DNA of 64,000 bases from Burkholderiales bacterium. GTDB lineage: Bacteria; Pseudomonadota; Gammaproteobacteria; Burkholderiales; SG8-39. The DNA is taken from NCBI GenBank assembly GCA_020848075.1, contig JADLAV010000031.1:90840-154839 (forward strand), given 5' to 3'. Shown piece after piece: positions 1 to 64,000 of the stretch (positions are counted from its first letter, which is position 1; each line of letters starts with the position of its first letter). Under the pieces are notes generated by a model that was not told where the DNA came from, made no database searches, and saw only the letters and a program-made list of their open reading frames with translations. The position numbers and the translations under genes are program-made.

Positions 1-1482
1 CCCTCGTTCGCCCCGCTCTACCTCACCGACGAGATGCGCGCCCTCGAGGCGCGCGCCGCTGCCGACCGCCCCCGGCCCTCGCTGATGGAGCGCGCCGGCG
101 TCGCCGCGGCGGAGCGTGCCCGATCGCTCGCCGATGAAGGTCGCAACGTCCTCGTGCTCGCCGGCCCCGGCAACAACGGCGGGGACGCCTTCGAGACGGC
201 CGTGCACCTCAAGCAATGGTTCTACCGCGTCGACGTGCTTTTCGCGGGCGACGCCGCACGCCTGCCGGCCGACGCGAAGGCGGCGCTCGCGAAGTGGACC
301 GCCGCCGACGGGCGCCTCCTGAAATCCATCCCGGCCGACACGCGGTACGACCTCGTGGTCGACGGGCTCTTCGGCATCGGGCTCGCTCGCGCGGTCGGCG
401 GGCGCCATGCGGAGATCATCGCCCAGGCGAACACGCTGCCCGGGCGCAAGCTCGCGCTCGACACCGCGAGCGGCATCAACGCCGACACCGGCGCGGTGAT
501 GGGTACGGCGCTCCGCGCGACCCACACCATCACGTTCATCGCGCGCAAGCCGGGGCTCTTCACTCTGGACGGTCCCGATCATTGCGGGGAAGTGATCGTC
601 GCGCCGCTCGGCCTCGACGCGGAGGCGCTCGCTGCGCCGCGAGGCCGGCTCATCGACGTGTCGCTGCTCGGCGCCCCGCTCGTCACGCGCCGGCGCAACT
701 TCCACAAGGGGCTCGCCGGGAGTGTCGGCGTGGTGGGCGGCGCCGGCGGGATGGTCGGCGCCGCGCTGCTCGCCGGTCGCGCCGCGCTCCGCCTCGGGGC
801 CGGCAAGGTTTTCGTCGGCCTGCTCGCGGCGCAGCCACCGCAGGTCGACCCCGAACAGCTCGAGCTGATGCTGCGCGATCCGCAAGCGCTCGTCGGCGAG
901 GTGGCGTTGACCGCGGTCGCGATCGGACCGGGCATGGGCGACGACCCCGCTGCGCAGCGCCTGCTCGCGCATGCGCTGCGCATGGACGTGCCGCTCGTCG
1001 CCGATGCCGATGCGCTCAATCTGATCGCTGCATACTCGGTCCTCCGCACCGCACTCGCCGCGCGCAAGAGCGCGACTGTCATCACGCCGCATCCGGCCGA
1101 GGCCGGGCGTCTGCTCGGCGCTTCGAGTGCGGCGGTGCAGGCCGATCGCGTCGCGGCCGCGCGGGGCCTCGCCGACCGGCTGAAGAGCTGGGTCGCGCTG
1201 AAGGGCAACGGCACGGTGCTCGCCGCGCCCGACGGGCGCTGGTGGATCAGCACGTCGGGAAATCCGGGAATGGCGAGCGCCGGGATGGGAGACGTGCTCA
1301 CCGGAATGATCGCGAGCCTGCTCGCACAGGGGCTCGAGCCCGAGCGTGCGCTGATCGCCGGCGTGTACCTGCACGGTGCCGCCGCCGACGCGGCAGCGGC
1401 GCAAGGCGCCGGCCCGATCGGCCTCACAGCAGGCGAGATCATCGACGCCGCCCGCATGCTCCTCAACCGCGCCGGCGGCTAG
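1..1482 (+). CDS. nnr: Bifunctional NAD(P)H-hydrate repair enzyme (YjeF-type epimerase + ADP-dependent dehydratase); the 5' end probably lies outside the window
   Basis: ORF 34..1482 (482 aa), with the frame open back to base 1 (PSFAPLYLTDE precedes the Met). YjeF_N motif LAGPGNNGGDAF; C-terminal kinase-like half with GNPGMASAGMGDVLTG. Confidence 0.88.
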   Translation, partial: PSFAPLYLTDEMRALEARAAADRPRPSLMERAGVAAAERARSLADEGRNVLVLAGPGNNGGDAFETAVHLKQWFYRVDVLFAGDAARLPADAKAALAKWTAADGRLLKSIPADTRYDLVVDGLFGIGLARAVGGRHAEIIAQANTLPGRKLALDTASGINADTGAVMGTALRATHTITFIARKPGLFTLDGPDHCGEVIVAPLGLDAEALAAPRGRLIDVSLLGAPLVTRRRNFHKGLAGSVGVVGGAGGMVGAALLAGRAALRLGAGKVFVGLLAAQPPQVDPEQLELMLRDPQALVGEVALTAVAIGPGMGDDPAAQRLLAHALRMDVPLVADADALNLIAAYSVLRTALAARKSATVITPHPAEAGRLLGASSAAVQADRVAAARGLADRLKSWVALKGNGTVLAAPDGRWWISTSGNPGMASAGMGDVLTGMIASLLAQGLEPERALIAGVYLHGAAADAAAAQGAGPIGLTAGEIIDAARMLLNRAGG

Positions 1483-1484
1483 GG

Positions 1485-1520
1485 CTCCCGGTTCTCCCGA
1501 TTCTCCCGGTTCTCCCGCTT
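1485..1520 (+). repeat. Four tandem copies of a 9-bp unit CTCCCGNTT, plus a degenerate fifth copy to 1529
   Basis: Read directly: ctcccggtt ctcccgatt ctcccggtt ctcccgctt (cgtcccctc). It lies in the nnr/ABC intergenic region, 31 nt before the ATG at 1552. Confidence 0.9.
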
Positions 1521-1551
1521 CGTCCCCTCTCACCTTCCCAGGGAAGCGTGC

Positions 1552-3294
1552 ATGCTGAATATGCGCCTGCTCATTCATGCCGGGACGTTTCTCGGCCGGG
1601 TCTGGAAGCTCGCCAAGCCGTACTGGCTCTCCGAGGAGCGCTGGCGTGCGCGGGGGCTGCTCGCGGCGATCCTCGCACTCTCGTTCGGGCTCGTGTACCT
1701 CCTCGTGGTGTTCAACGAGTGGAACCGCAACTTCTACAACGCGCTCGGGCAGAAGAACGCCCAGGACGCGCTCGACCTGCTGCTCTACTTCAGTTTTCTC
1801 GCTGCGCTCTTCATCGCCGCGTCGATCTACCGGCTCTACCTCCGCCAGATGCTCGAGATGCGCTGGCGGGTCTGGCTCACCCGGCAGTACCTCGGCGACT
1901 GGCTCGCGGATCAGACGTACTACCTGCTCGAGCTCCAGAGCCACGGCACCGACAACCCGGACCAGCGCATCGCCGAAGACCTGCGCCTCTTCACCAACGG
2001 CACGCTGACGCTCTCGCTCGGGCTCGTCACCGAAGGCGTGACGCTCGTCTCCTTCATCGTCATCCTCTGGGAAGTCTCCGGCCCCCTCAGCTTCGCGGCC
2101 GCCGGCACGCACATCACGATCCCGGGCTACATGCTCTGGGCGGCACTCGCCTACGCGGTGCTCGGCAGCGTGCTGACCCACTACGTCGGGCGCCGGCTCA
2201 TCGGCATCAACTTCCATCGGGAGCGGCTCGAGGCCGACTTCCGCTTTGCGCTGGTACGGCTGCGCGAGAACGCCGAAGGCGTGGCGCTCTATCGCGGCGA
2301 GGCGCCGGAGGCGACCGGGCTGCTCGAGCGCTTCGAGCGCATTCGCGCGAACTGGTGGGAGCTCATCCGCTACACGAAGCGGCTCACCGCGTTCACGGTC
2401 GGGTACAACCAGGCCGCCGTGGTGTTCCCGTTCATCGTCGCCTCGCCGCGCTACTTCTCCGGCGCGATCTCCCTCGGGCAGCTCATGCAGATCGCCACCG
2501 CGTTCGGGCAGGTCCAGAGCTCGCTCTCCTGGTTCGTCAACAGCTACTCGGATCTCGCGAGCTGGAAAGCGAGCGTGGACCGCCTCCTCGCGTTCAATCA
2601 CGCCCTGGAGCAGGCGAAGCTCGCCGGCGAGCGGTCGGGCGGTGTGCGCGTCGTCGAGGGGCCCGCGCGGGAGATCGCGGCCGAGAACCTGGAACTCGCG
2701 CTGCCGGCCGGCCGCACGATCGTGAGGGGCGGGACGTTCACGCTCCGCCCGGGCGAGCGGGTGCTCGTCACCGGCCCCTCCGGCGCGGGCAAGAGCACGC
2801 TCTTTCGCGCGCTCGCCGGCATCTGGCCGTTCGGCAAGGGGCGCGTGCGCATTCCGCGCGGCGCGCACGTGCTGTTCCTGCCGCAGAAGCCATACCTGCC
2901 GATCGGGACGCTGCGCGGCGCCGTTAGCTATCCGGCCGAAGCGGGCGCCTTCGCCGATGCGGCGGTACGCGATGCGTTGCTCGCCTGCCGGCTCGGCGCA
3001 TTCGTGGATCGGTTGGGCGAGGCCGACAACTGGTCGCTCGCCATGAGCGTCGGCGAGCAGCAGCGTCTCGCCGTGGCGCGCGCCCTGCTACAAGCGCCGG
3101 AGTGGCTGTTCCTCGACGAGTCGACCTCCGCCCTCGACGAGGACACGGAGCGCGCGCTCTACGAGTTGCTGCGAACGCGGCTCGCCGCGTCCACGATCGT
3201 GAGCATCGCGCACCGGCCGAGCGTCGCCGCGCATCACACGCGGCGCCTCGCACTCGTGCCGCACGGCGCCGCCATGCAGCTCGTCGCGGCCTGA
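1552..3294 (+). CDS. Fused ABC transporter permease/ATPase of the SbmA/BacA (YddA-like) type
   Basis: 580 aa. N-terminal multi-TM half; C-terminal Walker A GPSGAGKST, ABC signature SVGEQQR and Walker B WLFLDEST. Confidence 0.85.
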   Translation: MLNMRLLIHAGTFLGRVWKLAKPYWLSEERWRARGLLAAILALSFGLVYLLVVFNEWNRNFYNALGQKNAQDALDLLLYFSFLAALFIAASIYRLYLRQMLEMRWRVWLTRQYLGDWLADQTYYLLELQSHGTDNPDQRIAEDLRLFTNGTLTLSLGLVTEGVTLVSFIVILWEVSGPLSFAAAGTHITIPGYMLWAALAYAVLGSVLTHYVGRRLIGINFHRERLEADFRFALVRLRENAEGVALYRGEAPEATGLLERFERIRANWWELIRYTKRLTAFTVGYNQAAVVFPFIVASPRYFSGAISLGQLMQIATAFGQVQSSLSWFVNSYSDLASWKASVDRLLAFNHALEQAKLAGERSGGVRVVEGPAREIAAENLELALPAGRTIVRGGTFTLRPGERVLVTGPSGAGKSTLFRALAGIWPFGKGRVRIPRGAHVLFLPQKPYLPIGTLRGAVSYPAEAGAFADAAVRDALLACRLGAFVDRLGEADNWSLAMSVGEQQRLAVARALLQAPEWLFLDESTSALDEDTERALYELLRTRLAASTIVSIAHRPSVAAHHTRRLALVPHGAAMQLVAA

Positions 3295-3306
3295 CGCTCG
3301 CAGGGG

Positions 3307-3777
3307 TCATGGCGCGAGGCCGCGCACGAGCGCGAGCACCTCGGCGGCGTGCCCGCGCGGGCTCACCCCGTAGAGGGCGTGGCGCACCATCCCCTTCTTG
3401 TCGATCACGAACGTGGAGCGCTGGACGCTGCTCCTGCGCTGCCCGCCCGCCTCCGGCTCCCGCCACACGCCGTACTTGCGGCACACCTCGCCCTCGGCAT
3501 CCGCAAGCAGCATCACCGACAGGCCGTGCTCATCGCGAAACTGCGCATGGGTGATGCAGTCGTCGCACGAGACGCCGACCACGACGCAGTCGTGCTCGGC
3601 GAACTGCCCCTCGTGATCGCTGAACTCGATCGCCTGCAGCGTGCAGCCGGGCGTCCCGTCCCTCGCGTAGAAGTAGAGCACGACGTTCTTGCGGCCCTTG
3701 AACTTCGCGAGGCTGACCGTCTCCATGTCGGCGTCCGGCAAGGAGAAGTGCGGCGCGATCTGTCCGGGTTGCAGCAT
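3307..3777 (-). CDS. bcp: Thiol peroxidase / peroxiredoxin Bcp
   Basis: 156 aa. Peroxidatic-Cys context YFYARDGTPGCT, with Bcp-like length and layout. Confidence 0.9.
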   Translation of the reverse strand: MLQPGQIAPHFSLPDADMETVSLAKFKGRKNVVLYFYARDGTPGCTLQAIEFSDHEGQFAEHDCVVVGVSCDDCITHAQFRDEHGLSVMLLADAEGEVCRKYGVWREPEAGGQRRSSVQRSTFVIDKKGMVRHALYGVSPRGHAAEVLALVRGLAP

Positions 3778-3913
3778 GCGGCGGCGGGCGGGCTCGAGGT
3801 CGCGGCGATTCTAAACCAGTTTCGCGGCGCGCAAGGCGGCGGCCCGGGACCCCTCGCGCATCGAAAAGCATCGGCGGAAGCCGACCAGACGCTGGCGCGG
3901 GCGCGCGCGCCGC

Positions 3914-3953
3914 ACCGGACCGGACCGGACCGAACCGAACCGAACCGAACCGA
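3914..3953 (+). repeat. Pentanucleotide microsatellite (ACCGG)3(ACCGA)5
   Basis: Eight uninterrupted 5-bp units read directly, in the divergent bcp/roxA intergenic region. Confidence 0.95.
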
Positions 3954-3961
3954 GCGATCAA

Positions 3962-3967
3962 TATAAT
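3962..3967 (+). promoter_or_regulatory. Perfect -10 hexamer TATAAT, 6 nt upstream of the roxA ATG (possible leaderless transcript)
   Basis: The sequence is tataat cgcgcg ATG. There is no Shine-Dalgarno sequence between the hexamer and the ATG at 3974, and no good -35 is visible because the microsatellite occupies that position. Confidence 0.3.
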
Positions 3968-3973
3968 CGCGCG

Positions 3974-5140
3974 ATGCGGTCCACCTTGCTCGGCGGCCTT
4001 GCGCCGGCGGCATTCCTTTCGCGCTACTGGCAGCGGCGCCCGCTGCTGGTGCGGGGTGCGGTTCCGGGCTTCCGGGATCTGGTGAGCGTGACGGAGCTCT
4101 TCCGCATCGCGTCATCCCCGGACGCGGAGTCGCGCGTCGTGCGGCGAGATGGCCGCAGATGGCAGCTCGCCCAGGGGCCGTTCGCCACCGCCGAGCTTCG
4201 CTGCATGCCCGGCAGGCGCTGGACGCTGCTCGTCCAGGGCGTGAATCACTTCGCGCCGCGAGTCGACCGCCTCATGCGGCGGTTTGCGTTCCTCCCGTAC
4301 GCGCGGCTGGACGACGTCATGGTGAGCTACGCCGCCCCGGGCGGCGGCGTGGGGCCGCACGTGGACTCGTACGACGTTTTTCTCGTCCAGGGGCTCGGCC
4401 GGCGCCGATGGCGATTCGCGCCACCGGGCAGGCATCGGCTTGATCCGCGCGCGCCACTCGAGATCATCGCCGACTTCACACCGGCGACCGAATGGATCGC
4501 CGGGCCGGGCGATCTCATCTATCTGCCGCCGGGGTGGGTGCACGAGGGTGCCGCGCTCGAGCCCTGCCTCACCTACTCGATCGGCTTTCGCGCGCCTTCC
4601 GCGCAGGAGCTCGCGGTGGCCTATCTCCAGTTCCTCGAGGACCACATCGAGCGGGCCGGCCGGTACCGGGATCCGGGGCTCGCGCCCCAGCGCTCGCCCG
4701 CCCGGCTCGGCGACGATCTGATCGCGCGTGCGGTTCGCCTGCTGAAGGGATTGCCGGGAACGCGTGCCGTGCAGACGCGCTTTCTCGGACGCTACCTCAG
4801 CGAGCCGAAGCCGCACGTGACCTTTCGCAAACCGGCGCGCGCGCTCGGCGCGCGCGCATTCGCCCGTGCCATCGCGCGCCGCGGCGTGCGGCTCGCGCCG
4901 GCGACGATCGTGCTCTATCGCGGTCGCACCTTGTACGTTAACGGCGAGGAGGCGCCGATCGGCGCCGCCGGGAGCGCGCTTCGGCGCCTGGCGAACCGGC
5001 GCGTGCTCGCACCGCCCGTGCGCATCCCGCCGAAAACCGTCGCCCTCCTGCGTGCATGGTACCTTTCCGGATATCTGCTCGTGGGCGTCCGGGCGCGCGA
5101 GCGCGACGGTCTGGACATCGACGGAGGATCGGATGGATGA
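3974..5140 (+). CDS. roxA: JmjC/cupin-4 ribosomal protein oxygenase (YcfD/RoxA-like, L16 arginine hydroxylase family)
   Basis: 388 aa. N-terminus LLGGLAPAAFLSRYWQRRPLLVRGAVPGF resembles YcfD. Fe(II) ligands HVDSYD (HxD) and a later WVHEG. Confidence 0.75.
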   Translation: MRSTLLGGLAPAAFLSRYWQRRPLLVRGAVPGFRDLVSVTELFRIASSPDAESRVVRRDGRRWQLAQGPFATAELRCMPGRRWTLLVQGVNHFAPRVDRLMRRFAFLPYARLDDVMVSYAAPGGGVGPHVDSYDVFLVQGLGRRRWRFAPPGRHRLDPRAPLEIIADFTPATEWIAGPGDLIYLPPGWVHEGAALEPCLTYSIGFRAPSAQELAVAYLQFLEDHIERAGRYRDPGLAPQRSPARLGDDLIARAVRLLKGLPGTRAVQTRFLGRYLSEPKPHVTFRKPARALGARAFARAIARRGVRLAPATIVLYRGRTLYVNGEEAPIGAAGSALRRLANRRVLAPPVRIPPKTVALLRAWYLSGYLLVGVRARERDGLDIDGGSDG

Positions 5141-5642
5141 TCATCTCGCCAAGCTTATTCCGCAGCCGGAGCGCCGCGTCATCACGACGCGCGGCGAGTA
5201 CCTCGCGGCGTTCGATGCGCTCCTCGCCGCCGCGCGCAAGGAACTGCGCATCTTCGATCCCAATCTGTCGCAGCTCGATCTGAACGGGCCCGCGCGCGCC
5301 GAGCGCCTGCGCCAGTTCATGCTGGCGAGCCGCGAGAACCGGCTGTTCGTCGCCCTGCACGACATCGACTATGTGACGCGCGCCGCGCCGCGCTTCATGA
5401 ATCTGCTCGCGCAGTTCAGCGCCGGCATCTCGGTGCACCGCACCGAGGGCGACGCCGCGAGGGCGCAAGACTGCTTCGTGCTTGCCGACGCCGAGAATCT
5501 GGTGCGCCGTCCGGTCGCCGCACAGCCGCGCGGAGTCGTGGTCGCCAACGACCAGAAGGAGTGCCAGTCGATCCGCGAGCGGTTCGACGAGATCTGGCAG
5601 AGCTCGGTGCCGGCGGTCTCGGCCACCAAGCTCGGGCTGTAA
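5133..5642 (+). CDS. Hypothetical protein (169 aa), overlapping the roxA stop by 8 nt
   Basis: Internal Met of track ORF 4866..5642. The ATG at 5133 lies inside ggATGGATGA, and the roxA TGA is at 5138-5140. I recognise no motif (no HKD). Confidence 0.55.
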   Translation: MDDHLAKLIPQPERRVITTRGEYLAAFDALLAAARKELRIFDPNLSQLDLNGPARAERLRQFMLASRENRLFVALHDIDYVTRAAPRFMNLLAQFSAGISVHRTEGDAARAQDCFVLADAENLVRRPVAAQPRGVVVANDQKECQSIRERFDEIWQSSVPAVSATKLGL

Positions 5643-5810
5643 GCCTCCGGTCAGCCTGTCGCGCCGCGCGTCCGATAGGATGCGTGGTGGAGCTGTCGGC
5701 GATCGCGCCGGCCGATCTACGACGCGTTCTGCCAATCCCTCCAGGCAGTGCGTTCTGTGCACGACTTCGATCTCCCTACTCTCCCCCATACTCAGAGGAA
5801 AGCCATCGGT

Positions 5811-6191
5811 ATGAAGCACACCGCACTTGCTGCCGCCTTGCTCACCTTCGCCCTCGCCGGTTGCGGCAGGGACGAACCCAAGCCCGTCCAGGCGCCCGCG
5901 GCGCCCGCGGCGGCCACTGCGCCGGCCCCGGCGCCCCAGGCCGAGACGGCGAAGCCTGCAGAGGCGAAGGCCGAGGCGGCGAAACCCGAAGAAGCGAAGG
6001 CCGAAGCGCCGAAGACCGAGGCCGCCCAACCGGCTGCGGCGACCGGTGACGCAGCGAAGACTGCGGAGGAAAAGGCCAAGGAAGTGGCAGTCGGCGCGGC
6101 CAAGGGCGCTGCCGAGGGCGCCAAGGAAGGCGCCGCGCAAGGCGCGGCGACCGGCGCCGCGGCGGGCGCGCAAGAAGCGCTGAAGAAGTAG
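5811..6191 (+). CDS. Small Ala/Lys/Glu/Pro-rich lipoprotein
   Basis: Met 22 of ORF 5748..6191, preceded by agaggaaag. Signal peptide plus lipobox MKHTALAAALLTFALAGC; low-complexity AEAKAEAAKPEEAKAEAPK body. Confidence 0.7.
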   Translation: MKHTALAAALLTFALAGCGRDEPKPVQAPAAPAAATAPAPAPQAETAKPAEAKAEAAKPEEAKAEAPKTEAAQPAAATGDAAKTAEEKAKEVAVGAAKGAAEGAKEGAAQGAATGAAAGAQEALKK

Positions 6192-6211
6192 CGGACCGCG
6201 CCTCCGCGCAG

Positions 6212-6241
6212 AGGGGCCGGCCTGCGGACCGGCCCCTTTTT
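6212..6241 (+). terminator. Rho-independent terminator of the lipoprotein gene
   Basis: 9-bp perfect stem aggggccgg / ccggcccct, an 8-nt loop, then TTTTT, 21 nt after the stop codon. Confidence 0.8.
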
Positions 6242-6279
6242 CATGGTTCAGCGCCGCCGCCTTCGCGGCGGCTGCGCGC

Positions 6280-7047
6280 TCAGCGGAGCGCGCGCCAGCC
6301 GAAGCCGTCGTCCTGGTCGGCGACGCCGATCCAGTCCAGGGCGCAGCCGAGCGCGCCCGCGAGTGCGGCGCGCGCGAGCTCGGGCGTGTTGTTCTGTCGC
6401 GAGAGATGCGCGGCAACGACGTGCCTCAAGCGCCGGTGATCGAGCGCCGCGAGCAGCTCCGCGGTCGCATCGTTCGCAAGGTGTCCATAGGGCCCTCGGA
6501 TCCGCTCCTTCAGTCGCGCGGGATACGGTCCGCGCTCGAGCATCCCGGCGTCGTGATTGCACTCGAGGACGAGCGCTTCGCACCCCGAGAGCATCGCCTC
6601 GATGTGCGGGGTCGCCGTCCCCGCGTCAGTCAGCACGCCCAGGCGCACGTCGCCGTCGGAGAACACGAACTGCACCGGCTCGCGTGCATCGTGGGGTACC
6701 GGGAACGGGTGCACCTCCACGCCGGCCACGGCGAAGGGGCCGTGACTGTCGACGATGTTCACGCCGGGATCCGGCGACGCCTCCGGCGCGATGGCCCGCC
6801 AAGTGCCGTGCGTCATCCAGACTCGAAGCCGGTGCCGTTGCGCGAATGCAAGCGCGCCGCTCGCGTGATCGCCGTGCTCGTGGGTGACGACGACGCCTTC
6901 GAGATCCGCGGGCGCCAGGCCGAGCCGCGCCAAGCGCCGCTCCACTTCGCGCAGGCCGAGGCCGCAGTCGAGCATGAGCCGGGAGCCGTCTGCCTCGACG
7001 ACGAGCGCGTTGCCGTCGCTGCCGCTCCCGAGCGAGGCGAAGCGCAA
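6280..7047 (-). CDS. MBL-fold metallo-hydrolase
   Basis: 255 aa. Metallo-beta-lactamase motif VVTHEHGDHASG. Confidence 0.85.
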   Translation of the reverse strand: MRFASLGSGSDGNALVVEADGSRLMLDCGLGLREVERRLARLGLAPADLEGVVVTHEHGDHASGALAFAQRHRLRVWMTHGTWRAIAPEASPDPGVNIVDSHGPFAVAGVEVHPFPVPHDAREPVQFVFSDGDVRLGVLTDAGTATPHIEAMLSGCEALVLECNHDAGMLERGPYPARLKERIRGPYGHLANDATAELLAALDHRRLRHVVAAHLSRQNNTPELARAALAGALGCALDWIGVADQDDGFGWRALR

Positions 7048-7077
7048 TTCGATCGGTCCGGCGCGGCCGGCGCTCGC

Positions 7078-8229
7078 CTACTTGAGCTGGTTGTAGAGCA
7101 GGGAGAGGATCCTGCGCGACGCATCGGACGTGTCCGGGGCGCCGTCCTTGGCGAGCACGTGCACCTGGCTCGTGTCCTTCGCGTCGGTGATGAGGACCTG
7201 GTACTGGGGCAGCTTGCTCAAGTCCACCTTCGGCGCGCTGCGCCAGAACGCGAGCTTCGACAGGAAGCCCTCGCTCTTCGTTCCGCTGTCGGTGGCGGGA
7301 TCGATGTAGCGGACGTAGTAGAGACCCTTGGAGCGATCGCGGTCCTCGACCGTGAACCCGCTGCGGTCGAGCGCAACGCCCACGCGGCGCCAGGCACGGT
7401 CGAAGGGCTCCTCGAGCTCGAGGGCGCTCGCGCCCGCGCTCGTCTTGACCATCTTCGCCCGCTCGGCGGCCGTCCCCGCCCCCGCCGACGCCATCACCGC
7501 CTTGGCCCGCTCCTGCTCGATGCCGAGACGCACCATGAGTCGGCTCAGGAACTCGGCCTCGAGCTCGGGATCCGGCGGTCGCGGCATCCACTTCGAGCTG
7601 TCCACCTCCTTGGTGACCCCCGAGCCGGTCAGCTCTTCGACCATTCCGCGGTGGGTGATGTAGATCTCGACCGTACCGGGCTCGGCGCCCCGCTCCAACC
7701 GGGTGCGGAACTTGTCGCGCTCGGCAGTCGAATACATCCCGTCGATCACCTTGCCGAGGGTGCGCCGGATGATGTCGTCCGGGATCTTGGCCCGGTTCTC
7801 CGCCCAGTCGGTCTCCATGACCCCGGCTTCGGGCATCTCGATCTTGATCAGAAAGCCGTTCTCCTGCCAGAACTCCTTGATGACCGGCCAGAGCCTCTCT
7901 GGATCGCCCTTGACGAGCAGCCAGCGCTCGCTTCCGGCGCGTTGCAAACGGACATCCGTCGAGACCGGCAGCACGTCCGACGGCCGGGTCGTCTGTCCCG
8001 ACCGCTCGAGGTTGTACTGCGAGTAGGTGGTAGAGCTGCTCGGGCTGACGTCCGGGACTGCGTAGCGCTCGTCGCGCCCGGGGCGCGTCAAATCCGGCGG
8101 CACCTCGAGCGAGGGAAGTTTGCCGGCGGATTTGTACTCGACCTTCTTGTTGTCGAACAAGCTGTCCCAGCTGGAGCATCCCGCGAGCAGCGCCGGAACG
8201 ATCGCCGCCACCATCATGATGCGCTTCAT
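7078..8229 (-). CDS. bamC: Outer membrane protein assembly factor BamC (NlpB)
   Basis: 383 aa. Lipobox ALLAGCSS. It lies immediately downstream of dapA and overlaps it by 4 nt, which is the canonical dapA-bamC arrangement. Confidence 0.85.
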
Positions 8230-9143
8230 CCGGCTCTTCCCTCCACGACCCGCAGGCCGGCTGTCGCGACGGCGATGCCGGCTTCTCGCAATGCTTCCCT
8301 GACCGCCTCATGGTGCTGCGCCGCGAGCGGCGTGAGCGGCAGGCGGATGCCGCCCTCGATCATGCCCATCTCGCGCAACGCCCATTTCACCGGGATCGGA
8401 TTCGCCTCGAGGAACAGGCGCTTGTGCAGGGCGAGCAGGCGCAGGTTGCGGTCGCGCGCGCGCACGACATCGCCGGCGAGCGCCGCGGCGCACATCTCGT
8501 GCATCAGGCGCGGCGCGACGTTCGCCGTCACGGAGATGACACCCTGCCCGCCGAGGAGAATCAGCGCGAGCCCCGTCGCGTCCTCGCCGCTGTACACGGC
8601 AAACCCCGGCGGCGCGCGCTTGACGAGGTCGGTGCCGCGCTCGATGTTCGCGGTGGCGTCCTTGATGCCGATGACGTTCGGGATCTCGGCGAGCCGCAGC
8701 GCGGTGTCGTTCGCGAGATCGGCGACCGTGCGGCCCGGCACGTTGTACAGAATGGTCGGTATGTCCACCGCTTCCGCGATCGCCCGGAAATGGCGATACA
8801 GGCCGTCCTGCGTGGGCTTGTTGTAGTAGGGGACCACCGACAGGCAGGCGGCCGCGCCCGCATGCTTCGCCGATTCGGTGAGCTCGATCGCCTCGGCGGT
8901 CGAGTTGGCTCCGGTTCCCGCGACGATCGGTATCCGGCCGGCAGCGTGGTCGACCGCGATGCGAATGAGCGCCTTGTGCTCGTCGAAGTCGACCGTCGGC
9001 GACTCGCCGGTCGTACCGACGACGACGATGCCATCGGTCCCCTCGCCGATATGCCAGTCGATCAACGCCTGGAAGCGCGGGATGTCGAGGCGACCATCCT
9101 CGCGCATCGGCGTGACGATCGCGACCAGACTGCCGGTAATCAT
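8226..9143 (-). CDS. dapA: 4-hydroxy-tetrahydrodipicolinate synthase
   Basis: 305 aa. N-terminus [10 protein letters not shown]...[16 protein letters not shown] is typical of DapA. Confidence 0.93.
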
Positions 9144-9206
9144 GTGGCGGACCCTTGATACGAAATAGGAAATTTTACCTCGTTTGCCCCGGCACGGGGA
9201 TGCCGG

Positions 9207-9749
9207 TCAGATCAAGAAAATTGTTACAGGATCCCGGCGCGCGGCGCAAAGACGCTGGATCGCCGCCGGTTTCGGGGCCTGGACCACGCCCTGCTCGAAG
9301 GCGACCACGGTCAGACGTCCGGCAACGGCTTCGGCCAGCTCCCCGGGGCGCAGCAGGAAGTCGGGATTGGCGGGCCGGCCAAAGCACTCGTTGCCCGCCA
9401 TGAACGTCTCGTAGATCAGCATGCCGCCCGGTCGAAGCGCGCCCACCAGATGCGCGAACAACGGCCGATGCAGGTAGTTGGCGACGATCACGGCGTCGAA
9501 CGACTCGGGCGCGAATGGCCAGGGATCGGCCTCCAGGTCCGCGAGCTGCGTAACCACGCCCGCGACCCCCGCGAGACCCGCAAGCGCCTCGGTGTTGCGG
9601 TCGACCGCGGTCACTGCGCACGCGCGGGCGGCGAAATAGCGTGCGTGCCGTCCCGCGCCGCACGCCACATCGAGCACCTGCGCACCGGCGGCCACGAGCG
9701 GGGCCCAGCGCACCACCCACGCCGAGGGCGGCGTCAGTTCGTGGCTCAT
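9207..9749 (-). CDS. Class I SAM-dependent methyltransferase (TehB-like, small)
   Basis: 180 aa. SAM motif I VLDVACGAGRH. Confidence 0.75.
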   Translation of the reverse strand: MSHELTPPSAWVVRWAPLVAAGAQVLDVACGAGRHARYFAARACAVTAVDRNTEALAGLAGVAGVVTQLADLEADPWPFAPESFDAVIVANYLHRPLFAHLVGALRPGGMLIYETFMAGNECFGRPANPDFLLRPGELAEAVAGRLTVVAFEQGVVQAPKPAAIQRLCAARRDPVTIFLI

Positions 9750-10343
9750 TCAGAAGGCCGATCCGGGCTGCCTCAGGAACTCCGCCTCCTCCGGCGTCGA
9801 TGCGCGGCCGAGGATCGCGTTCCGGTGCGGGAAGCGCCCGAACCGCGCGATCACGTCGTGGTGCCGCTGCGCGTAGTCGAGTGTCAACGCGCTCCACGCA
9901 TCGTGTCCGAGCCCGCGGAAGAGCTCGAGCGCACGACGCTGCATCGCGGGATCCTCCGCATGCTCGAAGGGCAGGTACGCGAAGCAGCGCTCGACCGGGA
10001 CCATCGCCGCGTCGAACCCGCGCTCGACCAGCCCGCGCGCCGCCGCCAGCGCTTTCGCGTCCGTCGCAAACGCGCGCGGCGTGCCACGGTGCATGTTGCG
10101 CGGGAACTGATCGAGCACGATCACCCGCGCGAGGGCCGCATACGGCGTCCGCTCCCACGCATCCAGCAGGCCCGCCTCGGCGGCCGCATGCGTCGCCAGA
10201 AAACGGCTGCGGATCGTCGCATCGAACGCGTCGGACTTCTCGAACCAGGCCTTGCGCGGCCGCCCGCGTTCGGCGGAGCCGGTCGTCCCGAACCAGAACT
10301 CGAGCACCTCGCGCCAGTGCGCAGGTGCGGAAGCGTCACCCAC
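9750..10343 (-). CDS. DUF924 family protein
   Basis: 197 aa. Has the WFxK...D..I...F and LDQFPRNMHRGTPRAF strings that I associate with DUF924. Confidence 0.75.
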   Translation of the reverse strand: MGDASAPAHWREVLEFWFGTTGSAERGRPRKAWFEKSDAFDATIRSRFLATHAAAEAGLLDAWERTPYAALARVIVLDQFPRNMHRGTPRAFATDAKALAAARGLVERGFDAAMVPVERCFAYLPFEHAEDPAMQRRALELFRGLGHDAWSALTLDYAQRHHDVIARFGRFPHRNAILGRASTPEEAEFLRQPGSAF

Positions 10344-11031
10344 GCCGCGCCTCCCCCGCCGACCGATCGGTGGCGGATCGCTCCTCGCCGCCCGCCCGCC
10401 GCCAGACGAGCAGCCGATTGTTGGCCGGCATCGCGTTGTCTTCCATCAGCACGAACCCTTCCCGCCGCGCCAGCGCATCGGTCGCCTCGAAGTCCCGGAT
10501 CCCCATGCGCGGATCGCGCGAGCGCAGTGAAGCGTCGAAACGCGCATTGCTCTCGGAAGTGAAGCGACCCGCGTAGTTGAATGGCCCATAGAGGCAGAAG
10601 AGACTGCCCGGCCGCAGCGCCGCCGCCGTGCGCGCCACCATCCGCTCGACCTCGGGCCAGCTCATGATGTGGGCGGTGTTGGCGGAGAACACCGCGTCGT
10701 ACCGCGCTTCGGGCCATTTCCCGCCGTTCACGTCGAGCGCGAGCGGCGCTCGCAGATTCGCAAGGCCCGCCGCGTCGATCCACAGCCGGATTCCGGGCAG
10801 GTTTTCGGGCAGATCGCTCGGCTGCCAGGCGAGGTGCGGCAGCCGCGCGGCGAAGTGCACCGCGTGCTGGCCGGTGCCGCTGCCGATCTCGAGCACCTCG
10901 CGGCAATCGCCCAGCCATCGCTCGAGCACCGCGAGGATCGGCGCACGGTTGCGCTCGGAAGCTTCGGAGTACGGTTTCTCCTTGCCCATGGCGCTCGCGG
11001 CGATCGCGCCCGGTGCGAAATCAGCGTTCAT
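10336..11031 (-). CDS. DUF938-type SAM-dependent methyltransferase
   Basis: 231 aa. ERNRAPILAVL near the N-terminus and SAM motif VLEIGSGTGQHAVHF. The start is uncertain; an alternative Met lies at 10989. Confidence 0.75.
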   Translation of the reverse strand: MNADFAPGAIAASAMGKEKPYSEASERNRAPILAVLERWLGDCREVLEIGSGTGQHAVHFAARLPHLAWQPSDLPENLPGIRLWIDAAGLANLRAPLALDVNGGKWPEARYDAVFSANTAHIMSWPEVERMVARTAAALRPGSLFCLYGPFNYAGRFTSESNARFDASLRSRDPRMGIRDFEATDALARREGFVLMEDNAMPANNRLLVWRRAGGEERSATDRSAGEARRG

Positions 11032-11860
11032 GCGTCGCGCGCCACGGCCACGTCCCGGCCTTGCCGCGCACCGTGCCGACCATCTCGCCCTCGCGCACCT
11101 CGCCGTCGAATGCGAGCGGGCCGTCGCCCGCGTCCAGAGTGAAGCGGATCTCGGGGCCGCGCAGCGTCGGCGTGGCGAGCGCCACGGGCCGGCGACCCAG
11201 GGTGGCCTGCCCTTCGATCGCCTGGAAATTCTGGCTGATCCGCAGGTCCGCCTCGCCGGGGGCTGGAAGCGCCGGGCTCCGCAATGCCCACGTGCCGCGC
11301 GCCTCGGCCGGCACGATCCAGAGCATCACCCGGCTCGTACCACCCCCGCCCCGGTTCTTCTCCGGCGCGTAGAAGGTCTCGACCCGGTCGGGACGCCAGC
11401 TCTCCAGATCGAAATCGTGTGCGACGACGCGCGTCCCCGGCCGGAGCTCAGCGAGCAGCTTGTCGCGGAGCTTCAGGTTCACGTCCGGGAGAAGATAGAC
11501 GGTCACGACCGAAGCGGGCGACAGATCGACCTTGAAGAGATCTCCCTCGATGAACCTGACCCGATCGGCGACGCCTGCCTCGCGCGCGTTCAACCGGCTC
11601 ACCTCGACCAGCTTCGGGTCGTACTCGACCCCGATCGCTCGCGCGCCGTAGCGCTTCGCCGCGGCGATCACGATGCGGCCGTCGCCGGAGCCGAGATCCA
11701 TCACCGTGTCGCCCGGCGTCACCCCACCGAGCGCGAGCATCCGCTCGACCGTGGAGTCCGGCGTCGGGACGTAGGGCGAGCTGAAGTCCGATTGCGTTCC
11801 CGTCGTCACCGAACACGAAGCGAGCGCCAGCGCAGCGGCAAGCGCGGTGCAGGCCGCCAT
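11021..11860 (-). CDS. SAM-dependent methyltransferase with an N-terminal lipoprotein-type signal and a C-terminal extra domain
   Basis: Met 45 of ORF 11021..11992. MAACTALAAALALASC (lipobox LASC), SAM motif VMDLGSGDGRI, plus about 100 aa of unassigned C-terminal domain. Confidence 0.65.
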   Translation of the reverse strand: MAACTALAAALALASCSVTTGTQSDFSSPYVPTPDSTVERMLALGGVTPGDTVMDLGSGDGRIVIAAAKRYGARAIGVEYDPKLVEVSRLNAREAGVADRVRFIEGDLFKVDLSPASVVTVYLLPDVNLKLRDKLLAELRPGTRVVAHDFDLESWRPDRVETFYAPEKNRGGGGTSRVMLWIVPAEARGTWALRSPALPAPGEADLRISQNFQAIEGQATLGRRPVALATPTLRGPEIRFTLDAGDGPLAFDGEVREGEMVGTVRGKAGTWPWRATHER

Positions 11861-11979
11861 GCCGCGAACGAACGTAAGCTGGGGATGATCTCGGGCAGCA
11901 GACACGCGAGTGGACGATCGAGAGGCAGTCAAGATGTTACCCGAGGCGCAGCGCCGCCGGCTTGGGGTCGCCTGCAAGA

Positions 11980-12008
11980 TTGGTTGCGGCACGAAGGTCG
12001 CTTAGAAT
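11980..12008 (+). promoter_or_regulatory. Candidate sigma-70 promoter for the tRNA (TTGGTT-N17-TAGAAT)
   Basis: Hexamers read by eye. The -10 ends 47 nt before the tRNA 5' end, so this is tentative. Confidence 0.3.
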
Positions 12009-12055
12009 TCGCCACTCCGGTGCGCGCGTGCGGCCTTCCGGCACGCTCGCCCACG

Positions 12056-12131
12056 GCCCCGGTAGCTCAGTGGATAGAGCAGCCCCCTCCTAAGGGGCAG
12101 GTCGGACGTTCGATTCGTCTCCGGGGCGCCA
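12056..12131 (+). tRNA. tRNA-Arg (anticodon CCU), CCA encoded
   Basis: Manual cloverleaf: acceptor gccccgg/ccggggc, D arm gctc-agtggata-gagc, anticodon arm gcccc-cuCCUaa-ggggc, variable loop aggtc, T arm ggacg-ttcgatt-cgtct, discriminator g, cca. Confidence 0.93.
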
Positions 12132-12262
12132 CAAAATCAAATCGGTAAGGCGCGATCCGGAACCTCCACCCGCCCCAGAGCGCCATCCGCCCGTGGATCC
12201 AGCAAGTCGTCGAATGACCTCGAGCTGGATTCCCACGAACCCTGCCCGCGAGCAGTGTTATC

Positions 12263-12275
12263 GGGGGGGGGGGGG
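12263..12275 (+). repeat. Homopolymeric G13 tract
   Basis: Read directly (tatc GGGGGGGGGGGGG cggg), in the non-coding DNA between the tRNA and the ADH stop. Confidence 0.95.
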
Positions 12276-12311
12276 CGGGAATGACGAGGCGCTCCAGGGC
12301 TTCCCGGACGC

Positions 12312-13469
12312 TTACGCTCGAGCGCGCTCACCCGCTCCGTGTGCCTTCAGGATGACTTTGATCGCATCATCGATGCGCTCTCTCGCATAACGCAGCGCGG
12401 TCGGGAGTTCTGCTAGCGGAAAGGTGTGCGTGTGGATCTTGGTCGCGTCGAAGCGCTTTGCTGCCATGAGCGCATGCGCTCGGTGGGTCGCGCTGCGGCC
12501 CTCGCCGCGAATGCCGAACACGTAGATGTTGTTGCGCACCAGATGCGCGACATCGACCATGGCCGGTTCGTGCGGGAAAGCGGCCAGGCATAGGCGGCCG
12601 CCCCGATTCAGCATCCGCCCTGCGACGTCGACCGCATCGTGAGCGCCCGAGCACTCGAGGACGTAATCGACGCCCGCCCCGCCGGTCAAGCGGCGCACGG
12701 CCTCGACAGGGTCCTCCTGGCGCACGTTGACGACATGATCGGCGCCAAGCTCCAGACCGATTTTCAAACGGTTGTCGCGCGTCCCCGTGAGGATGACCGG
12801 GTCCGCGCCCAACGCCTTCGCGACCGCGGCGCCGAGCAAACCAATCGGGCCGGGGCCCATCACGACGACGCTTTCGCCGGCGATGAGCCCTCCGAGTTCG
12901 GTGAAGCCGTACATGGAGGTTCCGGCCGTGACGACGAGCGCCGCCTCCTCGTCCGTCATCGCATCGGGAATACGGACGAGGGTATTGATGTTGTTGACTG
13001 CATACTCGGCAAAACCGCCGTCGGTCGTGAAGCCATTCGCCCGATGCCCTTTGTCGAACGCGCCGTAGTTGAGGCCGTAGTTCAGGCAGGAGGTGTACAT
13101 CCCCATCCGGCACCGCTTGCACTGCCCACACCCGGCGTGAATTTCGACCGTGATGCGATCGCCGGGTCGGAATTCGTCGACGCCTGGTCCCAAGGCAGCC
13201 ACCGTCCCCATGTACTCGTGCCCCGGGGTGAAATCCTTGTTGAACGGCAACCCGCCCTGGATCATCGCCGGCGCGCCGTTTGCGATCACGTCGAGGTCCG
13301 TCCCACAGATGGCGACCGCATCGATGCGGACCAGCACCTCGGCTCTCTTCGGCACCGGGACCGGCTTCTCGACCAGGGAGAGTTGCCCCGGATCGCCCAA
13401 AACCCAGGCTCGCATGGTCGCAGGGACATCCAACCCAGGCCCACGGTCCGGTAAGCGACTCGCCATCAT
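12312..13469 (-). CDS. Zinc-dependent medium-chain alcohol/polyol dehydrogenase
   Basis: 385 aa. Zn ligand motif PGHEYMGTV, structural-Zn Cys cluster CGQCKRCRMGMYTSC, NAD fold VMGPGPIGLL. The start may instead be the internal MRAWVL. Confidence 0.85.
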   Translation of the reverse strand: MMASRLPDRGPGLDVPATMRAWVLGDPGQLSLVEKPVPVPKRAEVLVRIDAVAICGTDLDVIANGAPAMIQGGLPFNKDFTPGHEYMGTVAALGPGVDEFRPGDRITVEIHAGCGQCKRCRMGMYTSCLNYGLNYGAFDKGHRANGFTTDGGFAEYAVNNINTLVRIPDAMTDEEAALVVTAGTSMYGFTELGGLIAGESVVVMGPGPIGLLGAAVAKALGADPVILTGTRDNRLKIGLELGADHVVNVRQEDPVEAVRRLTGGAGVDYVLECSGAHDAVDVAGRMLNRGGRLCLAAFPHEPAMVDVAHLVRNNIYVFGIRGEGRSATHRAHALMAAKRFDATKIHTHTFPLAELPTALRYARERIDDAIKVILKAHGAGERARA

Positions 13470-13650
13470 GAATGCTCCTCCGGACGCGGACGCAGAGCGC
13501 CTGCCAACGGTGCTTCGACGCGCAAGCTGAACACCATGCTCGCGCGGCCCTTGAATTCCACGGCCGCATGACGACGGCCCGCTGCCCCGCCGCGCTCGAG
13601 GTTACGCGATCGGCGCTTCATGCTTCGCCGACAAGAGATCGGCGTGCGCG

Positions 13651-13687
13651 GCTTGAAATATTACATGCATCGTATAATATTTCAAGC
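13651..13687. promoter_or_regulatory. Perfect 13-bp inverted repeat (GCTTGAAATATTA-N11-TAATATTTCAAGC) with TTGAAA-N16-TAATAT on both strands; likely operator and divergent promoters
   Basis: Read directly. It is the only AT-rich patch in the ADH/GntR intergenic region, and a TATAAT is also present at 13673-13678. Confidence 0.55.
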
Positions 13688-13741
13688 GCTCGCGCAGTAT
13701 CGACACCGCAAGCAACCTCCGATCCGTCCGAATCATCGCCC

Positions 13742-14431
13742 ATGCCACGTGTCGCGCCTCGGAAACTCCTTCGCGATGACATTTACGCCCGGATCAAGGA
13801 GGAAGTGCTCTCCTGCAAGATCCCGCCCGGCACCGAAATGCGCGGGCAAGCGCTCGCCGATCGCTTCGGCGTGAGCGTGTCGCCGACCCGGGATGCGCTC
13901 CATCGTCTGCAGACCGAAGGTCTGATCGAGGTGCTGCCCAACAAGGGCTATTACGTCAGGGAGATTTCGCTCGAGGACGCGCTCGAGCTCTACGAGATGC
14001 GCATCATCCTCGAGAGCGCCTGCGTGGAAAGAGCAGCACGGGCCGCGTTGGGCGCGCATCTCGTGACGCTCGCATCATACGATCGCGGACCGACGGCCGG
14101 ATCTCGACGCGAGTGGATCAAGCACAATAGGAACTTTCACGTCTTTGTCGCCTCGCTCTGCGGCAACAACCGCCTGCTGTCGACTACCCGGGAGGTGATT
14201 CTGGCGTTCGATCGGCTGACATTCGCCAGCATCTCGCAGCTCCACGGGGTGAGAAGCATCGGTTTGACGGCATTACAGGGCATGGATCGCGAGCACGGCG
14301 AAATCATCGCAGCGATGAAAGTGCGCGACGCCGATCTCGCCGCGAGGCTCATGCGAGCTCACATCGAACGATCGCGCACGAGGTTTCTGGAGAGCTATAA
14401 CTCCCCGCCAAGAGCAAAGCGGGCTACGTGA
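13742..14431 (+). CDS. GntR-family transcriptional regulator (FadR/FCD-like C-terminal domain)
   Basis: Internal Met of ORF 13472..14431 (229 aa). wHTH region LRDDIYARIKEEVLSCKIPPGTEMRGQALADRFGVSVSPTRDALHRLQTEGLIE. Confidence 0.85.
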   Translation: MPRVAPRKLLRDDIYARIKEEVLSCKIPPGTEMRGQALADRFGVSVSPTRDALHRLQTEGLIEVLPNKGYYVREISLEDALELYEMRIILESACVERAARAALGAHLVTLASYDRGPTAGSRREWIKHNRNFHVFVASLCGNNRLLSTTREVILAFDRLTFASISQLHGVRSIGLTALQGMDREHGEIIAAMKVRDADLAARLMRAHIERSRTRFLESYNSPPRAKRAT

Positions 14432-14544
14432 AAGAGCGGCGCCTTTCGGTCGAAAGAACCCGAGCGCCGGCAGCCTCGAAAAACGCGGGACATGCTCGGC
14501 CGCACTGCCCGATCGCAGGCCGATGAAGACGGACGAACAAACTC

Positions 14545-15261
14545 ATGAACGAGCCGGCAGCTCACATCCCCAAGGAGGTCTATCTCGATTTCCTTGGCCG
14601 GACGATCGAGATCCACTGGACCTATCACGCCGTGCTGATGGTATTCGCATGGCTCTTCCTGGTGCCGCTCTTCATTCTCATCATCCGTTTCGGCAAACCC
14701 AAGCCGACCTTCTCCGGGCTCAAGCGCAAGGTCGCCATCTACCACAAGGAATGGTGGTGGTTCAGCGCGCACAAATGGGGGCTGTACTTCGCCATGCTGC
14801 TGTCGGTGGGCGGCGGTCTCGTCGCGATCGTCGTCAGCAAGGGTTTCAGCGGCTCGGTGCATTCCGTGTTCGGCATCCTGGCGGTCGCGCTCGGCGTGGT
14901 GCAGGTCGTCGCCGGCTGGCTGCGCGGCACGCACGGCGGCAAATACTACTACACCGCCGATCCGCAGAATCCCGCGACATGGTTCGGCGATCATTACAAC
15001 ATGACGCTGCGGCGCCGGATCTTCGAGGCCTACCACAGGAATGCGGGCTACTTCGCAACCTTCTGCGCGCTGGCTGCGGCCGCCTCCGGGCTCACGCAGT
15101 ATCCCCTGCCCTGGCTCCTCGCCGTCGTGGTCGTCCTGTTCCTGCTGGTGCTGGCGAGCACCGCGGTGCTCGATTTCAAGGGATTGAAGTACGACGGCTA
15201 CAGGGCCGCCCACGGCACCGATCCCGAGCATCCATTCAACAAGGCGCGGAAGGATCTCTAG
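14545..15261 (+). CDS. Five-TM membrane protein with a cytochrome b561-type four-His core and no DOMON domain
   Basis: 238 aa. TM1 HWTYHAVLMVFAWLFLVPLFILIIRF resembles the b561/FRRS1 pattern HGxLMxxAWxxLxPxGxxxAR. Further His residues sit in successive TMs (SAHKWG, SVHSVFG, AYHRNAG). Confidence 0.6.
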   Translation: MNEPAAHIPKEVYLDFLGRTIEIHWTYHAVLMVFAWLFLVPLFILIIRFGKPKPTFSGLKRKVAIYHKEWWWFSAHKWGLYFAMLLSVGGGLVAIVVSKGFSGSVHSVFGILAVALGVVQVVAGWLRGTHGGKYYYTADPQNPATWFGDHYNMTLRRRIFEAYHRNAGYFATFCALAAAASGLTQYPLPWLLAVVVVLFLLVLASTAVLDFKGLKYDGYRAAHGTDPEHPFNKARKDL

Positions 15262-15350
15262 TCGAGCGCCGATTCCGAGCCGTCCAGCGCTCGCTCCATC
15301 CATGATGCGGCAGCGCGATCTGCGATAGCAACCTGCGAGAGCCGAATATC

Positions 15351-16307
15351 ATGGCGGACGTCGTCATTCCCGAGTTCATGGATCAAGAGGCCGCCGGCCT
15401 GCTCCAAGCAGAGTACGACGTGCATTGGGACCGGGATCTCTGGCGCCGGCGGCCCGAGCTTTTCGAGCATGTCGCCGATGCCCGGGCGATCGTGGTCCGC
15501 AACCAGACCCGCGTCGACGCCGAGTTGCTGGCTGCCGCCCCGAGGCTGCGGGTAGTCGCGCGCATGGGCGTCGGCCTCGACAATTTCGATCTCGCCGCCT
15601 GCAAGGCGCGCGGCGTCGACGTCCGTCCGTCCATCGGTGCGAACGCGTTGTCGGTGGCCGAATACGTCATCGCGACAGCGATGATCCTGTTGCGCCGCCA
15701 GGCTCTGTGCAGCACGGCGGCGCTCGTCGCCGGCAACTGGCCGCGCGAGCGGCTGGCGAACGGCGTCGAGCTCGCCGGCCGCACGATGGGCATCGTCGGG
15801 TTCGGCTCCATCGGTCAGGTTGCCGGCGCCAAGGCGAGGGCCATGGGAATGGACCTGATCGCCTACGACTCCATGCTGCCCGCCGACGCGCCGGCGTGGA
15901 GCAATGCCCGGCGCGTCAGCTTCGATGCGCTGATCGCGGAGGCCGACGTCATCTCCCTGCATTGCCCCTTGCTGCCCGAAACGCGCAACTTGATCGGTGC
16001 GCCACAGTTCGCCCGCATGAAGCCCGGCGCCGTCCTGATCAATTCGGCGCGCGGCGGGATCGTCAACGAGGCCGATTGCGCTGCCGCCCTGCGCGAGGGG
16101 CGGATCGCGGGCGCCGCCCTCGATAGTTTCAGTTCGGAGCCGATTACGAAGGAGATCGGAGCCCTGTTCCAGGGGCTCGACAACGTCATCCTGACTCCGC
16201 ACGTGGCCGGCGTCACCGTCGAGGCCAACCAGCGCATCGGCATGGCGGCGGTGGACACGATCCGCCGGGTGCTCGGCGTTGGCCGGGGCTCACCCCGCGC
16301 CGTCTAG
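15351..16307 (+). CDS. D-isomer-specific 2-hydroxyacid dehydrogenase (PGDH-like)
   Basis: 318 aa. NAD motif GIVGFGSIGQ, catalytic region INSARGG...TPHVAG. Confidence 0.85.
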   Translation: MADVVIPEFMDQEAAGLLQAEYDVHWDRDLWRRRPELFEHVADARAIVVRNQTRVDAELLAAAPRLRVVARMGVGLDNFDLAACKARGVDVRPSIGANALSVAEYVIATAMILLRRQALCSTAALVAGNWPRERLANGVELAGRTMGIVGFGSIGQVAGAKARAMGMDLIAYDSMLPADAPAWSNARRVSFDALIAEADVISLHCPLLPETRNLIGAPQFARMKPGAVLINSARGGIVNEADCAAALREGRIAGAALDSFSSEPITKEIGALFQGLDNVILTPHVAGVTVEANQRIGMAAVDTIRRVLGVGRGSPRAV

Positions 16308-16365
16308 CTGCAAGCGGAGCTTCACTCGTCGGAACGAGGTCCGCGCGACCAGAGGAGAAGTGCAC

Positions 16366-17628
16366 ATGGCCAGCCAAGATCTGCCCAAACCCGAATACGC
16401 CCGGAACATGAAGCTGATCGGCTATTCCGATCTGGCAGGACGGCCCGACGGCGTGCAGTTGATGATCAACAAGGGCCACGCATTCGTCGGGCACATGTTC
16501 TCGAAGGGATTCAGCGTCGCCGACGTGAGCGATCCGCGCTCGCCGAAGCCGGTGGCCTACGTGCCTGCCCCGCCCAACACCTGGAATATCCACCTGCAGA
16601 CGCACGGTGACCTGCTGCTCGTCATTCACGCCAAGGACATGTTCGCTGCGACCGAATTCCAGGATGAGCGCGAGTACTACAGCGGAGCGCTCGGCAAGAA
16701 GGTCGGCACGTCCAACGCGACCGCTGGCAGAGCGCGTGACTGGTCCGCCGGCCTGTGCGTCTACGACATCGCCCACCCGGCCGCACCGCGCCAGATCGGG
16801 TTCATGCCGGTCGCCGGCGGCGGCATCCATCGCATCTGGTACACGGGCGGTCGCTGGGCTTACGTCTCGGCCCTCATCGACGGGTTCACCGATTACATCT
16901 TCATGGTCGTCGACATGGCGGACCCGACGCAGCCGAAGGAGGCGGGGCGCTTCTGGCTGCCGGGCATGAACACAGCCGCCGGGGAGGTCCCGAGCTGGGC
17001 GCCGACGCGGCGAAACGGCCTGCACCATGCGATCGTCCACGGCGACACCGCTTATGCCGCCTGGCGCGACGCGGGCCTCGTCATTCTCGACATCGCCGAC
17101 CGCTCGACGCCGAAGCTCGTCACTCACCGCAACTGGTCTCCGCCCTATGGCGGCGGCACGCACAACTGCCTGCCGCTGCCTGACCGCGACCTCCTGGTGG
17201 TGGCGGATGAAGCGGTGCTCGACGATTGCGCGGACGGCGTCAAGTACATCTGGATGTTCGACATCCGCGTGCCTGCGAACCCGGTCAGCATCGCGACGTT
17301 TCCGACGCCTCGCGAGGCCGCTTACTGCAAGAAGGGCGGCCACTTCGGCCCGCACAACATCTACGAGAACCGTCCGGATGGGATGGTGAGCTCCGAGAGG
17401 ATCTTCGCCACCTACCAGAACGCCGGAATCCGCGTCTTCGACATCCGCGACGAGCACCGGCCCGAAGAAATCGCGGCTTTCGTTCCGCCGCCGCCTCGCC
17501 GTCTCGTCGATCACCGTCCGAACCGGCCGCTCGTCATCCAGTCCTGCGACGTCTGGGTGTCCGCCGACGGGCTGATCTACAGCACCGACTACAACGGCGG
17601 CCTCTATATCCTCGAATATCGGGCCTGA
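16366..17628 (+). CDS. LVIVD-repeat beta-propeller protein, no signal peptide
   Basis: ATG at 16366 after agaggagaag (the track ORF starts at a TTG at 16279). 420 aa with repeated G(L/V)x(I/V)xD(I/V) blades: GLCVYDIA, GLVILDIA, IRVFDIRD, GLYILEY. Confidence 0.7.
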   Translation: MASQDLPKPEYARNMKLIGYSDLAGRPDGVQLMINKGHAFVGHMFSKGFSVADVSDPRSPKPVAYVPAPPNTWNIHLQTHGDLLLVIHAKDMFAATEFQDEREYYSGALGKKVGTSNATAGRARDWSAGLCVYDIAHPAAPRQIGFMPVAGGGIHRIWYTGGRWAYVSALIDGFTDYIFMVVDMADPTQPKEAGRFWLPGMNTAAGEVPSWAPTRRNGLHHAIVHGDTAYAAWRDAGLVILDIADRSTPKLVTHRNWSPPYGGGTHNCLPLPDRDLLVVADEAVLDDCADGVKYIWMFDIRVPANPVSIATFPTPREAAYCKKGGHFGPHNIYENRPDGMVSSERIFATYQNAGIRVFDIRDEHRPEEIAAFVPPPPRRLVDHRPNRPLVIQSCDVWVSADGLIYSTDYNGGLYILEYRA

Positions 17629-17849
17629 GCCGCTCGAAGACGAAGAATCGACGACGGCGCCACTCGGCAACACGAGGTCAGGTGGCGCAGCGCTTGCGCG
17701 AAGGCCGTATTGGCCGAACGCCTGAGACTGCCCGGCGGTCCGGCCGTTCGTGTACCGATGCTGGCTGATTCCCGGGCATTTGACCAAGCGCAAGACCAGC
17801 GCCGGCCCGCGCGCGAGAATCAGGCATCGCCAGCAAAGGAGGGCCGATC

Positions 17850-18299
17850 ATGTACAAGCGCATCCTGGTGCCGATCGACGGCAGCAGCACGGCGAACCTC
17901 GGGTTGAAGGAAGCGCTGCGGCTCGCGAAGCAGCAAGGCGCCGCCGTCTGCCTCTTTCACACGGTCGACGAATCCTTCATCACTGCCGCGGGAGAAGGCA
18001 TGGTGTTCACCGATGAGATGTTCAAGGCGCTGCGCGACGCCGGCCGGAAGATCCTGGCGCGCGCGGAGGCCCTCGCGCGGAAGCACGGGGTGCAGGCGCG
18101 ATCGGTGCTCACCGAAACGCTCGCGGGCTCGGCGGCCGATGCGATCATTCGCGAGGCGAAGCGCTGCAAGGCGGACCTGATCGTGATGGGCACGCACGGA
18201 CGCCGCGGCGTCAGGCGCCTGGTCATGGGAAGCGATGCCGAGCAGGTGCTGCGCAAGACGCCCGTTCCCGTGCTCCTGGTACGCGGCGCGCGGCGCTGA
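17850..18299 (+). CDS. Universal stress protein (UspA family)
   Basis: 149 aa. ILVPIDGS... and the C-terminal ATP-binding motif GTHGRRGVRRLVMGSDAEQVLRKTPVPVLLV. Confidence 0.88.
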   Translation: MYKRILVPIDGSSTANLGLKEALRLAKQQGAAVCLFHTVDESFITAAGEGMVFTDEMFKALRDAGRKILARAEALARKHGVQARSVLTETLAGSAADAIIREAKRCKADLIVMGTHGRRGVRRLVMGSDAEQVLRKTPVPVLLVRGARR

Positions 18300-18348
18300 G
18301 CGGGCGGCAGTCGGGCGGGTCCCGGCGGCCGACCTGCGGTCGCCGAGG

Positions 18349-19422
18349 TCAGCTCACGACCAGCCTCGCTGCCGCGCCGGCCGCCGCGATGCTCCCCACG
18401 GCCGCCGCACCGTCGAACCCGTGCCGCTGGAACACCGCCAGCACCGCGTCGACCGAACCCGCCTCGCATGCGACGAGCAACCCTCCGCTGGTCTGCGGAT
18501 CGGTCAGCAGCGCCTGGTCCTCGGCGGCGAATGCGCGCGGCAGCACGACCTCGCTGCCATAGCCGGCCCAGTTGCGGCCCGACGCGCCGGTGACGAATCC
18601 GCGGCCGGCGAGCGCGCGCGCCCCGGGCAGCAGCGGCACCCGCCGCCACTCGATTCGCACCTCGCAGCGTGCGCCGCGCGCCATCCCGAGCGCGTGGCCG
18701 GCGAGGCCGAAGCCGGTGACGTCGGTCAGCGCGTGCACTCCCGGCAGCGCCGCCAGCTCGGGGCCGGGGGTGTTGAGCCGGGTCGTGGTTGCGATCATCC
18801 GTTCGTAGCCGGCAGCGTCGAGCTCGTCTTTCTTGAGCGCCGCCGACAGCACGCCGATGCCGAGCGGCTTGCCGAGCACCAGCACGTCGCCAGGCCGCGC
18901 GTCGGCGTTGCGCTTGACGTGATCGGGGTGCATGAGGCCGAGCGCGACCAGGCCGTAGATCGCCTCGACCGAGTCGATCGTGTGGCCGCCGGCGATCGGG
19001 ATACCGGCCGTGCGGCACACCGAGGCGCCGCCTTCGAGGATGCGGCGGATGGTCTGTGTCGACAGCACGTTGACGGGCATGCCCACGAGCGCGAGCGCGA
19101 GGATCGGCTTGCCGCCCATCGCGTAGACGTCGCTCAGCGCATTGGTCGCGGCGATACGGCCGAAGTCGAACGGATCGTCCACGATCGGCATGAAGAAGTC
19201 CGTGGTCGCGACGATCGCCTGCTCGTCGTTCAGCCGGTAGACCGCGGCGTCGTCGGCGGTCTCGATCCCGACCAGCAGGTCCTCGGGCACCGGGATCGCC
19301 GCCGTGCCCTTCAGGATCTCCGAGAGCGTGCCGGGGGCGATCTTGCAGCCGCAGCCGCCGCCGTGCGAGAGCGTCGTCAGCCGGGGTTCAGGCGGGAGTT
19401 CGGGGGTGTTCATCGCTTGCAT
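18349..19422 (-). CDS. selD: Selenide, water dikinase (selenophosphate synthetase), Cys form
   Basis: 357 aa. N-terminal SHGGGCGCKI motif. The second Met (19413) would give an ATGA overlap with the upstream glycosyltransferase stop. Confidence 0.9.
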   Translation of the reverse strand: MQAMNTPELPPEPRLTTLSHGGGCGCKIAPGTLSEILKGTAAIPVPEDLLVGIETADDAAVYRLNDEQAIVATTDFFMPIVDDPFDFGRIAATNALSDVYAMGGKPILALALVGMPVNVLSTQTIRRILEGGASVCRTAGIPIAGGHTIDSVEAIYGLVALGLMHPDHVKRNADARPGDVLVLGKPLGIGVLSAALKKDELDAAGYERMIATTTRLNTPGPELAALPGVHALTDVTGFGLAGHALGMARGARCEVRIEWRRVPLLPGARALAGRGFVTGASGRNWAGYGSEVVLPRAFAAEDQALLTDPQTSGGLLVACEAGSVDAVLAVFQRHGFDGAAAVGSIAAAGAAARLVVS

Positions 19423-20390
19423 CCTTGTCGGTCACCTGCGAGCAGGCCGGCCACCAGGCGCCGCAGCGCCGAGCGCTCGGCCTCGGGCGCGAAGAGCGGC
19501 GCACGCGGCGCCAGCCGCTGCTGCAAACTCGTAAGCATAGCCGGCTCGGCGCGGGCGCGTTCGAGCAGGCTCGCGAGCGCCGCGTCGTCGCCGACCTCGA
19601 AGACGCCCGGGTAGTCACTGCCGAGCAGCCCGAGGTTGCCTTCGATCCGTGACGCGAGCACCGGCGTGCCGCTGCGGATCGCTTCGATCACCACGTGCGC
19701 GCCACCTTCCATCCGGCTCGGGTGGACGAGCAGATGCGCGGCCTGGATCCGGCGCCGGGTCGCCGCGTGCGGGAGCGCGCCGAGCCAGCGATAGTTCGCC
19801 TGGGCGGCGGCGAGCGCGGCAGCCTCGGCGCCGAGCGCCGGGTCGAGCGCCGCGCCGATGTGGTCGAGGGCGATGCCGGTGCGGCCAGCCAGGCGCCGCG
19901 CAGCGCGAAAGTAGGTGCGCGGATCCTTCTCCTCGCGCAGGTGCCCGACCATCAGGGCACGCAGGTGCCGCTTCGTCTTCGTGTGCGGCCGCCGCGCCGT
20001 GCACGACTGCAGGATCACGCGGCACTTTCCGCGCATCGGCTCGGGCAATCGCCGTGCGCCCAGCTCATTCAGCACGACCAAGGCATCGGCGGCGGCCAGC
20101 GAATGCTGCGCGCTCGCGTCGGTGTCGATGTCGCGGTAGAGATCGGTCCCGGTCAGCGCCAGCAACAGCGGCCGATCCGGATGCGTGGCGCGCCATGCGG
20201 CGACCGACGCCGCCGAGCGGCGTGCGTGCAGCGCGATCATCAGCGCCTCGTCGCCGCGGCTCCAGTGCGCCGCAAGGCGAACGTCGTAGGCGCCGTGTAG
20301 CATCCGTGCCCAGCGGCGCGCGGTCTGCCAGTTCCCGTTGTTCGCGTCGGCGAGCGCCGGCGTCACGATGACGAGGATTTTGCGGTGCAC
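19410..20390 (-). CDS. senB: selD-linked GT-B glycosyltransferase (TIGR04348 / SenB selenosugar-synthase-like)
   Basis: 326 aa. N-terminus ILVIVTPALADANNGNWQTARRWARML, C-terminal GT4-type HPSRMEGGAHVVIEAIRSGTPVL. It overlaps selD. The family call rests on memory of the family plus the selD linkage, not on a search. Confidence 0.6.
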   Translation of the reverse strand: MHRKILVIVTPALADANNGNWQTARRWARMLHGAYDVRLAAHWSRGDEALMIALHARRSAASVAAWRATHPDRPLLLALTGTDLYRDIDTDASAQHSLAAADALVVLNELGARRLPEPMRGKCRVILQSCTARRPHTKTKRHLRALMVGHLREEKDPRTYFRAARRLAGRTGIALDHIGAALDPALGAEAAALAAAQANYRWLGALPHAATRRRIQAAHLLVHPSRMEGGAHVVIEAIRSGTPVLASRIEGNLGLLGSDYPGVFEVGDDAALASLLERARAEPAMLTSLQQRLAPRAPLFAPEAERSALRRLVAGLLAGDRQGCKR

Positions 20391-20582
20391 GGTCCAAATC
20401 TAACATCGCATAGAGAGCGAGACCTTGGGTCCTTATCGTCGATTCGCTTTACAGTTTCCAGTCCGTTCTGGACCCGCACTTCTAGCAACTCTTTGAATCG
20501 CTTTGTCTAACCTGACAAGGCGCGTTTCTTGCATACCCTGGATCGAATGCGTGTTCCGCTCCACCCATAAGGGGAGGTCTAC

Positions 20583-21338
20583 ATGGTCCGACTCGTGGCT
20601 CTTGCCGTTGCCTTCGGCGTAGCGGCTGCCGCCATGCCCGCGGCGGCGGTGCCGTACTACTACGTCGATTGGACTGCCGCAAACCCATCGGCCGGTACCG
20701 CCTCCGGGACCATTACGCTTCCCGATTCGTCGGTCGTGAACGTGGGCTTCTCCGTAACGAAGCCGACGGGCGGACCGGGGACGTTCTTCTTCGGTCAGAC
20801 CGGCACCGGAACCAACTACTGGAACCCAACGGCGCCATATATCAGCCCGCAGGTGGACAACGCGCCGCCCGCAGCAGAGATGCTGGCCCTGGTCGGCGGC
20901 ACCGGCGGTGACGTCTACACGATCACTCTGTCGGAACCGATCAAGGATCCGATCATGGCGATCGTCAGCCTCGGCAATTCGGGCACGGCTATCACCTACG
21001 ACTTCGACCGGCCGTTCACGATCGTGAGCCAGGGTACGGGATACTGGGGTGGCACTTCCGCAGCCACTTGCGCCGCGACCCCGTCGACCTGTTCCCTGAA
21101 GGAACTTGCCGGCGATGTACTGCAAGGCCAGGAAGGCCACGGAACGATCCAGTTCATCGGCACGTTCTCGACCTTCTCCTGGACCGCGCCGACCTACGAG
21201 AACTGGCACGGCTTCAACTTCGGGATCCGCACGACCGAGGCGCTCGAGCCCGGACCGAGCGTGCCGGAACCGGGCACGCTCGCCCTCCTCGGCCTCGCTC
21301 TCGCCGGCCTCGGTTTCTCTTGCCGCAAGCTGCGCTGA
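20583..21338 (+). CDS. PEP-CTERM sorting-domain secreted protein
   Basis: 251 aa. Signal peptide MVRLVALAVAFGVAAAAMPAAA; C-terminus VPEPGTLALLGLALAGLGFSCRKLR. RBS aaggggagg. Confidence 0.85.
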   Translation: MVRLVALAVAFGVAAAAMPAAAVPYYYVDWTAANPSAGTASGTITLPDSSVVNVGFSVTKPTGGPGTFFFGQTGTGTNYWNPTAPYISPQVDNAPPAAEMLALVGGTGGDVYTITLSEPIKDPIMAIVSLGNSGTAITYDFDRPFTIVSQGTGYWGGTSAATCAATPSTCSLKELAGDVLQGQEGHGTIQFIGTFSTFSWTAPTYENWHGFNFGIRTTEALEPGPSVPEPGTLALLGLALAGLGFSCRKLR

Positions 21339-21445
21339 GCGGGGAACAGCTCAACGGGACCCCGCCCGCGCAGCGGGTTCCCGCGGACCCTGCCTCCGAG
21401 CGTTGTTCTTGAGGGGCGGGAATTGCGGACGTATGCAGAGCTCCC

Positions 21446-22084
21446 CTATGCCGCGTCCGGTTGCCTGGCCGGCTGCGCCGCGTCGAAGGCAGGGAGCAGC
21501 ATGCACGCGTCGAAGATGCGCATCGCCGCCGGATACGGCACGAGGTCGCAGTCGTAGCGCTTCGCGTTGAAGACCTGCGGCACGAGGCAACAGTCAGCAA
21601 GCGTGACCTGGTCGCCGAGACAGTAGCGGCCGTGCCGGCGCTCGCTGCCGAGGAAACCCTCGATCACCTCGAAGCCCGCGGCGATCCAGTGGCGGTACCA
21701 CGCGTTCACCCCCGACTCGTCCAACCCGTACGCCTTGCGGATGTGCTTCAGGGTGCGCAGGTTGTTGAGCGGATGGATCTCGCAGGCGACGACGCCGCAC
21801 AGGGCCCGGACGTACGCACGGTCCAGCGGATCGGAGGGCAGCAGCGGGGGCTCCGGATAGCGCTCCTCAAGGTACTCGAGGATCGCGAGCGACTGGACGA
21901 TCCGATGGTCGCGGTCGACGAGCGTCGGCACGAGCCCCTGCGGGTTCACCGCGCGGTACGCATCCGCCCGGTGCTCGCCCTTGGGAAGATCGATCGACAC
22001 GGGCTCGTAGCCGAGCCCCTTGTAGTTGAGCGCGATCCGCACGCGAAACGAGGCGGACGAGCGAAAGTACGTGTAGAGCTGCAT
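21446..22084 (-). CDS. maiA: Maleylacetoacetate isomerase (zeta-class GST)
   Basis: 212 aa. MQLYTYFRSSASFRVRIALNYKG...NPQGLVPTL is typical of GST zeta. Confidence 0.85.
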   Translation of the reverse strand: MQLYTYFRSSASFRVRIALNYKGLGYEPVSIDLPKGEHRADAYRAVNPQGLVPTLVDRDHRIVQSLAILEYLEERYPEPPLLPSDPLDRAYVRALCGVVACEIHPLNNLRTLKHIRKAYGLDESGVNAWYRHWIAAGFEVIEGFLGSERRHGRYCLGDQVTLADCCLVPQVFNAKRYDCDLVPYPAAMRIFDACMLLPAFDAAQPARQPDAA

Positions 22085-22263
22085 GAGCGCCTCCTGCCCG
22101 GCAGTCTAGCCGATCCGGCCTTCGCGTTTCACCTCGGTCTTGCGCGGGCGCCCTCGTCTCGGCGCCCTGCGGGATGCACTGTCACACCGCGGCGTCATGT
22201 CAGGCGGCGGGTGCCAGAACCAGAGCGAGGCGCAGATCGCCGAGTCCGACGGCGAGATCCTCG

Positions 22264-23589
22264 TCAAGCGCGGCGGCTGACCGTGGCGGCGGCGTCGCCG
22301 CGCTCGGCGCGCATCACGCGCCGGCGGATGTGCCGCACACCGAGCGCTGCGAGCACCGCCACGACCGGGATCGAGATTCCCATCACGAGGTCCGCGTCGA
22401 GCGCGACACCCGCCGACTTCAAGGCCTTTGCCGCGTACCCGGCCAGGCCGACGACGTAGTAGGTGATCGCAGCGACCGACAGACCCTCGACGGTCTCTTG
22501 CAGCCGCAGCTGCAGCCGCGCGCGGCGATTCATCGAGCTCAGCAGATCCTGGTTCTGCCCTTCGCGCACGATGTCGACGCGCGTGGAGAGCAGGCGGCTC
22601 GCCCGGGCCACCCGCTCGGAGAGCTCGCGCTGGCGCCGGGCGATCGATTCGCAGGTCGCCATCGCCGGCGCCAGGCGCCGCGCCATGAACTCCTCGATCG
22701 TCTGCGTGCCCGGCAGGCGGCGCTCGCGCAGCTCCGCGATCCGGCCGTTGACGAGCTCGTGGTACGCGCGCGCGGCGCCGAACCGGTACTGCGCCGAGAC
22801 CACCGCACGCTCCACCTCGGCGGCGAGCGGGATCAGCCGCTCGAGCAAGGCCGTGTCGCCCGGCCGGCGCACGCCGGGCTTGCTCTCGGCCATCGCCGCG
22901 GTGATCTCGACGAGCGACTGCTCCATCGCGGCGAGCCGCGGCGCGGCCGCCTGCGCCACCGGCAGCGCGAGCAGCGCCATCATCCGGTAGGTCTCGATCT
23001 CGAAGAGCCGCTGCACCATCCTGCCCGCCTGGCGCCGCGACATCTCGCCATCGAACACGAGGAACCGGTTGTGGCCGTCCGCGTGCACGCGGAAGTCGGT
23101 GAAGATCGCGCCGACGCCGTCGCCGATCTCCGCGCCGATGACGTAGTTGCCGCCGAAGATCCGCGCGATCTCGCGCGCCTCGGGCAGCGCCGCGCCCCGC
23201 GGGAGGAGCTCGGCGTGCGCCGCGACCATCGTCTCGCCCGGGATCGACGCGACCCAGTCCGCCGGCGCCGCCGCGATCGCAGTCTCGGCGAAATGCGCCG
23301 GCGAGCGCCCCCGCAGGAAGAACGTGTACCCGGAGTACTCGGTGTGCTGCTCGTACTTGACCCGGTACGCGCCGAAGTCGGCGACGAAGTGGCTCGCCGC
23401 CGGCGGCGGCGGGTGCACGCCGCCGCGCTCGCACAGGCGCACGAGGTGCGCATGCTCGGCGGTGCGCGCCGCGGACAACAGCACGGCGACGAACGAAACC
23501 CGCTCGGGGGTCTCGAGCACGTCGTACGGCCGTGCGTGGACCTCGTTCGCGAGGACGTAGCGCTGCGGGTGATCGGGCGGCAGGGACAT
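22264..23589 (-). CDS. DUF3422 family membrane-anchored protein
   Basis: Met 30 of ORF 22264..23676 (441 aa). HPQRYVLANEVHARP start; two C-terminal TM helices (VAAITYYVVGLAGY, ISIPVVAVLAALGV). Confidence 0.7.
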   Translation of the reverse strand: MSLPPDHPQRYVLANEVHARPYDVLETPERVSFVAVLLSAARTAEHAHLVRLCERGGVHPPPPAASHFVADFGAYRVKYEQHTEYSGYTFFLRGRSPAHFAETAIAAAPADWVASIPGETMVAAHAELLPRGAALPEAREIARIFGGNYVIGAEIGDGVGAIFTDFRVHADGHNRFLVFDGEMSRRQAGRMVQRLFEIETYRMMALLALPVAQAAAPRLAAMEQSLVEITAAMAESKPGVRRPGDTALLERLIPLAAEVERAVVSAQYRFGAARAYHELVNGRIAELRERRLPGTQTIEEFMARRLAPAMATCESIARRQRELSERVARASRLLSTRVDIVREGQNQDLLSSMNRRARLQLRLQETVEGLSVAAITYYVVGLAGYAAKALKSAGVALDADLVMGISIPVVAVLAALGVRHIRRRVMRAERGDAAATVSRRA

Positions 23590-23666
23590 CAATTCTGTCC
23601 GCCGCGCGCGACGCGCTTGCGCTCTTCCTCCCGCAGCCGCAGCGCCCGCCGCTGCACCTTCCCGAG
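23589..23666 (-). pseudogene. Relic duplicated 3' end of the acyl-CoA synthetase gene
   Basis: In its own frame it reads GKVQRRALRLREEERKRVARGGQN-stop, and its TGA overlaps the DUF3422 ATG (TGATG at 23591-23587). It lies downstream of the functional stop at 23725-23727. Confidence 0.6.
23614..23664. repeat. 51-bp perfect direct repeat, copy 1 (partner at 23744..23794, period 130 bp)
   Basis: Base-by-base comparison of the two segments cgcttgcgctcttcctcccgcagccgcagcgcccgccgctgcaccttcccg. Confidence 0.95.
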
Positions 23667-23724
23667 GGTGTGGCACAAGGGGGCACGCCCCCTTGTCGAT
23701 CCCCCAAGTGCGAAGGTCCAGCGG

Positions 23725-25380
23725 CTAGCCATGCTTCGCCCCACGCTTGCGCTCTTCCTCCCGCAGCCGCAGCGCCCGCCGCTGCACCTTCCCGGTGGTG
23801 GTCATCGGCAGCGCGTCGATGAACTCGATCTCCTTCGGATACTCGTACGGCGCGAGCTGGCCGCGCACGTGATCCTGCAGCACCTGCGCGAGCTCCGGCG
23901 AAGGCGCGTGGCCCGGCTGCAGCACGATGAACGCCTTCACGATGTTCGTGCGCTCCGGGTCCGGGCTCCCGACGACCGCGGCGTTCGCGACCGCCGGATG
24001 CTTCACCAGGCAGTTCTCGATCTCCGAGGGACCGATGCGGTAGCCGGCGCTCTTGAAGACGTCGTCGGTCCGGCCCTGGTACCAGAGATACCCGTCCGCG
24101 TCGCGCTTGGCGAGATCGCCGGTGCGCCACCAGTCGCCCGTGAACTTCCTGCGCGTCGCCTCCTCGTTCCGCCAGTAGCCGAGAAAGAAGACGGCATCCG
24201 GATCGCCGTGCGCGTCGGTCCGGCGCACCGCGACCTCGCCGACCTCCCCATCCGGAACCTCGCCGCCGACGTCGTCGATCAGCCCGACGCGATGGCCGGG
24301 ATACGGCCGCCCGATCGATCCGGGCTTCGCCGGCCATAGGGTGTGCGAGTTGCCGACGATGTAGTTGACCTCGGTCTGCCCGAACATCTCGTTGATCGTC
24401 ACCCCGAGGCTCGCGCGCGACCACTCGAACACGGCGTCGCCCACCGATTCCCCGGCGCTCATGACCGAGCGCAGCGGCAGATCGAACCGCGTGCGCGGCT
24501 CAGGCACGGCCTTCATCATCATCTTGAGCGCGGTCGGGAAGAGGAAGCTGTTGCGGATGCCGTACTTCTCGATGAGATGGAACGCCTTCTCGGGATCGAA
24601 CCGCCCGCGATAGCCGAGAATCGGATAGCCGTAGTACATCGTCGGCAGGAGCGCGTCCATCAGCCCGCCGGTCCACGCCCAGTCCGCCGGCGACCAGAAC
24701 ATGTCGCCGGTGCGGGGGAACTCGTCATGCGAGTACGAGAATCCCGGCAGGTTTCCGAGCAGGACGCGATGCGGCTTCAGCGCACCTTTCGGCGGTCCGG
24801 TCGTGCCGCTGGTGTAAACGAGCAGCGCCGGGTCCTCGGCACCGGTGTCGGCCGGCGTGAACCGGCGCGAGGCCTTCTCGAGCAGCCGCTCCCACGGGGC
24901 CGCACCCGCGTCGCGCGCCCCCGCCACGCCGATAACGTGCTTGAGCTCCGGCAGCGACGCGCGCACCGCCGCGAGATTGGGCGCGGATGCGGGATCGACG
25001 AACGCAACGGACGCAGCGCTGTCCTGGAGGCGATACTCGAGCGCGTCGGGGCCGAACAGGATCGACAGCGGCATCGCCACCGCGCCGAGTTGATAGCACG
25101 CGATGTGCGCGACGACCGTCTCGGGGCGCTGCGGGAGGATGATGCCGATGCGGTCGCCGCGCCCGACGCCCAGGCCGGCGAGCGCGTTCGCGAGGCGGTT
25201 CGCCGCCTGCTGGATGTCCCAATAGGTGTACGCGCCGGTGGCGCCGGTCTCGTCCTCCCAGTAGAGGCAGAAGCGACGGCGGTCCACCGCATGGCGCGCG
25301 CAGCAGGCCTGCGCTAGGTTGAAGCGCGCCGGGACCGACCACCGAAACGCGCGGTAGATTTCGTCGTAGCGGTTCTGCAT
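23725..25380 (-). CDS. AMP-forming acyl-CoA synthetase / AMP-binding enzyme
   Basis: Met 106 of ORF 23725..25695 (551 aa), preceded by GGAGGAGGAGGG. AMP-binding motif LLVYTSGTTGPPKG; C-terminal PMTTTGKVQRR. Confidence 0.88.
   Translation of the reverse strand: MQNRYDEIYRAFRWSVPARFNLAQACCARHAVDRRRFCLYWEDETGATGAYTYWDIQQAANRLANALAGLGVGRGDRIGIILPQRPETVVAHIACYQLGAVAMPLSILFGPDALEYRLQDSAASVAFVDPASAPNLAAVRASLPELKHVIGVAGARDAGAAPWERLLEKASRRFTPADTGAEDPALLVYTSGTTGPPKGALKPHRVLLGNLPGFSYSHDEFPRTGDMFWSPADWAWTGGLMDALLPTMYYGYPILGYRGRFDPEKAFHLIEKYGIRNSFLFPTALKMMMKAVPEPRTRFDLPLRSVMSAGESVGDAVFEWSRASLGVTINEMFGQTEVNYIVGNSHTLWPAKPGSIGRPYPGHRVGLIDDVGGEVPDGEVGEVAVRRTDAHGDPDAVFFLGYWRNEEATRRKFTGDWWRTGDLAKRDADGYLWYQGRTDDVFKSAGYRIGPSEIENCLVKHPAVANAAVVGSPDPERTNIVKAFIVLQPGHAPSPELAQVLQDHVRGQLAPYEYPKEIEFIDALPMTTTGKVQRRALRLREEERKRGAKHG
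23744..23794. repeat. 51-bp perfect direct repeat, copy 2 (inside the functional 3' end of the synthetase gene)
   Basis: Identical to 23614..23664. Confidence 0.95.
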
Positions 25381-25678
25381 ACCCTCCTCCTCCGGCAACG
25401 CACTTTTCAAATTAGCACGGAGCCGGCGGGAGGAGAAGACCGCGACGGGAGCGGCGCAGTGCCCGGCCCGCACCTCGCAGCAGGCGAGCGGGCCCGGCCG
25501 AAGTGGCCGGCGGGGCCGCAGCGACACGCGGCCGCCACCCGCACGGCGGGCCTTGCTTCCGGGGCCCGGCTGAGGCAGAGTCTGCGTCGCCGGTTCGTCC
25601 GTCACCTGCCGGCTGCGTCGGTCGAGCTCGAGGCGACGCGAGTCGCGCGCTCGCCGAGGCACTACGGAGCGTCCCATC

Positions 25679-26353
25679 ATGAGCGCCCAGATCAAGGCCC
25701 TGGTTTTCGACGCCTACGGCACCTTGTTCGACGTGCACTCGGTGATCAGGCTTTGCGACGAGCTCTGGCCGGGAAAGGGCAGCGCGCTGTCGCAGCTGTG
25801 GCGCGCAAAGCAGCTCGAGTACAGCTGGCAGCGCAGCCTGATGCAGCGCTACGAGGATTTCACACGCGTCACCGATGCCGGCCTGCGCTATGCCTGTAAA
25901 GCGCTCGGGCTCCCGCTCGACGACGCCCGGCGCGCGCGTCTCATGGATGCGTACCTGCATCTCGAGCCCTATCCCGAAGTGCGGGACGCGCTCGAGCGCC
26001 TCGCCGGGCGCAAGCTCGCGATCCTGTCGAACGGCTCGCCGGCGATGCTCGAGCCGGTCGTCGCGAACGCGGGCCTCGCGCGGACGCTGGACGCCGTGAT
26101 CAGCGTGGATGGCTTGAGAATCTACAAGCCCGATCCGAGGGTCTACGCGCTCGCCGTGGAGAAGCTCGGCGTGCCGACCGGCGCCATTGGCTTCGTGTCG
26201 TCGAATTGCTGGGACGCGCTCGGCGCGAAGTCGTTCGGATTCCGCGTCTTCTGGTGCAACCGCGCCGCCATGCCGGTGGACGAGCTCGGCGTCGCGCCGG
26301 ACCACGAGCTGCGTTCGCTCGCCGAGCTGCCGGCGCTCATCGACGCGGCGTAG
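25679..26353 (+). CDS. Haloacid dehalogenase type II (HAD superfamily)
   Basis: 224 aa. Nucleophile motif VFDAYGTLFDV, LEYSWQRSLM, and YKPDPRVY. Confidence 0.85.
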   Translation: MSAQIKALVFDAYGTLFDVHSVIRLCDELWPGKGSALSQLWRAKQLEYSWQRSLMQRYEDFTRVTDAGLRYACKALGLPLDDARRARLMDAYLHLEPYPEVRDALERLAGRKLAILSNGSPAMLEPVVANAGLARTLDAVISVDGLRIYKPDPRVYALAVEKLGVPTGAIGFVSSNCWDALGAKSFGFRVFWCNRAAMPVDELGVAPDHELRSLAELPALIDAA

Positions 26354-26375
26354 CGGCGCAAGGAGGCATCGCAAG

Positions 26376-27092
26376 ATGACGGCCCTCGCGGGGAAGGTGG
26401 CGATCATCACCGGCGCGACCGGTAATCTCGGTCAGGCGACCGCGCGCGCGTTTCACGCAGCCGGCGCGAAGACCGTGCTGGTGGGCCGTTCAGCCGAGGC
26501 CCTCCAGCGGCTGTACGGTGGCTCCGGTCCGGATGCGGACCGGATGATCGCGAGCGGCGTCGATCTCGACGACGAGGGCAGCGCGCGCGCGCTGGCCGCC
26601 TCGGCGCGCGCGCGTTTCGGCCGTATCGACGTGCTGGTGAACACGGTGGGCGGGTTCCGCGGCGGGAAGCACGTGCACGAGGAGGACCTCGCGACCTGGG
26701 ACCTGATGATGAGCATGAACCTGCGCACCACCCTCCTCGCGTGCCGGGCGGTGCTGCCGGTGATGCTCGAGCGGGGGAGCGGGGCCATCGTCAACGTCGG
26801 CGCGGGCGCGGCACTTGCGGCCCCCGCCGGCCTCGCCGCATACAGCGCGTCCAAGTCAGCAGTTCTGCGGTTGACGGAGAGCCTGTCCGCCGAAGTGAAG
26901 GCGAAGGGTCTCCGCGTCAATGCCGTCCTGCCGAGCACGATCGACACGCCGCAGAACCGCGCAGCGATGCCGCGCGCCGACCCGTCGAAGTGGGTCGCGC
27001 CCGACGCGATTGCGGACGTGATCGTGTTTCTCGCGTCGGACGCCGCGCGCGCGGTGACCGGCGTCGCGCTGCCGGTGTTCGGGCGCGGCTAA
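26376..27092 (+). CDS. Short-chain dehydrogenase/reductase (SDR)
   Basis: Internal Met after aaggagg (238 aa). TGATGNLG cofactor motif and catalytic YSASK. Confidence 0.88.
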   Translation: MTALAGKVAIITGATGNLGQATARAFHAAGAKTVLVGRSAEALQRLYGGSGPDADRMIASGVDLDDEGSARALAASARARFGRIDVLVNTVGGFRGGKHVHEEDLATWDLMMSMNLRTTLLACRAVLPVMLERGSGAIVNVGAGAALAAPAGLAAYSASKSAVLRLTESLSAEVKAKGLRVNAVLPSTIDTPQNRAAMPRADPSKWVAPDAIADVIVFLASDAARAVTGVALPVFGRG

Positions 27093-28312
27093 TTGAGCTG
27101 AACGCGCTCGCCCCAGGGCACTGGGGCATTGCCCTTGACCAGCCAGAGCACCGGGAATTCCGGCGTCCGCTCGGGGAACTCGCCGAGCGCATCGGTGAAG
27201 TAGAGCAGCGCATCCGGGCGTACGGGTTCGCTCCGGAGCCACTCGAACACCGGCGTGAACCGGGTGCCTCCGCCCCCGGCAAGGCCTGCCGGCACCTCCA
27301 GGCGCTCCCAGGGCTCGAATCGCCACGGCGCGCCCGGCGCGAGCGCGGTGTCGCAGGCGAGGAGCGTCACGCGCGCCCGGATCTGGCCCTTCAATGCGTC
27401 GATCTCGCCGACGAACGCAGCGAGATCCTGCACGCCGATCGATCCGCTGGTGTCGAGCGCGAGCGCGAGGTTCGTCTCGCCGCTCGCGAGCCCCGGCAGG
27501 ATGGCGGGACCCTCGCGGCGGCTCGGCCGCTGGAAGCTGTAGTCGTCGCGCGCGATCGTCGTCAGGAACCGCGCGAGCAGCGCGCGCCACGGCAGCCGCG
27601 GTTGTACGAGCGCATCGAGCACCCGGTGGAAGACGCTGCCCAGGCGACCGGCGGCCTCGGCCTCGAGACCCGCGGCCGCGAGGCGCTCACGCCACTCGCT
27701 CGCCAACGTGCCGGCCGGCGCGAGCACGGGCACGCCGAGCGGAGACCGCGTGAGCACTTCGTCGAAGCCGTCCCGGTGCGCTTCGAGATGCCCGGGCGCG
27801 ACCGCCATTTCGCTCGCACCGCCGCTGACGCGCACCGGCAATGGGCTCGCGATCGACACGCCGAACCAGTGCTCGTCGAAGGGCCGTTCGTCGGCTGCGT
27901 CCTCGAGCAGCGGGTAGATCTCCTCGGCAGCGAGTCCGCGATACTTCGGGTCGAGCAGCACACCGCCGGGCGCGCGCATGCCGTCGTCCACGAGCAGCTG
28001 ATTCACCGCGTAGTCGCACGCGCGGTCCCAACGGCGGCGGATCCGGCCGCGCGCACGGTCGAAGTGCAGGAGCGCGCAGTGCAGCGCTTCGTGCGCGAGG
28101 ACGAATTGGGTTTCGGCAAGACCGAGCGAATCGATGAACCCGGGGGTGAAGTGGAACCCGCGGCCGTCGGTCGCCACCGTGCGGCACCGCGTCGAGGGCA
28201 CGAGCGCGAGATGCAGGACCAGCGCGCCGAGGAAGGGCCGCTCGAGCACGAGCCGGGTGCGCGCGGCGCCGAGCTTGGCGAGCGCAGCCGTCGCGGAATC
28301 GGTCGGTGTCAC
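27089..28312 (-). CDS. DUF2201-type protein: N-terminal putative metallopeptidase (HExxH) plus C-terminal VWA-like domain
   Basis: GTG start at 28312 overlaps the AAA gene TGA (GTGA); 407 aa. Has the motifs HEALHCALLH and the MIDAS-like LALALDTSGSIG. Confidence 0.7.
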   Translation of the reverse strand: MTPTDSATAALAKLGAARTRLVLERPFLGALVLHLALVPSTRCRTVATDGRGFHFTPGFIDSLGLAETQFVLAHEALHCALLHFDRARGRIRRRWDRACDYAVNQLLVDDGMRAPGGVLLDPKYRGLAAEEIYPLLEDAADERPFDEHWFGVSIASPLPVRVSGGASEMAVAPGHLEAHRDGFDEVLTRSPLGVPVLAPAGTLASEWRERLAAAGLEAEAAGRLGSVFHRVLDALVQPRLPWRALLARFLTTIARDDYSFQRPSRREGPAILPGLASGETNLALALDTSGSIGVQDLAAFVGEIDALKGQIRARVTLLACDTALAPGAPWRFEPWERLEVPAGLAGGGGTRFTPVFEWLRSEPVRPDALLYFTDALGEFPERTPEFPVLWLVKGNAPVPWGERVQLN

Positions 28313-29355
28313 GCCCGCTCGAAGGAGACGAGGTCGCTCACTTCCTGCGCCCAGGCGGCGAACGCCTCCAAGCCGTACAGCGGCCGTCCCAGCACCCGCT
28401 GGAGATCGGTCACCAGCATCACGCCGAGCTCGCGCTGCGGGAACCGCCGCGCGTACTCGAGCGCGTGATTGGTGGCCTCCGGCTGCGCCGCGGCGGGCAG
28501 CCGCCCGATGTGGCGCACGAGCGCTGCGGCGACCGCATACTGCACCTCGAGCCCGCGCGGCATGTCCTTCGTCGCGCCGGCTGCGATCGCCGCGACGTCC
28601 GGCATGGCATCCAGGTGCTCCAGGTAAGCGCGGCACGCCAGGCCGGCCGCCGCGCCCACGCAGGCGTTGAGCGCCTCGCCCAGGAGCTCGGGCACGCGCT
28701 CGAACTTCGCCAGGGCGCGGTGCGCGTACTCCCACGAGCGCGGCGTCGGGAACGCCGCGGCGTACCGCGCCGGGTCGAACAGGAAGAGGAGGTCCGGGCG
28801 GAAGCGCAGAAAAGCGATCAGGCGCGCATCGATGCCGCTCGCGTGGGCCCACACGATCCAGTCGTCGAGGTCCGCCTCGACCTCGTAGTGCGCGAAGCGA
28901 TTGGCCAGCGGTGCGGCCATCTGGTAGGTCACCCCCCGGTCGCCGTGCCGGTTGCCGGCCGCGAAGATCGCCCACCCCTGCGGCACGCGATACTCGCCGA
29001 GCCGGCGATCGAGGATGAGCTGGTACGCGGCCGCCGTCACGGTGGGCACCGCCGAGGTGATCTCATCGAGGAACAGGACGCCGCGCGGGCCGTGGCGCGC
29101 TCCATCCGGCAGCATTGCAGGCACCGACCAGATCACGTTCGCGCCGTGGCGAAACGGAATTCCGCGCAGATCGGTCGGCTCCATCTGGGCGAGCCGCACG
29201 TCGATCAGCGGTACGCCCGCCCGGTCGGCGATCTGCGCGACGATCTGGGATTTGCCGACGCCCGGCGGGCCCCAGAGCATCACCGGCGTGTGCGTGCCCG
29301 CCGGCACGGCGGCGAACTCACCCGCGAGCACGGCAGCGATCTGCGAGGGGCGCAT
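28309..29355 (-). CDS. AAA_5 (MoxR/NorQ-like) ATPase
   Basis: 348 aa. Walker A GPPGVGKS, Walker B VLFLDEITS. Confidence 0.8.
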   Translation of the reverse strand: MRPSQIAAVLAGEFAAVPAGTHTPVMLWGPPGVGKSQIVAQIADRAGVPLIDVRLAQMEPTDLRGIPFRHGANVIWSVPAMLPDGARHGPRGVLFLDEITSAVPTVTAAAYQLILDRRLGEYRVPQGWAIFAAGNRHGDRGVTYQMAAPLANRFAHYEVEADLDDWIVWAHASGIDARLIAFLRFRPDLLFLFDPARYAAAFPTPRSWEYAHRALAKFERVPELLGEALNACVGAAAGLACRAYLEHLDAMPDVAAIAAGATKDMPRGLEVQYAVAAALVRHIGRLPAAAQPEATNHALEYARRFPQRELGVMLVTDLQRVLGRPLYGLEAFAAWAQEVSDLVSFERA

Positions 29356-29437
29356 GCGGAAAAAACGTTGTGCAAACGGGGGGTTGGGCTATCATAGCAC
29401 GCGTATTCCACGCTTCTTGCGCGTCACCGCCGCCACG

Positions 29438-29974
29438 ATGAAGTTCTGCCCCAACTGCGGCGCACCGGTCACCGTCAAGGTCCCGACCGGCGACCACCTG
29501 CCGCGCCATGTCTGCGATGCCTGCGGTACGGTCCACTACTCGAACCCGAAGATGGTGATCGGCTGCATTCCCGAGTGGGAAGGCCGCGTGCTCTTGTGCA
29601 GGCGCGCGATCGAGCCCCGCTCCGGGCTGTGGACGCTGCCCGCGGGGTTCATGGAGAACGGCGAGACCGTCGCACAGGCCGCCCTGCGCGAGACCTTCGA
29701 AGAGGCGAACGCGCGCGTCGAGCTCGCCGAGATGTTCACCGTCCTCTCGGTTCCCTACGTGAACCAGGTGCACATCTTCTACCGCGCGCGCCTGCTCGAT
29801 CTCGACTTCGGCCCGGGAACCGAGAGCCTCGAGGTCGCGCTCTTTCGCGAGGAGGAGGTCCCCTGGCGCGAGATCGCGTTCCGGACCGTGTCGCTCACCC
29901 TCGAGCACTTCTATGCCGATCGCGAGCAGGGTGCGTTCCAGATTCACGCGGGCGACATCCATCCGAAGCGCTGA
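29438..29974 (+). CDS. NUDIX hydrolase with N-terminal zinc ribbon
   Basis: Internal Met of ORF 28952..29974 (178 aa). CPNC...CDAC ribbon; Nudix box GFMENGETVAQAALRETFEEANA. Confidence 0.85.
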   Translation: MKFCPNCGAPVTVKVPTGDHLPRHVCDACGTVHYSNPKMVIGCIPEWEGRVLLCRRAIEPRSGLWTLPAGFMENGETVAQAALRETFEEANARVELAEMFTVLSVPYVNQVHIFYRARLLDLDFGPGTESLEVALFREEEVPWREIAFRTVSLTLEHFYADREQGAFQIHAGDIHPKR

Positions 29975-30007
29975 CGGCAGCACCTCTTTGGCTGCGGTGC
30001 CGATCGA

Positions 30008-30718
30008 ATGATTCCCTGGCTGGACCGCGCGACGCCGTTCCCGCCGCTCGAGCGCGCATCGAAGGAGCCGAACGGGCTCCTCGCGGTGGGTGGCGATCTC
30101 TCCCCGGGCCGCCTGCTCGCCGCATACCGGCGCGGGATCTTCCCCTGGTTCACCGCCGGCGATCCGATTCTCTGGTGGAGCCCCGACCCGCGCATGGTGC
30201 TCTTTCCCGGGGAGCTCAAGGTTTCGCGGTCGCTCGCGAAGACCTTGCGCAATCGCCGGTACGAGATCCGCTTCGACCACGACTTCGACGCCGTGATCCG
30301 GAACTGCGCGGCCCCGCGCGACGGGCAGCCCGAGACCTGGATCACGGCCGAGATGCGCGCCGCGTACGGCCGCCTGCACGTCCTCGGCTATGCCCACTCG
30401 GTCGAGACCTGGGTGGAAGGCGAGCTGGCGGGCGGCCTCTACGGCGTCGCGGTCGGCGCCGCGTTCTTCGGGGAGTCGATGTTCACCCGGATGCGCGACG
30501 CGTCCAAGATCGCCCTGGTGCATCTCGTCGAGCGGCTGCGCACGGCGGGCTGCGGCTTGATCGACTGCCAGATGCGGACCGCGCACCTCGCCTCGCTCGG
30601 CGCGCGCGAGATCCCGCGCAAGGAATTCGCCAGGCGTCTGAAGGAGTTGGTAGACTACGGGCAGGCGCCCGGTCTTTGGCGCACCTCGATCGAAAGCAGT
30701 CATGTCGCAGCTGAATGA
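30008..30718 (+). CDS. aat: Leucyl/phenylalanyl-tRNA--protein transferase
   Basis: 236 aa. [13 protein letters not shown] and WWSPDPR motifs. Confidence 0.92.
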
Positions 30719-31442
30719 CCTGCCGCATGCCGTACTGCAGTTCTACGTCACGGCGCCCTACCCGTGCAGCTACCTGCCGGGCCGCCTGGCGCGCTCGCAG
30801 GTCGCGACACCCTCGCACCTCATCGGCAACGACCTGTACGGCGATCTGGTGCGCCTCGGTTTTCGCCGCAGCGGCATCTTCACCTACCGGCCCTACTGCG
30901 ACGCCTGCCGGGCGTGCGTGCCGGTGCGCATCCCGATCGCCGAATTCTCCGCCTCGCGCTACCAGCGCCGCGCCGAGCGCCGCCACGCCGATCTGCACGG
31001 GCAGGCGCTCGGCCTGCGCTTCCGCGTCGAGCATTACGCGCTCTACCTGCGCTACCAGGCGGCGCGCCACGCGGGCGGCGGAATGGATCAGGACAGCCGC
31101 GACCAGTATTCGCACTTCCTGCTGCAGAGCCGCGTGAACACGCGGCTCATCGAGTTTCGGGAAGCCGGGCGGCTCGCGATGGTGAGCATCGTCGACCATC
31201 TGTCCGACGGCCTGTCCTCCGTCTACACGTTCTTCGATCCCGAGGCGCAAGGCGCGAGCCTCGGCACGTACAACATTCTCTGGCAGATCGCGCAGTGCAA
31301 GGCGCTCGGCCTGCCGTACCTCTACCTCGGCTACTGGATCCGCGACAGCCGCAAGATGGCGTACAAGGCGCGCTTCCGGCCGATCGAAGGCTTCGTCGAC
31401 GGCAGCTGGCGGCGCCTGCGCGCCGAGGAGCTCGACGGCTGA
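30702..31442 (+). CDS. bpt: Arginyl/leucyl-tRNA--protein transferase (bacterial ATE homologue)
   Basis: 246 aa. CSYLPGR...GFRRSG...[15 protein letters not shown] and YLGYWI. Overlaps aat by 17 nt. Confidence 0.88.
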
Positions 31443-31489
31443 CCGGGCGCGCAGCCGGAGCGCGGGCGCGCCTTTGCTAAACTCCGGCC

Positions 31490-32527
31490 ATGCTGTTCGA
31501 CTTGGCGCGGCCGCTCCTCTTCCTGCTGGATGCCGAGGTCGCCCATGAGCTGGTGCTGCCCTCGGCCCGGCTGGCGCACCGTTTCGGGCTGTCCGGCCTG
31601 CCGGGCGGGCCGCTTCCCGGCCGCCAGGTGAATGCCATGGGGCTCGCGTTTCCCAACCCGGTCGGGCTCGCTGCCGGATTCGACAAGAATGCAGCGTTCC
31701 TCCGGCTCTTCGCCGCGTTCGGATTCGGGTTTCTCGAGATCGGCACCGTGACGCCGCGCCCGCAACCGGGCAACCCGAAGCCGCGGCTCTTCCGCATTGC
31801 GGCCGCGCGTGCGCTCATCAACCGCATGGGATTCAACAACTGCGGCATCGCGCGGTTCGTAGAGAACGTGCGCCGTGCGCGCTATGACGGCATTCTCGGC
31901 ATCAACATCGGGAAGAACGCCGCCACCCCGATCGAGCGCGCGGCGGACGACTACGTCGCCTGCATGCAGGCGGTCTACCCGCTGGCGAGCTACATCGCCG
32001 TGAACATTTCTTCACCGAACACCAAGGATCTGCGCGAATTGCAGCGCGGGACCGCGCTCGAGGGATTGCTCGATGCGCTGGGCCGCGAGCGGCGCAGCCT
32101 CGCCCGCAAGCACAATCGCCGCGTGCCGATCGCCGTCAAGATCGCCCCGGACCTCGAGGACGATGCCATCCCCGCCATCGCCGAGCGGTTCCTGGCGCAC
32201 GAAGTGGACGCGATCATCGCCACTAACGCGACGGTGAGTCGCGCCGGCCTCGCCGGGCTGCCGCACGCCGACGAGGCGGGCGGACTCACCGGCGCGCCGC
32301 TCCGCGCGCGTGCGACCGAGGTGGTCCGGCGTCTGGCGGCCGCGCTGCAGGGCGCGATCCCGATCATCGGCGTCGGCGGCATCCTGTCCGGCGCGGATGC
32401 GCTGGAGAGGATCGATGCCGGCGCGTCGCTGGTGCAGCTCTACACCGGGCTCGTCTATCGCGGGCCCGCCCTGGTACGCGAGGCCGTTGCGGCGATCGAG
32501 CCGCAGGCCGCGCGCATGGCGGCCTGA
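31490..32527 (+). CDS. pyrD: Dihydroorotate dehydrogenase (quinone), class 2
   Basis: 345 aa. [29 protein letters not shown] and NISSPNT motifs. Confidence 0.93.
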
Positions 32528-32538
32528 TCGCCGGACCC

Positions 32539-33282
32539 ATGGCCGGAGCACGCACGCCGCTCGCTGCGGCAGGACGCGCCGATCCGGCGCTCGCCGACCG
32601 CATCGATGCGCTCCTGCCCCAGACGCAATGCGCGAAGTGCGGCTATCCGTCCTGCCGCGGCTACGCCGAAGCGCTCGCCGCGGGCACGGCGGCCGTGAAC
32701 CAATGCCCGCCCGGCGGCGACACCGGCATCCGGCAGCTCGCCGCCGCGGTCGGTCTTCCGCCCCTGCCCCTCGATCCCGGGTACGGCATCGAGCGACCGC
32801 GGCAGGTCGCGTCGATCGACGAGCCGCGTTGCATCGGCTGCACGCTTTGCATCCAGGCGTGCCCGGTCGACGCCATCGTGGGCGCCCCCAAGCAGATGCA
32901 CACCGTGGTGACCGCGCTCTGCACGGGCTGCGAGCTCTGCCTGCCGCCCTGTCCGGTCGACTGCATCGCGATGCGCCCGGCCACCGGCGCAGACGCGACA
33001 TGGGACCGCCCTCGCATGGATGCGGCACGCAACCGCTTCCAGCGACGCGCCTTGCGCCTTGCGCGCGAGCGCGCGGAGCGCGCCAAGCGCCTGACCGAGC
33101 ATTCGCAGGGCGCGGCCCGGGACGCGTCTCCCTTGCAACCGGGCGACCCGGCCGACAAGCAAGCGGTCATCCGCGCGGCGCTCGCGCGGGTCCGCGCGAG
33201 ACGTGCGGCCGCACTCGGGCGCACCGGCGCGCCGCAGGCATCCGAGCCGCCAGCGCCGGGTCCGCGGCGCCGCCAGCCGTGA
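32539..33282 (+). CDS. RnfB-related ferredoxin (4Fe-4S dicluster)
   Basis: 247 aa. N-terminal [15 protein letters not shown]...QCPPGG and two clusters [12 protein letters not shown] / [12 protein letters not shown]. Confidence 0.8.
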
Positions 33283-33917
33283 ATCTCGCCAAGCGCGAGG
33301 CCATCTTCGCCCGCCTGCAAGCGGCGAATCCGGCGCCCGCCACCGAGCTCGAGTACGGCTCGCCGTTTCAGCTGCTGGTGGCCGTGATCCTGTCGGCGCA
33401 GGCGACCGACCGCAGCGTGAACGCCGCCACCCGCGACCTCTTCCGCACGGCCGCGACGCCCGCGGCGATCGTCGCGCTCGGCGAAGCCGGACTCGCCGAG
33501 CGCATCAAGTCGATCGGGCTCTTCCGCAACAAGGCGAAGAACATCGTCGCCGCGAGCCGCATGCTGCTCGAGCAGCATGGCGGCGCCGTGCCGCAGACGC
33601 GCGAGGCGCTCGAGGCACTGCCGGGGGTCGGGCGCAAGACCGCGAATGTCGTCCTGAACACGGCCTTCGGTCAGCCGACGATCGCGGTCGACACGCACAT
33701 CTTCCGGGTTGCGAACCGCACCGGCCTCGCGCCCGGCCGGAACGTGGCCGAGGTGGAGCGCAAGCTCACGAAGCTCGTCCCGGAGCGATTCCGCAAGGAC
33801 GCGCACCACTGGCTGATCCTGCACGGCCGGTACGTCTGCAAGGCGCGCAAGCCGGACTGCCCGCGCTGCGTGATCCGCGATCTGTGCGAGTACCGCCGGA
33901 AGACCGAGGATGTATAA
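33279..33917 (+). CDS. nth: Endonuclease III
   Basis: GTG start overlaps the ferredoxin TGA (GTGA); 212 aa. Hh[14 protein letters not shown]; Fe-S cluster [17 protein letters not shown]. Confidence 0.9.
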
Positions 33918-34332
33918 CCCCTCGCGCGAGCAGGCGCGGCGATTCTTCTTCGACGCCTGGCGCAAGCACCGCGAGCGCAGGCCGCTCGTCGGGCTGGAGG
34001 CGGTTGCGGTGGACGTCATGCTGATCCATTCGGAGCACCACCACATCCTCGACGACCCCGCGCGCCACCTCGACCGCGACTACGCGCCGGAGGACGGCGC
34101 GGCGAACCCGTTCCTGCACATGAGCCTGCACGTCGCGATCGAGGAGCAGCTGGCGATCGATCAGCCGCCCGGCATCGGCGCCGAGTTCCAGCGCATCCTT
34201 GCGCGCCATGGCGATCGCCACGACGCGCTGCACGTCGTGCTCGAGTGCCTGGGCGAGGCGGTCTGGGCGGGTCAGCGCGCAGGCGGCACGCCGGACGCGG
34301 CCGCGTACCTGGATTGCCTGCGGAGGAAGTAG
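33910..34332 (+). CDS. DUF1841 family protein
   Basis: 140 aa. NPFLHMSLHVAIEEQL string. Overlaps the nth end by 8 nt. Confidence 0.7.
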   Translation: MYNPSREQARRFFFDAWRKHRERRPLVGLEAVAVDVMLIHSEHHHILDDPARHLDRDYAPEDGAANPFLHMSLHVAIEEQLAIDQPPGIGAEFQRILARHGDRHDALHVVLECLGEAVWAGQRAGGTPDAAAYLDCLRRK

Positions 34333-34341
34333 GCGCGGCGG

Positions 34342-34680
34342 CTAGCGCTTGTCGGCGAGCGTCGTCGGGCGGCTCGCGTAGTAGGCGGCGAGATCCTCGA
34401 TCTCCCGCTCGGTCAACGCCTGCGCCTGCCCGCCCATGATCGGATTCTTGCGCGCACCCGACCGGTAGTCCCTGAGGGCCTTCACGATGTAGTCGGCGTA
34501 CTGGCCACCGAGCTTCGGATACTCCGGTGCGATCGGCTTGTTCCCGTCCGGACCGTGGCATGCGGTGCACACGGCGCTCGCCTTCTTCTCCCCTGCCGCG
34601 ACGTCGCCGGCAAACGCGGGCGCCGCCAGCGCGAGCGCCGCGGCAGCGACGAGCAGGCTCCCGATCCCGGCGCGCTTCAT
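34342..34680 (-). CDS. Monohaem class I cytochrome c
   Basis: Met 73 of ORF 34342..34896 (112 aa). Signal peptide and haem site CTACHG. ATGA overlap with the upstream cytochrome gene. Confidence 0.85.
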   Translation of the reverse strand: MKRAGIGSLLVAAAALALAAPAFAGDVAAGEKKASAVCTACHGPDGNKPIAPEYPKLGGQYADYIVKALRDYRSGARKNPIMGGQAQALTEREIEDLAAYYASRPTTLADKR

Positions 34681-35024
34681 TGCGCGGCTCCTCCGTAGTA
34701 CGCGGCGAGATCGGCCATGTCCTGCGCCGACAGGCTCCTGGCAACCGCCAGCATCGACGGGTGAGACCGCTCTCCCGCCTTGTACTCCTCGAGCGCCTTC
34801 ATGATGTACCCGGGCGACTGCCCGCCGATCTTCGGCACGTGGTAGACCTTCGGGAACGCAGTGCGGTAGCCCGGGATGCCGTGGCAGCCGATGCACATCG
34901 AGTTCTTGCTCTTTGCCCGTTCGGCATCGCCCTTCGGGGCATCCTGCGCGAGCGCAATGCCGGTGGCAAGACCGAGCACGAGCGTCGCGAGGATTCTGAT
35001 CGTCGAAGATTTCGCTGTGCGCAT
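34677..35024 (-). CDS. Monohaem class I cytochrome c
   Basis: Met 67 of ORF 34677..35222 (115 aa). Signal peptide and haem site CIGCHG. Confidence 0.85.
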   Translation of the reverse strand: MRTAKSSTIRILATLVLGLATGIALAQDAPKGDAERAKSKNSMCIGCHGIPGYRTAFPKVYHVPKIGGQSPGYIMKALEEYKAGERSHPSMLAVARSLSAQDMADLAAYYGGAAQ

Positions 35025-35233
35025 CTCTCTCGGTTCCGGGAATCGTCCGGTGGCAGGCAGTCGCGCGATTCTACCGAAGCGCAACCGGCGGGTCAAAAGT
35101 GGCGCCGGGACGAGCGACGCCGCGGGGCCGGGCGCGAGGCCGACGTGGGGGCCCGGGTATAATCCGTCATTGCTCCGCCGGGGGGCCCGGCGTCCCCGGA
35201 ATCCCGCATTCGAAACCCACATTGGACTCCAGC

Positions 35234-36076
35234 ATGCGCTTCAATGGCTCGGCCACCTACGTCGCGACGGAAGACCTCAACCTCGCGGTGAACGCGGCGA
35301 TCACGCTCCAGCGGCCGCTGCTCGTCAAGGGCGAGCCCGGCACCGGCAAGACCAAGCTCGCCGAGGAGGTCGCCGCCGCGCTCGGCCTGCCGCTGCTCGA
35401 GTGGCACATCAAGTCGACGACCAAGGCGCAGCAGGGCCTGTACGAGTACGACGCGGTGTCGCGCCTGCGCGATTCGCAGCTCGGCGACCCGCGCGTCCAC
35501 GACATCGCGAACTACATCGTCCGCGGCATGCTCTGGCAGGCGTTCACCAGCGAGACGCCGGTCGTGCTGCTGATCGACGAGATCGACAAGGCGGACATCG
35601 AGTTCCCGAACGACCTCCTGCGCGAGCTCGACCGCATGGAGTTCTTCGTCTACGAGACGCGCGAGCTGGTGCGCGCGCGGCACCGCCCGATCGTCTTCAT
35701 CACCTCCAACAACGAGAAGGAGCTGCCGGACGCGTTCCTGCGCCGGTGCTTCTTCCACTACATCCGCTTTCCCGACAAGGAGACGATGGAGCGGATCGTC
35801 GATGTCCACTTCCCGGGAATCAAGAAGATGCTCCTCCGCGAGGCCCTGGAGGTGTTCTTCGAGGTGCGCGAGGTGCCGGGCCTGAAGAAGAAGCCCTCCA
35901 CCTCGGAGCTCCTGGACTGGCTGAAGCTGCTGCTCGCCGAGGACATCCCGCCGGAGGCGCTCCGCTCCAAGGACCGGAAGACGATCGTGCCGCCGCTGCA
36001 CGGCGCGCTCCTGAAGAACGAGCAGGACGTGCACCTGTTCGAGCGGCTGGTGTTCATGGCGCGGCAGAACCGGTGA
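35234..36076 (+). CDS. MoxR-family AAA+ ATPase
   Basis: Internal Met of ORF 35099..36076 (280 aa). Walker A GEPGTGKT, Walker B VLLIDEIDKA. Confidence 0.85.
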   Translation: MRFNGSATYVATEDLNLAVNAAITLQRPLLVKGEPGTGKTKLAEEVAAALGLPLLEWHIKSTTKAQQGLYEYDAVSRLRDSQLGDPRVHDIANYIVRGMLWQAFTSETPVVLLIDEIDKADIEFPNDLLRELDRMEFFVYETRELVRARHRPIVFITSNNEKELPDAFLRRCFFHYIRFPDKETMERIVDVHFPGIKKMLLREALEVFFEVREVPGLKKKPSTSELLDWLKLLLAEDIPPEALRSKDRKTIVPPLHGALLKNEQDVHLFERLVFMARQNR

Positions 36077-36086
36077 CCCCTGGAAC

Positions 36087-36740
36087 GTGACGCACGCGCT
36101 CGATCCCGCGCCCTGGCCGCCGCTCGCACCGGTCACGCTCGAGCGGCACCCGGTGCGCCTGCGCCCGTTGCAGGAGGCCGACGCGCCGGCGCTGGTCGAG
36201 GCGGCGCGCGACGGCGAGCTCTGGAAGCTCGGCTACACGATGATCGGCTCCCCGCAGACGATGGCGGCCTGGGTCGCGCAGGCGCTCGCGGCACAGAGCC
36301 AGCATCGCGTCCTGCCCTTCGTCGTGGAGCACCTCCCGACCGGTCGCCTGATCGGCTCGACGCGCTTCCTCAACATCGAGCTCGCGCACCGCCGCCTCGA
36401 GATCGGCAACACCTGGTATGCCGGGTCGTGGCAGCGCTCGGCGGTGAACACGACGTGCAAGCTGCTGCTCCTCGGGCACGCGTTCGACACGCTGGGAGCC
36501 ATCGCGGTGGAGTTCCGGACCGACGAGCGCAATGCGCGCTCGCGGCAGGCGATCCTCGCCCTCGGCGCACGGCACGACGGCGTGCTCCGCCGCCACCTGA
36601 TCATGCCGGACGGCTGGATGCGGAACACGTACGTCTTCTCGATCCTGCGCGGAGAGTGGCCGGCGGTGCGGGAGCGGCTCGACGAACGGCTGGCGCGTCA
36701 TGCCGCGGCGGCCGCAGCGCCGGGCCCGGTGGAGACGTGA
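36087..36740 (+). CDS. GNAT N-acetyltransferase (RimJ/RimL-like)
   Basis: GTG start; 217 aa. VRLRPLQEADAPALVEA opening and the RSRQAILALGARHDGVLR core. Confidence 0.75.
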   Translation: MTHALDPAPWPPLAPVTLERHPVRLRPLQEADAPALVEAARDGELWKLGYTMIGSPQTMAAWVAQALAAQSQHRVLPFVVEHLPTGRLIGSTRFLNIELAHRRLEIGNTWYAGSWQRSAVNTTCKLLLLGHAFDTLGAIAVEFRTDERNARSRQAILALGARHDGVLRRHLIMPDGWMRNTYVFSILRGEWPAVRERLDERLARHAAAAAAPGPVET

Positions 36741-36741
36741 G

Positions 36742-37917
36742 ATGCTGATCGGATTCTTCCTCCGCCTCAAGGCCGCGAAGCTGCCCGTCTCGATCAAGGA
36801 ATACCTGACGCTCGTCGAGGCGATGGCGAAGCACGTCATCGGCCCCTCGATCGACGAGTTCTACTATCTCGCGCGCACGACGCTGGTCAAGGACGAGTCG
36901 AACTTCGACAAGTTCGACCGCGCGTTCGGGGAATACTTCAAGGGCGTCGAAGCGCTCGTCGGCGCGGAGGCCGACATCCCGCTCGAGTGGCTGCTCAAGC
37001 AGGCGGAGCTGAACCTGTCGCCCGAAGAAAAGGCGCTCGTCGAGTCGCTCGGCGGCTGGGAGAAGCTCATGGAGACGCTCCGCAAGCGCCTCGAGGAGCA
37101 GAAGGGGCGCCACCAGGGCGGCTCGAAGTGGATCGGCACCGCGGGCAAGTCGCCCTTCGGCGCTTACGGCTACAACCCCGAGGGCGTCCGGATCGGCCAG
37201 GACCGGACCCGCAACCGCTCGGCGGTCAAGGTCTGGGATGCCCGCGAGTACCGCAACTACGATGCGGACGTCGAGCTCGGCGTGCGCAACATCAAGGTCG
37301 CGCTGCGCCGGCTGCGACGCTTCGCGCGCGAGGGCTCGCCCGAAGAGCTCGATCTTCCGGTCACCATCGACTCGACCGCCCGCAACGCCGGCTACCTCGA
37401 TCTGCACATGCGGCCCGAGCGGCACAACGCCGTGAAAGTGCTCATGTTCCTCGACGTCGGCGGCTCCATGGACGATCACATCAAGCTCGCGCAGGAGCTC
37501 TTCAGCGCCTCCAAGACCGAGTTCAAGCACCTCGAGTACTTCTACTTCCACAACTGCCTGTACGACTTCGTGTGGAAGGACAACCGCCGGCGGCACGCCG
37601 AGCGCACCCGCACCGCCGACGTCATGCACAAGTACGGGCACGACTACAAGCTCGTCTTCGTCGGTGACGCGACGATGAGCCCGTACGAGATCCTGCAGCC
37701 GGGCGGCTCCATCGAGTATCACAACGAGGAGGCCGGCGCCGTGTGGATCCGGCGGATGCTCGACGTCTATCCGAAGGCGGTCTGGCTGAACCCGGAGCCA
37801 GAGCAGCTCTGGCCCTACCGACAGTCGATCGGCATCCTGCGCGAGCTCATGGGCGGCCGGATGTACCCCACCACCATCGAGGGCCTCGAGCGGGCGATGC
37901 GCTACCTGTCGAAGTAA
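36742..37917 (+). CDS. VWA domain protein (CoxE-like MoxR partner)
   Basis: ATG 1 nt after the GNAT TGA; 391 aa. MIDAS-like MFLDVGGSMD. Confidence 0.78.
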   Translation: MLIGFFLRLKAAKLPVSIKEYLTLVEAMAKHVIGPSIDEFYYLARTTLVKDESNFDKFDRAFGEYFKGVEALVGAEADIPLEWLLKQAELNLSPEEKALVESLGGWEKLMETLRKRLEEQKGRHQGGSKWIGTAGKSPFGAYGYNPEGVRIGQDRTRNRSAVKVWDAREYRNYDADVELGVRNIKVALRRLRRFAREGSPEELDLPVTIDSTARNAGYLDLHMRPERHNAVKVLMFLDVGGSMDDHIKLAQELFSASKTEFKHLEYFYFHNCLYDFVWKDNRRRHAERTRTADVMHKYGHDYKLVFVGDATMSPYEILQPGGSIEYHNEEAGAVWIRRMLDVYPKAVWLNPEPEQLWPYRQSIGILRELMGGRMYPTTIEGLERAMRYLSK

Positions 37918-37929
37918 CGGCCTCGTCCC

Positions 37930-40900
37930 TCAACCCCGGCGCGGAAAGGCGAAGATGCTCGCCGTGCGCAGCATCGTGCGCTCGAATTCGCTCGCCGGCA
38001 CCGGCGGGAGCAGCAGGTTGCCCAGGTACTCGCCGCACCCCATGTCGCGCAGGAGGTGCAGCTCGGCCTCCCGCTCGACGCCTTCGGCGATCGTCTCGAG
38101 CTGCAGGCTGCGCGCCATGTCGATGATCGCGCGCACCACGATGCGGTCGTCCTGGCTGGTCCCCATCAGGCGGATGAACGAGCGGTCGATCTTGATCGCA
38201 TGCACGCCCAGCCGGCGCAGCTCGCTCATCGACGAGTAGCCGGTGCCGAAGTCGTCGACCACGATGCGCACGCCCAGCTCGCGCAGCTTGCCCGTGATGC
38301 TGCGGCTCTCCTCGACGTTGCGCGTCAGCGCGCGCTCGGTCACCTCGATTTCGAGGAGCTCGGGCTCCAGACCGCTCGACTGCAGCGCCTCGGTCACCCT
38401 GCCGAGGAGCGCCTGGTTGAACTGCTTGGCCGAGAAGTTCACCGCCACCGCGAACGGCGGGCCGTGCAGCGCGTTCCACGCCTTGGTCTGGTTGCACGCG
38501 GTCTGCAGCACCCACTCCCCGAATACGTGGATCATGCCGGTCTCTTCGACCACGCGCATGAACCGGGCGGGGCCGACGAGCCCGTGCTCCGGGTGGGCCC
38601 AGCGGAGCAGCGCCTCCGCGCCGGTGAGCCTGCCGGACACGATGTCGACGCGCGGCTGATAGAACACGCGCAGCTCGCCCCGCTCGAGGGCGCCGCGCAA
38701 CGCCTCTTCCAGCTTCAACCGCTCGGTCGCCCGGACGTTCATGTCCGAGGAGAAGAACTGATAGTTCTTGCGCCCGCCGGACTTCGCCGCGTACATGGCC
38801 GTGTCCGCGTGGCGCATCAGCGTCGCCGCATCTGCCCCGTCCGTCGGATAGATCGCGATGCCGACGCTCCCCGCCGTGTTCACCGTGTGCCCGTCGAGCA
38901 CGCAAGGCGCGGCGAGCGCGTTCAGGATCTTCTGCGCCACCTGCCCGGCGTCGTCGGGCGACTTGAGGCCCTCCAGCACGATCACGAACTCGTCGCCGCC
39001 GAGCCGCGAGAGCGTGTCGCCCTTGCGCACGACGCCGCCCAGGCGCCGGGCGACCTCCTTCAGCAGCAGGTCGCCGACCTGGTGACCGAACGTATCGTTG
39101 ATGTTCTTGAAATGATCGAGGTCGATGAACAGCACCGCGAGCAGTTCTCCCTCGCGCTGTGCGCTCAGCAATCCCTGCGCGAGGCGGTCTCCCAGGAGCA
39201 GCCGGTTCGGCAACCCGGTCAGCGGGTCCCGCGTGGCGAGCTCCTCGATCCGGTGCTCGGCGCGCTTGCGTTCGGTGATGTCGAGCGCAGTGCCGCGGTA
39301 GCCCCGCGCCCGCCCGGTCTCATCCAGAATCGGGACGCCGCTCACGAGTTGCCACACCAGGCTGCCCGAGCGGGCGAACACGCCGAACTCGATGTTCCGG
39401 AACGGCTGGCTCTGGGCCGCGAGCTCGGCAACCAGGCCGCCGACGCGCTCCGCCTCGCCGGGCGGCATCAGATCGGTCGCCTTGCGCCCGTAGAGCTCCT
39501 CCGGCGGGTAGCCGAGCACCTGCTCGGCCCGGCGCGAGAGATAGCTGAAGCGACCCTTGACGTCGGTCTCCCAGACGTACTCCCCGGCGGCCTCGGCGAA
39601 ATCGCGAAAGCGGCGCTCGCTCATCTTGAGCTGCCGCTCGGCGCGCTTGAGCGCCGTGATGTCCATGGCGGAGGTGAGCAGGCGCCGCTCGCCGGCGAGA
39701 TCGATCGCGTCGGAGGAAACGAGCACGTCGGCGATCTCGCCCGATCGCTTGCGCATGCGGTACTCGAGGTTGTGTGCCGTGCCGCCCGCAGCGAGCCGCG
39801 CCGTGAAATCCGCGCGATCTTCCGGCGTGAGCCAGATGCCGATCTCGACCGGAGTCCGGCCCAGGACCTCCTCCCGCGCATAGCCGAAGAAACCGACCCA
39901 GGCCTGGTTCACCTCGATGTAGCGGCCGTCCGCGGGCTCGCTGATCACCACGGGCACCGGGCTCGCGTGGAAGATCTTAGAGAACCGCTGCTCCGATTCG
40001 GTGAGCAGCCGCTCGGCGCGCTTGCGCTCGGTGACGTCCATGCCAGTCGAGAGCACCACCGTCTCGCCGCCGAACTCGACGCGCTGGCCGAAGAAGAGGA
40101 CATCGACCGACTCCCCGTTCGCCTTGCGCCAGGTGCACTCGAAATCGCGGACCAGGCCTGTCGCCTGCATCGCGTCGTCCACGCGCTTCCGCGAATCCGG
40201 ATCGCTCCACAGCCCGATCTCGGCGAAGCTCCGTCCGCGAACGTCCTCTCGCGCGAAGCCGAAGGTGCGCACCCACGCGTCGTTCACCGCCAGGATGCGC
40301 CCCTCCTCCCAGGTGGAGATCGCGAGCGGCTGCGGGCTCCCCCGGAACATCGCCTCGAGCCGCCTGCGCGATTCGCGCAGCTCGCGCTCCGTGCGATTGC
40401 GCTCGCTCACGTCGATCAGCGATCCGACGACGCACTTCACGCCGCGGAGCTCGACCACGGCGCCCGAGTAGAGCACGTCTGCCGCGCCGCCGCCGGGCCG
40501 CCGGACCCGGAGTTGCACGTCCCGCACCGCGCCGTCCGACTCGAGACCGCGCCGGATCGTCTCGCGCGCTTCCGGGTTCTCGAGGAGGTCGAGCTCCGCC
40601 ACGGTGCGGCCGAGCGCCTGGTCGCGCGACAGGCCGGAGAGCTCGCACCACGCCGCGTTCACCTCGATCAGCACGAGGCCGGACAGCCGGCTGAGCACCA
40701 TCGCCTGCGGGCTCGAATGGAAGAGATGCGCGAAGAGCTGCTCGGAGTCGCGCAGCGCCTGCTCGGCGCGCTGCTCTGCGGTCACGTCCCGGCCCACGCC
40801 GCGGTAGCCGCGGAATTCGCCCGCGTGGTCGAGCACGGGTTCCCCGCTCACCAGGACGTGCCGGGCGCTGCCATCGAGCAGGACGCGCTTCAGCTGCAGA

Positions 40901-42078
40901 TCGCGAAACGGACGGCGCGCCGCGAGGTCGGCCTGATGCGCCTCCCACCCGCCGCTCACGGGCGCGAGCCCCTGCACTTCCCAGGGTCGCCTGCCGACCG
41001 CCGGGTCGGGCATGACGCCCGAGGGCTGCTCGACTTTCTCGGTCATGGACGTGAAGCGGAGATGCTCGTCCATCTCCCAGTACCAGTCGGCCGCGAGCCG
41101 GGTCAGGCTGCGGAATCGCGCCTCGCTCTCCTCGATTCGCAACCGATCGTCCCGGGCCGCCGCCCCGAGCGCGCACAACGTGAGCGTCAGCACGCCGAGC
41201 GCAGCGAGCACCGCGTAGAGCGCCGCGGCGGCGTACGGGTCCGGTCCGAAAGCCATGGACGGTCCGCCGAGCATTGCCGCCCCCAGCATGCAGGTCGCCG
41301 CGACCGCGAGATTGAAAGTCGCCACCTCGCGGAGCTCGAAGCGGATCGCCGGCAGCACGGCGATCGGCGCGAGCGCGAAGGCGACGACGGGGAACCCGAC
41401 GTGGAAGCCGAACGCGCTCGCGAGCACGCGCGGCCCGTACAGCAGGACGAGTGCGATCAGCGCCCCGTATGCGAGGGCGCCCGCGGCAGCGCGATCCGGG
41501 CGTGGCCGTGCTACCCAGCCGAACACCGCGGGTGCGGCGATCAGCATCCCGAACGCATCTTCGCCCCACCACGCGAGCCAGACGCCGAGCGCCGCGCCGG
41601 CTTCCCCTGCGCCGGCGAGAAGCAGGCTCGCGGTCCCGGCGGTGGCACCGATGCTGGACGCGCCGATGGCCGCGACGAAGACGAGCAGGGACACGTCACG
41701 CGCGCGTCGTAGCGCGCACGTGAATCCCTCGATGCTCGCGAGCAGCTTGGCGCCCACGAGCGCCTCGATCGTCGCGCCCGCACCGAGCGCGGCGGCCACG
41801 CCGAGGGGCTGCCCCGACCAAACGGCCGCGGCCAGCGCACCGACGAACACGCCGAGGGCGAGGCGTGCCCCGAACAGTACCAGCGCCGCGAGCGACAGAC
41901 CGGATGCGAGCCAGATCGCCGGTACCGCGTCGTGCAGCCCGGGGAAGGCCGCGCCGATGCGCGCCGCGAGCACGTAGGCAAGCGCGAGGGCCGCCGTCGC
42001 CAGGCCCTGCGTGCCGAGTTGCCGCAGACGCGGCATCGCCCCTCCGGGCTGCCTAGCGGCGGGCCGGGGCGAAGTCAT
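37930..42078 (-). CDS. Membrane sensor MASE1-like N-terminus, multiple PAS domains, GGDEF and EAL
   Basis: 1382 aa. About 300 aa of polytopic N-terminus and repeated PAS-like segments. I-site RKGD-x5-GGDEF is intact. EAL motifs EALLR, DDFGTGYSS. Confidence 0.88.
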   Translation of the reverse strand: MTSPRPAARQPGGAMPRLRQLGTQGLATAALALAYVLAARIGAAFPGLHDAVPAIWLASGLSLAALVLFGARLALGVFVGALAAAVWSGQPLGVAAALGAGATIEALVGAKLLASIEGFTCALRRARDVSLLVFVAAIGASSIGATAGTASLLLAGAGEAGAALGVWLAWWGEDAFGMLIAAPAVFGWVARPRPDRAAAGALAYGALIALVLLYGPRVLASAFGFHVGFPVVAFALAPIAVLPAIRFELREVATFNLAVAATCMLGAAMLGGPSMAFGPDPYAAAALYAVLAALGVLTLTLCALGAAARDDRLRIEESEARFRSLTRLAADWYWEMDEHLRFTSMTEKVEQPSGVMPDPAVGRRPWEVQGLAPVSGGWEAHQADLAARRPFRDLQLKRVLLDGSARHVLVSGEPVLDHAGEFRGYRGVGRDVTAEQRAEQALRDSEQLFAHLFHSSPQAMVLSRLSGLVLIEVNAAWCELSGLSRDQALGRTVAELDLLENPEARETIRRGLESDGAVRDVQLRVRRPGGGAADVLYSGAVVELRGVKCVVGSLIDVSERNRTERELRESRRRLEAMFRGSPQPLAISTWEEGRILAVNDAWVRTFGFAREDVRGRSFAEIGLWSDPDSRKRVDDAMQATGLVRDFECTWRKANGESVDVLFFGQRVEFGGETVVLSTGMDVTERKRAERLLTESEQRFSKIFHASPVPVVISEPADGRYIEVNQAWVGFFGYAREEVLGRTPVEIGIWLTPEDRADFTARLAAGGTAHNLEYRMRKRSGEIADVLVSSDAIDLAGERRLLTSAMDITALKRAERQLKMSERRFRDFAEAAGEYVWETDVKGRFSYLSRRAEQVLGYPPEELYGRKATDLMPPGEAERVGGLVAELAAQSQPFRNIEFGVFARSGSLVWQLVSGVPILDETGRARGYRGTALDITERKRAEHRIEELATRDPLTGLPNRLLLGDRLAQGLLSAQREGELLAVLFIDLDHFKNINDTFGHQVGDLLLKEVARRLGGVVRKGDTLSRLGGDEFVIVLEGLKSPDDAGQVAQKILNALAAPCVLDGHTVNTAGSVGIAIYPTDGADAATLMRHADTAMYAAKSGGRKNYQFFSSDMNVRATERLKLEEALRGALERGELRVFYQPRVDIVSGRLTGAEALLRWAHPEHGLVGPARFMRVVEETGMIHVFGEWVLQTACNQTKAWNALHGPPFAVAVNFSAKQFNQALLGRVTEALQSSGLEPELLEIEVTERALTRNVEESRSITGKLRELGVRIVVDDFGTGYSSMSELRRLGVHAIKIDRSFIRLMGTSQDDRIVVRAIIDMARSLQLETIAEGVEREAELHLLRDMGCGEYLGNLLLPPVPASEFERTMLRTASIFAFPRRG

Positions 42079-42130
42079 GACCTGAGCACCGGGAGCAGCG
42101 CACGCTGAATGCCCTCTGGTGCGCTTTCGC

Positions 42131-43930
42131 TCAATGGTCGGGCTGGTGCGGCGGGGCGGCTTGGAGCACTTCCTCGAAGGTCGTGAGCCCGGCGGCGACC
42201 TTCATCGCGCCACTGATGCGCAGACTCTTCATGCCCTCCTTGTAGGCCTGCTCGCGGATCTGCCCGAGGTCGGCCTGACCGCTGATCAGCTTCTTGATGG
42301 CGGGCGACAGGAGCATGACCTCGTAGATGCCACTGCGGCCGCGAAACCCGGTCATCCGGCAATCGAGGCAGCCGACCGCCCGGTAGATATGGTGCGGACG
42401 GCGCGCCTTCCACGGCGCGACCAGCTCCTCCCACGACACGTCGGCCGCGCGCTCCGCCCCGTACGGGACCTTCTGCTTGCAATGCGGGCACAGCGTGCGG
42501 ACCAGCCGCTGCGCCATGACGCCGAGGATCGTCGCGTTCAACAGGTAGGCCGGAACGCCGAGATCGAGCAGCCGCGTCACCGCCGAGGACGCGTCGTTGG
42601 TGTGCAGCGTCGAGAGCACCAGGTGGCCGGTGAGCGCCGCCTGGATCGCCATCTCCGCGGTCTCCAGGTCGCGGATTTCGCCGACCATGATGATGTCCGG
42701 ATCCTGCCGCATCAGCGCGCGGACGCCCTCGGCGAAGGAGAGATCGATCGCGGTCTGCACCTGCATCTGGTTGAACGCCGGCTCGATCATCTCGATCGGG
42801 TCCTCGATCGTGCAGACGTTCACCTCGGGCGTCGCGAGCGACTTCAGCGTCGAGTAGAGCGTCGTCGTCTTGCCCGAGCCGGTCGGCCCGGTCACGAGGA
42901 TGATCCCGTTCGGCTTCGCGGTCATGTCGTTCCAGCGCGCCTGGTCCTCCTCCGAGAACCCGAGCTCGCTGAAGTCCTTGACCAGCACCTCCGGATCGAA
43001 GATGCGCATCACCAGCTTCTCGCCGAACGCGGTCGGCAGGGTGGACAACCGCAGCTCCACCTCCTGCCCGTCCACGGTGCGGGTCTTGATGCGCCCGTCC
43101 TGCGGCCGGCGCTTGTCGACGACATCCATGCGGCCGAGGATCTTGATCCGGCTCGTCATCGCGGCGACGACCGGCATCGGCAGGGTGTAGACGTTGTGCA
43201 GGACGCCGTCGATCCGGAACCGCACGTTGCCGAGCTCGCGCCGCGGCTCGATGTGGATGTCGCTCGCGCGCTGGTCGAACGCGTACTGCCACAGCCAGTC
43301 GACGATGTGGACGATGTGCTGGTCGTTCGCGTCGAGCTGGCGGTTCGACTTGCCGAGCTCGACCAGCTGCTCGAAGTTGGAGAGCTCGGAGCGGCTCTCC
43401 CCGGTCTTCGCGGCGCGCTTGACCGACTTCGCGAGGTTGTAGAACTCGACGATGTAGCGGTTGATGTCGAGCGGATTCGCGAAGACCCGCTTGATCTCGA
43501 GCTTGAGGATGCGCGCGAGCTCCTGCTGCCACTCCTTGAGGTGCGGCTCGGCCGTCGCGATCACGGCCTCCTTGCTGTTTAAGTCGACCGGCAGGATCTT
43601 GAAGCGCTCGGCATAGGCGCTCGACATGATGTCGGTCACCGCCGCGAAGTTGATCTTGAGCGGGTCGACGTGGAAATAGGGCAGACCGACCTTGCCCGCG
43701 TACCACTCGGTGAGGAACTCGAGCGTGAGCGGCCGGTTGGGCGGCAGGGCCGACTTCCACTTCTGGTCGGCGAGGACGACGAGCGGGTGGACGCCGCCGC
43801 GGTGCATGCGCCGCTCGCCGGCCAGCCGCTCGCATTCCTCGCGCGGAACGTGCCCGTCGGCGACGAGATCGTTCACGACCTCGGCGAGGGTGAGGCGGCG
43901 TTCCTGCTGGGCGACGGCGACGACGGCCAT
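42131..43930 (-). CDS. GspE/PilB-family secretion ATPase (orphan)
   Basis: Met 113 of ORF 42131..44266 (599 aa). T2SSE_N-like region, Walker A GPTGSGKTT, Walker B DPDIIMVGEIRD, tetracysteine CPHC...CLDC. Confidence 0.85.
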   Translation of the reverse strand: MAVVAVAQQERRLTLAEVVNDLVADGHVPREECERLAGERRMHRGGVHPLVVLADQKWKSALPPNRPLTLEFLTEWYAGKVGLPYFHVDPLKINFAAVTDIMSSAYAERFKILPVDLNSKEAVIATAEPHLKEWQQELARILKLEIKRVFANPLDINRYIVEFYNLAKSVKRAAKTGESRSELSNFEQLVELGKSNRQLDANDQHIVHIVDWLWQYAFDQRASDIHIEPRRELGNVRFRIDGVLHNVYTLPMPVVAAMTSRIKILGRMDVVDKRRPQDGRIKTRTVDGQEVELRLSTLPTAFGEKLVMRIFDPEVLVKDFSELGFSEEDQARWNDMTAKPNGIILVTGPTGSGKTTTLYSTLKSLATPEVNVCTIEDPIEMIEPAFNQMQVQTAIDLSFAEGVRALMRQDPDIIMVGEIRDLETAEMAIQAALTGHLVLSTLHTNDASSAVTRLLDLGVPAYLLNATILGVMAQRLVRTLCPHCKQKVPYGAERAADVSWEELVAPWKARRPHHIYRAVGCLDCRMTGFRGRSGIYEVMLLSPAIKKLISGQADLGQIREQAYKEGMKSLRISGAMKVAAGLTTFEEVLQAAPPHQPDH

Positions 43931-44108
43931 GGTGCGGGAGGCAAGCGTGAACGAACGGCCGACTATAGCCGCAAAGCCCTTGTCTCTCAACGGCTTTCCG
44001 GCCGCGCTGCGTGACGGTTTTTGACTTTGCGGTGAACTTCCGCCATCCTCGCCGGCAGCGTCAAGCCGCCATCCACCCGCTTTGTCGATCGCACCGAGAG
44101 AGGACCCC

Positions 44109-44612
44109 ATGACCATCCAAGTCGGCAATCGCCTCCCCGACGGCGAACTCGAGGAGCACAACGAGACCGACCAGCCGGGCTGCCCGATCGGCCCCACCAA
44201 GCACTCGGTCGCGGCGCTCGCGAAAGGGAAGAAGATCGTGATCATCGGGCTGCCCGGCGCGTTCACGCCGACGTGCTCGGCGAAGCACGTGCCGAGCTAC
44301 GTCCAGAACTTCGACGCCCTGCGCGCAAAGGGCGTCGACGAGGTCTGGTGCATCTCGGTGAACGACGTGTGGGTCATGGGCGCCTGGGGGCGCGATCAGA
44401 AGGCAGTCGGCAAGGTGCGCATGCTGGCCGACGGTCAGGCCGATTACACGAAGAAGCTCGGTCTCGAGCTCGACCTGACCGGTCGCGGCTGGGGCATCCG
44501 GGCGAAGCGTTACTCGATGCTGGTCGAGGACGGCGTCGTGAGGCGGATCAACGTCGAGGCGCCCGGCAAGTACGAGGTGTCCGGCGCCGAGGCGATGCTC
44601 GCCCAGCTCTGA
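44109..44612 (+). CDS. Prx5-type (atypical 2-Cys) peroxiredoxin
   Basis: Met 10 of ORF 44082..44612 after gagagagga (167 aa). Active site LPGAFTPTCS. Confidence 0.85.
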   Translation: MTIQVGNRLPDGELEEHNETDQPGCPIGPTKHSVAALAKGKKIVIIGLPGAFTPTCSAKHVPSYVQNFDALRAKGVDEVWCISVNDVWVMGAWGRDQKAVGKVRMLADGQADYTKKLGLELDLTGRGWGIRAKRYSMLVEDGVVRRINVEAPGKYEVSGAEAMLAQL

Positions 44613-44705
44613 CGCGCCGGAGCGCGCCCGCGGACATCGCGCGGTCTGCCGGCGTGTGACCGGCGACACCCCGACGGCACGGGAGGGCGCTCGCCCGGCC
44701 CCGCT

Positions 44706-44770
44706 TCTCGCCGATAATTCTCGCCGATAATTCTCGCCGATAATTCTCGCCGATAATTCTCGCCGATAAT
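44706..44770 (+). repeat. Five perfect tandem copies of the 13-bp unit TCTCGCCGATAAT
   Basis: Read directly. Units are at 44706, 44719, 44732, 44745 and 44758. The array ends 36 nt before the ATG at 44807. Confidence 0.97.
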
Positions 44771-44806
44771 CGGGCCGGACTCCGCCATCCGTGGCCGCCC
44801 ACCGGC

Positions 44807-45748
44807 ATGAAGATCCTGATCGTCGACGACTCGCGCACCATCCGCGCCGCCCTGGAGGCAATGGTCACCCGTCTCGGCCATGCGACGATGACGGCGAAGA
44901 GCGGCGGCGAGGCGCTCCAGCGTTTCGTGCACGAGCGTCCCGACCTCGTGCTGCTCGACGTGACGATGCCCGACCTCGACGGCTACGCCGTCGCCCGCAA
45001 GCTGCGCGACCTCTCCGGGAGCGACTGGCTGCCGATCATCTTCCTCTCGGCGAGCGACGAGGACCAGGACCTCGACCGCGCGATCAGCGCCGGCGGCGAC
45101 GACTACCTCGTCAAGCCGGTGAGCCAGGTCGTCCTCGGGGCGAAGATCCGCGCGATGCAGCGCATCGACGCGATGCACCGCAATCTGGCGCGCCTCTCGG
45201 CCGACCTCGAGACCGCGAACCGGGAGCTCGCACGTATCTCGCGGGAAGACGGCCTCACGAAGCTCGCGAATCGCAGGCGGTTCGACGAGCACCTGCGCGT
45301 CGAGCTCCAGCGCGCGACGCGCACGGGCCAGCCGCTGTCGCTCGCGCTGTGCGACGTCGACCACTTCAAGGGCTACAACGATCGGTACGGCCACGCGCAG
45401 GGCGACGAATGCCTGAAGCAGGTGGCGCAGGTGCTGCGGCGCGAGTGCCGCCGGCCCACCGACCTCGCCGCGCGCTACGGGGGTGAGGAGTTCGCGCTCG
45501 TCCTGCCCGACACGCCGCTCTGGGGCGCGGCCGAGGTCGCCGAGCGCGTGCGCCGCGCCCTGGAGGCACAGGCGATCCCGCACGCCGCCTCGAAGGCGGC
45601 CGACATCGTCACGCTGAGCGTGGGTGTGGCGTGCGCCGAGCCTCGCGCCCAGACGGCGGCGGAGCGCCTGATCGAGTGGGCGGACAGGGCGCTCTACCGG
45701 GCGAAGGAGATCGGCCGCAACCGGGTGGTCGCGGCCTCGAGCGGTTAG
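44807..45748 (+). CDS. Response-regulator diguanylate cyclase (REC-GGDEF, PleD/WspR-like)
   Basis: 313 aa. Phospho-acceptor context [13 protein letters not shown]; I-site RPTD-x5-GGEEF. Confidence 0.9.
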
Positions 45749-47658
45749 GCCTCGCCGGGCGCGACGACGAACTCGACCATGAGGTCGTTCATCCGCCGCA
45801 CGAAGCCTGCCGGATCCTCGAGCGTGCCCCCTTCCGCGAGGAGTGCCTGCTCGAAGAGGAGAAGCGCCCAATCGTCGAAACGCCGCTCCTCCCACTTCAG
45901 CCGTCGCAGCATCAGGTGATCGGGATTCACCTCGAGGATCGGCTTCCATTGCGGCGCCGCCTGCCCGACCGCCTTCAGAATCCGCTGCAGGTTCCCGCCG
46001 ACGTCGAGCTCGTCGGCCACCAGGCACGCCGGCGAGGCGGTGAGCCGGCGGCTGAGGCGCACGTCCTTCACGCGCTCGCCGAGCGCCTGCTTCAACCGCG
46101 CGAGCACGTCCTTGTACTCGTCTGCCTGCTCCGCCTGCTCCGCCTTCGCCGCGTCGCCGGCAAGCTTGCCGAGATCGAGGTCGCCGCGCGCCACCGAGAC
46201 GAGCGGCTTGCCCTCGAATTCAGGCAGATGCGCGACCACCCACTCGTCGACGCGATCGTGCAGGAGCAGCACCTCCACGCCCTTCTCGCGGAACACCTCC
46301 AGGTGGGGGCTGTTGCGTGCCGCCAGGAACGACTCCGCGGTCACGTAGTAGATCGACGCCTGCCCCTCCTTCATGCGCCCGACGTAGTCGGCGAGCGACA
46401 CCGTCTGGGCATCGGTGTCGGCGTGCGTGGAGGCAAAGCGCAGGAGCTTCGCGATGCGCTCCCGGTTCGCAGCGTCTTCCCCCACCCCTTCCTTGAATAC
46501 CCGGCCGAACTCCGCCCAGAACTTCGCGTACTTCTCCGGCTCGCTCGTTGCGAGCTCGTCGAGCATCCCGAGCACCCGCCGTGCGCAGCCCGAGCGGATC
46601 GCCTCGACGTCCTTCGATTCCTGCAGGATCTCGCGCGAGATATTGAGCGGCAGGTCGTTCGAGTCCACCACGCCGCGCACGAAGCGCAGGTAGGCCGGCA
46701 GCAGCTCGCCGGCGTCCTCCATGATGAAGACGCGCCGGACGTAGAGCTTGATCCCCTTGCGCTGGTGCCGGTCCCACAGGTCGAACGGCGCGTGCGACGG
46801 GACGTAGAGGAGCTGCGTGTACTCCTGCCGGCCCTCGACCTTGTTGTGGGTCCAGGCGAGGGCGGGCTCGAAATCGTGGGCGACGTGCTTGTAGAACTCC
46901 TGGTACTGCTCCTCGCTGATTTCGGCGCGCGGGCGCGCCCACAGCGCGCTCGCCTGGTTGACCGTCTCCTCCTCCTCGCCCGTCCGGTAGGCCTTCTTCG
47001 CGTCGTCCCAGACCCGCTTCTTCATCAGGATCGGGATGCCGATGTGGTCGGAGTAGCGCCGGATGATCGCCTGGAGCCTCCCGTCGTCCAGCAGCTCGTC
47101 CTCGCCCTCGCGCAGGTGCAGGATGACGTCGGTGCCACGGCCCGGCTTTTCCGCGGCTTCGAGCGTGTACTCGCCCTCGCCGGCCGACTCCCAGCGCACC
47201 GCCGCCTCGGGCGGCAGTCCGGCGCGCCGGGTGACGACGGTCACGCGGTCGGCGACGATGAACGACGAGTAGAACCCGACGCCGAACTGGCCGATCAGGC
47301 GCGCGTCCTTCGCCTGGTCGCCCGTGAGCGAGGCGAGGAACTCCCGCGTCCCGGACTTGGCGATCGTGCCGATGTTCGCGATCACCTCGTCGCGGGACAT
47401 GCCGACCCCGTTGTCCGATACCGTGATCGTCCGGGCGTCGCCGTCCGCGCTGACGCGGATGCGCAGCTCACCGTCCTCCGCCATCAGGCCGGCGTTCGAG
47501 AGCGTCTCGAAGCGAAGCTTGTCGGCCGCGTCCGACGCGTTCGACACGAGCTCGCGGAGGAAGATCTCCTTGTTGCTGTACAACGCATGGACCATGAGGT
47601 GGAGGAGCTGCTTCACCTCGGTTTGGAATGCAAGAGTCTGTTTTTCTACGGCAGTCAT
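45745..47658 (-). CDS. htpG: Molecular chaperone HtpG (Hsp90)
   Basis: 637 aa. N-terminal [34 protein letters not shown]. Confidence 0.95.
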
Positions 47659-47688
47659 GGGCGCCTTCCGGTCCGTCGAACCGGGAAG

Positions 47689-47716
47689 AAATGCGGGCGC
47701 CGCGCGAGGGTTTCAA
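47689..47716 (-). promoter_or_regulatory. Sigma-32 type heat-shock promoter of htpG (TTGAAA-N14-CCGCATTT)
   Basis: Read on the minus strand as gggTTGAAAccctcgcgcggcgcCCGCATTTc, compared with the consensus CTTGAAA-N13-15-CCCCATNT. The -10 ends about 30 nt upstream of the ATG. Confidence 0.55.
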
Positions 47717-47932
47717 CCCCGGGCCGGACGCACCGGGGGGGCCGATCCCCGTTCCACCGCGCATCCGCATGCTCCGCGGGGGTTGGGGCCCCGGCGTCGG
47801 TGATCACCCGCAGCATGCCGGCGACGACCGTCACGGAACTCCTCGTCCTGCACGCCGTCAGAGCGCTGGCGACCGGCCAACCTTCGGTAGAATGACCCTC
47901 GTCTTCGACCCTTCGGGAAGCAGGACTTCCGT

Positions 47933-50677
47933 ATGAGATACGTCCGTAGGAGCGCCCTCGCGCTCTTTCTTTTGCTGCCGTTCATCGCGGCCGGCGCCGC
48001 ACCGGCGCTGCCCGAAGGCATCACCCAGGGCCCGTCGCTCGCCGGCATCAGCGAATTCCGCCTGGCGAACGGCCTGCAGGTCGTGCTGATTCCAGACGCC
48101 TCGCAGGACACCATCACCGTGAACGTCACCTATCTGGTCGGATCGCGTCACGAAGGCTACGGGGAGCGCGGCATGGCCCACCTTCTGGAGCACATGCTGT
48201 TCAAGGGCACGCCGCGCCACGCGAACATCAAGGGCGAATTCCAGAGCCGCGGCGTGCGCTTCAACGGCACGACCTCGTTCGATCGCACCAACTACTTCGG
48301 TACCTTCGCCGCAAGCGAAGACAACCTCGCGGCGATGCTCGAACTCGAGGCCGACCGCATGGTCAACTCGCGTGTCTCGAAGGCGGATCTCGAGAGCGAG
48401 ATGACGGTCGTGCGCAACGAGTTCGAAGCCGGCGAGAACAGCCCGGCCGGGCTGTTGTTCAATCGCATGATCGCGGCCGCGTACCGCTGGCACAACTACG
48501 GCCATCCGGTCATCGGTACGCGCTCGGATCTCGAGCACGTGCCGATCGAGCGGCTGCAGGCCTTCTACCGGCGCTACTACCAGCCCGACAACGCCGCGCT
48601 GGTGATCGCCGGGCGCTTCGAGACCGACCAGGCGCTGCGGCTCGTCGCCGAGACGTTCGGACGCATCCCGCGGCCGACCCGGGCGCTCGGCGGAACGTAC
48701 ACGGTCGAGCCCCCGCAGGACGGCGAACGCGAAGTGGTGATGCGCCGCGTGGGCGAGGTGCCGCTGGTGAGCGCCATGTATCACGTGCCGTCAGGCATGC
48801 ACGACGACTTCCCCGCGATCGATCTCGTGACGCTCGTCCTCACGCAACAGCCTTCGGGCCGGCTCCACCGGGCCCTCGTCGAATCCGGCAAGGCCACCGC
48901 GATCTTCGGCGACGACCGCCAGCTGCGGGAGCCCGGATCGGTGCACTTTGGCGCAGCGCTCGGCAAGGGGCAGTCGCTGGATCCGGCGCGCGATACGCTG
49001 CTCGCAGTCGTGGAGGGTTTCGCCGATCGCCCCGTGACCGACGAGGAGGTGAGCCGCGCACGCCTCAAGGTGCAGAACGATCTCGAGGATCTGCTCTCCA
49101 ATTCACGCGCGCTCGCCATCACCCTTTCCGACTTCATCGCGATGGGCGACTGGCGCCTGCTCTTCTGGTATCGCGACCGGATCGGGACGGTCACGCGCGA
49201 AGACGTGCAGCGCGTCGCGACGGCATACCTGCGTCCCGCCAACCGCACGCTCGGCATTTTCGTTCCGCGCGACAAGGCCGAGCGCGTCGCGATCCCGGCG
49301 GCCCCGGACATCGCGGCCGTGCTGAAAGACGTTCGCGGCGACGACGCGATCGCGGCGGGCGAAGCCTTCGACCCGACCCCGGCGCATCTCGAGGCCCGCG
49401 TGATCCGGCGCGAGCTCGCCGGAGGGATGAAGCTCGCGCTGCTGCCGAAACGCACCCGCGGCGCCAAGGTGAACGCCACGCTCGTCCTGCACTGGGGCGA
49501 CGAGGCGAGCACCGTCGGCCGCAGCGCCGCCTGCGCGGTCGCGAGCGCAATGCTCTCCCGCGGCACCCGCAGCCACACGCGCGCGGAACTGCGCGACGCG
49601 CTCGACCGGTTGCGCGCCAACGTCGTGGTCGGCCTCGGCGGCGCCACCATCGACACGGTGCGCGACAACCTGGGCGATGCGCTCAAGCTGACCGTCGAGA
49701 TGCTGCGCGAGCCCGCGTTTCCGGAGAGCGAGTTCGAGCAGGTGAAGCAGTCGCTGCTCACGTCGATCGACAGCCAGCGGACCGATCCCCAGGCGCTCTC
49801 CAGCCTGACGCTGAACCGCCACCTCGCGCCCTACCCGCCGGGACACTGGAACTACACGCCGACGCTCGCCGAGCGCGCCGAGCAGATCCGCGCGGTCAGC
49901 CTCGAGGATGCGCGGCGCTGTCACGATGATTTCCTGGGAGCTTCCCATAGCGAGCTCGCGGTCGTCGGTGACTTCGATGCCGACGCGGTCGCGTCGCTCG
50001 CGGCCCAGCTCTTCGACACGTGGCGGTCACCCGCGCCGTACGCGCGCATCGAGGCCCGGTACTTCGATGTTTCCCCGATGGATCGCGTCATCGAGACCCC
50101 GGACAAGGCGAACGCGGTGTACCGCGCCGGCCTGAACCTCCGGCTCCGCGACGACGATCCGGAGTTCGCCGCGCTGGTGCTGGGGAATTATCTGCTCGGC
50201 GGGTCGACGGACTCCCGTCTCTGGCGCCGCGTCCGCGAACGCGACGGCCTCTCGTACAGCGTGTGGTCGTCGCTCACCGCGGGGTCGCGGGACGAGGTCG
50301 GCGAGTTCGGCATCGCGGCGATCTACGCCCCGCAGAATCGCGCGAAGCTCGAGCAGGCGGTCCACGACGAGCTCCGCCGTGCCCTCGAGCAGGGGTTCAC
50401 CGAGGAAGAGGTCGCAAACGCGAAGAAGGGATTGCTGAAGCAACGCCAGCTCGCCCGCAATTCCGACGCGTCGCTCGCCGCGCGCTTTGCCAACTATCTC
50501 GACCTCGGGCGCACCTTCCAGTGGGACACCGAATTCGAGGCCCGCATCGCGGCCCTGACGCCGGACGAGATCCGCGAAGCGCTCCGCCGGCGCCTGGACA
50601 TGCAAGCCATGTCGGAGGTCAAGGCGGGCGATTTCACGCACCTCGCGGCCACCCCGAGCGGCGAGCGGTCGAACTGA
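47933..50677 (+). CDS. Two-module M16 (insulinase/pitrilysin family) zinc peptidase, secreted
   Basis: 914 aa. Signal peptide; inverted zinc motif HLLEHMLF. Confidence 0.88.
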   Translation: MRYVRRSALALFLLLPFIAAGAAPALPEGITQGPSLAGISEFRLANGLQVVLIPDASQDTITVNVTYLVGSRHEGYGERGMAHLLEHMLFKGTPRHANIKGEFQSRGVRFNGTTSFDRTNYFGTFAASEDNLAAMLELEADRMVNSRVSKADLESEMTVVRNEFEAGENSPAGLLFNRMIAAAYRWHNYGHPVIGTRSDLEHVPIERLQAFYRRYYQPDNAALVIAGRFETDQALRLVAETFGRIPRPTRALGGTYTVEPPQDGEREVVMRRVGEVPLVSAMYHVPSGMHDDFPAIDLVTLVLTQQPSGRLHRALVESGKATAIFGDDRQLREPGSVHFGAALGKGQSLDPARDTLLAVVEGFADRPVTDEEVSRARLKVQNDLEDLLSNSRALAITLSDFIAMGDWRLLFWYRDRIGTVTREDVQRVATAYLRPANRTLGIFVPRDKAERVAIPAAPDIAAVLKDVRGDDAIAAGEAFDPTPAHLEARVIRRELAGGMKLALLPKRTRGAKVNATLVLHWGDEASTVGRSAACAVASAMLSRGTRSHTRAELRDALDRLRANVVVGLGGATIDTVRDNLGDALKLTVEMLREPAFPESEFEQVKQSLLTSIDSQRTDPQALSSLTLNRHLAPYPPGHWNYTPTLAERAEQIRAVSLEDARRCHDDFLGASHSELAVVGDFDADAVASLAAQLFDTWRSPAPYARIEARYFDVSPMDRVIETPDKANAVYRAGLNLRLRDDDPEFAALVLGNYLLGGSTDSRLWRRVRERDGLSYSVWSSLTAGSRDEVGEFGIAAIYAPQNRAKLEQAVHDELRRALEQGFTEEEVANAKKGLLKQRQLARNSDASLAARFANYLDLGRTFQWDTEFEARIAALTPDEIREALRRRLDMQAMSEVKAGDFTHLAATPSGERSN

Positions 50678-50768
50678 CCGGTCTCGCGGTCTCCCCGTTC
50701 GCCGGCCTGTCGGCTGCGCGCCGGCAGGCGGCGGATGGACCCGGGCACGTCTTGCGGCGTGCCGGCGC

Positions 50769-51338
50769 TCAGTCGACGGGGAGATAGCTGATCTCGAGGA
50801 CGTCGAGATCCTCGGCGCCGGCCGGCGTGTGCAGCGTCACCACGTCGCCCGCGCGCGCCCGCAGCAGCGCCCTCGCGATCGGCGAGACCCACGAGACTCG
50901 CCCGCGCGCCGGATCGGCCTCGTCGACGCCGACGATCGTCACGCACCGCGCCTCGCCTGCGCCCGAGCGCACGCGCACGGTCGCGCCGAAGAACACGCGA
51001 TCGCGCTCCTCGCGCTGCAGCGGATCCACCACCTCGGCGAGCTCCAGCCGCTTGGACAGGAACCGGATGCGCCGGTCGATCTCGCGAAGGCGGCGCTTGC
51101 CGTAGATGTAGTCGGCGTTCTCCGAGCGATCGCCGTTCGACGCCGCCCAGGCGATGGTCTTCACGAGCTCCGGCCGCTCGACTTCCCAGAGCCGCTTGAA
51201 CTCCTCGCGCAAGCGCGCGTAGCCTGCCGGGGTGATGTAGTTCTTCGCGCCGCCGGACGCCCCGACCTCGAGCGCCTCGAGGTCGCGCTCGTCATCTTCC
51301 TCACCGTCTTCGGGGTCCCTGACGAATGCCTTGCTCAT
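50769..51338 (-). CDS. greB: Transcription elongation factor GreB (with an acidic N-terminal extension of about 30 aa)
   Basis: 189 aa. NYITPAGYARLREEF..., DRSENADYIYGKRRLREIDRRIRFL and a C-terminal Gre domain. Confidence 0.85.
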   Translation of the reverse strand: MSKAFVRDPEDGEEDDERDLEALEVGASGGAKNYITPAGYARLREEFKRLWEVERPELVKTIAWAASNGDRSENADYIYGKRRLREIDRRIRFLSKRLELAEVVDPLQREERDRVFFGATVRVRSGAGEARCVTIVGVDEADPARGRVSWVSPIARALLRARAGDVVTLHTPAGAEDLDVLEISYLPVD

Positions 51339-51505
51339 CGCGTTCGCATGTTCCGTGCCGTATCCGGGCCGGATCTTGCCCGTCCGCCGCTCCGCAGAAT
51401 GGTAGCAGCGGCGGCGCGGCGGCGCGCGTCAGCGCGCCCCGCGCACACGCGCCGGGCGTCGCGCGGCTGCCCTGCTAGAATGCATCGACTCCTCGAGGAG
51501 GCGCG

Positions 51506-52801
51506 ATGGCAGCCCCGAAGGACCTCCACCTCGACACGCTCAGCCTGCACGCGGGCCAGCAGCCGGACCCGACCACCGGAGCGCGCGCGGTCCCGATCTT
51601 CCAGACCACTTCGTTCGTGTTCCGCGACACGGACCACGCTGCCGCGCTCTTCAACATGGAGCGCGCGGGCCACGTCTACTCGCGCATCTCCAATCCGACG
51701 AACGCCGTGCTGGAGGAGCGTATCGCCGCGCTCGAGGGCGGCGTCGGGTCGATCGCGGTCGCGAGCGGGCAGGCGGCCCTGCATCTTGCGATCGCGACGC
51801 TGATGGGCGCCGGCGCGCACGTGGTCGCCAGCCGCGCGCTGTACGGCGGCTCGCACAACCTCCTCGCATACACCCTGCCCCGCTTCGGCATCGAGACCAC
51901 CTTCGTCGATCCGCGCGAGCTCGCCGCGTGGCGCAGCGCGATCCGGCCGAACACGCGGTGCCTCTTCGCCGAGACCCTCGGCAATCCCGGGCTCGACGTG
52001 CTCGACGTGCCGGCGGTGGCCGACATCGCGCACGTGCACAGGCTGCCGCTGCTCGTCGATTCCACGTTCACGACGCCGTACCTGATGCGGCCGTTCGATC
52101 TCGGCGCCGACCTCGTCTTCCATTCCGCGACGAAGTTCCTCTGCGGGCACGGCACGGCGGTGGCCGGCGTGCTCGTCGACGGCGGCACGTTCGACTGGGA
52201 GGCGTCGGGACGGTTTCCCGAGCTGACCGAGCCATACGCCGGTTTTCACGGCATGGACTTCCAGGAGGAGTCCACCGTGGCCGCGTTTCTCCTGCGCGCG
52301 CGGCGCGAGGGGCTGCGCGACTTCGGCGCCTGCATGAGCCCGACGACCGCCTGGATCGTCCTGCAAGGCGTCGAGACGCTGCCGCTGCGCATGCAGCGGC
52401 ACGTCGACAACACGCGCAAGGTGGTCGAGTTCCTGGCGCGGCATCCGGCGGTCGCCGCCGTGCGCTATCCCGAGCTGCCCGAGCATCCGGACCACGCCCT
52501 CGCGAAGCGGCTGCTCCCGCGCGGCTGCGGCGCCGTCTTCAGCTTCGAGATCAAGGGCGGACGTGCCGCCGGCCGGCGGTTCATCGAGACGCTGCGCGTC
52601 TTCTCCCACCTGGCGAACGTGGGGGACGCAAGATCGCTGGTCATCCATCCGGCGACGACGACGCACTTCCGGATGGACGACGCGGCGCTGGCGGCGGCCG
52701 GCATCGGGCCGGGCACGGTCCGCCTCTCGATCGGCCTGGAGGCGCCCGACGATCTCATCGACGATCTCGCGGGCGCGCTGCGGGCGTCGCAGAAGGCCTG
52801 A
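51506..52801 (+). CDS. metY: O-acetylhomoserine aminocarboxypropyltransferase / sulfhydrylase
   Basis: 431 aa. Cys/Met-metabolism PLP family; PLP-lysine context HSATKFLCGHG. Confidence 0.88.
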   Translation: MAAPKDLHLDTLSLHAGQQPDPTTGARAVPIFQTTSFVFRDTDHAAALFNMERAGHVYSRISNPTNAVLEERIAALEGGVGSIAVASGQAALHLAIATLMGAGAHVVASRALYGGSHNLLAYTLPRFGIETTFVDPRELAAWRSAIRPNTRCLFAETLGNPGLDVLDVPAVADIAHVHRLPLLVDSTFTTPYLMRPFDLGADLVFHSATKFLCGHGTAVAGVLVDGGTFDWEASGRFPELTEPYAGFHGMDFQEESTVAAFLLRARREGLRDFGACMSPTTAWIVLQGVETLPLRMQRHVDNTRKVVEFLARHPAVAAVRYPELPEHPDHALAKRLLPRGCGAVFSFEIKGGRAAGRRFIETLRVFSHLANVGDARSLVIHPATTTHFRMDDAALAAAGIGPGTVRLSIGLEAPDDLIDDLAGALRASQKA

Positions 52802-52808
52802 GGCCGCG

Positions 52809-53618
52809 ATGGAGCTCACCGTCGACGGCAAGCGCGTCTACGCCTACACCGGCGGGAGGCCGTTCGATGCGAGCCAGCCGTGCGTCGTGTTCGTTCACGG
52901 CGCCGAGCACGATCATTGCGTCTGGGTGCTGCAGAGCCGCTATCTCGCGCATCAGGGTTTCTGCGTGCTGGCGATCGACCTCCCCGGCCACGGACGCTCG
53001 GACGGGCCGCCGCTCGCGTCGATCGAGGCGATCGCGGACTGGATCCCGCGCGTACTGGATGCCGCAGGCGCGCGCAAGGCGCAGCTCGTCGGCCACAGCA
53101 TGGGCTCGCTCGCGGCGCTCGAGTGCGCGGCGCGCCATCCCGATCGCGTGGCCGGCATCGCACTGCTCGCGACCGCGTTTCCGATGCGCGTTGCGCCGGA
53201 GCTGCTCGAAGCGACACGCACCGACGAGCGCGCGGCCCAGCACATGATCAACGTCTGGTCGCACAGCGCCTACGCCCATTATCCCGGCAATCCCGGGCCC
53301 GGCTTCTGGGTGATCGGCGAGAACCTCCGCCTGATGCAGCGGCAGCATCCGGGCGTGCTCCACGTCGACTTCGCCGCTTGCAACGGCTACGAGGGCGGGC
53401 TCACCGCGGCGGCGCAAGTGCGGTGCCCGACACTTGTCATCCTCGCCCGCCGCGACGCGATGACCCCGCGCCGCGCGGCGCAGGATCTCGTCCACGCGAT
53501 CCGCGGCGCGCGCGTCGTCGAGCTCGACGGCAGCGGTCACGCGATGATGGCGGAGCAGCCGGACGAGGTGCTGGACGCGCTGCGGGCGTTTCTCGCGCAA
53601 GCGCGGGAGGCGGCGTAG
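52809..53618 (+). CDS. Alpha/beta-fold hydrolase
   Basis: Internal Met of ORF 52563..53618 (269 aa). Nucleophile elbow GHSMGS; C-terminal GSGHAMM. Confidence 0.82.
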   Translation: MELTVDGKRVYAYTGGRPFDASQPCVVFVHGAEHDHCVWVLQSRYLAHQGFCVLAIDLPGHGRSDGPPLASIEAIADWIPRVLDAAGARKAQLVGHSMGSLAALECAARHPDRVAGIALLATAFPMRVAPELLEATRTDERAAQHMINVWSHSAYAHYPGNPGPGFWVIGENLRLMQRQHPGVLHVDFAACNGYEGGLTAAAQVRCPTLVILARRDAMTPRRAAQDLVHAIRGARVVELDGSGHAMMAEQPDEVLDALRAFLAQAREAA

Positions 53619-53676
53619 CCGCGCGGAACGCCGCCCCTGTCACCCGGACGGAAGGGCGCCCGTCGAAAGCGATCGC

Positions 53677-54057
53677 ATGGCATTCAACTGGCTCGTGGCG
53701 TTCAAGGTCATCCCGTGGGGCGAGGTCATCGCCGCCGCGCCCAAGGTCGCAAAGACCGCGCAGGAGCTCTGGCGCGGCCTGAAGAAGCCGAAGGCGGGCG
53801 GCGCCGCGGAGACCCAAACCGCGGATGCCGCATCGTTGGCGTCGGCGTTGCCGGTGGCAGAGCAGCTGCGCAGACTGCGCGCGGAGCTCGCCGAGACCCA
53901 GGCGCAGCTCGTGTCCTCCTCGGAGGTCCTGCGGACGCTCGCCGAGCAGGACGAGAAGCTCATCGCCGCGATCGAGGCGCTGCGCGTGCGCACGCGCGTG
54001 CTCCTCTTCGCGTGCGCCGCGCTGATCGTGGCCTGCGGCTGGCTCGCGTTCCGATAG
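53677..54057 (+). CDS. Hypothetical coiled-coil protein with a C-terminal TM anchor
   Basis: 126 aa. Heptad-like LRRLRAELAETQAQL and the terminal helix VLLFACAALIVACGWLAF. No family recognised. Confidence 0.5.
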   Translation: MAFNWLVAFKVIPWGEVIAAAPKVAKTAQELWRGLKKPKAGGAAETQTADAASLASALPVAEQLRRLRAELAETQAQLVSSSEVLRTLAEQDEKLIAAIEALRVRTRVLLFACAALIVACGWLAFR

Positions 54058-54092
54058 TTCAGACTCGCGGGCGCCGGTTGCGTGAAGCGCGG

Positions 54093-54956
54093 TCAGCCGT
54101 CGGCGAGCTGCAGCAGGACCGGCTGGTGATCGGACGCCTGCGTCTTGTCGATGACGGTCACCGCCTCGACGCGCGCGCCGAGATCCTCGGTCACGAAGAC
54201 GAAGTCGCACGTGAAGGGATCGCCGGGCCACTGCGCCTTGTCGTACAGCCCGAGCGTGGGTGCGTGCGCGACGCCGGGGTGCGCGACGGCCCACGCGTCA
54301 CGGAACGCCGGCGCGCCGCCGGCGAGCGGCGCCTGCATGCGCGCGTGGAGCGGATCGTCGGGCCGGAAATTAAAGTCGCCGACCAGCACGGCGGAGCGCG
54401 GCCTGGGCGTCCATGCCATCGGCCCGCGCCGGGCGCTGTCGTCCGAATCCTCGGCCCGGCCTTCCCGCGCGGATGCCTCGGCATGCAGCTCGCGCAGCCG
54501 CTCGACCTGGGCGACACGGTGGAGGCCCGAGTAGTACTCGAGATGCGTCGTCACGATGCGCAGCGGCCCCTTCGGCGCCTGCACGACGATCTCGACGGCC
54601 ACGCGCTGCATGCCGGTGGCCGCGGGATCGAACGGCCACGGCAGGAAGTGGCGGTACGCACGCAGCACCGGATAGCGCGAGAGGATGACGTTGCCGAAGT
54701 ACCGCCGCCGCCCGTCGCTGCCGCGTACGTCCACGCCTGCCCCATAGACCGGGCTGTACGCCGGCAGGAAACCGGCGATCGCCGTGACCTGGTCCTCGCC
54801 CGCCGAGCCGGGGAGATCGGGGAAGTTCACCGCGACCTCCTGGAGGCACAGCAGGTCGAATTCCGCGATCTCGCGGGAGACCCGCACGATCCTCGCCGGA
54901 TCGACGCGGCCGTCGCATCCGCGGCACCACTGGACGTTCCACGTGATGAGCTTCAT
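54093..54956 (-). CDS. Endonuclease/exonuclease/phosphatase (EEP) family protein
   Basis: Met 40 of ORF 54093..55073 (287 aa). Motifs TWNVQW, CLQEV, GDFNF, SDHQPV. Confidence 0.82.
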   Translation of the reverse strand: MKLITWNVQWCRGCDGRVDPARIVRVSREIAEFDLLCLQEVAVNFPDLPGSAGEDQVTAIAGFLPAYSPVYGAGVDVRGSDGRRRYFGNVILSRYPVLRAYRHFLPWPFDPAATGMQRVAVEIVVQAPKGPLRIVTTHLEYYSGLHRVAQVERLRELHAEASAREGRAEDSDDSARRGPMAWTPRPRSAVLVGDFNFRPDDPLHARMQAPLAGGAPAFRDAWAVAHPGVAHAPTLGLYDKAQWPGDPFTCDFVFVTEDLGARVEAVTVIDKTQASDHQPVLLQLADG

Positions 54957-55074
54957 CGGTTCCCCGGTCCCGGCGCGATGGTAGCAGGCCTCGGCGGATC
55001 CCGGCATGCACCAACGGCCGGACACGGATCCCCGCCGCGCGAACGGGAATCCGAACCCGAGCGCCGCCGGCAAT

Positions 55075-55662
55075 CTAGGCGGATCCCCCGGAACCGGGCG
55101 ATGCGGAAGGGCGAAGCAGCCGTTCGCTCCAGAAGAGGCCGATCATCGTCTTGGAGTCGGTGATCCGGCCGTCGCCGACCCAGTTGAGCGCCTCCGTGAG
55201 CGGCAGCGTGAAGGTCTCGAGGAACTCGCCGTCGTCGAGCGCCGCCGCCTGCGCCTCGACGAGGCCGCGGGCGAGATAGAGCTCGATGCGCTCGTTCGAA
55301 TAGGCAACCAGCGGGTGGATCGTCCCGAGATGCCGCCACTCGCGCGCGGAGTAGCCGGTCTCCTCGAGCAGCTCGCGCTGCGCGGTCCGGAGCGGGTCTT
55401 CGCCCGGGTCGATCTTGCCGGCCGGGATCTCGATCATCACCCGCCCGATGGGATAGCGGAACTGCCGCTCGAGCAGGATCTCGCCGCCGTCCACGACCGG
55501 GACGATCGCGACCGCGCCGGGGTGATCGATGTACTCGCGCGTGGCGACCTTCCCGTTTGGCAGGCGCACCGTATCGCGATGCACGTGGAGGAGCACCCCC
55601 TCGTACACCTTCTCCCCGGTGACCGGGTGCTCGGTGAGATCGAGATCGCCGTGTTTCTTCAT
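55075..55662 (-). CDS. nudF: NUDIX hydrolase, ADP-ribose pyrophosphatase-like
   Basis: 195 aa. Nudix box GKIDPGEDPLRTAQRELLEETG. Lies directly downstream of nuoN. Confidence 0.78.
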   Translation of the reverse strand: MKKHGDLDLTEHPVTGEKVYEGVLLHVHRDTVRLPNGKVATREYIDHPGAVAIVPVVDGGEILLERQFRYPIGRVMIEIPAGKIDPGEDPLRTAQRELLEETGYSAREWRHLGTIHPLVAYSNERIELYLARGLVEAQAAALDDGEFLETFTLPLTEALNWVGDGRITDSKTMIGLFWSERLLRPSASPGSGGSA

Positions 55663-55717
55663 CGTCCGGATTCGCCCGGGTTGCCCGCAGGGCGCCTGGA
55701 CCTTGCGTCGGGCGTGC

Positions 55718-57208
55718 TCAACGCAGTCCGTAGGACTGCCGGATCGCGGCGAGGCACAGGCCCATCAGCGGCTGCGGCACGATGCCGAGCAGCAGGATCG
55801 CGAGCCCGTTCGCCGACAGCAGCACGCGCATGTCCGCGCGCGCCTCGATCGGCGCGGTGTCCTCCGCCTCGTCGAAGTACATCAGCTTGACGACGCGCAG
55901 ATAGTAGAACGCGCCGATCAGCGAGAAGAGCACCGCGACCACGGCCAGCCACACACGCCCGGCGGCGATGACCGATTGCAGCACGGCGAGCTTGGCATAG
56001 AAGCCGACCGTCGGCGGAATGCCCGCGAGCGAGAACATCACGATCAGCATCAGGAATGCGTACCACGGGGCACGCCGGTTGAGCCCCTTGAAGTCGGCGA
56101 GCGCGTCGGCCTCGAATCCCGCGCGCGATAGCAGCAGGACAATGCCGAAAGCGCCGAGCGCCATCAGGGCGTACGTCACCACGTAGAACATCGCCGCGCC
56201 GTAGGCCGCGTCCGCGGAGAGCAGGTTGCCGCCGATCACCCCGGAGAGGAGGCCGAGCATCACGAATCCCATGTGCGCGATCGTCGAGTAGGCGAGCATC
56301 CGCTTGATGTTCGACTGCGCGACCGCCGCCAGGTTGCCGAGCCCGAGCGACAGGACCGCGAGCACGATCAGCATCTGCTGCCAGTCCACCGCGAGGGGCA
56401 GGAGGCCGTCCACCAGCAGGCGCATCGCCATCGCGAACGCCGTCACCTTGGGTGCCGAGGCGACCAGGATCGTGATCGCGTTCGGCGCGCCGTGATAGAC
56501 GTCGGGAATCCACATGTGGAACGGCACGGCGCCGAGCTTGAACGCCACGCCCGAAACGATGAACACCAGGCCGAGCACGAGCACCAGCTCGGGCACGGGC
56601 CCGGTGCCGATGCGCGCCGCGATCCGCGGGAGCTCGAGGGTTCCGGTCGCGCCATACACCATCGACATGCCGTAGAGGAGAAGCCCGGACGCCATCGCTC
56701 CGAGCACGAAGTACTTCATGGCCGCCTCGGTCGAGGCCGCCGAGTCGCGGTTGAGCGCGATGAGCGAATACATGGAGAGCGAGAGCAGCTCGAGCCCGAG
56801 ATAGACGAGCAGAAAATGGTTCGCGGAAATCAGCACCATCATGCCGAGTAGGGCGAAGAGCATCAGGGCGAGGTACTCGCCCCGGAAGAGCCCCCGCGCC
56901 TCGAGGTAGCGGCGCGAATACACCAGGCAGGCCGCGACCGCGACGTAGCACGCGAGCTTCAGCGCGCTGCCCATCGCGTCCCCGACGAACATGTCGCCGA
57001 ACGTGAATGCCGTCGCGCCGCCCACCCCTGCGGAGACCGCCAGCGTAATCAGCGCGCACCCGGCGAGGCTCGCGAGCGTGAGCGCGTAGCTCACCCAGCG
57101 CATGCGCTCCGGGACGAAGAGGTCGACCAGGAGGACGAGGAGCGCCATCGCGAGCAGGAAGATCTCGGCGTAGGCCGGAAACATGAAGGGGAGCGTCGTC
57201 TCGGTCAT
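55718..57208 (-). CDS. nuoN: NADH-quinone oxidoreductase subunit N
   Basis: 496 aa polytopic antiporter-like subunit, last gene of the nuo series. Confidence 0.92.
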
Positions 57209-57211
57209 GGC

Positions 57212-58711
57212 TCAGAGCTTGCTGGTCGCGACGTGCTTCACGAGCGCGTCCACGGACGTGTGCATGACGTCGGTGAACGGCTTCGGATAGACCCCCATGC
57301 CGAGCACCGCGACCGCGAGCAGCCCGAGCACCACGAGCTCCCGCGCGTTGATGTCGGTGAGCTCGGCGACGTGCGGGTTGCCGATGTCGCCGAAGATCAC
57401 CCGCTTGTACATCCAGAGCGTATACGCCGCGCCGATCACGAGCGTCGTCGCGGCGACGAAGCCGACCCAGAAGGCATGGCTCACCGCGCCCATGATCACC
57501 ATGAACTCGCCGACGAAGCCGCTCAGCCCCGGGAGCCCGGAGTTCGCCATCGCGAACAGCATCATCAGGGCGGCGAACTTCGGCATGGTGTTCGCGAGCC
57601 CGCCATAGTCGGCGATCATGCGCGAGTGCATGCGATCGTACATCACCCCGACACAGAGGAACATGGCGGCCGAGACGAACCCGTGCGAGATCATCTGCAC
57701 GAGCCCGCCCTCGACCGCGATCGGGATCAGGCGGCCGCCGTTGAACATGAAGAACCCGAGCGTCACGAACCCCATGTGGGCGACCGACGAATAGGCGATC
57801 AGCTTCTTCATGTCCGCCTGCACCAGCGCGACGAGGCCGATGTAGACGACCGCGACGAGCGACAGCGTGATCATGAAGCCCGAGAGCGCGACGCTCGCGT
57901 CCGGCAGGATCGGCAGCGAGAACCGGATGAATGCGTACGCGCCGAGCTTGAGCATGATGGCGGCAAGCACCACCGACCCGCCGGTGGGCGCCTCGACGTG
58001 CGCGTCCGGCAGCCAGGTGTGGACCGGCCACATCGGCACCTTCACGGAGAACGCGGCGAAGAACGCGAAGAAGAGGAGCACCTGCGCGGTCATCGTCAGC
58101 GGCAGGCGCCAGAAGTCGACGATTGCGAAGCTGCCTCCCGCCTTGTTGTAGAGGTAGATGAGCGAGACCAGGAACAGGAGCGATCCGAGCAGCGTGTAGA
58201 GGAAGAACTTGAGCGCGGCGTAGACCCGGTTCGGGCCGCCCCACACGCCGATCACGAGGTACATCGGAATCAGGTTCGCCTCGAAGAACACGTAGAACAG
58301 CATGGCGTCGAGCGCCGCGAACACTCCGTTCATCAGGCCGGACATGATGAGGAACGCCGCCAGGTACTGGCTCACCCGGGTCTGGATCACCTCCCAGCCT
58401 GCGAGCACGACGAGCACCGTGACGAAGCTGTTCAACAGGATGAAGATGAGCGAGATGCCGTCGACGCCGAGGTGGTAATTGATGTTGACACTCTCGATCC
58501 ACGGCGAGAACTCGGTGAACTGCATCGCGCTCGTGCCGGCGTCGAATCCGGTATAGAGCGGAATCGTCACCGCGAAGCCGAGCACGGCGCCAAGGAGCGC
58601 CAGCGGGCGTGCGACGTGTGCATTGCGGTCGCCGCCGGTCGCCATGACGGCGAGCCCCGCGAGCACCGGGACCCAGATCGCGAGCGACAGCCAGTAGGTT
58701 TGCGCCTGCAT
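57212..58711 (-). CDS. nuoM: NADH-quinone oxidoreductase subunit M
   Basis: 499 aa antiporter-like subunit, positioned between nuoL and nuoN. Confidence 0.92.
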   Translation of the reverse strand: MQAQTYWLSLAIWVPVLAGLAVMATGGDRNAHVARPLALLGAVLGFAVTIPLYTGFDAGTSAMQFTEFSPWIESVNINYHLGVDGISLIFILLNSFVTVLVVLAGWEVIQTRVSQYLAAFLIMSGLMNGVFAALDAMLFYVFFEANLIPMYLVIGVWGGPNRVYAALKFFLYTLLGSLLFLVSLIYLYNKAGGSFAIVDFWRLPLTMTAQVLLFFAFFAAFSVKVPMWPVHTWLPDAHVEAPTGGSVVLAAIMLKLGAYAFIRFSLPILPDASVALSGFMITLSLVAVVYIGLVALVQADMKKLIAYSSVAHMGFVTLGFFMFNGGRLIPIAVEGGLVQMISHGFVSAAMFLCVGVMYDRMHSRMIADYGGLANTMPKFAALMMLFAMANSGLPGLSGFVGEFMVIMGAVSHAFWVGFVAATTLVIGAAYTLWMYKRVIFGDIGNPHVAELTDINARELVVLGLLAVAVLGMGVYPKPFTDVMHTSVDALVKHVATSKL

Positions 58712-58723
58712 GTGTCGTTACGG

Positions 58724-60727
58724 TCAGCCGAGCGGCGCGTCCCGCCACAGCCACAGCCAGACGGTCAGCAGCGCCAGCAGGCCGATGAACATGGTGAACG
58801 CGTAGTTGTAGAGGAAGCCCGTCTGGAACCGGCGCACGACGCGCGCGATCAGCCCGACCAGGCGCGCCGAGCCGTTGACCAGCGCGCCGTCGATCACCGC
58901 GACGTCGCCGCCCTTCCACAGCCCCTTCCCGACCGCGCGCGCGCCGCCGGCGAAGAACCAGTCGTTGAATTCGTCGCAGCCGTACTTGCGCTCCAGGATC
59001 CGCGTCACGATTCCGAACCGCTCGCGGACCACTCCCGCGAGCTCCGGCCGCGCGATGTACAGATACCATGCGGTCGCGAGTCCGGCCACCGTCAGCCAGA
59101 AGGCAGCCGTGGTGAGCGAGTGGAGCATCATCGCCCAGACGCCGTGGAACTGCGCGGCGAGCTCGGCGGGCCACGGATGCCCGGGAGCGACGACGATCGC
59201 GCCGTCGAAGAAGCTGCCGTACAGCACCGTGCCGATGGTCCAGCCCGCGCCGATCGACGGTATCGCGAGCAGCACGAGCGGCAGCGTGATCACCCACGGC
59301 GACTCGTGCGGCGCACCCTGGTGCCCGTGGCCGTCGTGACCATGGGCAGCCGCGGAGGTGTCGAACCGCTCCTTGCCGTGAAACGCGAAGAACACCAGGC
59401 GGAACGAGTACAGCGCGCCGACGAACACGCCCGCGAGCGCGAGCGCGAACGCGAAGTCCGCACCCGGACGCTCGGCGGCGTGCAGCGCCTCGATGATCGA
59501 CTCCTTGGAGAAGAAGCCCGCGAACGGCGGGAACCCCGCGTTCGCCAGCGCGCCGATCAGCACGGCTGCGTAGGTGATCGGCATGTACTTGCGCAGGCCG
59601 CCCATCCGGCGCATGTCCTGCTCGTGGTGCAGCGCCACGATGACCGAGCCGGCGCCGAGGAACAGCACCGCCTTGAAGAAGGCGTGCGTCATCAGGTGGA
59701 ACATCGCCGCCGAGTAGGCCGAGGCGCCGAGCGCCATGGTCATGTAGCCGAGATGGGAGAGCGTCGAGTAGGCGATCACCCGCTTGATGTCGTACTGCAC
59801 CAGCGCGACGAGCGCCATGAAGAACGAAGTGATCGCGCCGATCACCAGCACGAACGAGAGCGCAGCGTCGGAGAGCTCGAAGAGCGGCGACATGCGCGCC
59901 AGCATGAAGATCCCGGCCGTCACCATGGTGGCGGCATGGATGAGCGCGGAGATCGGGGTCGGGCCTTCCATCGAATCCGGCAGCCACACGTGGAGCGGGA
60001 ACTGCGCGCTCTTCGCCATCGCCCCGACGAACAGGCAGATGCAGATCACCGTCAGCACCGCCGATTGCGTCCCGGGCAGGATCTCCATGGTGGCGGCGGA
60101 CATGCGTGGTGCGGCGGCGAATACGGTCGCGTAGTCCAGGCTCCCGAAATGGGCGAGCACGAGGCCGATGCCGAGGATGAACCCGAAGTCGCCGACGCGG
60201 TTCACCAGGAACGCCTTCAGGTTGGCGTAGATGGCGGTCGGGCGCCGGTACCAGAAGCCGATCAGCAGGTAGGACACGAGGCCCACCGCCTCCCAGCCGA
60301 AATAGAGCTGCAGGAAGTTGTTCGCCATCACCAGCATGAGCATGCAGAAGGTGAAGAGCGCGATATAGGCGAAGAACCGCTGGTAGCCCGGATCGTCGGC
60401 CATGTACCCGATGGTGTAGACGTGCACCATCAGCGAGACGAACGTGACGACTACCATCATGAGGGCGGTCAGCCGGTCGATCAGGAATCCGATCTCGAAC
60501 CTCACGCCCCCCGAGACGAGCCACGTGTAGACGGTCCCGTCGATCGTCGCGCCGTCGAGCGTCTGGTAGAAGATGACGCAGGAGACGGCGAACGCGAGCG
60601 CGACCCCGGCGATGGCCACCCGATGCGACCAGGTCCGCCCGATCGCGCCGCCGAAGAGGCCGGCGACGATCGCGCCGGCGAGCGGCGCGAGCGGCACGAG
60701 GAGCGCCAGTTGCATCGCCCCGGTCAT
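58724..60727 (-). CDS. nuoL: NADH-quinone oxidoreductase subunit L
   Basis: 667 aa antiporter-like subunit with a long C-terminal extension. Confidence 0.92.
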   Translation of the reverse strand: MTGAMQLALLVPLAPLAGAIVAGLFGGAIGRTWSHRVAIAGVALAFAVSCVIFYQTLDGATIDGTVYTWLVSGGVRFEIGFLIDRLTALMMVVVTFVSLMVHVYTIGYMADDPGYQRFFAYIALFTFCMLMLVMANNFLQLYFGWEAVGLVSYLLIGFWYRRPTAIYANLKAFLVNRVGDFGFILGIGLVLAHFGSLDYATVFAAAPRMSAATMEILPGTQSAVLTVICICLFVGAMAKSAQFPLHVWLPDSMEGPTPISALIHAATMVTAGIFMLARMSPLFELSDAALSFVLVIGAITSFFMALVALVQYDIKRVIAYSTLSHLGYMTMALGASAYSAAMFHLMTHAFFKAVLFLGAGSVIVALHHEQDMRRMGGLRKYMPITYAAVLIGALANAGFPPFAGFFSKESIIEALHAAERPGADFAFALALAGVFVGALYSFRLVFFAFHGKERFDTSAAAHGHDGHGHQGAPHESPWVITLPLVLLAIPSIGAGWTIGTVLYGSFFDGAIVVAPGHPWPAELAAQFHGVWAMMLHSLTTAAFWLTVAGLATAWYLYIARPELAGVVRERFGIVTRILERKYGCDEFNDWFFAGGARAVGKGLWKGGDVAVIDGALVNGSARLVGLIARVVRRFQTGFLYNYAFTMFIGLLALLTVWLWLWRDAPLG

Positions 60728-60842
60728 GCGGCCGCCCCCGGCGCACGGCGATCGCCGGTCGCCGCCAGGACCGTCGGACCCGCGGCACGGCTCGTCACCA
60801 GACCTTCGCGCATCGCCTCCCTCCCCTTCCCCTTGGTCACCG

Positions 60843-61148
60843 TCATCCTTTCAGGGTGTCGAGATCCTCGACGTGAATGCTGCGCAGGTTGCGGAACAGC
60901 ACCATGAGGATCGCGAGCCCGATCGCGGATTCGGCAGCCGCCACCGTCAGGATGAAGAACACGAAGACCTGCCCCGCGATGTCGTGCAGGTAGTACGAGA
61001 ACGCGATGAAATTGAGGTTCACCGCGAGCAGCATGAGCTCGATCGCCATCAGAAGGATGATCACGTTCTTCCGGTTGAGGAAGATGCCGACGATGCTGAT
61101 CGCGAAGAGCGCGGCTCCGAGGATCAGGAAATGCGACAGCGACAGCAC
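60843..61148 (-). CDS. nuoK: NADH-quinone oxidoreductase subunit K
   Basis: GTG start at 61148 after aGGGGAGattac gives 101 aa starting (M)[29 protein letters not shown], which is the canonical NuoK length. The track ORF from the ATG at 61211 adds 21 non-conserved residues. Confidence 0.9.
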
Positions 61149-61275
61149 CGTAATCTCCCCTTCCCGGTTCAGCGATGCGTCAGGAGCGACGGGCAAGGCG
61201 CCGCGCGCCATTCCGGCGCGACCACGGCCGGACGACGAATGCCACGGCCTCCCTCACCCCTCGCTACCCCGCGCC

Positions 61276-61878
61276 TCACTTTTCCTTCTCCGCCGGCATC
61301 GACACGAGCCGGACGCGGTCCGCCCGCCGCACCGCGACCTGCCGCGCCGGGTCCTGGTACTTGGTGTCCTTGCGCTTGCGCAGCGTCAGCGCGATCGCCG
61401 CGACGATCGCGACCAGCAGCAGCACCGCCGCCAGCTCGAACGGGTATACGTACTCCGTGTAGACGATGCGGCCGAGCGCCTTCGTGTTGCTGTAGCCCGC
61501 CCCGGGGTCGCCCGGCGGCGGCAGCGCGCCGGCCCCGAAGTAGCCGCGGCCGAGGACGAGCACGGTCTCGACCAGCATGATCGCGGCGACCGCGAGGGCG
61601 AGCGGAAGGTGGTGCCAGAAACCCTCGCGCAGCCGGTCGAGGTTGATGTCGAGCATCATCACCACGAACAGGAACAGCACCATCACCGCGCCGACGTACA
61701 CGAGCACCAGCGCGATGGCGAGGAACTCCGCGCGGAGGAGCAGCCAGATCGCCGCCGCGGTGAAGAAGGCGAGGACCAGGAAGAGCGCGGCGTGCACCGG
61801 GTTGCGCGCGGTGATCACGCGCAGCCCGGCGAAGATGAGGATCGCCCCGAAGATCCAGAAGACGTAGTACTCGAACAT
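61276..61878 (-). CDS. nuoJ: NADH-quinone oxidoreductase subunit J
   Basis: 200 aa, five-TM pattern, operon position. Confidence 0.9.
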   Translation of the reverse strand: MFEYYVFWIFGAILIFAGLRVITARNPVHAALFLVLAFFTAAAIWLLLRAEFLAIALVLVYVGAVMVLFLFVVMMLDINLDRLREGFWHHLPLALAVAAIMLVETVLVLGRGYFGAGALPPPGDPGAGYSNTKALGRIVYTEYVYPFELAAVLLLVAIVAAIALTLRKRKDTKYQDPARQVAVRRADRVRLVSMPAEKEK

Positions 61879-62370
61879 TTAGCGGTACGCCGCGTCGGTT
61901 GCGCGATCCTTCGCGATCTGCTCCTCGAACCGGTCGCCGACCGCGAGGAGCATCTCCTTCGTGTAGTACAGGTCACCGCGCTTCTCGCCGTGGTACTCGA
62001 GGAGCCGCGTCTCGACGATCGAGTCGACCGGGCAGGACTCCTCGCAGAAGCCGCAGAAAATGCACTTCGTCAGGTCGATGTCGTACCGGGTGGTCCGGCG
62101 CGTCCCGTCGGCACGCTCGGCCGACTCGATCGTGATCGCGAGCGCCGGGCACACCGCCTCGCAGAGCTTGCACGCGATGCAGCGCTCCTCCCCGTTCGGG
62201 TAGCGGCGCAGGGCGTGCAGACCGCGAAAGCGCGGCGACTGGGGCGTCTTCTCCTCGGGGTATTGCACGGTGATCTTGCGCGCGAACAGGTACCGGCCGG
62301 TGACCGCCATCCCCTTCGCCAGCTCGAGCAGGAGAAAGGTCCTGAAGAAGTCGCGGATGCGATCGATCAT
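61879..62370 (-). CDS. nuoI: NADH-quinone oxidoreductase subunit I
   Basis: 163 aa. Two 4Fe-4S motifs, [12 protein letters not shown] and [12 protein letters not shown]. Confidence 0.95.
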
Positions 62371-62407
62371 CGCGCATCTCCTCGACGTGCCAGATGGCGC
62401 GCGCGCG

Positions 62408-63502
62408 TCACGGCGACGTCCAGATGTTGTAGGGCGTCTGCATCCACGCCGCGATCACCACCAGCCAGACGATGGTGAGCGGGATGAACACCTTCCAGCC
62501 GAGCCGCATGATCTGGTCGTACCGGTAGCGCGGGAAGGTCGCCCGGAACCACAGGAAGAGGAAGAGGAGCGCCCCCACCTTGAGCGCGAGCCAGATGATC
62601 GGCGGCACCGCGCCCAGCACCGCGGAATCGATCGGCGCGAGCCACCCGCCGAGGAACATGATGCTGGCGAGCGTCGACACCAGGATCATGTTCGCGTACT
62701 CGCCGAGAAAGAAGAGCGCGAACGCCATGCCCGAGTATTCGACGTGGAAGCCGGCGACGATCTCCGACTCGCCCTCCGCCACGTCGAAGGGCAGCCGGTT
62801 CGTCTCGGCGACCGCGGCGATGAAGTAGACCAGGAACATCGGGAGGAGCGGCAGCCAGTTCCAGGAGAGGAAATTGAGCCCGGCGTCGGCGAATCGCCCG
62901 CGTGCCTGGCTGTTCACGATGTCCGAGAGGTTGAGGCTCTGCGACACCAGCAGCACGCACACGAGCGCGAACCCCATGGCGATCTCGTACGAAATGATCT
63001 GCGCCGCCGACCGCATCGCGCCGAGGACCGCGTATTTCGAGTTGGCGGCCCAGCCGGCGATGATCACGCCGTAGACCCCCATCGAGGTGATCGCGATCAC
63101 GTAGAGCAGCCCCGCGTCGATGTCGGAGAGCACCAGCTCGGGCGCGAACGGCACCACGGCCCAGGCCGCGAGCGCGGGCATGAGCGAGAGCATCGGCGCG
63201 ATGACGAAGAGCAGCTTGTTCGCGCCGCTCGGGACGACGACCTCCTTGAAGAGGAGCTTGAGAACGTCGGCGAACGGCTGCAGGAGCCCGGCCGGTCCGA
63301 CCCGGTTCGGGCCGATCCGCACCTGCATGTAGCCGATCACCTTGCGCTCGGCCAGCGTGAGATAGGCCACGCAGAGGATGACCGGCAGCGCGATGCAGAC
63401 GATCAGCACGAGGTACTTGACGGTGAGGAAGAGCGCCGGGCCCCACTCCGCGCCGAAGAGCGACGCGGAGTAGCCTTCGAGCGCTTGCGCGAGCTCGGTC
63501 AT
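62408..63502 (-). CDS. nuoH: NADH-quinone oxidoreductase subunit H
   Basis: Met 48 of ORF 62408..63643 (364 aa). [20 protein letters not shown] motif. Confidence 0.93.
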
Positions 63503-63557
63503 CGCGGCGCCCTCCCGCCGCGCGCCGGCGCTTCGACCCCGAGTGGGCGCCCCGCGG

Positions 63558-64000
63558 TCATGCCGGCTCCACGCGGATCTCGCCGAACATCGCGCCCAGC
63601 GCAGCGGTTGCCGGATGCGCCGCGGCGATGCGCACGCAGCCATCGGCGAGCCCGTCGTCGCGCGCGAGCTCGAGGACCGCCGTGCCGCTCTCCTGTCGCA
63701 CGCGCACCGGCGCCCCCGCCGCCAGGCCGAGCCGTGCGATCGTCGCCGCGTTCATGAAGGCACTCGGCGGCGCGGCATCGTGCGTCTGCTGGAGCGAGCT
63801 GGCGCGGCGCACCAGCGGGTCGGCCGAGTAGATCGGCACCTCCGCCACCCGCTCGAGCGCCGGCGCCGGCGCCCTTCGCTCGAGGGCGATGCCCGAAACG
63901 CGGTTGTCGAGCCGGCCCGCGACGTCCGACGCGCGGCACGCCGCATCGCGCACCGCTTCGCTCGTATCGAAATCGAAGCCCTCCACGCCGAGCATGTTGC
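63558..64000 (-). CDS. nuoG: NADH-quinone oxidoreductase subunit G, C-terminal part (gene continues beyond the window)
   Basis: The open frame reaches the window edge. The C-terminal sequence and the position upstream of nuoH support the call. Confidence 0.85.

Follow-up and report, generated by a model that had tools for sequence, protein, structure and literature searches.

Locus and gene neighbourhood

The window, by which we mean the whole 64-kb stretch of DNA that was analysed, carries a tandem array of five 13-bp units between a Prx5-type peroxiredoxin gene and a gene for a REC-GGDEF diguanylate cyclase (Table 1). Pfam places a Redoxin domain upstream of the array and Response_reg plus GGDEF downstream. 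The intergenic gap, measured from the Prx5 stop (44612) to the cyclase ATG (44807), is 194 bp. The last GATAAT of the array ends at 44770, 36 nt before the ATG, and direct reading finds no AGGAGG-like Shine-Dalgarno sequence before this start codon, so that the preliminary description of the DNA had the geometry of the gap right throughout. Within the stretch between array and start codon, GCCGG...CCGGC could form a small hairpin abutting the AUG.

Table 1 Features at the array locus and its surroundings (window coordinates)
Feature	Coordinates	Strand	Basis or remark
MASE1-PAS-GGDEF-EAL protein, 1382 aa	37930-42078	minus	Pfam
MshEN-domain T2SSE ATPase	42131-44266	minus	Pfam
Prx5-type peroxiredoxin (Redoxin) gene	44109-44612	+	ORF list, Pfam; 167-aa form agrees with gene calls in relatives
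Unique upstream flank, 83% GC	44613-44705	+	-35 scan, repeat search
Tandem array (TCTCGCCGATAAT)x5	44706-44770	+	Read-out, Tandem Repeats Finder
First GCCGATAA box	44710-44717	+	Ancestral upstream context kept
Middle GCCGATAA boxes	44723-30, 44736-43, 44749-56	+	8/8 sigma-28 -10 match
Last GCCGATAA box	44762-44769	+	Overlaps GATAAT 44765-44770; ancestral 36-nt ATG distance kept
Array-to-ATG stretch, 36 nt, without Shine-Dalgarno	44771-44806	+	Direct reading, folding
WspR-type REC-GGDEF diguanylate cyclase gene	44807-45748	+	Pfam, PDB matches, motifs in translation
HtpG	45745-47658	minus	Pfam

The cyclase protein has one REC domain, with DD at residues 7-8 and D51 as acceptor, and an RPTD I-site five residues before GGEEF. 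Its best full-length PDB matches are to WspR (3i5a, 6e-64, and 3bre), whereas PleD aligns with it only from residue 155, via the second REC plus GGDEF. The enzyme had at first been labelled PleD-like. Because it has a single REC rather than a REC-REC-GGDEF architecture, and because the full-length structure matches are WspR, we classify it as WspR-type.

The minus-strand region 37930-44266, divergent from the Prx5/GGDEF pair, is a c-di-GMP neighbourhood made up of the T2SSE ATPase and the MASE1-PAS-GGDEF-EAL protein. MshEN is a domain family known to bind c-di-GMP. On the other side, the cyclase gene and htpG are convergent, with stop codons that overlap by 4 bp (45745-45748) in the window and in locus L001; in relatives the gap between the two genes ranges from 14 to about 375 bp. 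The remainder of the window is ordinary housekeeping DNA, and no flagellar, chemotaxis or fliA gene occurs among its 46 ORFs. Exact-protein look-ups for Prx5 (167 aa) and HtpG returned no record.

A perfect and locus-specific array

Direct read-out of 44706-44770 gives five head-to-tail copies of TCTCGCCGATAAT with zero mismatches. Tandem Repeats Finder reports 44705-44770 with period 13, 5.1 copies and 100% matches, and its score of 132 is the highest among the 79 rows returned for the 64-kb window. The five perfect copies described initially are borne out by both. A head-to-tail repeat tract within a promoter or ORF, represented here by five perfect 13-bp units 36 nt before the ATG, is one feature of an SSR/VNTR contingency locus, and we class the array as a promoter-proximal VNTR, a known class. 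Its GC content is 46%, against 83% in the flanks and 69% in the window, which puts it in the lowest 0.08% of 65-bp windows. When up to two mismatches are allowed, TCTCGCCGATAAT has 7 matches in the window, compared with 1.39 +/- 1.14 in shuffles (at least 7 in 0/100 shuffles). The search for further copies that the preliminary description had proposed thus finds, in the window, exact matches in the array alone, together with two matches elsewhere that carry two mismatches each. The upstream flank (44613-44705) has no further copies in the window, nor does it contain a sigma-70 or sigma-28 -35 element.

Several other classes of element were considered and rejected. A dispersed repeat, MITE or REP element does not fit, as the unit and flanks do not recur in the window; the 12-mer core occurs in the loci of the clade at this locus only, with single chance matches in the unrelated loci L052 and L062. 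A Fur box consists of three or more adjacent GATAAT-like hexamers with 6-bp periodicity, forming a 19-bp box. Here TCTCGCC stands between successive hexamers, giving a period of 13 bp, and a Fur-box array was rejected on this ground. A DnaA box (TTATCGGCG, 6/9) and oriC 13-mers have the wrong pattern or periodicity, and the locus is an ordinary housekeeping region. Coding across the array is discounted because the 13-bp period rotates the frame and the spanning ORFs are only antisense high-GC artefacts. A structured 5' leader or a hairpin following Prx5 was rejected because a single relative, L105 (z = -2.5), is the only case with a significant z-score. Across 44000-45200, Rfam at E<=1 gives one chance miRNA match (20.7 bits vs a gathering score of 70), and there is no intrinsic terminator.

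Two other intergenic arrays occur in the window. At 3910-3953 (with 3962-3976), (CCGGA)x3(CCGAA)x4-5, of period 5 and 8.8 copies, lies directly upstream of TCAATATAAT. It occupies the -35/spacer region of a JmjC/RoxA-like gene, and the TATAAT there ends 6 nt before the ATG (3974) of that gene, as would be expected of a leaderless mRNA. At 1485-1526, an imperfect 9-bp unit (CTCCCGGTT) repeated 4.6 times fills most of the 69-bp gap between the stop of a YjeF-type gene (1482) and the ATG (1552) of an SbmA/BacA-like ABC transporter gene. The presence of three promoter-proximal arrays in 64 kb suggests a genome-wide tendency.

Copy number across assemblies

We compared copy number in assembled contigs from five data sets. 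The identical REC-GGDEF protein is encoded on four other public contigs. WBZR01039853.1 (2379 bp), from an independent assembly of the same population, has five copies and differs from the window by 2 SNPs. The other three, Logan contigs of SRR11294019, SRR11294028 and SRR9827768 (L002, L003 and L004), are 100% identical to the window and begin exactly 30 nt (k-1) inside the array. As a k=31 de Bruijn graph branches only if a pure-repeat 30-mer recurs, a break 30 nt into the array implies at least four units; the Logan contigs of single-copy relatives pass through the site unbroken. The copy numbers in these five assembly-level data sets are therefore 5, 5, at least 4, at least 4 and at least 4, with no other allele seen. 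Of the JGI metagenome contigs scanned, the already known WBZR contig alone has two adjoining units.

Because the same five copies are found in a second independent assembly, the array is real and not an accident of the assembly of one contig. The breaks within the array do indicate that assemblers struggle there, a point in favour of reading the count of five as an artefact of short-read metagenome assembly. This explanation is nevertheless exceedingly improbable: two independent assemblies agree on five copies, the array (65 bp) is below typical read length, and the break pattern itself needs at least four copies, whereas single-copy relatives assemble through. As a side observation, the points at which k-mer contigs break set a minimum for the length of a tandem repeat, and short arrays fragment k-mer assemblies.

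The same counts bear on the model of the preliminary description, a phase-variable contingency locus in which frequent slippage would switch or grade cyclase transcription stochastically within populations. Variable copy number, the property that defines such a locus, was not seen in the five data sets. A perfect array of five 13-bp units is a slippage substrate, and mutation rates of 5e-5 to 2e-4 per generation are known for comparable VNTRs of Burkholderia (PMC1853098). The minus strand of the array (44700-44776), folded as ssDNA, forms a long interrupted hairpin of -27.8 kcal/mol (z = -7.15, 0/200 shuffles), and the plus strand gives -11.6 kcal/mol (z = -0.34); the minus-strand hairpin may favour slippage on one strand. 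Enzymes of c-di-GMP turnover do phase-vary, by other mechanisms (PMC11868660). Against this, both array-resolving assemblies have five copies despite the 2 SNPs between them, the three further assemblies imply at least four with no different allele, and five copies are few in comparison with the 9-30 of hypervariable Burkholderia loci (PMC1853098). There is also no -35 element whose spacing could shift. We consider a contingency locus of this kind quite unlikely, and phase variation at the array is unproven, given that the assemblies show no copy-number difference.

A single conserved box in related lineages

A protein search retrieved cyclase orthologues at 77-94% identity, on contigs that keep the gene order MshE-like ATPase, Prx5, REC-GGDEF, HtpG. 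Orthologues in GTDB species representatives were of no use, since the best of them shares 60% identity and lacks synteny (L005). Four related lineages (17 contigs from many samples, 88-94% protein identity) have exactly one copy of the unit, TCTCGTCGATAAT. They comprise the sister of the window lineage (L099-103, 93.6% protein identity) and three lineages that are all 88-89% identical (L104, L105-109 and L086-089). In these single-copy lineages the gap is 140-157 bp, GATAAT ends 34-36 nt before the ATG, and there is no Shine-Dalgarno sequence. Farther relatives (77-83% identity, L090-098) have a gap of 61-82 bp, no box, a GTG start and a Shine-Dalgarno-like GGAG/GGGG. The absence of the box in these farther relatives implies that it arose as part of a remodelling, specific to this clade, through which the gene acquired an upstream region of its own. 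Comparison of 44771-44809 with L090-L098 indicates that the upstream region and the translation-initiation signals changed together, the box-bearing clade having an ATG start and no Shine-Dalgarno sequence.

For the analysis of conservation, the window array was collapsed to one unit and five lineages were aligned. Within the unit, 12/13 columns are invariant, compared with 41/129 elsewhere in the intergenic region (Fisher p = 2.8e-5), and the unit ranks 1-2 for conservation among all 13-mers of the region. Conservation extends over the whole 13-mer plus the next base (TCTCGYCGATAATC). The sole variable column is position 6, which is T in the four relatives and C in all five window copies. Since the sister lineage and the three outgroup lineages all have T, C is the derived state. 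Either the T-to-C change preceded the expansion or the array was homogenised later, as far as the alignment indicates. The arithmetic of the gap agrees with expansion in place: 194 - 52 = 142 bp, near the 140-141 bp of relatives.

From these contigs, the ancestor is reconstructed with one box, TCTCGTCGATAAT, at 34-36 nt from the ATG, and column conservation across the five lineages compared establishes purifying selection on it. As the relatives have a single copy at the same distance from the ATG, and as this copy has top conservation, the array is, on comparative grounds, a lineage-specific 1-to-5 amplification of a conserved cis-element and not of arbitrary DNA. Two suggestions of the preliminary description gain in substance here. 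Recent expansion, which had been named beside active maintenance as an implication of the perfect identity of the copies, agrees with the single copy in four related lineages and with the derived base common to all five window copies. The regulatory appearance of the unit is matched by the highest conservation in the intergenic region and by its fixed position 34-36 nt from the start codon.

The box as a putative -10 element

Every unit contains GATAAT, a 5/6 match to the sigma-70 -10 hexamer. A scan for consensus sigma-70 promoters across 44000-45200 gives 0 sites, the best -35 match at any spacing of 15-19 bp is 3/6 in every unit and lineage, and the TGn of an extended -10 is absent, the bases before the hexamer being GCC or GTC. 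The -10-like hexamer that had been noted in each unit thus stands as a sequence match, but not as part of a recognisable sigma-70 promoter, and it can be read at least equally well as part of a sigma-28 -10 box. The accompanying proposal, that gain or loss of a unit would shift spacing by 13 bp, has no -35 to act on.

Each unit also contains GCCGATAA, which matches the sigma-28 (FliA) -10 consensus at 8/8 positions, a match recognised post hoc. In the sigma-28 -10 consensus, GCCGATAA, the GC serves as an extended -10 (PMC12784957). The relatives have GTCGATAA, which matches at 7/8, so that the derived T-to-C change lifts the match from 7/8 to 8/8; GTCGATAA variants are among the sites bound by FliA in vivo (PMC4183435, Table 2). 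In E. coli, the promoter from which FliA drives yhjH/pdeH, the gene of a c-di-GMP phosphodiesterase, has the identical decamer CGCCGATAAT as its -10 region (PMC4183435). Outside the array there is one other GCCGATAA in the 64 kb, within a coding region. Direct reading of the window and the four relatives finds only 0-3/7 matches to a sigma-28 -35 (TCTAAAG/TAAA(G) at N14-15), and inner units offer only TAAT, at N17. The conserved TCTC of the box and its trailing TC fit neither sigma consensus. With the -15..-8 box numbering in PMC12784957, the start site predicted from the last box would be at about 44777.

Sequence matches and conservation make it most likely that the box serves as the -10 region in a promoter that either depends on an activator or needs no -35. 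Sigma-28/FliA would be the more specific reading, with the sigma-70 GATAAT as the alternative. Two further promoter classes were rejected. For sigma-54 (GG-N10-GC), direct reading finds the GGCAC of the upstream flank wrongly spaced to any GC. For an ECF-type GGAC...CGTC, the two parts lie too far apart (19-20 nt), and the T-to-C change of the window destroys CGTC.

Upstream of the array, at 44655-44670 (+), lies a weak CRP-family-like site, TGTGACCGGCGACACC, with TGTGA-N6-ACACC and 8/10 core positions, centred about -62.5 from the predicted start site of the first box. Three of the four relatives (L099, L105 and L086) have a counterpart that scores 7-8/10, at -60.5 to -63.5. CRP-like sites number 4 in the window vs 9.5 in shuffles, and lineages differ by 3 bp in how far the site lies from the box. 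We regard the site as a weak lead only, one that is not statistically convincing alone.

The extent of the conserved block allows another reading, in which the box is the binding site of a regulator rather than a -10 element and five adjacent sites would alter repression or activation. Conservation of the 13-mer plus the next base goes beyond the requirement of any sigma consensus. By direct reading, the box contains a small palindrome, TCG-N-CGA, whose free centre is the sole variable position, and the unit junctions create a 10/12 palindrome, CGATAATTCTCG. A palindrome of 3+3 is weak evidence, however, and the confinement of the motif to this locus (window and 109 loci) gives no sign of a regulon. 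The 13-bp spacing would set sites about 86 degrees apart on the helix, which is awkward for cooperative binding, and Pfam assignments reveal no adjoining regulator gene. On balance we think an operator array unlikely.

Another possibility is that the box acts in the mRNA leader, where UCGUCGAU would pair with codons 5-9 (AUCGUCGACGA) and mask the start, so that amplification alters the pairing. The box does pair with the IVDD codons in the consensus fold and, for each of the four relatives, in the minimum-free-energy fold, but the z-scores are only -0.5 to -2.2 and the pairs of the helix are all invariant, with no covariation. In the window, the T-to-C change breaks a pair without compensation (z = +0.6). 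Moreover, a box that serves as a -10 element would lie outside the transcript of the promoter to which it belongs. This explanation is very improbable indeed.

Proposed origin and effect of the amplification

Taking the promoter reading forward, we propose that the array is a lineage-specific 1-to-5 tandem amplification of the conserved 13-bp -10 region of the cyclase's own promoter, an interpretation to which we give about an even chance. The simplest origin would be a tandem duplication between 1-nt microhomologies (T...T) that replication slippage then extended, and the quasi-palindromic unit junction may have aided expansion. By construction, the upstream geometry of the ancestor is kept at the first box and its distance to the ATG at the last. 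With four units more than the ancestor, the array is longer by 52 bp, or 4.95 turns at 10.5 bp per turn, which places the upstream DNA on nearly the same helix face relative to the last box. RNA polymerase would then be offered five registers, 13 bp apart, in an easily melting 65-bp stretch of 46% GC. The leaders would be about 29 to 81 nt long, with starts from upstream boxes giving leaders up to 52 nt longer. A promoter without a -35 probably relies on an activator or on the -10 region alone, and the T-to-C change, in completing the sigma-28 -10 box, would be an up-type change. The net effect is probably a heritable quantitative change in cyclase transcription, most likely an increase. A perfect array of this kind could gain or lose units, although rapid switching here is unproven.

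Alternatively, the array may be a tolerated product of slippage that leaves expression essentially unchanged. Tandem duplication preserves both junctions by construction, and the two other start-codon-proximal intergenic arrays in the same 64 kb (1485-1526 and 3910-3953) suggest a general mutational tendency. RNA structure in the extended leader is not significant (z = 0.30 for the full array plus leader). The exact overlap of the amplified 13 bp with the most conserved 13-mer (rank 1-2) nevertheless argues, at the level of sequence, against random neutral duplication, by which such a coincidence would be unlikely. The base change that completes the sigma-28 consensus co-occurs with the amplification, and four extra -10-like boxes in or near the initially transcribed region would be unlikely to have no effect. 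A mutational bias toward the box is possible, since no other part of the 83% GC spacer is AT-rich and quasi-palindromic. We consider a neutral array doubtful, though a conceivable outcome.

A more specific version of the promoter reading combines it with copy-number variation: a contingency locus whose unit is the sigma-28 -10 box, in which the number set by slippage would grade the drive of the flagellar sigma factor on the WspR-type cyclase. We judge this very unlikely. If it were true, the motility programme of an uncultured environmental Burkholderiales would be coupled to c-di-GMP synthesis in a manner both stochastic and heritable.

If transcription is altered, the locus would be a clean natural case of promoter evolution by multiplication of a core -10 box, in which metagenomes reveal the one-copy ancestor as well as the enabling substitution and the descendant with its expanded array, and in which the target, a cyclase, controls the motile/sessile switch. 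If there is no effect, the array is one more intergenic VNTR, useful as a strain marker and as a warning on k-mer assembly breaks.

Comparison with known systems

The preliminary description held that repeat-based variation is not commonly described in GC-rich proteobacteria, a view that is outdated in the light of the arrays of Burkholderia mallei and B. pseudomallei (~68% GC; PMC1853098, PMC1574311). Arrays number in the hundreds in B. pseudomallei, where most have units of 6-9 bp in 4-10 copies; ~70% are intergenic, and they mutate at >1e-5 per generation (PMC1853098). In B. mallei, indels arise on passage in intergenic SSRs with units of 7-14 nt, many near promoters (PMC1574311). The array described here resembles these loci in its Burkholderiales host, high GC, head-to-tail units within the 6-14 bp range and intergenic location, and presumably in its slippage-driven character; many of the Burkholderia loci also lie within 40 bp of ORFs or near promoters, as here (PMC1853098, PMC1574311). 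It differs in that those loci are polymorphic and usually have 9-30 copies, whereas here there are five, no polymorphism is seen, and the locus-unique unit is a conserved cis-element.

Promoter tandem repeats of 54-58 bp in M. tuberculosis (dop, lpdA and cysG) are phase-variable and alter expression (PMC12817950). They too occur in a GC-rich organism that is not a classical case of phase variation, with tandem copies of promoter sequence immediately before a gene, the number of copies being presumed to determine how strong the promoter is (PMC12817950). In M. tuberculosis, however, the unit is a whole promoter and variation occurs within and between strains, while here the unit is 13 bp and would cover the -10 region only. 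A whole promoter per unit (-35, spacer and -10) takes about 50-60 bp, and the 13-bp unit makes no -35.

Promoter repeat tracts that switch or grade expression are a classical phenomenon. Graded expression is known from the 7-bp promoter repeats of Haemophilus influenzae hmw1A/hmw2A (PMC2424069, PMC8262952), and in Neisseria meningitidis nadA a TAAA tract changes the spacing of distal promoter elements (PMC2791445). The likeness is that a tract in the promoter region grades expression rather than switching it strictly on or off. In contrast to the present array, those tracts are spacers and not a core element, they belong to AT-rich host-adapted pathogens, and both their variability and their phenotype have been demonstrated. 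Should the amplification alter transcription, repeat-driven expression variation would extend from host-adapted pathogens to uncultured environmental Burkholderiales.

Compared with the FliA class 3 promoters (E. coli yhjH/pdeH, PMC4183435; P. aeruginosa fliC, PMC12784957), the box shares GCCGATAA at 8/8 positions and the yhjH decamer CGCCGATAAT at 10/10, its target is likewise in c-di-GMP metabolism, and the predicted leader length is compatible. The TAAA(G) -35 at N14-15 of these promoters is missing here, the box occurs five times in tandem, and the target is a cyclase, whereas E. coli yhjH/pdeH is a phosphodiesterase.

Finally, c-di-GMP enzymes with phase-variable expression include C. difficile pdcB/pdcC, with invertible promoters, and the E. 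coli sfa-linked phosphodiesterase; such variation is known only via invertible or epigenetic promoters of phosphodiesterases (PMC11868660). Like these systems, the array alters, in cis and heritably, the promoter region of a gene for c-di-GMP turnover, but those act by site-specific inversion or a Dam-type switch on phosphodiesterases, and here a repeat array lies before a cyclase. An effect of the amplification on transcription would also carry repeat-driven expression variation from c-di-GMP phosphodiesterases to a cyclase. The array differs from the known systems in three respects: the repeated unit appears to be the -10 box itself, its single-copy ancestor is visible, and the target is a cyclase.
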